From the NCBI GenBank assembly GCA_964016885.1, contig OZ024740.1, positions 404,178,001 to 404,242,000 on the forward strand: a stretch of 64,000 nt of DNA, read 5' to 3'. The DNA is from Eledone cirrhosa. Its lineage: Eukaryota. Both the position numbers and the translations under genes were made by a program. The notes beneath the pieces are model-generated. The model made no database searches, was not told the DNA's origin, and worked only from the letters and a program-made list of their open reading frames with translations. Of this stretch, positions 1 to 64,000 are shown piece after piece (the first letter of the stretch is position 1; each line of letters opens with the position of its first letter).

Positions 1-176
1 AAAAAGCCATGATATCACTGGAATTTATACAAACTGAACGATTTACCTCATTCTGAGAAATGGTGTGAACATAAGCCAGAAAACGATCGAGTGAAGCTGC
101 TGTTGGATAAGCCAGACCTGGTGATTTTTGACAAGTAAAAAAGATGTTGCTTGATTATAGAAGTAATTATTCAGAT
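1..176 (+). pseudogene. Degenerate restriction-like endonuclease (REL) region of an R4/Dong-like non-LTR retrotransposon
   Basis: Manual translation HWNLYKLNDLPHSEKWCEHKPENDRVKLLLDKPDLVIFDK*KRCCLIIEV matches the ..HW..C..LPH..KW.EH.P..PD.......LID motif order of the fragments at 26395-26945 and 33109-33948. Confidence 0.7.
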
Positions 177-2479
177 CATATATATATATGTGTGTGGGTG
201 TATGCGTGTGTGTGTGAGCGCGCGCACGTGCGGCTGATGTGTGTGCGCGTGCGTTTGCGTCTGTGTGTGTGTGTAGAAATTCTTTATAAATATAAAGTTA
301 GATATATTGCAAGAGAATGAAATAAGACATCCATCCCTATAACATTAATGTTTGAAAAAGCGTGCGAATTTACTAGGAACTGATATTTAAGGGTAATAAT
401 ATATAGAAAATATTTTGGATAGACAGGTTTCAAATATTTAGACGAAATTGTAATGTCAAGCACACACATCTTAACTTATGATGTCATCAAGTATTTTATT
501 TTTTATCTAGCGACTCATTTATCTTTAGGTCATTTTCCTATTTGGTGTGAGATTTCCTGTCAACAGAGTAACGGTGCAATTTAGTAAACATACATTGACA
601 CTGTTTAATAACTAGGAAAATGCCAGTAAATATCAACATTCAAAAGTTCTTATTTTATACCTAAATACATTGAAATTATGTTTGGGTTTTTCTTGTTATT
701 TTGTATTAAAACGGTTAGGATTATTTGCAAACGTTACAAGAACACTTATTTTAATGTTGTTATCTTTTGACATTTTCACATTTAAATTATTTTAGTAGTT
801 TGCTGCTCTATCGTCGGATGCTTGAAGAATGAAAGAGTTTCTGACATAAATTGTTTGTTTGGGCAAGCTTTTATTCACAAAACAACGAGAGAACCTCTAC
901 ATAGTCACCCAGTTTTCCACAAATCTTACCTTTTTCCTCTTACAAAAGGTAGCAGTAATTAAATAGTGGGATTCTATACAAGCTGTATTTCATTAGAAAA
1001 TGGGAGGATAATGAATGGAACACATTTGATCGAATGTTTGTTAGATCAGGTCTTATCTGGAGTCAAACAAACAACGTCAGCAAGTATGGTGCAACAGTTC
1101 AATCAGACTTCGAATCTAATCAGCAAACTCGGATTTCTGGAATATTAACACCAACCTCCGAACTCACACGCACACCCACACACAAATTAAAACACCACCG
1201 TACACAAAATAAAAGTGATAGGTCTATTTACAGTAATATCAGAAATGTCTCGTGTTTTTTGTTTTCTGAAAACATTCTGTCTGAAAATTATATTAATAAT
1301 ATCAGAATTAGCAGTAACTGAACTTAAAGTTCAAGAACATTCCAAGGTCAAAAACAAAATTGTATAATGGCACTGAGGTTGTCATCAGAGGTTTAACAGT
1401 GTATAACATATGTATAATATATATCTCTATAGCTGGAAAAAAGTGGCCAGCAGCCACTACGAAGAATCGAACTCCGTACCTCTCAAATTCCGGCTGAGAG
1501 GTACGGATTTTCTAATGTATTATTTATAGCTATTGACTGTAGTTATGGTTATTTTCTGCGTTTGAGATTTCTACATTTTCTAAGAATTTCAATCCACTCA
1601 TATATATATATGTGTGTGTGTGTGTAACAAACCATTTATTTATTAGAACACTGATTTAGTGCGATATCTCAATTATCTACGTGACATATTGCTCATAAAA
1701 TATATCATGGACATAAGCCATAAAAATATAATAATATAGTAATATTTTGGTAAATGTTTATATCAATAACAAATTATGTATGTTGTCAACACAATGTATT
1801 GTTTCAAATAAAATTTTTAGTGAGCGAAATATCTATTTTCACAGATTCTAAATCTGCGAACTATTAGCTTACAACTGAACAGAATATTCATACAACGAAA
1901 TATGTTTGGTTTTATCTATTCTTGTCGTGTCTTAATGATTTTGTCACGAAGTAATGGTACAGAATTTAAGAACAGTAGACAAAAATATTTAGAATTGTTT
2001 GGAATGTTTATATTCTAAGATTTAATTACAAAATAATATGGGAATTTGTTAGGTTTGGTACAAAAGTTTTTACATTTGATATTGAGGCACGAATATTTAA
2101 TTTTGAAACGTTTTCAAGAAATATATGTAAACTATACGGGAAGTATCACCCTACTGAAAGCATGCTGTGAAAATGGTAGGGAAATGGAACAACAGGCTGT
2201 TAAGTAGAATTACGAGCATATACATTAGCAAGATCTATAAATAACAGATATCGGTTCATATCATTTTTCATTTCCTTAATAACATCTTGAATGATGAAGA
2301 TAACAAGAAATATATAATTTATCAGCATTTTATATAGACATTTTACAAATATCAATGCATAAAAGCTGTCATAAATCATCTTTATCGCCAGCATAATAAT
2401 GTCTTGATTTTTTAATGCAATGTTTTTCATTTTAAGTTTGTTATCCATACTTTTTATTCGTTATTATTGGATTGGTATA

Positions 2480-2675
2480 GGGTGGTGGATTGGCAGTATC
2501 GGGAGAGGGTTGGACGCCATGCCTTGACGCATAGAGTTACAGCCCTTGCCATTCTGAGTTCAAATCCCGCCGAGGTTAACTTTGCCTTTCATCCTTACAG
2601 GGTCGATAAAATAAAGTACCAGTAATGCACTGGGTAATTGTTGGCCTTATGCCAAAAGTAGAAACAATTATTATT
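2480..2675 (+). mobile_element. tRNA-derived SINE with Nin/Deu-type central domain
   Basis: A-box-like TGGCAGTATCGG, B-box GAGTTCAAATCC, core GCCTTTCATCCTTAC.GGGTCGATAAAATAAAGTACCAG, (ATT)n tail; about 10 near-identical copies in the window. Confidence 0.85.
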
Positions 2676-2696
2676 ATTTTCATTATTTATTTTCAT

Positions 2697-2885
2697 TGAT
2701 TGGCAGTATCGGTAGAGGGTGGGACGCCATGCTTTCCAGCATAGTTACGTCCCTTTACGATCTGAGTTCAAATCCCGCCGAGGTTGACTTTGCCTTTCAT
2801 CCTTACGGGGTCGATAAAATAAAAGTACCAGTAATGCACTGGTTAATTGCTGGCCTTGTGCCTAAAGTAGAAACAATTATTATTT
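2697..2885 (+). mobile_element. Nin/Deu-domain SINE, tandem second copy
   Basis: Near-identical to 2480-2675 and 4587-4771. Confidence 0.85.
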
Positions 2886-3004
2886 TTATTTAGTTATTTC
2901 TTACAGAACTCCAGCAATAATCATGAGCTGACCATAAAGAGCGACTGCCGGTCCAGCAAAAATAAGGTATTATAATTGGTGCTCTGCGGAAGAAGGGAGT
3001 GCGT

Positions 3005-3046
3005 GGCTCTGATGATCGCCAAACAGCGTGAAACAGACTGTTAGCT
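3005..3046 (+). ncRNA. Minimal type-I hammerhead ribozyme motif
   Basis: GGCT-CTGATGA-TCGC CAAACA GCGT-GAAA-CAG A CTG-TT-AGCT. Lies in a repeat (about 2900-3170) also present as an inverted pair at 53580-53990. Confidence 0.8.
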
Positions 3047-3398
3047 TCTCTCCCTTTCGCCGAAAAGAAGTAAGTGATATAGTCGCTACTTTAAAACCGA
3101 TAACGTAGGGTCTTCTAAATGTTTTTAATTAAACATACGGTATATTGCCAAATATACTATACATACATTCATGTATACATCGCTATTTCAGAGCACAAAT
3201 CCTAATATCTATCTATCTCTCTCTCTATATATATACATATTCGACTTTTACACGAGTATATACGACTGCTCTGTATACACACATACACACCGTTATATTA
3301 ACATACTTTTGCTCATGGCTTCGTACTTACATGCACACACACTCTTTTACTCACATATACACACACATTTCTTCTTAGCTTCGTACGGACGTATAATA

Positions 3399-3447
<49 letters not shown>

Positions 3448-3675
3448 TGCTTACGCACGTGCTCAAGTATGGCTCTTTTTACAAAACGTTTTTTTTCCAT
3501 TTCAGGTAGACGCACTCCATCATTCTCTTTTCTAAAAAATAAACCATACACAAAACGCCAGCACCAACAGTTTTGCAAGAGATGTCAACATGAATGGACA
3601 TGTTATTTTTATCTAAAGACATATTTTCCAATTCCATCCCACCCGTCCCCTCAATCTATCTTATTTCTCATTCTT

Positions 3676-3711
3676 TCTTCTGATGAAGGACTAGCGTCCG
3701 AAACGTTAATA
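3676..3711 (+). ncRNA. Minimal hammerhead ribozyme motif with loopless palindromic stem III
   Basis: TCTT-CTGATGA-A-GGAC TAGC GTCC-GAAA-CG-TT-AATA. The partial minus-strand copy near 7990-8008 has AAGA, which completes stem I. The downstream 90 bp recur at 7908-8008 (-) and 41850-41945 (+). Confidence 0.75.
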
Positions 3712-4009
3712 CCCTCTTCCTGCTATATCAAGCTTTAACCTAATATATCCCTTCCATATACTGTACTGATTGTGTTGTTATTTCTGTTTACCTTTTACAT
3801 ACATATACAGTATATATATATATATATAACAGATTAAAGTTTAAGTTTAAGCAAAGAATCGCTGCTTTCACCCTTAAGCAGCGATTCTTTGTTTAAACTT
3901 TAATCTGTTATTTTAATAAATATGTGCTCTATGGTTCTTATATATTTGATATATATTTAGCCTTATCGAGCCCTCTTTGGATTTTAGTCTTCGCATGTAT
4001 TATTATTAC

Positions 4010-4015
<6 letters not shown>

Positions 4016-4106
<91 letters not shown>
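4016..4106. repeat. (GT)n microsatellite
   Basis: Pure dinucleotide run. Confidence 0.98.
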
Positions 4107-4107
<1 letters not shown>

Positions 4108-5365
4108 GTATATACTCGTGTAAAAGTCGAATTTTTAAGAGTTACTTTATGGGGTCGACAATTACATAGATATAACTTTTGGGGGGCTTGAAATTCAAGT
4201 TAGAATCCAAAGTACTGTTTCAGTAACAGAAGCCCAACTGATCTCTAAACTAATGAAAACAAAAACACAAAGAATTACAGTAATATAACCGATTCTATGC
4301 ATCAAAACACACTTCTTAGTAAACATACGATGAGACGACAGCTGACACGTGTTTATTGTGTTTGGAAATGAAGAAAATATAAAGGTTGCAGACTTGCAAC
4401 TGATCTTGTGCATTTATTTTAGTAATGGTGATGTAGCACCCATCAACAGATGTGTAATGCTCCCTAATGTATGGTGTTTTCTTCCGTTCTTTTTCTTCTT
4501 TCCTTCTTTTTTTCTCTCTATTTCCCTATTCTTTCTTTCCTTTTGTTTCCCTTTTTTTTATTATTGCCGTCATTATAGTTGTCATGTGGATTGGCAGTAT
4601 CGGTAGAGGGTCGGACGCCATGCTTTCCAGCATAGTTACGTCCCTTTACGATCTGAGTTCAAATCCCGCCGAGGTTGACTTTGCCTTTCATCCTTACGGG
4701 GTCGATAAAATAAAGTACCAATAATGCACTGGGTAATTGTTGGCCTTGTGCCTAAAGTAGAAACAATTATTAGGGCGGTGACTTGGCAGAATCGTTAGAG
4801 GGTCTGACGCCATGCTTTGCAGCATAGAGTTACGGCCCTTCCAATTCTGAGTTCAAATCCCGCCGAGGTTAAATTTGCCTTTCATCCTTACGGGGTCGAT
4901 AAAATAAAGTACCAGCAATGCACTGGGTAATTGCTGGCCTTGTGCCTAAAGTAGAAACAATTATTATTATTATTATTGTTGTTGTTGTTGTTGTTGTAAA
5001 TATCATGATTAGACATAATCATTCAAGGAAATTGACAAACACTGAGAGCTCAGACATTTGATGGTACAAATGTCATGAAAGGCAAAAAGCAGTTCAAGCA
5101 AAAATAAAAGCAGTTTATAATAATACATATTTCATTCACTGTTATGCACATCAACTTGATTTAATAATGAGAAATGCAGCACTGATTATTGCCTTAAAGT
5201 TATAACGATTTTGTAACAGTGTTATTTCGACGTAGAGGATGATACCTTGACCCACAAATGTTGATCTGTTGTGCGTGAAATACTAGAGTCGGCTTTTATA
5301 CTTGATCTATGGAAAATTCCAGATTTTTGTTCAAAAATAGGGAGTCGACTTTTACATGGGATTGA
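4107..5365. mobile_element. Degenerate Tc1/pogo-type MITE interrupted by two SINEs
   Basis: Left end CGTATATACTCGTGTAAAAGTCGA and right end TCGACTTTTACATGGG are imperfect inverted repeats resembling pogo/Tc2-type TIRs. Confidence 0.45.
4587..4970 (+). mobile_element. Two tandem Nin/Deu-domain SINEs (4587-4771, 4773-4970)
   Basis: Same A/B boxes and core as 2480-2675; the second copy has a full GGGCGGTG 5' end. Confidence 0.85.
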
Positions 5366-5369
5366 TAAT

Positions 5370-5935
5370 TACTTGAATAGGGATGCTCTGTGGACTATTC
5401 TTGGTAATGTGGGATCCCTTCCGGGTTTCGGGAGATTGATCAAAGAGCTACACCGTGGTATGAGAAGGAGGCTTCAATGGTTCTCTGTTTAAACCCCTAA
5501 TCACTGACAACAGAGTTAAGCAAGGGGACATCCCAGCACCAACTCTGTTCTCTCTCTTTGCCGTGTCTCATACGTATGTACTTCAGAATTGCGATGTCGG
5601 TGTGTATTTGCGTTTCAAAACCAAGAATAAGGTTATTAACTTGACACGCTTTAGGGTCAAATCAAGGACTTTCCAGTCTGTCATCAGAGAGTTGCTCTAT
5701 GCTGACGATGCAGACCTTATTACTCATACCGAGGAGGAGATGCAGGCAATGATCGACTGTTTTTTCGGGCTTACTATCAACACAGGAAAGACCACAGTCC
5801 TGAGCAACATTACGCTGAGCTCAACATCTTTGTTTAGGATCAGATATTAAAGGTTGTTGATACATTTGTCTATACTGGTAGTGCTCTCTCCAGAGATCGT
5901 TCAGTGGACTCCAAAATTGAACTAATGCGATGAAA
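5370..5935 (+). pseudogene. RTE-clade LINE reverse transcriptase fragment
   Basis: VKQGDIPAPTLFSL, RELLYADDADL (YADD), FGLTINTGKT, VVDTFVY.GS; frameshifted. Confidence 0.85.
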
Positions 5936-7519
5936 TACCAATGATCGTTGGCAAATCACTGATGAGGGACTAATTTTATAATATACTAGCAGTAAAGCCC
6001 GGCGTTGCTCGGGGTCGCTCAGTAGCTGTGTTAAAGTTACAATGTTAAGTTTCTTTTTTGGCTTAAAAACTGTAGTGTCTACTGTGCAGACTTGCATGTG
6101 GTGTTTTTGATTAATATTCCCTCAACCAACAATATGCCTTATGTAGTTAAGAAAACATAACGATAACCCGAATGTTATAACAAAAGAGGATGCTGGGGAT
6201 AAAAACTGCACTGGTTATTTATTAACAAAGATCGAAAATGTAAACACTGCAACGCAGAGAAAAACATTAGCGTAACCAAATTATCAGTTATGTCTGTCTG
6301 CACGCCTATATCACCTCTCTGCACGACTGTCTGTCTGCACGCCTATATCACCTCTCTGCACGACTGTCTGTCTGCACGCGTATATCACCTCTCTGCACGA
6401 CTGTCTGTCTGCACGACTGTCTGTCTGCACGCCTAACGAAATTTACAGATACATATATTTTAAATAAACTTATATAATTTTTGCTTTTTTTACGAAATAT
6501 TTGCTTGTTTTACGTAGTCTTTAAATAGACTTGTTTTCAAGTAAAAATATTGTTTTAAAAGGCTTTTAAATGGAAATGAAGCAAAACGGAAGCTTAGTGT
6601 TCGAACTGATGAATTTTGCAGGTCAAAATTTTGCTGGCTCGACAACTGTTCGTGTATTGTGTTAATGTCATTTTAAACGCTGAGAAAGCCAGCGTAATTT
6701 TTTTAATTTTTGCACGCAGACGCTCAATGTAAACAGAACAAAAGGAAATAACTGATCACTTACGCTCAAAAATCGATACATTATATTCGATTTCGTCAGA
6801 TAGGGCGGGTCAATTTGAAATATTTTGTTTCCGATGTCTTCGCTAGGGCTCAATGTACAAGTATAGCAATTTCGGTGTAATTCCGTGAGAGATTCTAAGA
6901 GGAGATGTGTGCCAAAAATCGATAGACAGACAGACAACCTCAGTTTTATATATATAGATAATCCATGTGCAACCATGCAGTATTCTTCTCCCCATATTTT
7001 TCATATATTTACCTAAACTGCGATTTTCTGTTTCTCTCTTTCTCTCTTACTGCTCCCTCGTTCTCTCTGTTTCTCTTACCTTCTTTCGTCCCCTCTGTCA
7101 GTTAACACTTTCTCTCGACTGACCTCTTCCTCGCACTTCCACTCACACACTCTCTGTTTCTCCCCTTCTCACTTCCTCCCGTTCGCTAGGAGTCGGATCT
7201 TTCTTTCTCACATCCCATTCACAGCGAAAGGTCTGCTTGCTAAGCGCTCATGAATTCACCCAGCTTACGCTGAGCGAATAACCATGTTGCTTGTTTTCTT
7301 CCCATCTTCGGTTAGCCTTTCTTCGATGTTGTTTACTTGTCTCACTCGCTTTACGCGTTTCACTTGTCCCAATAGCTTATTATAGTTATTGCTCGCACCA
7401 ACGTGAGGTATATGATTTTTAATGCGATGAAATACCAATGATCGTTGGCAAATCACTGATGAGGGACTAATTGTATATGTAATCCATGTGCAACCATGCA
7501 GTATTCTTCTCCCCATATT

Positions 7520-7525
<6 letters not shown>
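5925..7525 (+). mobile_element. Terminally redundant ~520-bp pyrimidine-rich repeat (pseudo-LTR-like), split by the Helitron
   Basis: 5925-5985 plus 6959-7005 are repeated contiguously at 7420-7525; a second family member is at 44503-45097. Confidence 0.7.
5986..6958 (-). mobile_element. Non-autonomous Helitron
   Basis: Minus strand begins TCTATATATATAAAA..TGTCTGTCTGTC and ends with the hairpin CCCGAGCAACGCCGGG followed by CTAG; inserted between A and T without TSD; internal ~37-bp tandem repeats at 6290-6435. Confidence 0.85.
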
Positions 7526-7571
<46 letters not shown>

Positions 7572-7681
7572 GTAGAGCAAATATTTATTCTTAGTGCAGA
7601 CTAAAGTTTAAGCAAAGAATTTTGGGTGAAAGCAGACATTTTTTACTTAAACAATTATCTCTGCTAATAATAAATAAATAC

Positions 7682-7905
<224 letters not shown>

Positions 7906-8005
7906 AAAAGGTAAACAGAAATAACAACACAATCGGTACAGTATATGAAAGGTATATATAAGGTTAACGCTTGATATAGCAGGAAGAGGGTCTTAACGTT
8001 TCGGA

Positions 8006-8048
<43 letters not shown>

Positions 8049-8343
8049 TTAAAACAATGAAATAAAAATTCAAGTCATTAGGAAAATACTTCACTGCTTT
8101 ACGATCGTTTCTAGGTGATAATAATACATCGTACGCATATTTCGTTATCGATCTATGTAAGGTTAGTTACAGATAAGGAGAATATTTATCTACTTGTATA
8201 TCATCAGCTGTTGTCATGACTCAACTTTCCTTTTGATGATTTTTTTTGTTTTCCGGTATTTACTTTAACCTACAACATTATCAACATATGGATTACATTG
8301 AGTTCTTCATGCAGAGTAGACCCCATAACTAACTGTGGATAAT

Positions 8344-8389
<46 letters not shown>

Positions 8390-8527
8390 CAACATGAAAC
8401 TGTACAGTAAGGGCCATTTAAATAGGTAAATATTTATATTATATTTTTTAATTTTGATTAATTTTAATTGTAAATTAATTTTGATATATTTTGAAAAATT
8501 GGTTGAATTTTACTTGTTCTGCTTATC

Positions 8528-8633
<106 letters not shown>

Positions 8634-8766
8634 AAATATTAAACAAATAATGAATAAAACAATGAAACAGTTCCTTATATTAAACAAAAAAAGTTCATTA
8701 TTTAACGATCGTTTCTAGGATATATATGTGTTAGAATTGGCATGCATATTCAACAGATCTATGTAC

Positions 8767-8842
<76 letters not shown>

Positions 8843-8989
8843 ATACTTTGGGATTGTCATGTTGCCAATAAGAAACACACGCACCAGCTGCTTTCACTTC
8901 AATTTATTATAAATTAAATTTATAAATTTAGGAATTTATAAATTTCCGATTGGTTGGTTGGTTCCACAACCAGATGATTGTTCATATAT

Positions 8990-9034
8990 TGTCAAAGTTC
9001 TTTCGTCACACATTCTGTGACCTCTTCAGTGACT
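8990..9034 (-). ncRNA. Hammerhead ribozyme motif (left arm of palindrome)
   Basis: Minus strand GTCA-CTGAAGA-G-GTCAC AGAATGT GTGAC-GAAA-GAAC-TT-TGAC. Confidence 0.75.
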
Positions 9035-9149
9035 GGGATTCTTTTCTTTGTTTTTGTGCCTCTCCTTTGTTCTGTCCTACGCCATCTTGTTTTTGTGATA
9101 GCGTAGGACAGAACAAAGGAGAGGCACAAAAACAAAGAAAAGAATCCCC

Positions 9150-9194
9150 TGTCACTGAAGAGGTCACAGAATTTGTGACGAAAGAATTTTGACA
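9150..9194 (+). ncRNA. Hammerhead ribozyme motif (right arm of palindrome)
   Basis: TGTCA-CTGAAGA-G-GTCAC AGAATTT GTGAC-GAAA-GAAT-TT-TGACA. Confidence 0.75.
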
Positions 9195-9406
9195 ATATAT
9201 GAACAATCATCTGGTTGTGGAACCAACCAACCAACCGGAAATTTATAAATTCCTAAATTTATAAATTTAATTTATAATAAATTAAGGTGAAAGCAGCTGG
9301 TGCGTGTGTTTCTTATTGGCAACATGGCCCTCCCAAAGTATAACAATATCGGTTGTTTCAACACACGTTTTCAGATAAAGAATCTTGCTAAACAAATCCA
9401 GAAACG

Positions 9407-9494
<88 letters not shown>

Positions 9495-9764
9495 CTAAGT
9501 TTGAAGAACAGTCAAACAAATTTGATCCAATTCTTTTCCTCCTTAGTCCGTAGAAATCAACCAGATAAATAATTATTTGAACGGAACTAAGTTTAAAATG
9601 TAACTTTGAAGAAATAACAGATAAATGTTACAGACTTTCCTCTGTGAGGAATAGTCAGATAAAATTTACCTAGTCTTTCCTCTTAGTTCGTAGAAATTAA
9701 CTACACAAATACTCAATTAAACGGAGCTCAGTCAAAAATGTAAGTTTGAAAAGAAAATTCTTCT

Positions 9765-9848
9765 AGTCCTGACTACCGATAGTTTCGCTCTTTGTGGATA
9801 TGTCTAATCGTGGTATTATCTATGAGTCTCCGAGCTTTTCAAGAGACT
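9765..9848 (-). ncRNA. Hammerhead motif, U3-A8 core variant with extended stem II
   Basis: Minus strand AGTCTC-TTGAAAA-GCTC...GAGC (49 nt)-GAAA-CTA TCGG TAG-TC-AGGACT; one mismatch at the base of stem I. Confidence 0.6.
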
Positions 9849-9888
9849 CCCTCGGTTATGACCAGAATTCTCGCTCACACACACACAC

Positions 9889-10032
<144 letters not shown>

Positions 10033-10139
10033 TTGGGGAGGGTCATATTGTAATAATATTGCCAGAATTAATAACAGAACACACTCACTCTTTGGTTGGT
10101 TTTCGCTTCTGTATCCTTTATATCAGTTAATTTAATTTA

Positions 10140-10319
10140 TTCGGTCCTCAATGTTTACCATTGACTGACCAACGGTCAAAAATACAGATAGAATATAGAC
10201 ACAAACACATATATATAGTCTAACAAAGTTCTTTCGTTGCACATCTGCAACATCGTCAGTGGTGCTATTATGTTTCCTCCTGTTGTATTGTATGTCTAGG
10301 CCATCTTTATTCAATCTGT

Positions 10320-10362
<43 letters not shown>

Positions 10363-12778
10363 TTTTTGTCTTCTTCTCTGCGCATGCGTTTGTGTGTGTG
10401 TATAGTGTTTGATGTGTGTTCGTGTTTGGGTGACTGTATTTTGGTTATTGTATTCTATCTTAGTTTACTAGTGTGTGTTTATATGTGTTTGTTGTTATTG
10501 TGCTTGTGTATTTATTTATTTATTTATTTATTTATATTTCTCTTAGGTCAGTATTGTTTGTTTGGGTGTTGTTGTTATTCCATTCATTTTTTCTGTTTAG
10601 CTTTGGCCTTCTAAGTTCTATTTCGCTGGCCTCTCTGATTTGCCTATCTGTTGGGTCATTTCTATGTTTAGATATTATTTTAATTTCTGATCTGTTTTGC
10701 TGATCAGGGATTTTATGGTGGTTCCTGGATTTTCTACCACCTTAATCTTTAAGTGGGTCTTTCTCAGGGCCTTTCTACACTGGTTAGCTAATTTCCCTCC
10801 AGGGATAGCGTCCATAAACATGACACTCTGGTATCTCTGGTTGCGTACGATGAGGTGGCTTTCCCTATCTTATGTCTAGTCCTATCAAAGCTATTCCATG
10901 ATTTGCTCCTGTATAATGGGCAAATTCCTTTCATGTCCAGTTCTATGAAGGTCTTATACTTCTCCGTGGCTCCTTCGTATACTCTGATTCTGTCTCTTTG
11001 GTTGTAGCCAGAGAACTGCATGCGGTTGATGAAGTGTTGGATGTGTCTTTCCATTTCTGTTGGGTCGCACATGCGGGACACGTTCTTGATCACTCGTACC
11101 AAGTCTGCGATCAGAATATTAAACTTAGCACTACTGGACATTGCTGAGTTTTTGAGTATCAGATATTTGGAGGCCATGGGTTTAGCATAGTGTGAGTGGA
11201 GAATTTGGGCACTCTCGTCTATAGTGTTAATCCAGAATTCCGTGTATAATACAGGTAGTCTATTGTTAAGGTGTTTGGAAGGGTAGTCGATAGTTACAGT
11301 TATACTCTGGTGTATGGAATTATCTATCTGCTGGATGCTTTCCATTGTGCTACGTTCTAATCAAACTTGTTAGTACTCTCTTGTGGGGATGTCCTTATTA
11401 CTATATTAATGTCGTCTACGTAACGAGAGTACATGATGAGGTCTATGGAGCTCTCATCAAGGAAATCTTTGAGTCTCCTTTCCCACCATACCATAAAAAG
11501 GTTGGCAAAGTCACCAGCTATGCTGACGCCAATGGCTGCTCCCTCATTTTGGGTGTAGATCTTCTCGTTGAATTTGAATATGTGGCCCTTTGGGGTAGTT
11601 TTAATACTAGCCCCTATTGCATGTGCGACCATTTTTCTTACTTGATCATTGTTTTAGGGGGTCTGTATGGCTTTGGTCCACCCAATCCACCTTCCCATGG
11701 GAGTCTTTTTTGTCATTGACGTTATGGTGGTGGGTCTACCTCTTATGGGTCTACTGGGGCAGAAATGGCTAAGGTCATGGCTGTCTAGGTAGTCAGTGTC
11801 ATAGGTAAGTCTAAGTAGGAGGCCCAGTTCGTATGTGTTGACGTTGCAGAACTCTACCTCACTCTCAATGATCATCTCCACACATTTTTCCACAGCAAAA
11901 TCAATGTCAATGGATGGGTACAGTGATAACACATCCATAGTGCCTATCATGCAGTTGGATAGGTTTTTGTTTTGTTGCACTCACTGATTCTGCTGATGAG
12001 GTCCTCTGTACTGTCACATACATCTGGGGACATCTTGATTATGGGGTGTATAACCGTTGAGAGGAAGTAGGAGATCCTGTAGTTGCTAGCGATATTGGCT
12101 CCGCATACAGGTCTTGTTGATGGTCCTGTTGTCGGGTCGTCGACTGTCTTATGGTCTTTGCGGAGCCCATACATGGGTGGTATGTCATTGTTAGACGCCT
12201 GGAAGTTGTTGGCAGTGCGTCTGCTTGGCTTTAGGATGTCGGTCCACATCATCATGTGAGCGTTGAGGATTTTCTCTCTCCCCTCATGTATTTGCTGTGT
12301 AATTTCGCTCGTGTTGGTGATGTGGGGTTGCATAGCCTTGATGTAGTTCGGCATGCTGTCTATTGACATCCTACCAGACTTATCCGTGGGTAGACATACT
12401 ACCTCACCATCCCTTGTACGCTGCTTGAGGCTAACCAAGCCTTCTACAGGTTTCCTCCCAAGTTGTTGGACCTCTGGTATGCTTTGTCTCTTAATATACC
12501 GGTCTACTATTTGTCTAATCTTATTTCTAGCTATGGTGAACTGTGCCTCTGTCTCGTCATCTATTTATTGTGGCATACAAACCCTTTTATTAAAGGGTAA
12601 CCTCGTAGGATAAATATTACCCATCTTATATGTTTTGTCAGCTGTATACTATTTGTATAGTAAATGTTTTTGTCGTTAAGTTTTGTCTATGTTGTTCTTT
12701 TCATATTGACTGTTAATGTGTGTTTTAGTCGTTCAGCTTGTGTTTTGTTTAATAATAAATTATTTACTTGTTTATCTG

Positions 12779-12780
<2 letters not shown>
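10140..12780 (-). mobile_element. Penelope-like element (Neptune-like), frameshifted RT with internally deleted GIY-YIG endonuclease
   Basis: ORFs 11947-12438, 11654-11980, 11357-11632 and 10788-11345 give PTDKSG, YGLRKDHK, RPV, MDVLSLYPSID, QNEGAAIG, YSRYVDDI; downstream RQIREA..I...LNRKNEWN is the endonuclease C-terminus. Confidence 0.9.
10222..10263 (-). ncRNA. Hammerhead motif in the 3' region of the adjacent PLE
   Basis: Minus strand ACCA-CTGACGA-T-GTTGCA GATG TGCAAC-GAAA-GAAC-TT-TGTT; same strand as, and downstream of, the PLE ORF. Confidence 0.7.
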
Positions 12781-12854
<74 letters not shown>

Positions 12855-12857
12855 TTT

Positions 12858-13132
12858 ATGAGTCCTGAGTTCAATTGGGAGTAGCCATAGTAAGTAAGAT
12901 ACTCAATACATTAGTAGAGTGTAACCATCAAGTTTAATATAGAAATGGTTTCTACAGGACTAGAACTGTTTCATTCAAAAGAAATCATCAGGGCTTTCCT
13001 GACGATATATTTTGAATGAAACAGTTCTAATCCTGTAGAAGACATTTCTATATTAAATTTGTTGTATACATGCTACTAATGTATTAGGTACTTTACTTAC
13101 TGTGATTACCCCCGATTGAACCTGGGACTCAC
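12858..13132. repeat. Imperfect palindrome containing two divergent hammerhead motifs (12950-12992 -, 12996-13040 +)
   Basis: Minus arm CTGATGA-TTTC TTTT GAAT-GAAA-CAG TTCTAGTC CTG-TA; plus arm CTGACGA...GAAT-GAAA-CAG TTCTAATC CTG-TA-GAA. Confidence 0.8.
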
Positions 13133-13173
13133 ATATCACTTAGCACCTTATCCTGCCCCTTATAACCATTTAC

Positions 13174-13286
<113 letters not shown>

Positions 13287-14174
13287 TGTGTGTGTGTGTA
13301 TGCGTATGTATGGGTGTGTATGTGTGTATGTGTGTGTGTGTATATGAAATTATAGTCGCGTACGTACCTGTGATTAGATATACATGGGGCGAGATATATA
13401 TATATATACGTCCCTCGTGTGTATGTATATACGCATACATGCGCATTTGTCTGTACGTATTTGTGTGTATAAATATTTTCTATGGATATATGTTATTTAT
13501 AGATATATGTGTATGTACGTGCGTCCCTATGTTTGTTTTCTTTGCTCTAGTGTTAATTGATTACTTTCTCTTTCATTTAAAGATTTTTTTCATTCTGATA
13601 TACTGTTTCATTTTTATACATATATCGAGAATGACACTTCTTTTCACTATTACACTCCCTTCCCGCTTTATCTTCCGCATATAAGTGACTGCGCGTGTGT
13701 GTGTGTGTGTGTTTATACGCGTGCTTTCATACTCGTATGTGTATTTAATACCTGTATCTAGATGCGTGTCAACTATATCATCATCTTCTCTTTCAACTCA
13801 TATTATATCCGTATTTGTGGTCACATATACACAAATATACTTGCCCTCATATATGTACTTACGCACACATTTTCACCATACACATGCATTTGTACATACA
13901 CACATATGTACATTTGTGGGTGTATATACATACATATACACATACCTAACTATATTTCCTTATATTTTTGGTATATTTTTCTATATTTTTTAATATATCT
14001 CTTGCATTACTTTTATTTATATATCTTTTGCATTTCTTGAAGAGACTTTCCAAATATTTCACTATGTTTTATATTACCTTGTCCGACGAACGAATGAGGA
14101 CGTTTTTTTAGTATTCGTCTTATTCGGGAAACCTCTGGTAATGAGGTAATTATATTGTATTGTTTATTATACAT

Positions 14175-14284
<110 letters not shown>

Positions 14285-14521
14285 ATATAGAGAGAAACAC
14301 ACAGATACATGCGGACACATACATATACATCAATATATCCACACATATCTCTGTGTTAGTGGTGCCAACCTCAACCGATGTTGCTCTATGAATAACTGGG
14401 ACAGAACTATCCGAATGGATTAGACTGATTCAGTATCAGAGCTATATAGTACATTATGAAGAGAGAAGAAACATTAGATATAATTAGTAATAAGATATAT
14501 CATACCTAGCTGTTTCTTCAG

Positions 14522-14615
14522 TCCCCGACTACGTAGTTTCGTGGCATATTATGCAAAAACACTAGATCATAGAGATATAGAGCTTTTGTGAGGTTCTGCC
14601 GACTTATCAAGGGGA
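14522..14615 (-). ncRNA. Hammerhead motif, U3-A8 core variant with extended stem II
   Basis: Minus strand TCCCC-TTGATAA-GTCGGCA...TGCCAC (63 nt)-GAAA-CTACGTAG-TC-GGGGA; palindromic stem III, GUC cleavage triplet. Confidence 0.75.
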
Positions 14616-14890
14616 TACCTCATTAAGGATTTCAAAACACGTCTGCACTGCGCGAGATAGAATCTCGAAAAAGCGGAGGGAGAGTCAATCACGTGATACA
14701 GCGGTCAAGAAACAGAGCTAAGCCCCTTATAACCCTGAAAAAAATACCACCGAGGCGAAGGGTGTATTCATATCAAAGCCGTAGAAGAGGTGGTTTGAGG
14801 AGGCGAGAAGTATGAGTAATGGTAGCTATCCAGCAGTCACTACACTTCAAAGGTTACTCGACCAAAGGGAGTTATAAACAATATATACAG

Positions 14891-15078
14891 AGAAGAAGAA
14901 GAAGAAGAAGAAGAAGAAGAAGAAGAAGAAGAAGAAGAAGAAGAAGAAGAAGAAGAAGAAGAAGAAGAAGAAGAAGAAGAAGAAGAAGAAGAAGAAGAAG
15001 AAGAAGAAGAAGAAGAAGAAGAAGAAGAAGAAGAAGAAGAAGAAGAAGAAGAAGAAGAAGAAGAAGAAGAAGAAGAAG
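14891..15078. repeat. (AAG)n microsatellite
   Basis: Pure trinucleotide run of about 62 units. Confidence 0.98.
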
Positions 15079-15243
15079 CCCCCCCCCCCCACACACACAC
15101 ACACACCTAAAAAAATTACTATTCAAATAGTATCCAGCTGGTAACGGCTACCTTCCACCTCCCGCACTGAGAATACTCAAATTTTACGATATCCATACAC
15201 ACTCATCGCTTCCAACGTTTCCAATTAATGTTTTATCTATATA

Positions 15244-15886
15244 CTAGCCAAATTACCCGCGCGTTGCTGCGTTTCACACATTTTTTTGTAAGAAAATGAA
15301 TATTGATTTTAAATCAGTGATATAATTATGGAGAAAAAAATGCATTTCAATATTACTCAATGTAAAATCTAATGCATGAAAAATTGGAAAACATTATTTT
15401 TTGTAATATATCAAATCAAAATGACATTATTAAATCTTATTCTTATTTTGTTTCTTGCAAATATTTTTTTTTCAAAATATCAATTCAAAACTTGATCATT
15501 TCATTTTTGTGTAAAACATTATTTTCAAATTAAAAATTCAAAGTTCCAATACTCATGTTATGGGCTTCCAAAATGTTCACTATAGGGGGTTTAACCCCAT
15601 TAGGATGTCTTAATATTATTGAAATTTGCTGAAATTGTGTGAATAGGCATCATACCTTGTCATTTACCTATGGTTTAAATTTCATATGAATAGAAGGGAA
15701 AATATTTTCAGCGGGGGTTTGTGTCCCCGAGGAACCCTTTGATTGAAATGAAGTATACTTATCCAAGTACCCTGGGTAATATAGTTTCAGAATATACATG
15801 GTTATGGGGGTCTATCTCCAAAATCATAGGAGGAGTTGGTGAACAAACAAACAAACAGACAGGAACTACAACTTTATATATATAGA
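15244..15886 (-). mobile_element. Non-autonomous Helitron
   Basis: Minus strand 5' TCTATATATATAAAG..TGTCTGTTTGTTTG, 3' GCAGCAACGCGCGGG hairpin region then CTAG, flanked by A and T. Confidence 0.75.
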
Positions 15887-16128
15887 TATAACAAAACGTT
15901 ATCGCTCTACATGGCTGAATACAATAAATGTAATCTGACAGTTGGCAGGTGAATAGCGAACTGCACTGATGAAGGATAACCACCTAGAAACATTAGTGGT
16001 TGTTTACATGCCAACACAAGAGCAAGAATGGGGGGCTCATTCTACTGACATGGCTTAAAAGAGGCTGTTTGCATAATTGCAAACGAATCGAATATTATTA
16101 TTAATATTCGAAAAACTCAGATTACATC

Positions 16129-16186
<58 letters not shown>

Positions 16187-16199
16187 TTAATATAGATGA

Positions 16200-16248
16200 G
16201 ATTCTACAGGACTAGAACTGTTTCATTCATTAGAAATCATCAGGAATC
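16200..16248 (-). ncRNA. Hammerhead ribozyme motif in a PLE-like 3' end (16185-16590)
   Basis: Minus strand GATTC-CTGATGA-TTTC TAAT GAAT-GAAA-CAG TTCTAGTC CTG-TA-GAATC; flanking unit homologous to 62030-62505. Confidence 0.85.
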
Positions 16249-16594
16249 TGGGTATCAAAAAATAAATATGGTATTTATAGGTCTCTACAAGTGGTAGGAG
16301 AGGGTGGGGAGTGGGATGGGTGCAGGTCATTGGTTGATAGAAAAGGGAATTCATTAAAAGCTAATTCTACAAAGCTATAGTTAATTTTTATTTTTATTTA
16401 TATTTATTTATGTTTTTAGAGTAACAAAGGCAGACAGAATTCTATAAACAGGTTCCGGATGGCATACCATTCCTTGTCAATAAGTTTCTCTTAAGCTAAC
16501 AGATGTCTATAAAATCAGTGGGGGGTCAGTCATGCTCCATAGAATTAAAGAAAAGGGAGATTCTTTAAAAGCTAAAGTCATTAAGGTTCTACTA

Positions 16595-19500
16595 ACAGTG
16601 GAGACGGTGACCTTGTGTTTTTTAGCGAATGAGAAGAACACTTTGGGGTTGAGTTTGATTTTCTCAATGGCCCACCTCTCTTTAGCTATTCTCTGGTTAT
16701 TGATGATGGTCATCATGCATTGCTGGAGGTTATATTTTTTTTTACTCAAGCAGGGTGATAGCCATTGAATGTGTGTGTTGCTGTTGGCAGTATTTTAGTG
16801 TGTTCATTTTTTGTTTGTTCTTTTTATTTTTCTGATAATTATTTTTCTGTTTTGGGGGATACTGCACTTGGTTTTGTTCACAGGTTTTGGTGGGGTGTGT
16901 TTTGTACATATATTTGTGACAGTGTCTACAAAGATCTGCCAAGATGTTTTGATGTTGGTGGAAGTGTGTGCGTGTGTAAAAGACCAGTCGACATGTGATA
17001 GTTCGTTCATAATTGCATCCCAGTTGGAGATCCATGTTATCAAATGGGTGGGCTGGAGAGAGGACCCTGGGATTAGCTTTCGGCTGGTGGAATCTTAGGT
17101 TACAAAGAACCATGTCATGGTCTGAGAGAAGGGTTTTTTCCACTGTAATATTATGTATAGTGTTAGTGTGGTTACTAAACACTAGATCCAGAATGTTCTT
17201 CTGATGCCTCGTTGGTGCAAGGACAAGTTGTGACAAGAAAAACTCATTCATGAAGTCAAGAAGTGATTCGACAGCCTCTTTGTCAGTGGTTGAGGCTGTG
17301 GAGCCTGGTTTCAAACTACATGTAGACCAATCGACACGGGGTAGATTAAAGTCTCCCATCAAAAGTATGTTGCTAGAATGGCACTGTTTAATAAAGCATT
17401 TAATACTGTTGAGGCATTCTTTGAAGCAGATTATGGGTGTTTGTGGTGGCCTATAGAGCCCATCTAATGTCAGGTCATTGGCTTTATTGTGCACAGTGAC
17501 TGATTCACAGTATCCATTAGAGAATGTTGTGTTGCCATCTGCCGTAAAGGAATCATGCAGGAAAATGGCAGTTCCACCCTTCCTTCTGCCAACACGATCC
17601 GCACGGATGGTTGTGAAATTTCTCACTCTTACTTCGGCCTCCAAGTGGGAGTTGTCAAGGTGGGTCTCACTAAGAATGAAGAAGGGGGTGTGAAATGGAT
17701 GGTTACCAACCCAATCCTCAATGAATTGGATCTTCCATTTCTGTGCATTGGTGGATGGGCTGATACCTTGTGTATTGAGTAAGAATGTGGAGGCTAGTGT
17801 GGTGGCTGGTTTTGACTGTTGCAGGGGGCTTGTTTTGTGATTGTGTGTTAGTGACAGCAAGGTTGGTGTTGGGTGATGGCTAAAATGTTTTTCTCTATCT
17901 CTTTTGCCAGGTTCATGGCTAAAAAAGAAAGATTTCTTTTTTGTTCAGGGAGCAGTTTTTGATTGGATTTGTGGTTACAACATTGAATAGGGTTGCAGTT
18001 CCCTCTTTTGTTGTTGTTGTATTTGTTTTAATTGTGCCTTTGTGAAAAGACTGGAGCAGCGTTATTTTTGTTGTTGTTGTGATCGTGTCTTTGTGACAAG
18101 ACTTGAGCAGCATTACTTTTGTTGTTTTTGTTGTTGTAATCATGTCTTTGTGAGGAGACTGGAGCAGCATTACTGCAGCAGGGGGTGGCTTTATTGTGGT
18201 TTGTGGGTTGGCATGAAGCCCCCTTTCTGTTCGTGCGTTCTGTCCCAGAAAGATGAGTGAAGGGACAGTCAGTCAGCAGACATAGCCTCTCACGTTGGGA
18301 ATGATGGCAAATTTTGGGACTGCGACCTATACGTGCAGGCAGTGTGCTTTGGTGATGGCTGGCTGTGTTAGTGCGCCTAGTACCCGGTAAATGGGTAAAT
18401 ATACAGTCGCTACGTGTGCATAGCCTCTGATGTAGTGAGTAGCGGCATATTTGGGGGTTTCTAGTATGTGTAGTGGGAGGTGCATACAGCCCCATAGAAC
18501 TTTTTTTTATAGTTCTTTTGACTATGGCATGGTCGTGGTGGTGATGTGGGGGAAGAAAGCATTGGTGGTGATGATGATGATGATGACAACTGTGGTGGGA
18601 GAGAGAGCAGTGGTCCATTACTAGCAGTTGGTGTGGCAGAAGATGTAGATGTAGCAGGAGATGGTGACGGTGGTGATGGTGATGGCGATAATGATGGCTG
18701 AGTGAGTGGCTGAGTGATACTGTCATTTAGTAGTTCGGCGATTATGCTTGAATTCAGTAGTGGTTGCTCCTGGCTTTCTGGCCGTTGTTGTTGTTGTGGC
18801 TGTTGTTGTTGTGGCTGTTGTTGTTGTTGTTGTTGTTGTTGTCGTTGCCGTTGTTGTTGTTGTTGTTGTTGCCGTTGCCGTTGTTGTTGTTGTTGTGTTT
18901 TTCCATTAGAGTAAATATGTCGAAGTTTTTCAAAATGGTTTTGAATTAGTTTGAAAGAGACTTCTACGTGTTTTAGTTTGTTGCTTAGCAGACCTCGTGG
19001 TAAATGTTTGGGCTGTTTTTTCAGAAATTTCATTCAGACATGACGCGTTAATGTTTGATGTTTGTGACAGAGAATCCCATGTGTTTATTAAGAGGTCAAT
19101 TTCATTTTCAGACCAATTTCGTCCGTTGTGGGCTTGCTGGTCAGTAGTCATATTTTTTTTTTTTATTATTATCCTTGTGTGCGTTTTAAGATGTTTGTTA
19201 TTTAATACGTGGGTGAGACTTTGGTTATTTGAAGAAATTAAAGAATCGCGTATATATATATATATATATATATATATTCTCTCTTATGGATGTGAGTTTC
19301 GTTGTTTGAGGATGTTAATAATTTTTGGTTATTTGGTTGTTTGAAGATATCCAAGGAAAAACGAGTGTATATAATAGTTTGTAGTTAAGAAGACTTACTT
19401 GCGAGTTTGTAGGGAAAGCACGTGTATTTGTATATACTTTTTTCTTTATGTGAGTGAGCCTTTGGTTATTTGAAGATATTAAGGTAGCGTATATATATAG

Positions 19501-19630
19501 ATGTGTATTCTCCTTTATGGATGTGAGATTTGGTTATTTGGGTTGTTTAAGGTTGTTAAAAGTTTTTGGTTATTTGGTTGTTTGGAGATATTAAGAGAAA
19601 AACGAGTGTATATAATAATGTGTAGTTAAG
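16595..19630 (-). mobile_element. 3'-truncated CR1/L2-group (Jockey superfamily) LINE: tandem-repeat 5' UTR, ORF1, APE endonuclease
   Basis: ORF 16742-17860 has APE motifs (LNTQG, LSETHL, RADR..RKGGTAI, YRPP, MGDFNLP, PTR..NILDLVF, SDH); ORF1 pieces at 17919-19151; two ~240-bp repeats at 19205-19630. Confidence 0.85.
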
Positions 19631-19912
19631 ATAATAATATAATAATATATATATATAATAATATATATATATAATAATTATATATATATATATATCACAG
19701 AAAAAAGTGAATCAGTATTGCGACGAAAGGAATTTATTGGACATATTACAATTGTTTCTCGGGCGACCAGCTCGAGGCACGATCGATGTGGTGATCAAAC
19801 CTGGCTCTGAAATTTCGCGGTCCTCGGATACGTCTCGATTCTACGAAGCAGATTTTCCTACGGCCTACCGCATACGGACGCTCTAAGCACCAACACCAAT
19901 TATATATATATA

Positions 19913-20075
19913 CTAGCAGAGGTACCCGGCGTTGCTCGGTATTAAATAGCAGTTATGTATACCATTTATGTCAATACTTCAGTACTCCTTCGAAAACTAT
20001 ACTTTTACAAAATCATCGGCTTTTTCCAAATGGGGGTTCCTGCCCCCAGGGGTCCCCTACTCAATATGTGCCAAT
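19913..20075 (-). mobile_element. Helitron 3'-end fragment
   Basis: ACTAGCAGAGGTACCCGGCGTTGCTCGG matches the terminus at 5986-6015. Confidence 0.6.
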
Positions 20076-20147
20076 TTATATATACATACATACATACATA
20101 CATATATACATATATACATACATATATAGATATATGCATACATACAT

Positions 20148-20710
20148 ACATGGTGGCTGCCAACTCGTTTTCGAGTACGGCCACTACTTTATATCCATGT
20201 AGGAGAACTCCTACCGATGCGCTGAACGAGTGTGACTTTTTAGTCCAGCAAGCGACTTGAAAACTCTGGTACAAACACTACACTTGCGACAATTATTGAC
20301 ACATAGTGCTGGGCCCTTGGTACCATGTGATGACAAGTGCAGAGAGATCTCCAGATATAAAGCAATGCCTGTGCCGTGAAGCTTTTATAGTGAGCAAAGG
20401 CACTGCACAAAGCCAGTCCCACTCTCTTAACCAAGATGATATTTACCAAAAAGAAGAACAAGTCAACATCATTGGATACCATCAGGGTTGCAGGTGTTAT
20501 ATCAGAGTTTTCCTTCTCCTAGAATTCTGCCCCGACAAAGGTTAAGGGGTCATCTCTCCCGGTGATCTTGGATGACCATTGACTCTTAAGAGCTCCTTTG
20601 CCCTTTGACAGGTTTTGTTTTTAGTCCTGCAGGATGTCCAAAGTCACCCTCCTCACCAAGAAACCTTGGTGGGGTTGCCAGTTTAGTCGCCAACGACCCG
20701 ACTATGAGAC
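20148..20710 (-). mobile_element. Short RTE-derived non-autonomous element
   Basis: Homologous to 41040-41410 (+); near its 3' end encodes KCSVCTRVFKSLAGLKSH, like the C-terminal zinc finger of RTE ORF2; flanked by (CATA)n. Confidence 0.55.
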
Positions 20711-20787
20711 ATACATACATACATACATACATACACACATACATACATACATACATACATACATACATACATACATACATACATACA

Positions 20788-20899
<112 letters not shown>

Positions 20900-21068
20900 A
20901 AAGTGGTTATAGAACAGTCAGTTCACCATACTGAGGATCCGCTAAGGTGAAACAATTGTTCTCGGTATGGTGAACTAACTGTTGTGTAACCACTTCTACC
21001 TAACTCGTCCCATGGACTGAGTGCTCTACCACTACGGATATTATCTTCCAGTGTTCTATATATATATA

Positions 21069-21101
<33 letters not shown>

Positions 21102-22115
21102 GCGAAATATTAAACACATGATACAAGAGAATTATGAAATAGCTTCTAGCCGTCTTCATTATATAACAATTTTGAAATAATATTTCAATGAATCAAGTTT
21201 TCGTAATTGGTGCTAACGATCGTTGGGGTTAGACGTTTGACTATGTATCTATGATGGCATTTCAGTAGTCTTTAGGAATGTTTTGTGGTATCCACGCCTT
21301 TTCCAAGCATGCTCATCACCCCATATCTACAAATATAATGCCAAATATAATATTACATTACCAGAAAGAATGATTATTTGCTTGCACTCAAATTACTCGG
21401 AGTGCTTTCGTACACTTTCAAAAGAAGACAGACGGGTGGGGACACACACAGACACGCACACACACACGCACATGGAGATGCATACATACATACATATATG
21501 TGTGTGTATGTATATATGTGGGCGATTACTGGACTGAAAAAGAAATATATATGTATATTTGTTTTACAGAGACGGCTTAATTATACATATACACCTGTAT
21601 TGTAATATTATATTTGCTTCTACAATTACGGTGGAAATAGGTTTTTGTTTCGGTCAGATAATATGTCTAGACGGCGAAATGGCAAAGTCATTAGAATTTC
21701 GGATAGCAGGCTTTGCGACATTCATCCCGGCTCGCTGCGTTCAAAACCCGTCCATGTCATCTTTGTCTTTCGTCCTTTCGAGGTCTCTCTCTCTCTCTCT
21801 CTCTCTCCTTTCTCTGAAAAAAATCGACAGTGTTCGAATTTGAAAAGGAGATGATATCTGCCTGGTTTAAAATCCCAATGCACGCTGTATGTCGCGAGAG
21901 CGCTCATACGACTCATCAGGAGTTAAGAGCTCATACTAACAAATATTATATGCGCATTTTTATATAATCAACATGACTCAAAATCATACTACAATTGTCT
22001 TGAGTTTTGTGTTCAATATTTCACTTATCTAATCAGTGGTTTATTCACCAGCTTGTGAATAAACACAAAAATAGAGGTAAATATAAATAATTGTATATTT
22101 CGGGCTAATTATTGT

Positions 22116-22218
22116 TTTCTTCTTCTTCTTCTTCTTCTTCTTCTTCTTCTTCTTCTTCTTCTTCTTCTTCTTCTTCTTCTTCTTCTTCTTCTTCGTCTTC
22201 TTCTTCGTCTTCTTCTTC

Positions 22219-22250
<32 letters not shown>
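22116..22250. repeat. (TTC)n-(TTA)n compound microsatellite
   Basis: Direct observation. Confidence 0.97.
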
Positions 22251-25200
22251 GTTGGTGAAGCCACGCTTCTTATCGCCTCCAGTTTTTTTCAACGTTTTAC
22301 CTCGTTTTCAACCGTTCTAAACCTTTTATTCAAGTTTTAAATTTGATAAAAGTTTAGAAGAAGTGACCCACCTAATACAGGGGTTCACTCGTAAATAATA
22401 CGGCACCCCTTTACGGGGTGTCGTATCCGTATTTGTGTAAAAATATTTTTTTTTTATTTCAACATGGATAACACAAGAAAGAGAGAGAGCGCTGTCAGAC
22501 AACACAGAGAGAGGGGGACTTTATCAGCATGTCAACAAGACAGTAAATATAAACGAAAATATTACAAAGGAAAAGAAGATTTAAAATTAACAAATATTTC
22601 TAACATAAACAACACCAACAATAACACCAACAACAACAACAACACCATCAATAACAACAGCAACAACAATAATAACAGCGGTAAAGTCGAGAACGACAAT
22701 AACAAAAATAACAGCGGTAAGGTCGAGAACGACAATAACAAAAAATAACAGTGGTAAGGTCGAGAACGACAATAACAATGACAATAACAACAGCCACAAC
22801 AACAATAATAGTAGGAACAGTATCAACAAAAACAACAATAATAACAACATCCACAATAACAGTAACAACAACAGTATCAACGAAAACAACAACAACAACA
22901 ACAACTGTACCAATGAAAACAACAACAATGACACCGATACCTGTAATAGCGACCTCAGCACCACCAGTATGACCAGTAGCGGCAGCAATAGTGGTGCTGC
23001 TGAAAAAGGGACCACTTCTTTTGCAGGTGTCGCCCGAAATATCGAGACAGTGTTAGTCACAGAGGAGGAGATGGCAGTCGCAAGGGCCATGGTGACAAGA
23101 AGCGCAAATAGAGTTTCCCTGAAACCTCCACCAGATTTTTTCAAGGACCAGCAGCTACGGACGGTGACTTACCGTAAGCAAAATCTCACATCGAGTGGAG
23201 AAAGCCACGGAGGCTCAAATCCAAAAGGCCTTGGGGTGCGTCTGGGCACGCAAAACCCACATCACCCGAGGCAGAAAGTACGTCACAGTAGACGTACTTT
23301 TCGCCATCCCCCAGAAAGCAAAGTCTCACTCTTTGGAAACCCTAAAGAGTGAGGAGATAGTCTTGGTGCCCTCCTACTGCGGGCAGAGAAATTGTGAGGG
23401 TCAAAGTGACCCAGGTCCCACCCGACGTGCCCATACCTTGGCTGGCCGCGTCTGTCCTTGCTGGAATCGAGAACAGGACGACCATGCTGCAAGTAAAAAA
23501 AATAGGGAGAGAGAATTGGTCAGGTATAGGCATGCAAATGCTTATACAAACTCACCAGGAATGTAGCGACGCTATCCCCGATATCATAGACATCCAGGAA
23601 GGACTCCAACTCCCTATAAGTGTAGAAGGAAGACGCCCAAAATGTTATCTCTGTGGGTCGAAGGGTCACCTCAGGGCCTTTTGCCCGCAGAAGACAGCGA
23701 AGAAGGCCCCTCTTCTTCCAATACCTGGTCCGCTGCTACCAAGAGCAGGGCAGGCAACAAACGAAGAAGCCCCTTCCACGGTGAGTAGGAGGGCAACGTC
23801 CGTAGCACCCGTACCAAGGCCACGGACAACTAAAGCAGCATCATCAGTGGCGGCAACACCAATAGCTACATTTGAAGTAGCTACACCAACAGCAAAATTG
23901 CCGAAGAGGGCTCCACTACCACCACCAACAGCCGTGGAGCACATACCCCTCCCAGATGCCACAGAATCCGACATGGAGTTTGAGGCGGGAGTGAAGTGGC
24001 AAACGGTCTGCCACAAAAAACAAAAAACAAAAAACCCCTTAGATTCACCCTCCAAAATCGAAGGCATACAAAGAGGGGTAAAGGCAGCAAGGAAACTTGC
24101 AGCAACACCACCACCATCACCACCACAAGCACCACTGACAACAACAACCACACCACCACCAGCATCACCAAAAACACCAACAACGCAAACACAACAAGAC
24201 ACACACACCAAACAGCAACAAGAAGAAAACAGCAACAAAATCCCCCCTCCCCCCAAAAAAGTACACAGCCATAAACATGGCAAAAAAAGAACTCATACAA
24301 TATATAAAGCAGCACACAGACATCACAGAAAAAAACTATTACACCCCACCAACACCAAGAACTCTCCCGACAAACATAAGCATCATCGAAATCTCAATAG
24401 AACAGTACAAACCTTTAAAACAAAAATTCACCAATGCAGTTGGAGACTTCAGAGGGTCGGTTACCAAGAGGATATACACTGACATCCTCTTGGAAACACC
24501 CATGACCAGCGAAAGGGACGGTTCTACTGTCCCTTCACCACACGAACAAGGTAAGTGACCTTTTCTCACTTGCCCCGTTTCTCATCCAACATGGCCGTAC
24601 TCACAATAGGCAGTATAAATGCACGTGTCCTGGGGTCATCTTGGAAGCAAGGTCACCTGCTCAACGACCTCAGGTCACTAAACATAGATGTGGTGGCCAT
24701 CAGTGAAACCAGAATCTCCGAAGCACAAGCTTTCGCACCGATCTTCGGTGGCTACGATGTATACGCATCTCCCAGTCGTCCAAGATCATGCGATACATCA
24801 TAGAGAGGGTGGTTAAGGAACCTGGCAATGTGGGGCCCTGATCAACTTGGGTCAATCCAAAGCATTTGATAGGGTCGACCATCGGTACCTGGCGGCGGTC
24901 CTCGAGGCAGCCGGTTTCGGGCCCGTTTTCAGGGGTTGGATCGCAGCAATGTACAGCGACATCTGCTCAGTTGTGAGGGTGAACGGTCACCTGTCGCAGC
25001 CGTTCAGCATCATGCGCTCAGTCCGACAGGGTTGTCCCCTCTCGTCCCTCTTGTACGTATTGGCTCTCGAGCCGTTACTGCACAAACTGGGGGCGATGAG
25101 GGGCGTCCCATGGTCAGACGATCCATCTGCTGTCAACACCCGTTGCGTGGAGGACTAGGCATGCCATGGCTGATGATGCGCAAACATGCGCTGAGGCTGC

Positions 25201-26334
25201 GACATCTCTGGTGCTTCCTTGATGGTGAACAGGTGTGGTCGCCGTTCGCCAGGCACGTTTTCCCATAGCTCATCTCCTTGACGGAGCTGCAGTCCTGGGT
25301 CAGAAAAAGACCGAGGGATAGCGCTTGGAAACTGGAATGTCTCCAGGCGCTCACTTCCCTCTGCCAGCTGGGCACCAGTATCAGTGGAACATCCACCTCG
25401 GCGTTCTATAGAGGACTAGTGGAGGGGAAGAGCGACGACATTCTCGGAGAGATCCTGGGCGTCGAAGAAGATCAGCTGTTTGCTCTCTTCCGGAGAACTT
25501 TCAGCCCAGGGCCTATGGATAACTTCCAAAAATCCCTGGCCTGGCAGTGCTACCGGGGAGCGCTGCCGGTTCGAAATAAGCTCTACAGGCACGGAAGTGC
25601 CGTCAGCCGAGCCTGTCCGAGATGCGCGCAGAGCGACGAAACCGTCGTGCACGCACTCGTTCAGTGCCCGAGCATTGCTGACTTGTGGATCTATGTCGAA
25701 CAGTTGCTGTCGTGTGTGGGACTGATCCGGTTGTCGACTGAGTCCATTATGCAGATGGTCTCGCCGTCTTCCTTCGAGGAGCAAAGGCAGGCGGTTTTCA
25801 TCTGCCTGGTGGCCATGGCGAAAGAGATTGTGTGGTGGACAAGGTTAAAAGGGTTAAAGACACACACTTTCCTCTTCGGCGAATCCCTAATTAACTTTTT
25901 CAAGTTTCACTTGAAGAGGAAAATCAGGGTGGAGAGACAAGTGCTGCTTTCTAGCAAGTTTGTTGAAAGGTGGGTGAATGTAGCGAGAATGGTCCGAGTG
26001 AACGGGACCACTCTGAATATACGTCTGTAGTTTGAGAGATGGAAAAATTGGGAGAGGGCGCTTGCCCTGGTGGTCAGGGTGGCCGTGGTCTTTTGTGTGG
26101 TTTTCGCCACGAGTAACCCTCGGGGTTTCCCCCCTATTGGGGAATTTTTCGTTGTTTCAATTTTCATTTTTATTGTTTATATATATATATATGTTTCTAT
26201 GTCCTTTTTTTTTCTTTTCTTATATAAATAATAAAAATATTTACACGCACAAAACCCACATCGTACCGTCCTGTACCGTCCTGTGCCGTCTGTAATGTTT
26301 TTCTTGATGTCAGCCCTTGTGGCCAATAAAGAAA

Positions 26335-26340
<6 letters not shown>
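22251..26340 (+). mobile_element. Tx1/L1-type LINE copy A with two internal ORF2 deletions
   Basis: Frameshifted ORF1 22464-24558 with CCHC knuckle CYLCGSKGHLRAFC; ORF2 from 24591 (TIGSINAR..ISETR), QSKAFDRVDH, VRQGCPLS, CPRC..DETVVH..C; ends AATAAA-GAAATC-(ATT)n. Confidence 0.9.
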
Positions 26341-26384
<44 letters not shown>

Positions 26385-26394
26385 GTTATTACTC

Positions 26395-26945
26395 CTTGAG
26401 TCTCAGTCATTGATGTTAGTTAACTGGAAAGTTTGTTGGAATGAATATCAAGCCACTACCTGCAGCCTCAGATATTCAGGACGTATCGGAGGGTTCTTGC
26501 TGTTCCCAGCAAGCATGCCTTTTGAAGCGTTCCAAAGAGCGTGAAGGGGCCGATTTTCTTTAACCATACCTGGAAACTTTGGAAGATAGTCCCTAGTGCG
26601 CCTATGACAATCGGGATCACTTTGACTTCATGGCAGTTCCAAATCCTTTTTACCTCCCACTTTAAGTCCTGGTATCGGTTAATTTTCTCCCTCTCCTTCT
26701 CTTGCACTCTCGTATCGAATAGGCAGGCCACATTCACAATCAGGCACGATCAGTTTTCCTTGTCCAAAACCACCATGTCAGGTCTATTGTGTTCCAGTTT
26801 CTTGTCCGTCTGTATCCTAAAATCCCACAGCACCTTCACCTGATCGTTTTCTATCACCGACTCTGGCTTATGATCATACTACTTCTCAGAATGTGGTAAA
26901 TTGTTTACTTTTGCTCATACCACTTCTCAGAATGTGGTAAATATT
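26395..26945 (-). pseudogene. R4/Dong-like non-LTR element 3' fragment (REL endonuclease)
   Basis: KVLWDFRIQTDKKLEHNRPDMVV, EKINRYQDLKWEVKRIW, VIPIVIGALG, LQKACLLGTARTLRYVL. Confidence 0.85.
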
Positions 26946-26969
26946 ACTATCATTATTATTATTATTATT

Positions 26970-29900
26970 GAATGCTATGGTTGACGGAGGCTCGGCTCTG
27001 TAAGGTATTGTAAATTTTGAACGCTATAACAATTGTAAATTGTTTAAAACTTTTACCAACTTGTAGACAAAAACACCCTCCTCCTCGTGAGAGGGTTCTT
27101 TCTGCCCGTTATTTGGCCCTTCGGGGTTAAATAACTGCTTATTGGGGTTTTGTGCCCAATATTTATTTTAAACAAAAAAAAAAACAACATGGCTACGAAA
27201 AAGAATTTTCATAGGTCACTCCCACTCATTCCGTCTTCTTCTTCCTCAATCGTCACTACAGCAGAGAGAAGATTGTCTCTCTCCCTCCCTTCTTTAAATG
27301 TGTCTCTCTCCCTCCCTTCTCTTTCGCAAGCGACGATAGAAAAGAAAAGTCTCGTGCAAAGCGTGCAAGATTTCTCCACGACGACGACGACAACGACGAC
27401 GAAACAGGTGTGCAGGAAATACGAAAACCCATTTCATTCGTCTGACGTCAGGAATAATAGCAGTAGCAGCCGTAATAACAACAGCAACAGTGACAATGAA
27501 AACAACAGTAGCAGCCGCAACAGCATCAGCAGCAGCATAAACAACAACAGCATTAGCAGCAGCAACAACAACAACAACCACGACAACAGCGGCGGCGGCA
27601 GTAGTCGTAGTACCTGCAGCAACAACAAAAGTAACAGCAACTCTGACGACAACAACAACAACAACAACAGCAGCAAAGAAAAACCAATCTTGTTTGCAGG
27701 TATCGCGAAGAACCTGGAAACAATCCTCATAACAAATGAGGAATTAGAGGAAGCGAAGAAGATGGTGACAAAAACTGGACACCGATCAATCTGCAAGGCT
27801 GCGGAAAAATTTTTCGAAGCCCAACAGCACTGTACGGTCACGTACCGTACAGTAAGTACAAAATCCCGTAGGGTGGAAAGAGCCACAGAGGCTCAAATAC
27901 AAAAAGCCTTGGGGTCTGTGTGGCAGCGGAAAACACACATCACCCGAGGCAAGAAATATGCCACCGTAGACGTACTTTTTGCCACACCCCAGGAGGCAAA
28001 GGCTCAATCCGTAGTGACCCTAAGGAGCGAGGAAATGGTGTTGGTGCCCTCCTACTGCGGGCAAAAAATTGTGAGGGTCAAACGGACCCCCCCCCCCCCC
28101 CCAGGATGGCCCCTTCTTGGCTGGCCGCGTCTGTCCTCGTCGGAATCGAGGACAAAACAACTGTACTGCAAGTACAGAAAAAAGTAAGAGAAGATTGGGT
28201 CGGCACCTCCATTGAGATGTTAATCCAAACCAACCAGGAGTGCATCGAAGCTATCCCGGATGTGATAGACTTCGATAACGGCACTCAACTGCCCATAAAT
28301 GTTGAGGGTAAACGCCCGAAATGCTTTCGCTGTGGATCGAAGACTCACCTCAGGGCCTTCTGCAACGAGAAGACCCTGAGAAAGGAGAAAACCCCCCTCC
28401 TTCCGAAACCGGCTCCACGGCTACCAGCAACAGGACAAGCGGCAACCAGGAACGATAGGTCCGTGGCACCCATACCCACTCCACGGAAATCAAAAACAGC
28501 AGCAGCAGTGGAAATATTAACAACAACAACAGCAATACCAAATGCAGCTGCAACAGAGACTCCAGTGCAAACATCACCAACAACAAGTGAAAGAGTGGAG
28601 CTGGTACCCCTCCCCGACCTCACAGAATCAGATATGGAGTGTGAGGTGGGAGAGGGATGGCAAAAGGTCGTAAGAAGGCACAAACGCAGAAGCAGCGCAT
28701 CGTCGCCTTTGAAAAGGGAGGAAAGAAATGAAAAAAGGGTAAAGTCTACTGCAAAGAGACTCACAGCAGCAACACCACCAACACCATCACCAGCCACACT
28801 AGCACCACCATCACCACCGGCGACAACCCCACCGCCAACAACAACAACACCTTCAACACCACCACCACAAGCACCAACATCGCAAACACAACAACAAAAC
28901 ACACACACCCAGCAAAAACGACAAGAAAATAGCAGAACCACACCCCACCCCTAGAAAAACAAATGCACGGCAATAAATACACACAACAAGAAACTAATGA
29001 CTTACATAATTGAACACACAGACATTTCACAACACGACTACATAATACCAGCACCAATCAAAACGCCAACTAACATAAGACTGCTAAAAATAGCACAGAA
29101 ACAATACACAAACATTAAAACGAAATTCCCCAACGCAGTTGGTGATTTCAGAGACCTAGGAGGAACTATCAACAGAAGAGTATATTCGGACATACTCATA
29201 GAAGAGCCGATGACCAGCCGAAGGGACGATTCAACAGACGATCAAGTGAAAAGGGATGTAAAAACCATCCCTCCTCTACGAAAAGTACGGTAAGTGGTCT
29301 TTCCCATCTTTTCCACTCTATTTTAAACATGACCTCACTCAGAATAGGCAGCATAAATGCGCGTGGCTTGGGGTCGTCGTGGAAGTAGGGTCACCTGCTC
29401 AACGACCTCAGGTCACTAAACATAGATGTAGTGACCATCAGCGAGACCAGAATCTCCGAAGCACGGGCCTTCGCACCGATCTTCGGCGGCTACGATGTGT
29501 ACGCATCTCCCAGCCGTCCTGGATCGGGGGGAGGAGTTGCTGTGCTTTTTCGGAGAGGTTTGGATCTCGCCATACGGGCCATCTTCCTGGACCCAGAGGG
29601 TAAGTTGGTGGTGCTGGACGTGACCAGCGGAGACGGGCAAGCTTTCAGGCTAGTGGCCGTCTATGCCCCGACAGGAGCAGGGCGGCCTGATTTCTTCCGG
29701 CGTCTGGAGACCTTTCTTGGAACGTCCCGCTCTTTAGTGTTAGTGGGCGACTGGAACGGGATCTTAGATGCACGCTGGGACTGTGTGGGATTAGCGGATA
29801 GGGGTGGAGGGTGCAAGAGCCTCACCAACCTGCTCAGGCGTTTTGAACTGTCTGACAGGTACCGATTGGATTTCCCGAATGTGCCAATGTGGACTTGGAC

Positions 29901-32900
29901 AAATCGCATATGGTCATCCAGATCATATCTAGATAGAGTATTTTGTAGGGAAATAGATAGGTCTAGCATAGGCTGTCCACAATTCAAGATAGTCAGCTAC
30001 ACGGACCACAAATTCGTGATCTGTGTGCTTGACTTAGATAGGCTTCATAGACGAGGACCCGGCTACTGGAAGCTAAACGCGTCCTTACCAGCGCGCAAGG
30101 CCTACAGAGACCGGATTAGCGAACTAGTTAAGCGGGCGTTGACGGGTGCCATCGTCAACAACAAGTGGTAGTTTGCTCTGAAAAGAGCGATTAGAATAGA
30201 ATCCATTAGGTTTAGTAAAGCTTTAGCAATAGAGAAAAATAGAGCAGAGGGAGAACTAGTTAGAAAATTAGACGAGGCACTTAGCAAAGGCATTGCGACC
30301 GACGTGCTTGCGGCGAAATTGGCCCTTGACCAATTCTTCAATGCAAAGCACGAAGGCTGCGTTGTCAGAGCAAGGGTGCGTGCTTTCAGACACGAGGGAA
30401 CGAAAGCCGTTCAATGGGCCCGAGTGGCGGAGGCGCGTTGTGGCAACAAAGCCACGATCCGGTCTTTGGTGGACCACGACGGACGCATGCTACTCGATCC
30501 CGGGCAAATGTGTGAAGCTTTTCAGCGACACTTCGCTCAGCTGTTCGGGGGCAGCGGTGGGCCGGGACGAGGGATGAGGCGAAGTGTTGCGAAAAGCCGA
30601 TAACAGCCGCTGAAGTAAGGGAGGCAATGACTGGCTGCACAAGGGGTAAATCGCCTGGTTTGGATGGTCTGCCCTATGAACTTTAGGTACAGATGCCAGA
30701 CTTGTTCGGAGGCCTCTTGGCGGACGTCTACTGCAACTGGCAACAGAACGGGAGAATTCCCAGTTCTGTGAGCCGAGGAGCGGTGGCACTGCTGAGAAAG
30801 GATCCGAACAAGGGGGATAACATAGATAATTTCCGGCCCATAACTCTGCTAAACACAGAGTTCAAGATTTTGGCCAAGGTGCTAGCAAAGAGGTTGGCGC
30901 TTGTCGTTGGTGGTCTGGTGGGAGAGGCGCAGACATGCGCCATTCCCGACAGATCCATCCACGACAACCTCCACCTCATGCGATACATCGTAGAGAGGGT
31001 AGCTAGGGAACCTGGCACGGGTGGGTCCTTGATCAATTTGGATCAGTCGAAAGCTTTCGATAGGGTCGACCATCGTTACCTAGCGGCGGTCCTGAGGGCG
31101 GCTGGCTTTGGGCCCGTCTTCAGAGGCTGGATCGCTGCCATGCACAGCGACATCTGCTCTGTGGTGAGAGTGAACGGTCACCTGTCGGAACCGTTCAACA
31201 TCATGCGCTCGGTCCGCCAAGGATGTCCCCTCTCGTCCCTCTTGTACGTATTGACTCTCGAGCCATTACTGCACAAACTGGAGACGTTGAGGGGCATCCC
31301 GCGCGAACTAGGATGCGGAAGATCCGTGTCAGCATATGCGGACGATGTCACCGTAGTGGTGTCGAACGCCAAACACATCGAGGCGATCGGCACTACACTA
31401 AGAGAATACGAAGCGGTGACAGGAGCAGTGATCAACCAGGAAAAGTCGGTGGGCCTGCAGCTCGGCACCTTGAGAGGCAGGTCCATGCCGTCCAACAGCG
31501 TCGTCGGACGCTGGACGGACGGACCGGTTAAATTGCTAGGGGTCTGGTTCGGTCCGGACCTCCAGACGGACAAAAACTGGGACGAGGTGACGAGCAGGGT
31601 GGCTTCTCTCACCCAGAAATGGGCCGAGAGGAAGCTATCCCTGAAAGGTCGAGCGGAGGTGGCTAACGCGTACATCGCGTATGTCATCTGCTACCGCCTG
31701 ACCGTCGTACCTTGTCCTAAGCCTCGCCTGACTGCGCTGGAGCGTTTGCTCTTTCGCTTTTTGTGGAAGGGACGCGCTCCGATGGTCAGGCGGTCCATCT
31801 GTTGTCAACACCCGCTAGGTGGAGGGCTGGGCATGCCGTGGCTGATGATGCGCAGGCACGCGCTCAGGCTACGACATCTCCACCTCTTCCTCGACGGTGA
31901 TCAGGTGTGGTCGCCGTTTGCTAGACACGTATTTCCCCAGCTCGTTTCCTTGACGGAGCTGCAGTCCTGGGTCAAGCGAAGACCGAGAGGGAGCGCCTGG
32001 AGACTGGAATGTCTTCAGGCGCTCACAGCCCTCGACCAATCGAGCAATGTGATCGGTGGAAACTCCACCTCGGCGTTCTATAGAGGATTAGTGGAGGGGA
32101 AGAGCGACGACGTACTTGGGGAAACTCTAGGCGTCGACGAAAATCAACTAGCCAATCTCTTCAGAAGAACTTTCGGGCCAGGGCCTATGGACAACTTCCA
32201 GAAATCTCTGGCCTGGCAGTGCTACCGAGGAGCCTTGCCAGTTCGGGATAAACTCTACAGGCACGGAGGTGCCGTCAGCCGGGCATGTCCGAGATGCGCG
32301 CAGGGCGACGAAACCGTCCTGCACGCACTCATCCAGTGTCCGAAAATTGCTGACTTGTGGGTTTATGTCGAACACCTGCTGTCGCGTGTAGGACGGATCC
32401 GGCTATCATCTTAGTCCATCGTGAGGATTGCCCCGCCCTCCTCCTTTAGCCGGGAAGGGCAGGCAGTTTTTATCTGTCTGGTGGCCATGGCGAAAGAGAT
32501 AGTATGGGGGACACGTTTGAAAGGGCTGAAGACGAGCACTTACCTCTTCGGTGATGCTCTGATTGACTTTTTCAAATTTCATTTGAAAAGGAAAATCAGA
32601 GTAGAGAGGGAAGTGCTCTCTTCCCAGCATTTTGTTGAAAGATGGGTGAGAGAAGCAAGAATGGCCCGAGTGAATATACTCTGAGTATATATCTGTAAAT
32701 TAAAGGTGGAAAACTGGGAGAGGGCACTTGCCTTGGTGGTCACTGTGGCCTTTTACTGGACTTTCTCCACAAATGTCCCTCCGAAGTCTCCCCCTATTGG
32801 GGAATTTTTCATTGTTATTTTTTTGTTACATCCTCGGTTTTTGTTTTTTACACGCAGAAATGCCCATTTGTACCGTCCTGTATTGTCCTGCACTGTCCTT

Positions 32901-32945
32901 AATGTCTACTTTATGTAAACCCTTGTGGTTAATAAAGAAATCATT
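26970..32945 (+). mobile_element. Near full-length Tx1/L1-type LINE copy B (inactivated by stops and frameshifts)
   Basis: ORF1 27189-29293 with CFRCGSKTHLRAFC; ORF2 29329-32700 with APE (VYAP, GDWN, SYLDR, TDH), RT (FRPITLLN, SKAFDRVDH, RQGCPLS, AYADDV) and C-terminal CPRC..H..C; 3' AATAAA then (ATT)n. Confidence 0.95.
30693..32414 (+). CDS. Reverse transcriptase-containing open segment of Tx1-type ORF2 (573 aa)
   Basis: Longest ORF in the window; all non-LTR RT motifs present; part of a disrupted ORF2. Confidence 0.85.
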   Translation: MPDLFGGLLADVYCNWQQNGRIPSSVSRGAVALLRKDPNKGDNIDNFRPITLLNTEFKILAKVLAKRLALVVGGLVGEAQTCAIPDRSIHDNLHLMRYIVERVAREPGTGGSLINLDQSKAFDRVDHRYLAAVLRAAGFGPVFRGWIAAMHSDICSVVRVNGHLSEPFNIMRSVRQGCPLSSLLYVLTLEPLLHKLETLRGIPRELGCGRSVSAYADDVTVVVSNAKHIEAIGTTLREYEAVTGAVINQEKSVGLQLGTLRGRSMPSNSVVGRWTDGPVKLLGVWFGPDLQTDKNWDEVTSRVASLTQKWAERKLSLKGRAEVANAYIAYVICYRLTVVPCPKPRLTALERLLFRFLWKGRAPMVRRSICCQHPLGGGLGMPWLMMRRHALRLRHLHLFLDGDQVWSPFARHVFPQLVSLTELQSWVKRRPRGSAWRLECLQALTALDQSSNVIGGNSTSAFYRGLVEGKSDDVLGETLGVDENQLANLFRRTFGPGPMDNFQKSLAWQCYRGALPVRDKLYRHGGAVSRACPRCAQGDETVLHALIQCPKIADLWVYVEHLLSRVGRIRLSS

Positions 32946-32964
32946 ATTATTATTATTATTATTA

Positions 32965-34190
32965 CAGTTGCATTTATCTTGCTTTATGTTCATACGAGTT
33001 ATCACCAAGTCACAACCAGTGACCTCAAGAGACAACAAGGTCCGCCATGTTCAAGAAAGAACATACATATTCACACATGCATCTTTAGTGTTTAGACTTG
33101 TGATGTACTTATATTGACAGAATCTTCCTTAGTATATGGGCAGTTCCCATTAGTACTATCTTTTGTATTTCTCCTATACGCGGGTTTCCTGGGATTTGCG
33201 ATAAGTAATCATTAGCCCCCTTAGGTATCATTCCCAGAGCGCCTACAACCACTGGTATTGTTTTAGTTCTCAATTTCCACATTTTTCCAATTTCTATCTC
33301 CAGGTCCTTATACTTGCTCAATTTTTCAAATGTTTTTATAGATACATTCTTGTCTATTGTAACAGACATATCAATTAGCAGGCATACCCTCTTTTGAAAG
33401 TCTTTCAATATTATATCAGGTCTGTTTGCATCTATTTTTCGGTCTGTTTGGATGCTAAAGTTCCACAAGATTGAGATGTGATCTTTTTCAAGTATGGGAG
33501 GTGGTTGATGCTCCCACCAATTCTTTTGATGGGGCAGGTCAAAATGCTTACACATTATCCAATGTATGTATTGTGCAGCTCTGTCATGCCTGTTTAGGTA
33601 TTCGGTTGGAGCTATAGGACTGCACATTGAAATTATATGGTCAATGGTCTCTGGTTGTTTTTTGCATACACGGCATAATGGGCTGCACCCATTTTTTATT
33701 ATGTTGGCTTGGTAATTTTTTGTTGGCAGACACTGATCTTGTGCCGATATAATCAGTCCTTCAGTCTCCGATTTCAGTCCAGAGGATGCCAACCACTGAT
33801 GGGTTAAAGTTTTGTCAACATCAGGATTGTTAGCTCGCTCTGGGTATTTTCCATACAGAGGCTTTTCTTGCCATTTCTTAGCCAGTTTCTGTAGCAGTTC
33901 TTTCTTTGCAGTTACTTTTACCTGCTTTGCTTTTTCTGTGTTTTCCATTTCAGCAGTAAATGGGACTTCTGAAATTTGTAGTCCATTACTGTATCTTTGT
34001 GCATCTTTTGATGCTTTCGTGTTTCAAAACGAGTTTGATCATCCAATCATGTGATTCCCTTAGATATGTAGATAATCCAATTGATGCAGTTTTCAACGCA
34101 ATGTCTAACTGGATTAACCCATGTCCTCCTTCTTTCCTAGGGAGATATATTCTATCTATATCTGCCTTAGGGTGATGCATTCTGTGCATG
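32965..34190 (-). mobile_element. R4/Dong-like non-LTR element, 5'-truncated (post-RT region, CCHC, REL endonuclease, 3' UTR)
   Basis: HHPKADIDRIYLPRKEGGHGL, ETEGLIISAQDQ, CRVC..ETIDHIISMC, RHD, NRPDII, EKLSKYKDL; bounded by (TTA)n on both sides. Confidence 0.92.
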
Positions 34191-34249
<59 letters not shown>

Positions 34250-34250
<1 letters not shown>

Positions 34251-36020
34251 GATCGGGGTCTACCCTTGGGTCTCCTGCCGGTTGGTATTGGCCATAAAAT
34301 ATGTCCAACGATTCTTTCCTGAGATATTCTAATAACATGCATGTATTATCGGAGCTGTAATCTTTCAAATCGGAGAAGTAGCGGCTCGACCTGCAGCCAT
34401 TCTCTAATCTCCGAACTACCCACTCTGTCAAGTAACATACTCCAAAGACCGTTCGAGGGAACCCTATTTCGGCCGCTTGTATTCGCGATCGAATTCTTTC
34501 GGACATTATTCAAAATTCCTGACCATAGGTAAGGGTTGTGTCGAATACCGAATTGAAGGTAGCAAATTTGGCTTTTACACCTACTTCGCTTCTTCTGATT
34601 ACAGAATGCTGAAGCTGGCGCATTACTGTATCAGCTCCTGCAATTCGTGCACTTAATTCAGCCTCGTGTCTTCCATCACTCGTGAACACGGCCACGAGAT
34701 ACTTGAACTTCTCCATCTACTTCAGTGTAACTCCATTCACGTGTAGAATGCACAGCGCAGTCTTCTCTGAGAGGAGGAGTGTTTCAATCTTCGCAGCACT
34801 GATTTTCATTCCTTCCGTTCAGCACCTGGCAACAAACCTATCACATGCATGACGGAAATCACCTTCTGACGAGTAAATCACCTTCTGCAGTTTGAAAATT
34901 CCAGCCGACTAATCCTTCACCTAAAGTCGGCGGATGATCTGCCAAAACTCTTCATTTGCTGATCTAAAGTCGGATTCCAGCTTAACCCCAAAGTCCTTCC
35001 ATGTCTTAACTTTGGACGCCTTTGCTGTCTCTGCTGCGATTCTTCGTGCCTAATGTACCGCAAGTGCAAGAAGGAGGACTTGTTTCAAAGCCAAGCTTTG
35101 TAAGCCTCCTTTTTTGATCGGATGGCATCTTTGGCCACTTGATTGAACCAAAGGGTCCTCATGACACACCAAGCCGCTTTCGCACGCAGCATTTAACAGC
35201 TGAACAGTCTCCACTCTGTTTCAACGTCATCAGTTTGCTGAGGATGTTCTTTGAATTTGTTTTGTGGGCTTTCTTGGTTTTAGTTAGTCTCAGGTTGCAG
35301 ATAATTAGATGGTGATCAGTTGATAACTAAGTCCTCCTCTTAACACGAACATCCAACACAGAACCGAAAAGATCAGAAACAATAACAAAATCAATTATTG
35401 ATCTCTGTCCCCGATTTCCCTTATACTATGTGGATTTATGGATGTTCTTGTGCTGGAAGGAAGTGTTCACAACAGAGAGTTCATTTCTAGAGCAGGCCTC
35501 TCCATTCGTGCTTAGATTGGGATCGCTGTTTCTTCCAATCTCTCCAAGTGCTGACATGTGCTTAAATATGTGATTCAGTCTTAACTACATCTAACGCTAC
35601 AGTGACTTATCAAGGACGGGTCTCTATTCGGGCTTTCTATTTTGGCGCATAAACCTGCACCACCCACTAAGATATTTCTTTCATTCTAAGATGCAAAGGC
35701 AAATCCTCCCTCCGAATGGGATCCTGTTTATAATTCATAACACACTCTGACAGCTGTGATCATGTGAATATACCCTGTGCAGTCATTTCTGGCGCCATAC
35801 CTGAATAGTAGAATTTCCATCTTCCATCCAACTCTATTGTACCTGAGCCACTGATCTTTTTTGACGAAATCCCAACTATATTTAGCCAGTAGCATCTAGC
35901 CTCCTCCACTAGTTCCTGCTTCTTGACTATAAGGATTATAACATTCCAGTTACCAATTGTCAAGGTTTGCAGCCTTCCGGACCTACGCTCTCTGGAGTCT
36001 CGGGATACGTAACCTTCGAA
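34250..36020 (-). pseudogene. Degenerate, internally deleted RTE-clade LINE
   Basis: TIGNWNV (APE start), EKFKYL..FTSDG, LTYGQE, IQAAEI, PTGRRPKGRPR. Confidence 0.85.
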
Positions 36021-36129
36021 GTAAGTCCGAAATTACTTATTTAATTATTTATTCCTTTAATAATTTATTCATTTAATTTCTCTCTCCATTTCTTGATTAA
36101 TTAATGCACACTCTACATCGTTTTCGTCA

Positions 36130-36432
36130 GTTGAATGGATGGTAGCTACCTGAAGTGAAGCATGTTGCTCAAAGACACAATGTACTCCCTGGTTCGAGAA
36201 TCGAGTTCATGACCTAACCACTACAATGTCCTCATTCCCAACAGAAAAAGAAGGGGTCTTTGTCGTCTTATGGAGTCATAAGAAAAAATAGACCCAGTAC
36301 TGAGCTGGTACTTCATCATCTTCGAAAGGACAAAAAGCAAAGTCGAGCTCGGCCAGTTTTGGACTGGGAGCACAGTGAGCCGGAACAAATACCGAGACAT
36401 GTTTAAACCATCACCCTAAAGACTCTGCTAAC

Positions 36433-36435
<3 letters not shown>
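36130..36435 (-). mobile_element. Two old SINE remnants
   Basis: 36150-36225 resembles the head of the SINE at 60739; 36285-36435 is a diverged Nin/Deu-domain SINE. Confidence 0.55.
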
Positions 36436-36484
<49 letters not shown>

Positions 36485-36875
36485 ATCGAGATAGTTATAT
36501 AAACAACCAAAAACACAGAAGTGCATATATACGTACAATTGAACTAATATAAAAAAATAATGTTCAACTTACTATCAAAGGCATATCTGTTACCAACTAT
36601 AACGAGCCAGACAATTATATATAGTCTAGGATCGCCGTTTTCCACTCAATGATTTTACAAAAATCTTATGTTATAAGTACGAAACTGCCTATCAGAGTGC
36701 ACACAATACGTTACTTAGTGGCTAAATGGATTTGTATGAGAACTCAAAAATGGCTCCAAATTGAACAGTTTCATTGTAGCGTCCTGAGTACAGTTGAGGC
36801 TTTAGCAAAACACCGCACATGGAGACCACGTGTTAATTCCAGAAAAATTCGAGAAAATTCCCGTACCGGACCAAT

Positions 36876-36906
<31 letters not shown>

Positions 36907-36977
36907 CATATATATATACACGTATATATATATACACGTATATATATATATATATTATTTATATATATATATATATC

Positions 36978-37020
<43 letters not shown>

Positions 37021-37022
<2 letters not shown>

Positions 37023-37114
37023 GGGAAAAAGTATGACCCCGACGGCAGAGCTCAAGCCGTTTCGACGGCTATTTCTGGGCTTGAGCTCTGCCGTCGGGGT
37101 CATACTTTTCCCAT
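37021..37114. repeat. GC-rich hairpin (about 37-bp arms) containing the 3' half of a hammerhead
   Basis: ATGGGAAAAAGTATGACCCCGACGGCAGAGCTCAAGCC and its reverse complement; minus strand reads GAAA-CGGC TTGAGCTCT GCCG-TC-GGGG. Confidence 0.8.
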
Positions 37115-37613
37115 TTCCCACTCTACTACCCTAAGTATTGAGTACTCTGGTGCGTTATGGTCCATCTGGTTCCTTACCACAATTCCTTCGTTATATATAT
37201 ATATATAGTATAAAAAACGAAAAATCAGTGATGCATCTGGACTCAGTTTATTGCGTGTTACAATTGTTTCGCCGGCAGGTAGCTCGAGACATGATCACTG
37301 TATGCATCTGGTTGATTCTACGGCTGCAGGTTCCTTCGGACACGAGCAGTTCGTTCGGAGCAAATTTTCTCACAGGGGTGTTATCGTCAAAAAACACTTT
37401 CAAAACACATCTTCCACTCTTGTCATGCCATTGGCTGTTGTTATTCTACGTCATCTTAAGTTTTGGTCACTATTTACTGCTACACGGGTCATAAGCCATT
37501 TTCCGTCCGACACACTTCAATGGAGCCCTGCTGGGTTCGGTATCTCACACGTCTGTTCACACCCCAGAGTATGTACCCACATATATACACACCATAGCTA
37601 CCATTATACACAC

Positions 37614-37796
<183 letters not shown>

Positions 37797-37831
37797 TATA
37801 TAGAGAGAGAGAGATAGATAGATAGATATAA

Positions 37832-38542
37832 TTTAGCGAGAATCGCATTTCGGCGGGTAGAAATTAGCGAAACGCAACTTCCATATTGTGCAGACAAGCG
37901 CTCCATGATTATGAAGAGGATAGCAGAGCTATAAACATAAGTTAAAATGGTCATACACGCTGAGACGATGGTTAAGAAGCCATAGCCACCATAGCCAAAA
38001 AAGCGAACAAGCTAAACGGGTCAAACAGAATGAGATATGATTGAAATATTTACCCGGACCCTCGGGGAAGATGTAATACTCCGAAATTAGGGTTTCTGCA
38101 ACACCTTAATCAATAATACTGTCTGCTTATAAAAATAAAAATAAGCTTTTGGTATAATGATCGAACAAGGCATCACTTTCTCAACAGGTTTTTGTTCTTC
38201 TTGCGCCAGAATCTCGCAGGTTATGAAAGCACATGTGAGATTCTAAGGGGAGGAAACCCCTATTTTGGCCAGTGAATTCAGCATGTGTAGTTATTGCAAA
38301 AATTTGCAAAAACCGCACAAAACGAATAAGCTCTCTACCGAGTTGTTTTTAAAATAAACATAAGCGATTAATCGGTCAATAGAATTAACCAAACAGCTAA
38401 AAAAATTAACTGGTTAATCGCTTGACTTGGGAGATTAATACAGATATAAGTTAGCGAGAATCGCATTTCGGCGGGTAGAAATTAGCGAAACACGCAACTT
38501 CAATAATGTGCAGACAAGCGCTCCATGCATATGAAGAGGTTA
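37832..38542. mobile_element. Unclassified ~710-bp element with ~90-bp direct terminal repeats
   Basis: TTAGCGAGAATCGCATTTCGGCGGGTAG...ATGAAGAGG at 37832-37920 and 38451-38540; flanked by microsatellites. Confidence 0.7.
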
Positions 38543-38626
38543 ATATATATATATATATATATATAAATTATTTAAAAAATAATGAATAAACAAAGAAACA
38601 GTTCCTTATATTAAACAAAAGAAGTT

Positions 38627-38765
38627 CATTATTTTACGATCGTTTCTAGGACATATATGTGTTAGAATTGGTATGCATATTCAAAAGATCTATGTACAAA
38701 ATTATACAAACTATCAAAGAGAATATACATACCATCACATATATATGCTGTCTTCAGAAATAATG
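38627..38765 (-). ncRNA. Hammerhead motif with ~104-nt stem II insertion
   Basis: Minus strand CATTATTT-CTGAAGA-[104 nt, self-complementary]-GAAA-CGATCG-TA-AAATAATG; 8-bp stem I. Truncated or diverged relatives at 8050-8220 and 8640-8775. Confidence 0.75.
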
Positions 38766-39030
38766 CATATTTATTGATAATAACAACAATTCAAAATTAC
38801 AGGTCTGTTTGGGAACAGATTTTAAATAGACCAATGAGATACATAAAAATTTATCAAGAAAATACAGTTAGGTGTGTGTATATATGTATGTAAATCCGTT
38901 CACAGATGTGCATAGAAGTGTATGTTCATATGTATACGTATGTTGAAAAAGTGTATGTAAATATAAAAAATTAGGGCTAATGTATCTGTATGTCTACAAT
39001 CTACAGACAGAATATATATATATATATGTA

Positions 39031-39345
39031 CGTGAAGCGTACAAGACTCCCTCCTGGACAGGACGCCAGTCCATCGCAGAGTTAAACCCCCAGCTATTGC
39101 TGGTACTCATTTCCAGCTAAGTATACTGGAGCAATATGAAATCGAACTCGGGAATCGAACCCACGACGTTATGATCGTAAGTCGAACACCCTTACCTTCC
39201 TGAGTTCGATTTCATATTGCTCCAGTATACTTATCTGGAAATGAGTACCAGCAATAGCTGGGGTTTAACTCTGCGATGTTCAGGAGGGCGTCTTGTACGC
39301 TTCACGCCATGAAACCGGGATAAGCACCGGTCAAATGAATCTTCT
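39031..39345. mobile_element. Head-to-head inverted pair of tRNA-derived SINE fragments
   Basis: 39031-39150 is the reverse complement of 39198-39307; tRNA-like head with B-box on the minus arm. Confidence 0.75.
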
Positions 39346-39972
39346 GTGTATATGTGGGGGGGGGGGGTCTGTGTGTGTTTGTGTGAGTATCTGTTATATA
39401 ACAAGGGTGGACTGTTGAAAGATAAAGAGTGTAAAGTTACGCCAAGTAACCTTCAAGCGCAATGTGGTTCTTCAATCAGAAAATAGAAGGAATATATTCC
39501 TCCAAGGTGTACTCCACATAGAAACAGGAATTAAGACTTTGAGTAAATAAATACATGACATTGTATGTGTGTAAGAGTACAAAGTATTATATATAATAAA
39601 TAGAGGAATCATGAAGGTAATTAAACCATATTTATTAGTCTTACACATGTTTCAATAAATTAAATGTGAAGAATGTGGTGAATGGAACATTTCATCAAGC
39701 TTTGTTGTGTTCAGATTAAAGAGTTAATTCATGCAGTAAGATCTGATAATAAAAACGAAAAAGACAAAGCACCTTAACATAGAACTTTACATCTCTTTTC
39801 TATGGTCATAAAAACAAACATATATTGTTGGGGAGGCTGATCTATTTAAGGAAAACACAACAACATTATGATAACTGAAATGTTTTAGTATTTTAAGCCG
39901 ATAGCTGTAACTATTTGTTTATAAAAATCACGTCTTGTGGACAAAGAGGCGGAGTAGAAAGAAAGATAAAAA

Positions 39973-40008
<36 letters not shown>

Positions 40009-40009
40009 C

Positions 40010-40095
<86 letters not shown>
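39973..40095. repeat. (AAAG)n microsatellite
   Basis: Direct observation. Confidence 0.97.
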
Positions 40096-40100
<5 letters not shown>

Positions 40101-40302
40101 AAAAAAAAGTGAAGCAGAAGTTACAACTTCTGCTTCACTTTCTTTTTCTTTCTTTGCTATTTCTTTCTTTCTTTCTTTCTTTGTAGCGAGCTGAGTGCAG
40201 CTGAGACATTAGCAAAACATGAAATGTTTTAGTATTTTAAGCCGTTAAACTCAGAGACATTAAATAAAGAAAGAAAGAATATATATATATATATATATAT
40301 AA

Positions 40303-40402
40303 AATTGTTTCTACTTTAGGCACAAGGCCAGCAATTACCCAGTGCATTACTGGTACTTTATTTTATCGACCCCGTAAGGATGAAAGGCAAAGTCAACCTC
40401 GA
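40303..40402 (-). mobile_element. Nin/Deu-domain SINE 3' half
   Basis: Reverse complement of the SINE core and tail. Confidence 0.85.
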
Positions 40403-40527
40403 AATGGCTTCTACAAGACTGTTTCATTCGAAGGAAATCATCATCTACTATGTATTGAGTACTTTACTTACTGTGGTTACCCCCGATTAAACCCGGGATA
40501 TACACACACACACATATATATATATAC

Positions 40528-40572
<45 letters not shown>

Positions 40573-40989
40573 AGTGTGGGACTGGGTGACAGTATGCATG
40601 TGTTTTACAATTACTAATTAATTTATAGTTTGTAATTACTTATCAATATGTTATCTTTAACGAAGTAATCAAATCACAGAAAAATAATTAATTAATTGAT
40701 GAAAATTTTTTCAATGAACCAACAGAGTTAATATAAATAAGAGTTATAAAAGGTTAAGATAAAGTGATAAGTATCTAAGTATTTAAGTTAATACCATTGA
40801 GAGTAAATATTTCAAGATCAAATAAATTTATCTATGAATTAATATACTTATAAGAACGTGCATTTACATAAATATACACACGTAGATAAATAAGCATACA
40901 TATACTATTACATATGTATGTGTGTGTGCATGTGTGCGTGTGTGTCTCTTTATGTATGTATGTAGGTAGGTAGGTAGGTAGGTAGGTAT

Positions 40990-41452
40990 CTATGTCAGGT
41001 CGCTCTCGGGTGCTACTGGTAACATGTAACCCAGTATAACCTGTCTTATGGTCGGACGTCGGCGACTAAACCGGCAACCCCACCAAGCTTGCTTGGTGAG
41101 GAGGGTGATATTTGGACACCCTGTGGGATGAAATACAAGACTAGGCAAAGGGCGGAGGACCTCAACGGCCATCCAAATAGTACTTTTTTTCCACCTGGGA
41201 GTGAAAGCCCCCCAATTGTTCTCACAACACCTTTCTAAGAGAGAGAAACTCTGAAAAAAACCTGCGGCTTCGGAAGCATCCGATGATGTTGACCAGTTCT
41301 CTTTTTCGGGTAGTGTTTTCGATGGTCAGAGAGTGGGATTGGTCGAGTGCAAGGCCTTTCCCCACTTAAAAAACCTTCAAAGCACAGGCATTGCTTGTTC
41401 AGGATCTGTTACAAGCGATTGCAATACTCTTAGCAGAGTCTGCAGCAATCAA
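40990..41452 (+). mobile_element. RTE-like 5' region or non-autonomous element
   Basis: Homologous to 20340-20710 (-); flanked by tetranucleotide microsatellites. Confidence 0.55.
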
Positions 41453-41939
41453 GTATGTACGTACGAATGTATGTATGTATGTATATACGTACGTACGTAT
41501 GTGTGTATCTAGGCACAAATATAGATAAAATATGGATATATATACATAACACAGATGTTAAACGCAGTGATACTTAGACCAGTGTTAATATATATATGTA
41601 TATATATATGTGTGTGTTTGTTGTGTGTATCACAGCTATAATAAAAATTAAAGTAGCAATCAATGATAAACTTTGATTGCCAGATAGATTAACTATGGAG
41701 ATATAAAATATACAGAAGCGAAAACCAACCCAAACCAGACAGTGAGTGTGTTTTATTATTTCTGGCAATATTATAACAATATGACCCTCCCCAAATATAA
41801 CAATATTTGTTTCAACACACGATTTCATATCAAACACCTTACAAAACAAATGTTAAGACCCTCTTCCTGCTACATCAAGCGTTAACCTAATATATACCTT
41901 CCATATACTGTACCGATTGTGTTGTTATTTCTGTTTAAC

Positions 41940-42091
<152 letters not shown>

Positions 42092-42255
42092 TTAATTATA
42101 CTATTTATGGTTATGTAAATACAAAAACCTTTTGCAGTTATATATATTTTTTTATACAAACCCTAAATAGTGGTAGGCAGTAATATATTACTACCTTATT
42201 ACCAGTAAGTTAAGTAGCTCGATGTAAAAACATCAGATGATTTACAGAGCAGTTA

Positions 42256-43548
42256 TATGAAATATAAGAATCAAAGAACTGTTCAAAACATTTTTGTGCT
42301 TACAACTGTTTCCTCCAAACCGAGGTTTTGGATTCTTCGGACCAATTTATTAATGAATGGACAGTTATATGACCTCCTTTTCACCCAAGAGACATACAGA
42401 TACATATGCAAATATTGTGGGTTGACCTCTGGTCGGCCCTGGTGATGATTATCTTTCGACATCCAATGTAGCAAGCGATGACCCAGAACTTACCAGAGAT
42501 CATTGTGTGATGAAGTGATTCTGCAATCACCGCGCCTGGTCCTATGAGTAGACTACAACCACAGAGATCATTAATTTAGAATCCTCGCTCGTCGTCTATA
42601 ATATTCATTTGTGGCACCCTGCGATGGGGGTTAATTCACCATAATAATACGAACACCTTCAGCACAACTTAATAGACTACTCTATAGTTAATACACTTTA
42701 TGCTTTAGAAATTTTTTAGAAGTTGCGCATAACCATAGAAATTAGGGTCTATTTTGAGACACATTTCAATAGCTAGTAATAGAAACCTCGGAGTTACCTC
42801 CCCTCATGCATTAACTCCCCTTAGCCACACACACACTTCCGGGTAGTATTCAATGTCGATTCTCGAAACGTAACAGCCTCCTGTATTGAACTAAAGAACA
42901 TCAGACTACGATTCTCTAACTGGATTGTCAAACGCTCAATATCGAATTGTCGTGGATTATGTGAGGGGCATATAATCTGAAAAATACACTCCCCTGACTA
43001 TGAAAATGTCGAAGTACATGAAGTCCATAACATCCCTTCGCTGTGCATTTCCAATACTTTTAATATGTTTAATGCTTGCACTATTTTTAATGCTTATATC
43101 ATTTCTCCACACACAGACTATAACAATCATATAAAGAATTTGCCACCAGATCAACCAACCTAACACTCTTGTTTACCTACCTAAGTGCTTCTACTACACG
43201 TAACTCTCTGCCACACTATATAAACAAGACGCACGTGCTTGCCACACATATAACATTTGCACTATATAACCGCTTATTTTCATGTTGTATTTTAACCTGT
43301 ATTTTTGATTTTTGATTGTACCTTTTAATATGAATGTAATCTCTAAGTGTGTACTGCCAATCTAAATGCTGTAATGAATGTTGACCCACAATATTTGCAT
43401 ATGTATCTGTATGTCTCTTGGGTGAAAAGGAGGTCATATAACTGTCCATTCATTAATAAATTGGTCCGAAGAATCCAAACCTCGGTTTGGAGGAAACAGT
43501 TGTAAGCACGAAAATGTTTTGAACAGTTCTTTGATTCTTATATTTCAT
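42256..43548. repeat. ~170-bp inverted repeats enclosing ~950 bp; each arm has a variant hammerhead-like core
   Basis: 42256-42425 is the reverse complement of 43381-43548; CCGAAGA-A-TCCAAAC CTCG GTTTGGA-G-GAAA-CAGTTG-TA at 43466-43504. Confidence 0.85.
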
Positions 43549-43640
<92 letters not shown>

Positions 43641-43642
<2 letters not shown>

Positions 43643-44403
43643 TGAATTTGCCGACGCTATAGTTTTGGTGACAAATAGAGTGAAGGAGGCAGAGGATTTG
43701 ATGCAGGAGGTTGAGACTTTGTCGATGAGTGTGGGGCTGAGAATGAATGAGACTAAAACAAAATATCTGGTAGAGAATCTTGAGAAGCCAGAGGGGATCA
43801 CTAATGTAGGCGGGAAGTCGCTAGAATTGGTTGAGGACTTCGTGTATTTGGGAGCAAAGATTGGGAATACGGAAGATGATGTGGTGGAGAAGAAGAGCAA
43901 AGCCTGGGCGGCGTGCCACAGCTTGAGATCGGTGTGGAAGTCGGACCTTCGTAAAGACCTGAAAATCCCCCTCTTCATTGCTGTAGTGGAGTCTGTGCTG
44001 CTGTACGGGTCTGAGACTTAGACACTGACCAAGAAACTCACTCAGATGGTGGATGGGTGCTACACGAGAATGCTGAGGATGCCTCTGAACATTAATCAGT
44101 ATAAACTGAGGATGAAAAACTCAGAGCTGTAAGGGAGCCTCACAATAGTCAGCTCAAAAGTGACACAGAGGAGACTGAGATTAGCTGGACATGCTCACCG
44201 ACATCCAGAGTTGACATTGCACTCAGTGCTCCTGTGGGAGCCCCTACATGGCACACTGGAAGATGAAGACCAAGGTTAACGTATGTTGATGCCCTAAGGA
44301 CAGACACTGGTCTGTTGGAGACGCAGGACATGACAGCGATAATGAGGCACAGAGACCGCTGGAAAGAACTCGTCCATGGATCTCGGGAATTTTACCCGCC
44401 CTA

Positions 44404-44404
<1 letters not shown>
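43641..44404 (+). pseudogene. RTE-clade LINE 3' fragment
   Basis: FADAIVLV, GLRMNETKT, VEDFVYLG, LLYGSET, RRLRLAGH; 3' end shared with 63620-63844. Confidence 0.85.
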
Positions 44405-44488
<84 letters not shown>

Positions 44489-44502
44489 GAGAGAGAGAGA
44501 GA

Positions 44503-45092
44503 CATTTTATAACATGTTATCCATGTGCAACCTGCAGTATTCTTCTCCCCATTTTTTCACATATATTTACCTAAACTGCGATTCTGTTTTTCTCTCTCTC
44601 TCTCTCTCTCTCCTACTGCTCCCTCGTTCTCTCTGGTTCTCTTACTTTCTTTCGCCCCGTCTGTCATGTCAGTTAACACTTTCTCTCTACTGACCTCTTC
44701 CTCACACTTCCACTCACTCACTCACTGTTTCTTCCCTTCTCACTTCACCCCGTTCGCGACGAAAACAATTTCCTTCTTTCTTACATTGGATTCATCTCGA
44801 AAGGTCTATTTTCTACGCGCTCATATATTCACCCAGCTTATGCTGATAGAATAACTATGTAGCTTGTGCCTCTTCCTATCTACGGTTAGCTTTTCTCTTT
44901 GTTGTTTACTTGTCTCACTCGCTTTACGCGTTTTAATTGTCCTAATAACTTAATTTAGTTATTATTGCACCAACGTGAGGTATATGATTTTTAATGCAAT
45001 GAAATATCTATGATCGTTGGCAAATCACTGATGAGGGACTCATTTTATAACATGTTATCCATGTGCAACCTGCAGTATTCTTCTCCCCATTT

Positions 45093-45097
<5 letters not shown>
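44503..45097 (+). mobile_element. Terminally redundant ~540-bp repeat, same family as 5925-7525
   Basis: CATTTTATAACATGTTATCCATGTGCAACCTGCAGTATTCTTCTCCCCATTTTTT is present at both ends. Confidence 0.8.
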
Positions 45098-45148
<51 letters not shown>

Positions 45149-45187
45149 TATATATAATTAATGTGAGCAAGAATCCAACAGTATTTC

Positions 45188-45227
<40 letters not shown>

Positions 45228-45270
45228 GAAATACTGTTGGATTCTTGCTCACATTAATTTCTATATTTTC

Positions 45271-45335
<65 letters not shown>

Positions 45336-45454
45336 AGGTGAGTTTTATTGTAGTACAATAAAGCAATGCAGATATCGGATAAGTAGGACTCTACAGTTTG
45401 TAGGACTGGAGTATAAATAATATAAGATCAAAAGATGGTTAAAAGAGTTCCATG

Positions 45455-45525
45455 TATTTTATTATGCGCATTTCAAAAACAAATAGCATCATGAGATGAC
45501 ATTTGCGTTTTCGTCAGATAAAATA
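45455..45525 (-). ncRNA. Hammerhead ribozyme motif within palindrome 45417-45663
   Basis: Minus strand TATTTTAT-CTGACGA-AAACGCAAAT...ATTTGTTTTT-GAAA-TGCGCA-TA-ATAAAATA; 8-bp stem I, palindromic stem III. Confidence 0.8.
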
Positions 45526-45784
45526 GGGAGACTTGTGAATAGTACAGTTTTAAATCAACATATGTTGAAAACGCAAATGTCATCTCATGATGATATCTGT
45601 TTTTGAAATGTGTATAATAAAATACATGGAACTCTTTTAACCATCTTTTGATCTTATATTATATATATATATATATTATAAAGAGTCGGGACTCCCGATG
45701 GCTGAGAGCTTGCCGTTTCAACAGCTAGTTCCAGACTCTTATATGTATGTGTGTGTGTATAATATATATATATATTTTTTTTTA

Positions 45785-46192
45785 AGTAAAAAGAAATTCA
45801 AACACTCATATATAAGAAAAAACAACCTGAGTCCCCCACCCCCTTGTTTGAAGAACTTTGTAACGCGAACTGGCGCGAAATTTATTATACTTATTGACCA
45901 TCAAATCAAATTACTTCTCTAAAAACCTGGCATTTCGAGCCACTATTTTCCATATAAAACAAGTAACATTCAAAGACCAATAAGTTGTGAGAAAAACCAC
46001 AGACCCTCCATCTCAACTCTACCTTTGAAAAGCAGAAGAACTGCGAAACCGGTAAAGGAACCAAATAAATATATATTTTTTAAAAAAAGACTCCAGTTGC
46101 ATTTTCGATTTCATCGATTTCATCTTTTTTTCCTTATACTTTCACTCGTGTAGGACACCTCGGTTATTTTTCATTTTGTAAAAAAACCTCAC

Positions 46193-46200
<8 letters not shown>
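45785..46200 (+). mobile_element. Short non-coding PLE-like unit carrying a U3-A8 hammerhead (46022-46058)
   Basis: Homologous to 50987-51410, 51530-51875 and 52162-52700. Confidence 0.8.
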
Positions 46201-46225
<25 letters not shown>

Positions 46226-46265
46226 CGATATTAATAAATGGAAACTATATTTATAAAACCATATT

Positions 46266-46330
46266 TATTTCATTATACATATTTCAGGGATACCAAATTA
46301 AATTATGGTATGCCTTCATCAGACAAAATA
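46266..46330 (-). ncRNA. Hammerhead motif in the inverted pseudo-LTR copy
   Basis: Reverse complement of 50065-50129. Confidence 0.75.
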
Positions 46331-46671
46331 CAATATATAACAGTTTTACAAATAAGCTTTGACGTACCCTATTAAAATGCAACCATTGTTTTGGGAAGTC
46401 ATCCGGATAGTGAATTGTTTATATAACTTTAATAAGTCATAGTGTTAAGGACAATTAGAAAAAGATGGAGAGAAAGAAAAAGACGGGGAGAAAGAAAAAA
46501 CGTGGAGAAATATCGGGAGAGAGAGAGAGATGCATGGAGAAAAAAAAAGAAAGAGATAAGTAAAGACTGGAGGAAAGGAAGAAAGAAGAAAAAAGGAAGA
46601 AATAAGAAAAACAGAGGAAAGCAACAGAGAGATATTAAGTCAACAGACAGATAGAAAAACTCAAGATCAAT

Positions 46672-48350
46672 ATGAAGGACCACAAAAGAAACTTTGAAAA
46701 TGATTTACCAGTCAGATTAATTGCACCATCTAAATCTGACCTGGGCAAACTTAGCAAAAATATTCTAGACAGGGTAATACAACAAATTAAAAACTTATCT
46801 AATTTATCTTACTTAAAATTATGGAAAGGGACTAGTGAGGTTATCGATTGGTTTAAAGAAATTAAATATAACTATAATAATAAGTTTATTCAGCTGGATA
46901 TTGCTAACTACTACTCATCTATCACTCCTAATCTACTGAATAAGGCACTAAATTACGCATTTAAACATACTGACCTAACTAGCAATGAAATGCACATTAT
47001 ATTATCGGCAAGGAAAACATTGATAGAATTTAATAATCAACTCTGGACTAGGGCAGATAGAAATAATAATTTCGACATAACTATGGGATCATCAGACTCA
47101 GCTCAGGTAACGGACCTTGTGGGCCTATTTATAATTAATTCGCTACATAGAAAAATACCAGGTGTAACCGGAGGCTTATATCGTGATGACATGCTTTTAC
47201 TTATACAAAATAATAGCTGTGAACTAAATAGGAAAAGAAAACAAATTATACAATTTTTTAATTACCATAATCTAAAAGTAGAAATAGAGAATAACCATAA
47301 AATAGTCAATTTTCTTTACGTAACACTAAATCTCAACACATGTCTTCATTATCCATTTCACAAACTAAATGAGAACTTGAATTATGTTAATTTTAACTCT
47401 AATCACCCCAGATCTGTTAAAAATACTATAGTGAACTCTGTTCAAGAAAGAATTTCAAGAATTTCATCTAATAAAAATATATTTGATGAAAAAGCGCAGT
47501 ATTACAACGAAGCGTTAGGTAGAGCTGGATATAGAAATGAAATTAAATACATTGATAATAATAATAATAAGCAAACTAACCAAAATAATAACAATTTTAA
47601 TTATGGTAACAACTTTAGCAACTATAATAGAAAACATTACAATAATTCCAAAAGCCGAAAAAGAAATAGAACTAGAAACATATTATGGTTTACTCCCCCT
47701 TTCTCACTAAATATTAAAACCCCTATTGCTAAACTATTCTTTAAAGCTCTTGACAAACGCTTCCCTAGAACACATAAATATTACTCAAATTTTAATAGAC
47801 ACACTATAAAATTAACTTACTCGTCCACCAAAAATTTAGCACAAAATATTAATAGAATTAATAATAGAAATTTAAAACCTAACCAAAATACCAATAATAA
47901 CCCAAGCAATGTTCAATTGAATAACTGTAACTAGAAATAAATCTAACTGTCCGTTAAATAACAACTGCTTAGCTAAAAATGTAGTGTACAATTGTAATGT
48001 TAAAACTAATTTAAATTCGTTTTATGTTGGTTCTACCTCGACTGAATTTAAATTTCGCTTCAATAATCATAAAAATTCTTTCACAGATCCAAACAAAAAA
48101 TCTTCAACTTCGCTATCTAGCCTACTATGGGACCTAAAACGAGATAATGTTAAATATTCGATGACTTGGAATATTATTTCATAAGCTACTCCTTTTAATT
48201 CCTCTTCAGAAAATTGTGATCTTTGTATTGAAGAAATATTCTTTATATTAAAGTCCAAAATTTCCCTTAATTTAAGGAACAATTTATTCAGTTGCTGCAG
48301 ACATAGATTAAACTCAACGTTTAAATATAAATATAAATTTAAAATGTAGT
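46672..48350 (+). pseudogene. PLE RT plus C-terminal GIY-YIG endonuclease, one frameshift and one stop
   Basis: KDHK, VRLIAP, LDIANYYSSI, DITMGS, GLYRDD, SNHP, ILWFTPPFS; restoring 2 nt near 47932 gives CNCRNKSNCPLNNNC..NVVY..YVGST...RFNNH...CDLC..E....LN.R...CRH. Confidence 0.9.
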
Positions 48351-49420
48351 ATAATTAATTAAGTAATTTAGTTAATATATAAAACCTGTCGATAAATCAT
48401 TAGATTCCTTCACCTTTTCCTTTTTAAACTTTCTTCCTAAATATAAACATAGATATAATAAACTACTTTAAAATGTCTACACTTACAATATCTTAAATAA
48501 AATATACGTAGGATAAATTTCTATACTAAATATAAGGATATCTGTAGAATCTTTGGGCTTTAAATCTTTAAAATTTTTGAATTTTGAAAATTTTTTTAAT
48601 TCTTTTTGAAATTTTTTGAAATTTTTAGATGTTTAAATTTTTAAATTTTTAAATTATATTGATATAATATTTATTTAACTTTTATTTAATTTAATTTTTA
48701 TTTATTTTTATTAGTTTTGCTTTGATTCTGATAGCTTCTCATAATTCTCATAAGTCTACCCTTTCAATATCTTGATTGAAATATAAGTAGGATAATTTTC
48801 TATACTAAATATATGAAACATATTATTTTAACTTAAGATACTCTATAGTGTTTTAAAGATATTTAATGCTTTGACATTTCTAGAATTCGTTTGTCCTTTT
48901 GACTATACTGATATAGTTGTATTTCCAAAATATAATCCTTTGGTATTTTAAATTTATATTGGTATAATTATATTTCCAAAGTATAATCCTTAGTAATATA
49001 TTGATATTTGATTATCTCTATACAAAAGTATATGTGTGTATTAACATGCATATAAAAGTGTTATAGGTTTTTTTATGATTGTATATATGTCTGTATGTAT
49101 ACATGAGCGATGCCTGATGACGCACGCAGATATTTATTTATACATATATAGGTGTATATGTATATATGTGTGTGTATGTATATGTGTGGGTAAAAGTTAT
49201 GTTGCATAACCACGCAGTTTGGATTGCAGAAATGTTAAATGCATGAATGGTAATCATATATACGAAGTCATGAATGTTAATCGTATATATTTATGTGTAT
49301 ATATACTGTGAACTTTTTATAACACAACGAATGTATAGCAGTGATTAAGAGAAATCGTCTGCGCTTTATATGTCTATATTGTTGACTTGAGTAAATATAA
49401 TTTCTATTTTCAGGACGTGC

Positions 49421-49482
<62 letters not shown>

Positions 49483-50064
49483 GTGTCTTTCTCTAGCAAT
49501 GTGAACATTTTGGAGATTAAACCCAAATTTTGGTATATTGATCTCAAGGTTTAAACTAAACATATAGTCATTATTAAACAATGTTTAATTTCTCATATTA
49601 TATATCTATGTCCCATTCATGAATATTAATATTTATATTTTTATTATTCATTTCATATGAATTGTTAACTCAATTTAACATGACATGACGTAAAGTTTTC
49701 ATAATCTCCCTCTCTCTATATATAACATTTCTCTCTCTTGAATTTTTCTATCTGTCTGTTGAGTTAATATCTCTCTGTTGCTTTCCTCTGTTTTTCTTAT
49801 TTCTTCCTTTTTTCCTCTTTCTTCCTTTCCTCCTGTCTTTACTTATCTCTTTCTTTTTTTCTCCATTTTTCTCTCTCTCTCCGATATTTCTCCACGTTTT
49901 TTCTTTCTCTCCGTTTTTTTTTTCTCTCCGTCTTTTTCTAATTGTCCTTAACACTATGACTTATTAAAGTTATATAAACAATTCACTATCGGATGACTTC
50001 CAAAAACAATGGTTGCATTTTAATAGGGTACGTCAAAGCTTATTTGTAAAACTGTTATATATTG

Positions 50065-50129
50065 TATTTTGTCTGATGAAGGCATACCATAATTTAATTT
50101 GGTATCCCTGAAATATGTATAATGAAATA
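50065..50129 (+). ncRNA. Hammerhead motif in the PLE 3' pseudo-LTR
   Basis: TATTTTGT-CTGATGA-AGGCATACCA TAATTTAATT TGGTATCCCT-GAAA-TATGTA-TA-ATGAAATA, overlapping AATAAA. Confidence 0.75.
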
Positions 50130-50277
50130 AATATGGTTTTATAAATATAGTTTCCATTTATTAATATCGTATATCTACTCCAAATACTTGTCGAGTGCTT
50201 TATATCAGTTATAAAAATATTTACTTGTTGTATCCCAACAATTTTAAATAGAACTTTTGCATATATATATATATATA

Positions 50278-50937
50278 TCACACCAAAAATCAACATACTG
50301 ATTCCGGATTTAGTACGGGTGGTGAGGAACGTGTCCTACATGTGCAACCCCAAAGAACTAGAAAGACACATACAACACTTCATCCACTGTATGCAGTTCT
50401 CTGGTTACAATCAGAGAGATAAAATAAGAGTATATAGAGGAGCCAGAACCAAATGGGAAAAAAATGGTAAATAATGATACAAATGAGACCTGCCCGTTGT
50501 ATAGGAGCACATTTTGGAATAGAATAGAAAGAACCAGGAATAAGGTTAATAGAATAAACTCATGGTATGATAGCAATAAATACCAGAGTGTAATGTTCAT
50601 CAATACAACCCCTAAAGGTGAACTAGCTTACAAATTTAGAAGGGCCCTAGATAAACTTAAACTAAATATTAAGATAGTGGAAAGACCAGGTACCTCCATA
50701 AAAACACTTATTAGTAATACATACCCTTTTCAAAGACCTCCCTTTATAGATAAGAAATGCATAATCTGTAAACTAAGCCCCCATATTAACTGCAAAACTA
50801 GAAACATAGTATTTAGCATAAGATGTACTGAGGGACAATGTAAAGATAAGAATATAATGTACATAGGTGAGACAGCTCGTAGCATAGGAGAACGATTAAA
50901 TGAACAGTGGCTCTCGCCAGTGGTCATTTGGCGAGAG

Positions 50938-50938
<1 letters not shown>
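50278..50938 (+). pseudogene. Neptune-like PLE fragment (thumb, Cys-rich linker, GIY-YIG N-terminal half)
   Basis: Homologous to ORF 10788-11345; KIVERPG, CIIC...C..RNIVFSIRC...C...YIGETARSIGERLNE. Confidence 0.88.
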
Positions 50939-50986
<48 letters not shown>

Positions 50987-50993
<7 letters not shown>

Positions 50994-51873
50994 GTGAGGT
51001 TTTTTTTACAAAATGAAAAATAACCGAGGTGTCCTACACGAGTGGAAGTATAAAGAAAAAGGGATGAAATCGAAAATGCAACTGAAGTCTTATTTTTTAA
51101 AAAAATATATATATTTATTTGGTTCCTTTACCGGTTTCGCAGTTCTTCTGCTTTTCAAAAGGTGAGTTGAGATGGAGGGTCTGTGGTTTTTCTCACATCT
51201 GGTTGGTCTCTAAATGTTACCTGTTTTATATGGAAAAAGTGGCTCGAAAACCAGGTTTTTCGAGAAGTAATTTGATTGGTTTGTCAATAATTATAATAAA
51301 TTTCGCGCCAGTTCGCGTTACAATAGTTCTTCAAATAAGAGAGGGGGGGGGGGGGTTGTCACAGGTTGTTTTTTCATATATGAGTGTTTGAATTTCTTTT
51401 TACTTGAAAAAATGAGGCTCACGAAGGCTTTTTTTTGGTTGGTTATAAATGAAATTTGGCTGTCACGTGAACAAGTTTTCATTACATTTTTGCGCCCTTA
51501 TTTGGAAAACTATTCTGTAGTCTTTATAGTGAAAAAACTCATATATGAAAAAACAACCTGTGACAACCCCCCCCCCCCCCCCTCTTATTTGAAGAACTAT
51601 TGTAACGCGAACTGGCGCGAAATTTATTATAATTATTGACAAACCAATCAAATTACTTCTCGAAAAACCTGGTTTTCGAGCCACTTTTTCCATATAAAAC
51701 AGGTAACATTTAGAGACCAACCAGATGTGAGAAAAACCACAGACCCTCCATCTCAACTCACCTTTTGAAAAGCAGAAGAACTGCGAAACCGGTAAAGGAA
51801 CCAAATAAATATATATATTTTTAAAAAAATAAGACTTCAGTTGCATTTTCGATTTCATCCCTTTTTCTTTATA

Positions 51874-51875
<2 letters not shown>
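50987..51875. mobile_element. Inverted dimer of the U3-A8 hammerhead unit (ribozymes at 51125-51162 - and 51761-51798 +)
   Basis: Arms near-identical over about 340 bp; CCTT-TTGAAAA-GCAG AAGAA CTGC-GAAA-CCGG-TA-AAGG followed by AATAAA. Confidence 0.88.
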
Positions 51876-51942
<67 letters not shown>

Positions 51943-52084
51943 ATTAAAATACTGGAGCGTGTTGGAGTTAAACACCCTCTTCGTATTATAGAAATGACAG
52001 TAAAAGGTATAGCTCAATGTAATTAAACAGAGTCGAAGAATTATGAAAGTAAAACAAAGAAGCCTTCAATACATCAAAAGTCTT

Positions 52085-52132
52085 TATTAGCCAACAATGT
52101 TTCGTCCTATTAAGGACTCATCAGGGCAATTA
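52085..52132 (-). ncRNA. Hammerhead ribozyme motif
   Basis: Minus strand ATTGCC-CTGATGA-GTCCT TAAT AGGAC-GAAA-CATTG-TT-GGCTAAT, then AATAAA. Confidence 0.8.
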
Positions 52133-52161
52133 AAACAACAAGAAGTATTATATATATATAT

Positions 52162-52700
52162 ATTAGAAAGTGAGGGTTTTTTTACAAAATGAAAAATAAC
52201 CGAGGTGTCCTACACGAGTGAAAGTATAAAGAAAAAAAGATGAAATCGGAAATGTAACTGGAGTCTTATTTTTTAAAATATATATATATTTATTTGGTTC
52301 CTTTACCGGTTTCGCAGTTCTTCTGCTTTTCAAAAGTAGAGTTGAGATGGAGGGTCTGTGGTTTTTCTCACATCTGGTTGGTCGCTGAATGTTACTTGTT
52401 TTATATGGAAAAAAGTGGCTCGAAATGCCAGGTTTTTAGAGAAGTAATTTGATTGGTTGGTCAATAATTATAATAAATTTCGCGCCAGTTCGCGTTACAA
52501 AGTTCTTCAAACAAGGGGGAGGTGGCACAGGTTGTTTTTTCATATATGAGTGTTTGGATTTCTTTTTATTTAAAAAAAAGGGGGGCTCACGAAGGCTTTT
52601 TTTTTAATAAACGTAATTTGATTGGTTATAAATGAAATTATGGCTGTCACGTGAACAAGTTTTCATTAAATTTTCGCGCCCTTATTTGGAAATCTATGCA
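52162..52700 (-). mobile_element. Fourth copy of the U3-A8 hammerhead unit (ribozyme 52300-52337)
   Basis: Homologous to 50987-51530. Confidence 0.8.
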
Positions 52701-52901
52701 GTAGCCTTTTTAGAGAATTTTATGACAAGCAAAAGAAAATGGTCAAGAGAAATTGGATGGGAGAATTGTTCTGGTTCAGTGAATATGGTTAGTTCGCTGG
52801 GGTGTCAGAATTCAGATTTTCTATTGAATAAAGAAAGTAAAGATATGTATGTTTATTTGTGTGCTTGTGTATGTGTGTGTGTGTGTTTGAATTTCTTTTT
52901 A

Positions 52902-52939
<38 letters not shown>

Positions 52940-53061
52940 CATATATATATATAAGATTGAACAATATATATTGTAGTCAGCGTGTGCTGATAATGTATAA
53001 TAGACATAGAAACATATGTCAAAGCAAATAAATTCATTATCTCTTCTTTTTCTTGGTGCAG

Positions 53062-53174
53062 TGCTTGCTTATACTAATATACTCTGTGATCTCTTCTGGA
53101 CCTATATATCATATTCCCCAGCCGGGATATTTATGCTATACGATTCAAAGGATACCGTCGAGTCAAACTCTCTG
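53062..53174 (+). CDS. Candidate internal host exon (unknown gene)
   Basis: Pyrimidine-rich acceptor CTCTTCTTTTTCTTGGTGCAG, donor TG|GTGAGC, 113 bp, two stop-free frames; no recognised homology. Confidence 0.35.
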
Positions 53175-53237
53175 GTGAGCAGCTTCCTTGTTTATACATT
53201 CATTCCGGATATGCATAAACAAAACCTTATCTACCTT

Positions 53238-53276
<39 letters not shown>

Positions 53277-53315
53277 CATATACTTAATCATATCAGATGA
53301 TCTTATGTAAATAAA

Positions 53316-53500
53316 TGTTTCTACTTTTGGCACAAGGCCACCAATTATCCCAGTACATTACTGGTACTTTATTTTATCGACCCCGTAAGGATGAAAGGCA
53401 AAGTTAACCTCGGCGGGATTGGAACTCAGTTCGCAAAGGGGCGTAACTATGCTGGAAAGCATGGCGTCGAACACTCTACCGATACTGCCAATCCACCTCT
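53316..53500 (-). mobile_element. Nin/Deu-domain SINE
   Basis: Reverse complement of the SINE consensus. Confidence 0.85.
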
Positions 53501-53584
53501 CATGTAAATAATAATCAATTATTTATGAAAATGCAATTATTTTACTTCTAATTAAATATTAGGATTGGTGCTCTGAAATAGCGA

Positions 53585-53985
53585 TGGGATAGAAACTGAC
53601 AGTCTGTTCACGCTGGTTGGCGTTCATCAGAGCCACGCACTCCACCGAAAACTATAGAAGCTGGATTCTTATAGAATCAGGAGCTGATTGTACAGCGTAT
53701 TATACAGATTATTTTTGCTGGACAAGCAATCACTCTGTATAATCAGCTCCTGCTTATTAGTGGAATTCTATAAGAATCCAGCTTCTATAATTTTCAGCGG
53801 AAGCAGGGGAGTGCGTGGCTCTAATAAACGCCAACCAGCGTGAAACAGACTGTCAGTTTCTCTCTCTTCCTTCGCCGAAAAGAAGTAAGTGACATAATCA
53901 CTACTTTAAAACTGATAGCGTATAGTGTTCTAAATGTTTTTAATTAAACATACGGTATATTGCCAAATATACCATACATACATTC
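53585..53985. mobile_element. Inverted pair of the repeat seen at 2900-3170, with two mutated hammerheads
   Basis: 53594-53634 (-) has CTGATGA but GAA for GAAA; 53817-53858 (+) has CTAATAA with intact GAAA-CAGACTG-TC. Confidence 0.75.
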
Positions 53986-54701
53986 TAATTAAAATTTAAG
54001 ATACTAGTAAAAAAGAATAAAGATGTAAATTAACATTAAGAATATAAAATAAAAGAATATGGGCTGTTAATATATATAAACATTAAAATAAAATCAATTA
54101 AGCAGATCTGAGCACCAAAATATATTATCAGTAAAAAGTCTAAACTAAGGAGAATGCTTATATTGAACAGCTGTAGTCATAAGAACAACGGGGAAATAGT
54201 AAAATATATTTAGGCAGGATTCTAACCGTTCATAGTGGGAAAGAATCAGTTTTATGTTGGATCATATATCATATTTAAAAAGAACATCGTAGTTCATGTA
54301 AGCAAGATATAGTAACTTCATTTTTCCGATACACTAATTTTGAGCCTGACATAGTTATTTTAAAGGTTTCAGTTAGGTACAAATCACCTTTTGATCTGCA
54401 ATCTTTGTAATATTTTACTGTGTTAATGATAAAATACTGAATTCTATATTGGGTATCAAATGTGCTTAAATTCCAAATCTATTATGCGAGTGAAGTCAGG
54501 CTTTTCTTTTTTTTTTGCTCTTAAAAGTATGTAAATGCAAATAGTATCTCCTCTACTATTAGCTGTATTAACAGTATGCCTAAGAAACGCCGTGTGTCCT
54601 TACAACGCCCCTATGACTTCCCTAAGAGTTACGAGTACATACATACATGTGTGTATAAATATATATATGTATGTATGCATGTATGTAGGTATGTATGTAT
54701 A

Positions 54702-55908
54702 CGGGGCTGCTCAATTCTTTGAGGACATTTGCATAAATTTTGTAAAAGACGCATAAGTCATGAAAGAAGAGGTTTATTTGAGATAAAATTCACATAAATA
54801 ATCTTGAGACTTTTCTTGGTGGAACTATTTAATGAATCTGTCATTAGCATATATGACTGCTTTATTATGAGGTCTGAAACATTGAATTACCTGAATCAAA
54901 TTAACTTTATATATTTGCGACCTTGTGCTAGTTATGGCGGACATCAGAGGTTTTATAGTGTTATGGGGGCGTTAATTGACGCACCTCTCAACTACGTCCC
55001 ATATGTAGTTCAATAGATTCAGGTCTGGAGGGTTAAGAGGCCATATGTTAGGAACGACATGTTCGTGGAGATTGTAAATCATCCATTCCTGGGTCTCCTT
55101 AGTCTTATGAGATGGCACAGTCTTTTGGTAAGTGTACGGTCTTGCTTTGCTCACGTAAAGTTTCACATCCCTTTCCAACACCTTCTTATAGACAGCAACA
55201 TTGGCCCTTAAAGAAAGAAGTGAAGAAGCACGACACCTCTCTCGTTGTTCCCGGCTCTCAAACTCTGTGTTTATGACCCTTGTAACGTCTTTAGGGTCTC
55301 TGCATGATCACCTGTCATTCTTACCGTTGACCTTTTGGTCCTGATCAAAGTTTTTCTCATTAGAGAAAAATCGAAGCATTCCAGGTTCTTGATGTTTCAA
55401 ATTTCCCAGCAAGCACTTTGCGCAGATCAGACAGTTACCTTTTGTCTTCGTAGAAATAAATTGGTCTTTCTGCATCACATATGACTTGCATCGAAGGTCA
55501 TCATGCTTAATTCTTCCAATTGAAGGCCTTGAAACATTGAGTTTCTTAACAATGTCATTAATTGACTCTCAAGGGTTCTTATCAATAATTTTCTGCACCT
55601 TTAATTCAAATTTGGGTGTTCTAATAGTGTTAGAACGCTTAGCAGGCGTTTTACGTTTGGCTATTGCTGTAGAATCCCCATCAGTGGCTTCCAGCTCTTT
55701 GCCAAGTATGACAATAAACGACCATACAACTTTCAGGAAGTGAGCAATCCCTAAATCACTATGCTCTGCCTTTAAGGCAACGATTACAGTGTGCCTTTTC
55801 ATTTGATGAGTTTGCTTGATGTCTGTCATCATTTATCTGAAAAGAAATGATAATCAGAACAAGTTAGAGCTGTTAACATAGGTGTCTTCAAAGAATTGAT
55901 CAACCCTA
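54702..55908 (-). mobile_element. Tc1/mariner-superfamily DNA transposon (maT/DD37D-like), decayed
   Basis: ~26-bp TIRs CGGGGCTGCTCAATTCTTTGAGGACA / TGTCTTCAAAGAATTGATCAACCCTA flanked by TA; transposase remnants MKRHTVIVAL.., FFSNEKNFDQ, WPLNPPDLNLLNY. Confidence 0.88.
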
Positions 55909-55914
55909 TATATA

Positions 55915-56186
<272 letters not shown>

Positions 56187-56187
<1 letters not shown>

Positions 56188-56730
56188 AGATATAATGATA
56201 TGGGACAGGAAAAAACCAGATATAATGATATGGGACAGGGAAAAGAAGGCATGCTCAGTAGTGGAAGTTAATTGCCCAACAGATGCCAATATAATATCAA
56301 AGATTAGCGAAAAGGAGAATATTTATGCAGAACTGATGAGAAATCTGCAGATACTTCACCCTGATTACACCTTCAGATTTATGCCTGTGATTATTGGGGC
56401 ACTGGGGTATGTTAGTAACTGCCTCAATACAAATCTTGAGAAGCTAGGCTTCACAGGAACAGAAAGAACACAACTAGTTAGGAAATTACAAGTACAATCC
56501 ATTAATGGAACAGTAAAAATATGTAAAACATTCCAAAAATGTTGCATATAATAACTGCATATACACATGTACAGATACAAAGTATATACACATGCACACA
56601 TACAACTCAAAACATACACATCCACACATACAATAACATCCATATCTACACATGCATGCATACATATATATCTACCTAGATGATGTTGTGTAAAAACCAA
56701 TGAGAGAGTCTTGTGTCTATGTTAGAAACC
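56187..56730 (+). pseudogene. REL-endonuclease 3' fragment of an R4/NeSL-type non-LTR element
   Basis: KPDIMIWDREKKACSVVEVNCP.D.N....EKENIY..L....PVIIGALG; short 5' tandem duplication. Confidence 0.8.
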
Positions 56731-57429
56731 GACTCTCTCTCTCTATTGGGAATCATTTGTGAAATTATAAAACCAGAAGAACATATACACCAACCCACAT
56801 ACATAAACGCGTAATACAAAAATGATGAGTCAAATAAATTTATTGAAATGATGAAACCAACTTCCATAATGTGATATATAGTTAATCCAGCATTTGAATA
56901 AAATTATATAGAGAGATTTACGATGTCCAAAATGATAACAGGATTTGTTTCGACGCCATCTGTCGCTCTTAGTGCTTGACATATCAACACCACTTTTAAA
57001 GAGCAGAAATTCTGTATTTTACAATAACAGGCAGGCATTCAGAAAAAGAAACAGTAGTGTAAATGGATCTTTTTTCTTGTATATTTGTATATGTGTGTGC
57101 GTATGTGGGGGGGGGGGGTATATTTGTATAATCTTTTTCACACGTTTATATGTTATATACTTCTCGTGCAAACATATCCTTACTATAAATATTCTAATTT
57201 AATTCGTTTTATTATATTTATTTATTGAGTTTTCTTCTGATAGATATCTCTGTTTCAAACTCAGGGAGGGGTGCGTTATACTACACATGTATGTGTCTAG
57301 TGTTATACATATGCATGTATGTATGTAAGTATGTATCTATATATATGTGTGTGTGTGTGTGCGTATGTAAGAATGTATGCGTGTGCGAGAGACATACATA
57401 CATTAATGTTATAACCTTAATTCTAATAG

Positions 57430-57642
57430 GACAAAGAACAGAGGCAAAAATCTAGAGCAGTCTCTAAAATTCGAGTATCAGCAAGATTATTGAGTAAATT
57501 ATCAGATGATCTGTTAAAATCAGAGACACATATGACGGCTTCCAGGAAGGTAGACGCCGACCTAAATGATATATACAGCATGATAACTAGGGATGTGAAA
57601 TCTAATGTCGACATGGCGTTCCTAGAAATTGACAGGTCATAG
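57430..57642 (+). CDS. Candidate terminal host exon (unknown gene)
   Basis: After TTCTAATAG, 70 sense codons DKEQRQKSRAVSKIRVSARLLSKLSDDLLKSETHMTASRKVDADLNDIYSMITRDVKSNVDMAFLEIDRS then TAG; unique, higher-complexity sequence. Confidence 0.35.
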   Translation, partial: DKEQRQKSRAVSKIRVSARLLSKLSDDLLKSETHMTASRKVDADLNDIYSMITRDVKSNVDMAFLEIDRS

Positions 57643-58181
57643 GGTGTAAATTACACAGAATTGGTTTATTACAAAAATATATGACTTTTGAAAAGTCTGT
57701 AGTAATGAATCACAAGAAACTTCCCTTGATTCAAAACTATTTGTGATACATTCACTGGTGAGGTCATATTCGTGTGTGATTAACTATAATTTCGGCCCTG
57801 AAAAGTTCCTCTATAAAGCGCTATACTCGGCAAGATGTTTAGTATCACTTAGCAAATGTTGGGATTAATAATGGTTTCTTATATAGCCACATTATATATA
57901 TATATACACACACATATACATTTATGTACATACATATATACATACACACACATACACACATGCCCATTGCTACGTACATAAATAGAGACACATGCACTCA
58001 CACATGCTTACACACTCACATGTATATATACACGTACACACACAGATACACACATACGTACACATACACATATATGTATATGCACTCACACACTCACATA
58101 TACACATACACACGCACATACATATACATACAATCACATATACACATACACATAAACATACATATACACACATATATATAT

Positions 58182-58231
<50 letters not shown>

Positions 58232-58410
58232 AATGAATAACAGGTAGACATCATAAAAAGGTAATTTATTCCGTGTGCTTACAAATGTTTCCACGGTGGT
58301 ACTACAGCCTAGTTATGCTATGTGCAAATTTGCAAGTATTTGCAGAACTCAAATATCCAATGCTGTGACCACTGTATCCTATGTGTGTGTGTGCATATAT
58401 ATATATATAT

Positions 58411-58590
58411 ATTAATATTTGATGAACATTTACATGTTATAGTTGCAATTGACTAATAAGATCGCTAGAGTGAAAAATCTTAATTCAACAACATAAGGTC
58501 TGCCTTATGTTGTTGAATTAAGATTTTTCACTCTAGCGATCTTATTAGTCAATTGCAACTATAACATGTAAATGTTCATCAAATATTAAT
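58411..58590. repeat. Perfect palindrome, 88-bp arms with 4-nt loop
   Basis: ...CAACAACATAAGG TCTG CCTTATGTTGTTG... Confidence 0.92.
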
Positions 58591-58871
58591 TTATACTGCT
58601 CAGAAGCGATTCCTAGAGCTGAAATGATTGTAAATGACCTCTCTGAGTCTAAACTCTAAGCTATTTATATATATACATATATATATATGCACACACACAC
58701 ATAGGATACAGTGTATATATATATATATATATACACACACATACACATGCGTGTGTGCGTGCTCATATACACTTATAAACAAACATACATCTACATATAT
58801 ATGTGTGGCGTCGCGGGTACACACACACGCCCCCGCATGCACCCATGTACATACATATAGCAGAAATAATA

Positions 58872-59090
58872 ATGGTTTCTTATATAGGCACAAGGCCAGT
58901 AATTTTGGGAGAGGAGAAAGTCGATTAAATCGACCCCAGTATGTTACTGGGGCTTTATTTTATCGACCCCGTAAGGAAGAAAGACAAAGTTAACCTTGGC
59001 GGGATTTGAACTCAGACCGTAAAGGGCTGTCACTCTATGATGCAAAGCATGGTGTCCGACTCTCTACCGATACTGCCAATCTACCGCCCT
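58872..59090 (-). mobile_element. Nin/Deu-domain SINE, long subfamily
   Basis: SINE consensus plus an extra GTCGATTTAATCGACTTTCTCCTCTCC segment. Confidence 0.85.
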
Positions 59091-60149
59091 AACGTTGGCA
59101 TTAATAATAGCATCAATAAGAGAATAAAATATCGAAGATTAGAGCTGAAATTAACACTAATTCAGTCTATACTGTTCAATATGCTTTAGAAAAAACATAA
59201 CACAACTACACTAAATTAATATAAAAATAATTATCTCAATCAGGGGGGTAACTGTCCATACAGACATTTGGGTAATGCTTGGCGGGACCCTGAAATGGTT
59301 AAAAATATCACGAAAAACTGAAGTCAAAGCCGTGCTATAATGATGAAACGAAAATGAAACACTTTAACTAAGCAGTGAAAATATGCCTGTGCACCCACCC
59401 CCCGCTCCCCGCTGTCAGTAGTATATTAATCAGTGCCACCTAGCGGCCCAGGTCTGTTTTAAGACCCAACCCGCTGTCAAGTATTCAGTAACATCTCAGG
59501 CCCTACAAAAGACCGCTGTAATTTCAATGATTCTTCTATATCAATTACAAGTGTATATCACAGGTCAACGGAGATAACATCATACCTAATCATTGGACTT
59601 AATTTGGTTCTTTTCTTGTATCTTTAGTATTAATGTGTGTAAATACCAACAGGTTAATTTTAGAGTAAATATCCATCTTGCTTCTACAATTACTGTGATA
59701 ATAGATAGTGTATGTGTATATTTTAGATTCATCCTCGATAACAGCTGATTACAAACATATATATCTATTTCTGCTGTAAGTATAGCAGCAGATGTAATAT
59801 TATAGTTAACTGTCAGTCGGTGTATATTATATCTGCATTTTCGACCATGACGGGTAAGTCCATTTGTACTTAAAGATAAATATAGGTTTTATTGTCGTGA
59901 TTATGACAGCAGACGTAATATTATATCTAACAATGAGTTATCAATGAATCAATGAATATATATTATATGTTTATTTTCGTCAACTAAAGAAAACTAATTT
60001 AACCGGAATGTCATATACTCTCTCATGCAAGACCTTCAATAAAAAATATCAATGTTCACTTATGTTTGACCTAAAAATGATATAGCGTACTATCTCAATT
60101 AACATAAAGGGAACCAACAATATATATTATGAAAACTGAAACTAGTGTT

Positions 60150-60620
60150 ATTTAATGGCTTGGAATAAAGAATTGGGGGTTGTGCCGTGGCAATTACATG
60201 TTTATCAAAGACCAGGGCGATCACTGCAGTTAATATTTATTTTGAAAAGTTGTTAATTGATAAATGCAGGGAGAACTTGTACAGGTAATGAATTGCACAA
60301 AGCTGACGTTCCTGGAAGAAATAGCTGGATATGAGGGTTATTACGGAATGTGTGGAAGTCACAGTATGTATTTTGTTGGGAATAGAGTGAAAGAGTCAGA
60401 AGTGTCTGAGTGGAGGTGGCTCTAGAGCAAACAGATCCAAAAAGCTGATATTATTGTAGTAACAGTAGAAAAGATAGATAAAGAAGACAACGGGTCTAAG
60501 AACCAGAGATTGGAATGTGTTAATGAGTCAAGTAGCCTTCTTTGGATTCAGTTTACAATGTCTGTTTGTGTGGGAGTAGAACCATCATAGGTGAGGGAGT
60601 GTATTCAAGAGTTTTATTAC
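60150..60620 (-). pseudogene. Degenerate 3' end of a Jockey-superfamily LINE
   Basis: Mosaic translation LEY..., IQRR, SLSIFYCYY, YFFP.TS.LCNSLP..., FKININ. Confidence 0.5.
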
Positions 60621-60624
60621 TGGA

Positions 60625-61400
60625 TATAAGTATGAATTTTCTAAAAGCATGACGGGTACTATTTGTTGTCCACACAATTGCTAAATCCTTTCTTATAATA
60701 TTTGAATAATTAGATTCAGTAGTGGTTAATCTCCTTGAAGTGAAGGCGCATGGCTTAGTGGTTAGAGCATTGGGCTTGCAATCGAAAGGTTGTGAGTTCG
60801 ATTCTCGGACCGGGTTATGTGTTGTGTCTTTGAGAAAGACACTTTATTTCACGTTGCTCCAGTTTACTCAGCTGTAGAATTGAGTTGCGATGCTGCCAAA
60901 TCAATGGGTGGCAGTATTTCCAGCTGCACGCATCGAAAGACTTGTGTAGTTCTTCTGAGAACAATGCGGCTTTACAGATGATCAATGCAATTGACAATGG
61001 AAAGGCGCTCCCGTCTCGAGTTAGAAGAGAACTATTGACCTTCAGGAGAAGCAGTGACCCCTGATTGTATTCAGCAACCGAAACAAATGTGAAGTATACT
61101 AAATCCAATGCTCCTATGGGCGGCCCTGGTTCTTCTTATTTGCGAGTGTAAACTCGGCCAGATTAGATTAGATTAACTCCTTGATAAATAGAACCCTAGG
61201 TGGATATCATGCGATAAAAAAAATGATATAAAATACTCACAAGCATCAGTTGAGGCATTAAACAGAGACACAAAATGAGATTTCAACAAAGGCACTTTTG
61301 AAATTCTCAAATAACATTTACTGAACATTTTTCTAAACATAGCAGACGTTTTTCTTGTGCAGTTTCTCAAATGCTATGCACGTTGGTGCTCCACCCGCAT
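60625..61400 (-). pseudogene. Gypsy-type LTR retrotransposon RNase H remnant split by a SINE
   Basis: STDACEYFISFFLSHDIHLGFYLSR (to 61173) continues as SRRLTTTESNYSNIIRKDLAIVW (from 60738). Confidence 0.7.
60739..61172 (+). mobile_element. tRNA-derived SINE (second family), ~430 bp with (GATTA)n tail and TSD
   Basis: A-box TGGCTTAGTGG, B-box GAGTTCGATTC; TSD TTAA(T)CTCCTTGA at 60726-60738 and 61173-61184. Confidence 0.8.
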
Positions 61401-61779
61401 TACAAGAATTTAAAGTGGTGATCTAAAACAAGCAAAGTAACAAATTTGTGGAACTTATTTTTAGTTTTTTTATTAGTTGTGATGTTCCAATCCTTCTAAC
61501 TAGGGTGCATCATCTCATCTACCGTATCCAGGAATATATCAAAGTACTCGCAGATTTGGAAAACATTATCATCGCAACAATATTTTTTATTGGGGAGCGC
61601 ACACCTTGAGGATATGGGGAAACTATACCAAACTCAGAAATATTAACACAAAAATTATTTCTTATAGACTAATTCTCATTGCCGAATTAATTCTTTCGGG
61701 GGGGAGGGGGGTCAATGGAACGATCGATTGGGCTTTTCCTTAAGAATGATCAATGTAAGGCATGTGATCTTAAGGGCCA

Positions 61780-61996
61780 TGGATTGGCAGTATCGGTAGA
61801 GCATCGGACACCATGCTTTGCAGCATAGAGTTACGGTCATTTTCGGTCTGAGTTCAAATCCCGTCGAGGTTAACTTTGCCTTTCATCCTTATGGGGATCG
61901 ATAAAATAAGGTATCAGTAACGTACTGGGTCGATTTAATCGACTTTCACCTCCTCTCCAAATTACTGGCCTTGTGCCTATACTAGAAATTATTATT
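61780..61996 (+). mobile_element. Nin/Deu-domain SINE, long subfamily
   Basis: Matches 58872-59090. Confidence 0.85.
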
Positions 61997-62439
61997 TTCT
62001 CTGATTTTGTCAAGGCTGTATGACTGTCCAAGTAAATATGGTGGTATTTATATCTTTTCTTGTGGTAGGAGAGTGTGAGGATTGGGATGCGTGGAGGTCA
62101 TTGGTTTAAAGAAAAGGGAATTCTTTAAAAGCTAATTCTTTCAAGCTATATATAAACCCATCAACCAATGACCTCGACCCATCTTGTAGACACCTGAAAT
62201 ATAGGCATTGTTAGCTTAAGAGAAACTTAAAAATAAGGAGTGGCTCCCCAATCTGAACTTGTTTATAGAATTCTTTCTGCCTTTGTCACTCTAAATATAA
62301 ATTATACCTTTAAAGAATTAGCTTTTAAAGAATTCCCTTTTCTTTAAACCCATCAACTAATGACCTCCACCCATCCCAATCCCCACCCTCTCCTACCACC
62401 AGAAAAGATATAAATACCACCATATTTACTTGGAGAGTC

Positions 62440-62490
62440 AGCTTCCTGATGATTTCTCACGAATGAAACAGTTCTAGTCCTGTAGAAGCT
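62440..62490 (+). ncRNA. Hammerhead ribozyme motif at the end of an inverted PLE-like unit (62025-62505)
   Basis: AGCTTC-CTGATGA-TTTC TCAC GAAT-GAAA-CAG TTCTAGTC CTG-TA-GAAGCT; 62025-62150 is inverted relative to 62305-62437. Confidence 0.88.
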
Positions 62491-62501
62491 TTTCTATATT
62501 A

Positions 62502-62580
<79 letters not shown>

Positions 62581-62885
62581 TGCTTTTAGATGGTCTTATT
62601 CTACATTTTATATATAGGATTGAAGGAGCCAGAAAAAAATGTGTGGTACCGTAAGATGATGTGCAGACTTCCTGCTTCCCGCTCTCTCTTTCAACATACT
62701 CTACTTGTTGAGGAATAAGGGCGGTGAGAGTAGAACAAGGCAGGTGCCTGGAAGGGAAATAACATGTTTATATTAGTCAAAAGGAAATTACATTTGCTCT
62801 AGATTTCCTATTGACAAGAACAAATTATCGTCTTTGACGAGTTTTTTGATTCCGTGGCATGAACTACAAGAACGACACTTTCACT

Positions 62886-63035
62886 AATAATTGTTTCTAC
62901 GTTTGGCACAAGGCCAGCAATTATCCCAGTGTATTACTGGTACTTTAATTTATCGACCCCGTAAGGATAAAAGGCAAAGTTCACCTCAGCGGAATATGAA
63001 CTCAGAATGGCAAGGGCCATAACTCTATGCGCCAA
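62886..63035 (-). mobile_element. Nin/Deu-domain SINE, internally deleted
   Basis: Reverse complement of the SINE core. Confidence 0.8.
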
Positions 63036-63134
63036 TTCACAAGAACATTTAAAGGCAGATAGGTGGGACTGCTAACACAATCTAAACAACGATATATGCA
63101 ATAATTTTTCCTTATGTGTATAGGGAAAAGTAGA

Positions 63135-63238
<104 letters not shown>

Positions 63239-63340
63239 AAATGTGTGAAATCCTTGGTGTAGTTAGGTATATTTGAAAAAAAGGAAAAAGAATGACTTCA
63301 CTTGTAGTTCTAAACAATTTTATTTAATTTTATAATATAA

Positions 63341-63400
63341 CTAGCAGTGTATCCCGGCGTTGCACGGGTAAGAACATTGGTAATAGCACCTCCAATGAGA
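63341..63400 (-). mobile_element. Helitron 3'-end fragment
   Basis: ACTAGCAGTGTATCCCGGCGTTGCACGGG. Confidence 0.6.
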
Positions 63401-63415
63401 AACGGTTATTTGTTA

Positions 63416-63592
63416 GTGGATTGGCAGTATCGGTAGAGGGTCGGACGCCATGCTTTCCAGTATAGTTACGTCCCTTTACGATCTGAGTTCAAATCCCGCC
63501 GAGGTTGACTTTGCCTTTCATCCTTACGGGGTCGATAAAGTACCAGTAATGCACTGGGTAATTGCTGGCCTTGTGCCTAAAGTAGAAACAGT
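63416..63592 (+). mobile_element. Nin/Deu-domain SINE with target-site duplication
   Basis: SINE consensus; GTTATTTGTTAGTG on both sides (63405-63418, 63591-63604). Confidence 0.85.
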
Positions 63593-63619
63593 TATTTGTT
63601 AGTGCCTGTTAAAAACTCA

Positions 63620-63844
63620 CGAACTGGACATGCTCACCGACATCCAGAGTCGACATTGCACTCAGTGCTCCTGTGGGAGCCCCTGCATGGACACACTGGA
63701 AGAGGAAGAACGAAGTTAACATATGTTGATGCCCTATGGACAGACACTGGTCTGTTGGAGACGCAGAACGTGGCAGCGATAATGAGGGACAGGCACCGCT
63801 GGAGAGAACTCGTCCATGGATCTCGGGAGTTTTACCCGCCCTAG
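63620..63844 (+). pseudogene. RTE-clade LINE 3' end
   Basis: GHAHRHPE...VLLWEP.HG...RGR..LTYVD.L..DTG; homologous to 44184-44404; (TAGA)n tail. Confidence 0.85.
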
Positions 63845-64000
63845 ATAGATAGATAGATAGATTTTTATGTGTATATTTATATATATGTATATGTGTATAT
63901 GCGTATATGTGTTTGTATATCTATACATATATATATAAAAGTGAAATTGTGTGTGTGTGTGGGGGGGGGGGGGTGCGCGTGTCTTCAGTTTTGCACCATC

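What the first reader, a model, noticed from the sequence alone, without database searches (positions are those of the whole stretch)
45785..52700. Four-copy family with a U3-A8 compensatory catalytic core (UUGAAAA) and palindromic ACCGGU stem III
Seen: CCTT-TTGAAAA-GCAG AAGAA CTGC-GAAA-CCGG-TA-AAGG at 51761-51798 (+) and 51125-51162 (-), with slightly altered stem I at 46022 and 52300. Established: C3-G8 form a Watson-Crick pair in the active hammerhead and the U3-A8 swap retains activity; loopless palindromic stem III is characteristic of ribozymes that cleave as dimers. Inference: a 38-nt dimer-dependent variant ribozyme that CUGANGA-based searches would miss, in a recently mobile ~400-550 bp non-coding unit.
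Basis: partly seen in the sequence, partly recalled or inferred. Interest (0 to 1): 0.8.

Follow-up and report, generated by a model that had tools for sequence, protein, structure and literature searches.

The report
Hammerhead ribozyme in Penelope-like retrotransposon ends
The four repeats are cut-down ends of a very abundant Penelope-like jumping gene, each carrying a tiny hammerhead-ribozyme motif whose swapped core pair is already known from such elements and which would likely cut its RNA only slowly and as a pair, so this is mostly a new example of a known thing.

Summary
The motif is real: four copies from three insertions, one with a broken stem I. It is not a separate 400-550 bp non-coding unit. 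It is the 3' pseudo-LTR of a young, roughly 4.7 kb Neptune-like Penelope retrotransposon (RT plus GIY-YIG). The genome holds at least 11,611 exact motif copies, and 38 of the 150 best protein hits keep the 775-aa frame. Three sister families keep the U3-A8 core and ACCGGU while flanks diverge to background and stems I/II change compensatorily; one subfamily pairs C with G8. Both U3-A8 and palindromic helix III were published for Penelope hammerheads in 2014, and this scan noted a similar motif in another genome. Two new wrinkles: (1) with A17, U3 is predicted to mispair with the cleavage-site base, like the inhibitory C3-G17; (2) copies' 5' ends pile up about 42 nt upstream of the core (12 of 30 in the least biased sample), not at the cut site (1 of 30), so uncleaved RNA is likely the main template. 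Cleavage and dimer dependence are untested; no RNA run was available. New member of a known kind; modest interest.

The parts
45777..46205 (+). Insertion 1: 5'-truncated 3' end (pLTR with tail) of the Neptune-like PLE, older subfamily, followed by (TA)n
   Evidence: 88.8% identity to the parent element in L034 from -249 relative to U3
46021..46058 (+). Hammerhead motif, U3-A8 core intact, stem I broken by a C.A mismatch
50981..51533 (-). Insertion 2, main arm: pLTR with tail, young subfamily, 3' end in (TA)n
   Evidence: 97.7% identity to the parent from -368 to about +172
51125..51162 (-). Hammerhead motif, 4-bp stem I, 4-bp stem II, ACCGGU stem III
51533..51873 (+). Insertion 2, inverted 5' arm: tail-less copy ending near +104/+108 in (TA)n
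   Evidence: 98.5% inverted repeat of the main arm; -226 to +108
51720..51727 (+). Position (-45 to -38 from U3) where 5' ends of genomic copies pile up; inferred transcription start in the pLTR
   Evidence: 12 of 30 and 40 of 88 copies; 44 of 101; the start-site reading is inference
51761..51798 (+). Hammerhead motif; U3 at 51765; predicted cut between A17 (51794) and 51795
52157..52889 (-). Insertion 3: longer 5'-truncated copy of an older subfamily reaching into the 3' UTR
   Evidence: 86.2% identity to the parent from -537
52300..52337 (-). Hammerhead motif, 3-bp stem I (CUU/AAG)

Best explanation
The repeats are 5'-truncated, partly inverted 3' ends (pseudo-LTRs) of a roughly 4.7 kb Neptune-like Penelope retrotransposon, and the 38-nt motif in them is a minimal type I hammerhead with a U3-A8 core and ACCGGU stem III that is predicted to cut only slowly, likely after two copies pair through the palindrome and likely with help from the element's protein. 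Shown: the parent element, the copy numbers, the two fixed 3' ends 68 nt apart in (TA)n, the pile-up of 5' ends about 42 nt upstream of the core, and conservation of the core across sister families. Inferred mechanism: RNA starts at about -42 in an upstream pLTR. The element's RT starts internally at one of two sites (about +104 and +172), as shown in vitro for the anole Poseidon element. Priming in the 5' pLTR runs off at the RNA start and gives the very common 150/215-bp inserts; priming in the 3' pLTR gives longer, variably truncated inserts. Because these inserts carry an intact hammerhead and no excess begins at the cut site, uncleaved RNA is likely the main template. U3 pairing with A17 would damp the ribozyme until dimerisation or protein binding releases it, so cleavage would act late (releasing the RNA from read-through transcript, or limiting it) rather than making the template end.
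For: Parent: L034 minus strand has a 775-aa RT + GIY-YIG frame with a CxxxxCxxC linker, then about 1 kb of 3' UTR, then the unit; a partial pLTR and an inverted copy lie upstream. 38 of 150 scored protein hits have the 775-aa open frame, one flagged with a stop inside the match (counted by eye). 5 of 20 near-full-length loci have a tandem upstream pLTR reaching past -42, so two hammerheads could sit in one RNA. Copy counts: 11,611 exact 30-mers, control 0, first 100 all U3-A8; 19,910 with free stem II, control 40. Sister families B, D and E sit downstream of RT/EN pieces 34-58% identical to the parent, share the core and ACCGGU, and have flanks at shuffled-level identity to this family (0.44-0.56 vs 0.46-0.52). 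With the core left free, family D keeps U3-A8 in 95 of 100 listed rows, and N7 is its most variable core position (15 of 100, by eye). Stem I covaries between families (CCUU/AAGG, GCAA/UUGU, UAAU/AUUG). In family E the base 3' of stem I is C in 9 of the 12 G8 rows and mostly U in A8 rows (by eye). Dimer modelling gains -7.5 kcal/mol for CCGG against -2.6 and -3.8 for the non-palindromic orders. Ends. Literature: PMC4209133, PMC11167929, PMC2377424, PMC3884650, PMC3088659.
Against: No cleavage was measured. Within the family the test is weak: core 9 of 968 differences vs flank 358 of 7,792, but cells are not independent, and columns with a shared variant are 0 of 11 vs 16 of 131 (p 0.61). C11.1 differs in 14 of 88 copies, and the oldest copies examined have a 3-bp stem II and only 1 contiguous stem I pair. 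Family B has a U.U at the base of stem II and a 2-bp or offset stem I; family E has irregular stem I and a one-base insertion after position 3 in some subfamilies. These fit relaxed or lost catalysis. The monomer is not unusually stable. The -42 boundary has no RNA support. Many sampled copies are arms of one insertion and all came from the first part of contig C1, so the counts are not independent draws. No tree was built for the Neptune assignment.
Confidence: 0.78

Rival explanations
1. The motif descends from a hammerhead but no longer cuts; it is kept as an RNA-pairing, protein-binding or promoter-region element of the pLTR.
For: U3-A17 pairing is predicted in 56% of the monomer ensemble and is the lowest-energy dimer, -20.3 vs -18.9 kcal/mol for the form with U3 free. 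There is no excess of 5' ends at the cut site. Sister families have weak stems and core insertions. Hammerhead mutants did not affect insertion of the anole element in vitro.
Against: All catalytic positions (G5, A6, A8, A9, G12-A14, A15.1, U16.1) are kept across families with background-level flanks while N7 and loop II vary. The 3-8 pair covaries in family E. The young subfamily gained a fourth pair in stem I and in stem II.
Confidence: 0.22
2. The ribozyme is active but as a protein-assisted monomer; the palindrome is a by-product of the minimal stem III.
For: The anole Poseidon hammerhead cleaves only when the element's protein is added (PMC11167929). Most RNAs starting at -42 in short copies would hold one hammerhead.
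Against: CCGG is kept across four families despite being a CpG site. A monomeric stem III costs about 5.4 kcal/mol. S. mansoni min-hammerheads cleaved as dimers and trimers but not as monomers.
Confidence: 0.2
3. One reading: the short unit is a separate non-autonomous element spreading from its own master copies.
For: More than half of sampled copies are short with a shared 5' boundary (62 of 101 start at -45 to -27). Non-autonomous PLE derivatives exist.
Against: The same boundary occurs in young (17) and older (23) subfamilies, from 75% to 99% identity, and with both 3' ends. Copies continue seamlessly into UTR, endonuclease and RT. No tandem arrays of the short unit were seen in the loci examined.
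Confidence: 0.07
4. Chance resemblance to a hammerhead in an A-rich pLTR, amplified by transposition.
For: UUGAAAA and GAAA are low-complexity; Rfam gave no hit; fold z-score -0.94.
Against: A hammerhead descriptor finds 8 hits in the window vs a mean of 0.13 in 30 shuffles. The motif sits at the pLTR position where canonical PLEs carry hammerheads and is conserved, with covarying stems, in sister families.
Confidence: 0.02

Closest known systems
U3-A8 min-hammerheads of Schistosoma mansoni Cercyon PLEs (PMC4209133; main text and Fig. S3 rows 3 and 4)
   Same: Type I minimal hammerhead in a pLTR with U3-A8; one listed example has the same UUGAAAA core; about 1,300 mostly solo copies, often as close inverted pairs for min-HHRs in that genome.
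   Different: Those have a 2-bp helix III (ACGU or AGCU), an extra base after A9, and U or G at position 17. Here helix III is the 6-nt palindrome ACCGGU, there is no extra base, position 17 is A, and the parent is Neptune-like.
Hammerhead of the Neptune-like MjPLE01 of Marsupenaeus japonicus (PMC4209133 Fig. S3; clade note in PMC8557442)
   Same: Same architecture: 7-nt core directly followed by a 4-bp stem II, a 6-nt palindromic helix III (AGCGCU) and A17.
   Different: Its core is canonical C3-G8, so there is no 3-17 pairing conflict; that element lacks the endonuclease.
Poseidon element PAc of Anolis carolinensis (PMC11167929)
   Same: Hammerhead near the pLTR-ORF junction; two RT start sites that define the tail; unprocessed RNA is the dominant template; AT-rich targets.
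   Different: PAc has a canonical core overlapping the start codon and a single ORF. Here the hammerhead and both inferred RT starts lie upstream of the ATG, the tail is about 68 nt, and there are two overlapping ORFs. Its mechanism was shown in vitro; here it is inferred from genomic ends.
Neptune clade EN+ Penelope-like elements (PMC8557442)
   Same: RT followed by a CX2-5CxxC linker and C-terminal GIY-YIG; partial tandem and inverted pLTRs; optional tail; (TA)n targets; RT3/RT4 and linker stretches resemble the Neptune rows of Figs S1-S2 by inspection.
   Different: Two overlapping ORFs (about 400 and 775 aa) rather than the single ORF stated for canonical EN+ PLEs; no tree was built.
Animal non-LTR retrozymes (bioRxiv 10.64898/2026.07.22.740005)
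   Same: Short, non-coding, type I hammerhead-bearing sequences derived from PLE pLTRs.
   Different: Retrozymes are tandem arrays with a hammerhead in each unit; these copies are solo or inverted pairs and are contiguous with a coding parent.

Membership tests
Minimal type I hammerhead of PLEs | Core positions 3-9 and 12-15.1, 16.1, H17 with a Watson-Crick 3-8 pair | tested here: met
   U3 U4 G5 A6 A7 A8 A9, G12 A13 A14 A15.1, U16.1 A17 in all four copies; U3-A8 is a described natural pair.
Minimal type I hammerhead of PLEs | Stems I and II can form; G10.1-C11.1 closing pair | tested here: met
   4 + 4 bp in the young copies, 3 + 4 at 52333; stem I broken at 46025. Compensatory stem I between families.
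Minimal type I hammerhead of PLEs | Loopless or palindromic helix III | tested here: met
   ACCGGU; intermolecular duplex forms in the predicted dimer.
Minimal type I hammerhead of PLEs | Located in the pLTR of a PLE | tested here: met
   About 1 kb after the endonuclease stop and about 170 nt before the 3' end in L034; also in upstream tandem pLTRs.
Minimal type I hammerhead of PLEs | Core more conserved than flanks | tested here: met
   Met between families; inconclusive within the family (p 0.61 on shared-variant columns).
Minimal type I hammerhead of PLEs | Extra base between A9 and stem II (consensus feature, with listed exceptions) | tested here: not met
   Absent in this family; also absent in the M. 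japonicus and S. kowalevskii(2) rows of Fig. S3, so not defining.
Minimal type I hammerhead of PLEs | Self-cleavage, as a dimer | not testable with these tools
   Needs an in vitro assay; only nearest-neighbour energies were computed.
Rfam hammerhead families | Score at or above the gathering threshold | tested here: not met
   0 hits in the window, including the canonical-core motifs of neighbouring elements; not filed under any Rfam family.
EN+ Penelope-like element | RT plus C-terminal GIY-YIG endonuclease | tested here: met
   Pfam RVT_1 3.7e-07 and GIY-YIG 2.3e-06, both above cut-off; 753 homologues at E <= 1e-30.
EN+ Penelope-like element | Partial tandem pLTR, inverted 5' copy, optional tail, 5' truncation | tested here: met
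   3' ends 57 at +172, 40 at +104/108, 4 other of 101.
Neptune clade | CX2-5CxxC linker before the endonuclease and (TA)n targeting | tested here: met
   CGRSNCGTC in P0001; (TA)n after 3' ends; compared by eye with Fig. S2.
Neptune clade | Single ORF | tested here: not met
   Overlapping ORFs of about 400 aa and 775 aa recur across copies; hence 'Neptune-like' only.
Neptune clade | RT phylogenetic placement | not tested
   No tree with reference elements was built.
Non-LTR retrozyme | Tandem array of short units, each with a hammerhead, without a contiguous coding region | tested here: not met
   Solo or inverted copies contiguous with the coding parent.

The most novel reading that the evidence does not exclude
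A whole lineage of Neptune-like elements (over 21,000 motif copies, four families) has fixed U3-A8-A17 as a built-in brake: U3 pairs with the cleavage-site adenine, mimicking the inhibitory C3-G17, so that the RNA stays intact for internally primed reverse transcription to its 5' end, and the ribozyme fires only when dimerisation through ACCGGU or the element's protein flips U3 onto A8. The genome's insertion ends would then be a large in vivo record that PLE hammerheads are timed switches rather than template-end makers.
Probability: 0.2. Interest if true: 0.62.

Novelty: new member of a known kind. Interest (0 to 1): 0.32.

Why it matters
What hammerheads do in Penelope-like elements is still open. 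This young family offers many copies with an open RT-endonuclease frame and thousands of insertions whose ends can be read as a record of the RNA template: they point to a start about 42 nt upstream of the core and to uncleaved RNA, matching an in vitro result from a different clade. The U3-A8-A17 combination gives a cheap bench test of self-damping. In practice, CUGANGA searches would find 99 ACCGGU-type hammerheads in this genome against 19,910 with positions 3 and 8 freed, so ribozyme counts in such genomes are badly underestimated.

Tried and rejected
Rfam at gathering score: 0 hits. RNA evidence: no RNA holder listed, which is no evidence either way; contigs of four coded runs of unknown kind gave no cover past 51798 and cannot show RNA ends. 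The neighbouring RT ORF at 46639-47934 was considered as the parent and rejected: about 24-26% identity to P0001, its own pLTR and canonical-core motif, and Hydra-clade RT4 by inspection. A DNA transposon with long terminal inverted repeats was rejected: the arms have variable inner ends and one runs into RT. A C3-G8 subfamily inside this family was not found: 50 of 50 C3 copies of the exact 30-mer are C3-A8; one old C3-G8 copy (L118) may be a double mutation. A pile-up of 5' ends at the cut site was not found: 226 genome-wide matches, many of them point mutants or duplications, against 14,979 copies of a downstream anchor; 1 of 30. A mini-intron from GTGAG at -38 was considered and dropped because older copies read GCGAG and no such joint appears. 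The hairpin at -42 to -12 as an RT stop was rejected because RT would stop at its 3' base (inference). 5' boundaries in families B and E were too noisy to read. Papers not held: Lunse et al. RNA Biol 2016 and Przybilski and Hammann RNA 2007; the first may already list this variant. Literature searches for 'C3U' + 'G8A' and 'U3-A17' with 'hammerhead' gave 0 papers; 'octopus' + 'Penelope' + 'hammerhead' (a host guess from recall, not tested) listed 4 works, none on this family by title. The scan's index had no look-alike sequence.
Full report
Observation. The motif is at 51761-51798 (+) and 51125-51162 (-), with variants at 46021-46058 (+) and 52300-52337 (-): 4 matches against a mean of 0.12 in 100 shuffles. 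The 30 nt from U3 to A17 are identical in all four. Contiguous stem I pairs number 4, 4, 3 and 1; the copy at 46025 has a C.A mismatch. The copies at 50981-51533 and 51533-51873 are the two arms of one inverted insertion, so there are three insertions. The monomer folds no better than shuffles (z -0.94), and Rfam gave 0 hits. A simple hammerhead descriptor found 8 hits in the window, 3 of them from this family, against a mean of 0.13 in 30 shuffles.

The unit is the end of a coding element. A DNA search of the 3.0-Gb genome gave 821 candidates, 40 scored, many as close inverted pairs. Sequence between such pairs encodes GIY-YIG and RT. L034 holds a near-complete copy on the minus strand: a partial upstream pLTR, an ORF of about 400 aa, an overlapping 775-aa frame, about 1 kb of 3' UTR, then the unit, with an inverted copy further upstream. 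The 775-aa protein hits Pfam RVT_1 and GIY-YIG above cut-off; the first ORF has no hit. It has 753 homologues at E <= 1e-30 among 7,462 candidates. Its CGRSNCGTC linker and RT3/RT4 stretches resemble the Neptune rows of Figs S1-S2 of PMC8557442 by inspection; no tree was built. Of 150 scored protein hits (3,930 candidates), 38 show the 775-aa open frame, one with a stop flagged inside the match (counted by eye). So the family is young and the two-ORF layout is native. In 20 of those loci, 9 have a tandem pLTR directly before ORF1 and 5 of these reach past -42.

Copy number and the 3-8 pair. The exact 30-mer with positions 3 and 8 free (Y, R) has 11,611 matches, control 0; the first 100 are all U3-A8. 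All 50 copies with C3 are C3-A8 single changes. Freeing stem II and positions 7 and 17 gives 19,910, control 40. Requiring canonical CUGANGA with ACCGGU gives only 99, control 5, mostly an unrelated family C.

Is the core conserved? Within the family I took 88 copies found by flank anchors (14,235 matches; I fetched loci for most of the first 100 listed, all from the start of contig C1). Non-CpG core cells differ in 9 of 968 cases, flank cells in 358 of 7,792. These cells are not independent, and columns with a shared variant are 0 of 11 vs 16 of 131, p 0.61; C11.1, a CpG site, differs in 14 of 88. That test is inconclusive. Between families it is clear. A pattern for a different stem II found 1,705 matches, control 0; of the first 100, 98 are U3-A8, 1 U3-G8 and 1 C3-A8, with N7 varying (by eye). 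These fall into families B, D and E. RT/EN pieces 34-58% identical to the parent lie beside them in 8 B loci and 1 D locus (of 30 loci) and in 1 of 30 E loci. Their 60-80 nt flanks match family A no better than shuffles (0.44-0.56 vs 0.46-0.52). To remove the bias of searching by core, I anchored D and E on flanks only. D (273 matches) keeps U3-A8 in 95 of 100 listed rows, with N7 the most variable core position (15 of 100, by eye). E (228 matches, control 7; about 6 of the 100 listed rows are background) is mostly U3-A8. 12 rows have G8, and in 9 of them the base 3' of stem I is C, usually followed by one inserted base before U4; the 14 A8 rows with such an insertion all have U there (by eye). 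This is one lineage-level compensatory change, not many. Stem I covaries: CCUU/AAGG in A, GCAA/UUGU in D, UAAU/AUUG in one B copy. Against this reading, B has a U.U at the base of stem II and a 2-bp or offset stem I, E has irregular stem I, and the oldest A copies examined have a 3-bp stem II and one contiguous stem I pair.

What the ends say. 3' ends fall at about +172 (57) or +104/108 (40), 4 elsewhere, of 101 copies, followed by (TA)n: a 68-nt optional tail. 5' ends pile up upstream of the core: 12 of 30 copies picked by an anchor downstream of the cut start at -45 to -40 and 1 of 30 at the cut (+30); 40 of 88 flank-anchored copies start at -43 to -39. In the pooled set, 44 of 101 start at -45 to -38 against 4 in the 55 nt upstream; they include 17 young and 23 older copies, from 75% to 99% identity, and both 3' ends (this pool under-samples ends inside the motif, and arms of one insertion are not independent). 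Genome-wide, only 226 matches begin near the cut or have lost both stem III Gs, against 14,979 for a downstream anchor; by my estimate that is about the background truncation rate. Inference: -42 is the RNA start in the pLTR (Penelope has an internal pLTR promoter, PMC2377424, passages), RT primes internally at two sites that define the tail, and uncleaved RNA is the main template, as shown in vitro for the anole Poseidon element (PMC11167929, parts 1-2 of 4 read).

Predicted chemistry. A monomeric stem III costs about 5.4 kcal/mol. Two 38-mers are predicted to pair through ACCGGU, gaining -7.5 kcal/mol against -2.6 and -3.8 for non-palindromic orders of the four middle bases and -5.1 to -6.7 for the other palindromic orders. 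The model also pairs U3 with A17 (probability 0.56 in the monomer; -20.3 vs -18.9 kcal/mol in the dimer). In canonical hammerheads the analogous C3-G17 pair is the presumed reason G17 slows cleavage 8- to 100-fold in stabilised ribozymes and more in minimal ones (PMC3884650, passages). Nearest-neighbour energies ignore core tertiary contacts, so this is a prediction only. I put real cleavage at about 0.65-0.75 and dimer dependence, given cleavage, at about 0.7.

Comparison with what is known. PMC4209133 (parts 1-2 of 4 of the text, parts 1-2 of 3 of supplementary file 2; file 1 could not be searched) reports U3-A8 min-hammerheads in S. mansoni Cercyon elements (about 1,300 hits), palindromic helix III in several PLEs, and weak dimer-only cleavage in vitro. 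In its alignment the two U3-A8 rows have G or U at 17, and the M. japonicus row has this family's architecture with C3-G8 and A17; I saw no row combining U3-A8, a 6-nt palindrome and A17. PMC3088659 (passages) states that natural U3-A8 covariation exists and had been shown active in vitro. PMC8557442 (passages, one supplement part) describes the tandem/inverted pLTR, tail and (TA)n features. PMC6765202 (passages) reviews the dimer model. The retrozyme preprint was read in part 1 of 5. Lunse et al. 2016, the paper most likely to hold this variant, was not available. Searches for 'U3-A17' or 'C3U' + 'G8A' with 'hammerhead' gave 0 papers, and 'C3-G8'/'U3-A8' gave 2; these cover only the held library.

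Verdict. A genuine-looking minimal hammerhead in the pLTR of a young, very abundant Neptune-like PLE: a new member of a known kind. The added value is the end-mapping and the predicted U3-A17 brake, both testable. Interest 0.32.

Noticed in passing
window 46218-50177 (+): A different, 5'-truncated PLE with Hydra-clade RT4 by inspection (RT frame 46639-47934, GIY-YIG frame 47921-48184), 3' pLTR 49736-50177 and its inverted copy 46218-46666. Both pLTR copies carry a canonical-core (CUGAUGA) hammerhead-like motif at 50073 (+) and 46322 (-) with a long stem II and irregular stem III.
   Followed up: partly
window 52085-52130 (-): Canonical-core hammerhead (C3 at 52124, stem II GUCC/GGAC, stem I GCC/GGC) in a 220-bp fragment of yet another repeat, wedged between two copies of the finding's family.
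   Followed up: no
window 8835-9349: Inverted pair (92% arms) carrying canonical CUGAAGA hammerheads at 9155 (+) and 9029 (-); probably another PLE family's pLTR.
   Followed up: no
window 50428-50910 (+): C-terminal fragment of a third PLE-like ORF ending in a truncated GIY-YIG motif; a 70% related piece lies at 10693-11120.
   Followed up: partly
L034:4661-4748 (-): ORF1 (about 400 aa, no Pfam hit) overlaps the RT-EN frame by about 30 codons. A U-UUU-UUA slippery-like heptamer and a weak hairpin lie in the overlap in all 20 loci and in an older copy, but are altered in two others; a GUG also sits where homologues have their called start. Either -1 frameshifting or a separate start could apply.
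   Followed up: partly
L301, L305, L299, L308 and other rows (family E): Subfamilies with one extra base between positions 3 and 4 of the hammerhead core, with C going with G8 and U with A8; a core-insertion variant whose activity is unknown.
   Followed up: partly
L088-L115 (family C) and L122:719 (family F): Further ACCGGU hammerheads: family C has a canonical core, C17 and a two-base offset stem I (most of 99 hits); one F copy has U3-A8 with C17 and a 5-bp stem II, i.e. without the U3-A17 conflict.
   Followed up: partly
G000:C1:348863669-348949714: Seven copies of the same C3-A8 variant, six of them spaced about 9.6 kb apart, suggesting a tandem segmental amplification.
   Followed up: no
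window 43602-44021 (+): Fragment of a LINE-type RT (weak RVT_1 and DUF6451 hits below cut-off).
   Followed up: no
window 45097-45320 and 45412-45667: Two short hairpin-like inverted repeats between (TA)n runs; the second has relatives in L036. They may be fold-back ends of other PLEs.
   Followed up: no
window 53304-53497: A roughly 190-bp dispersed repeat with at least eight related copies in the window, SINE-like by size.
   Followed up: no
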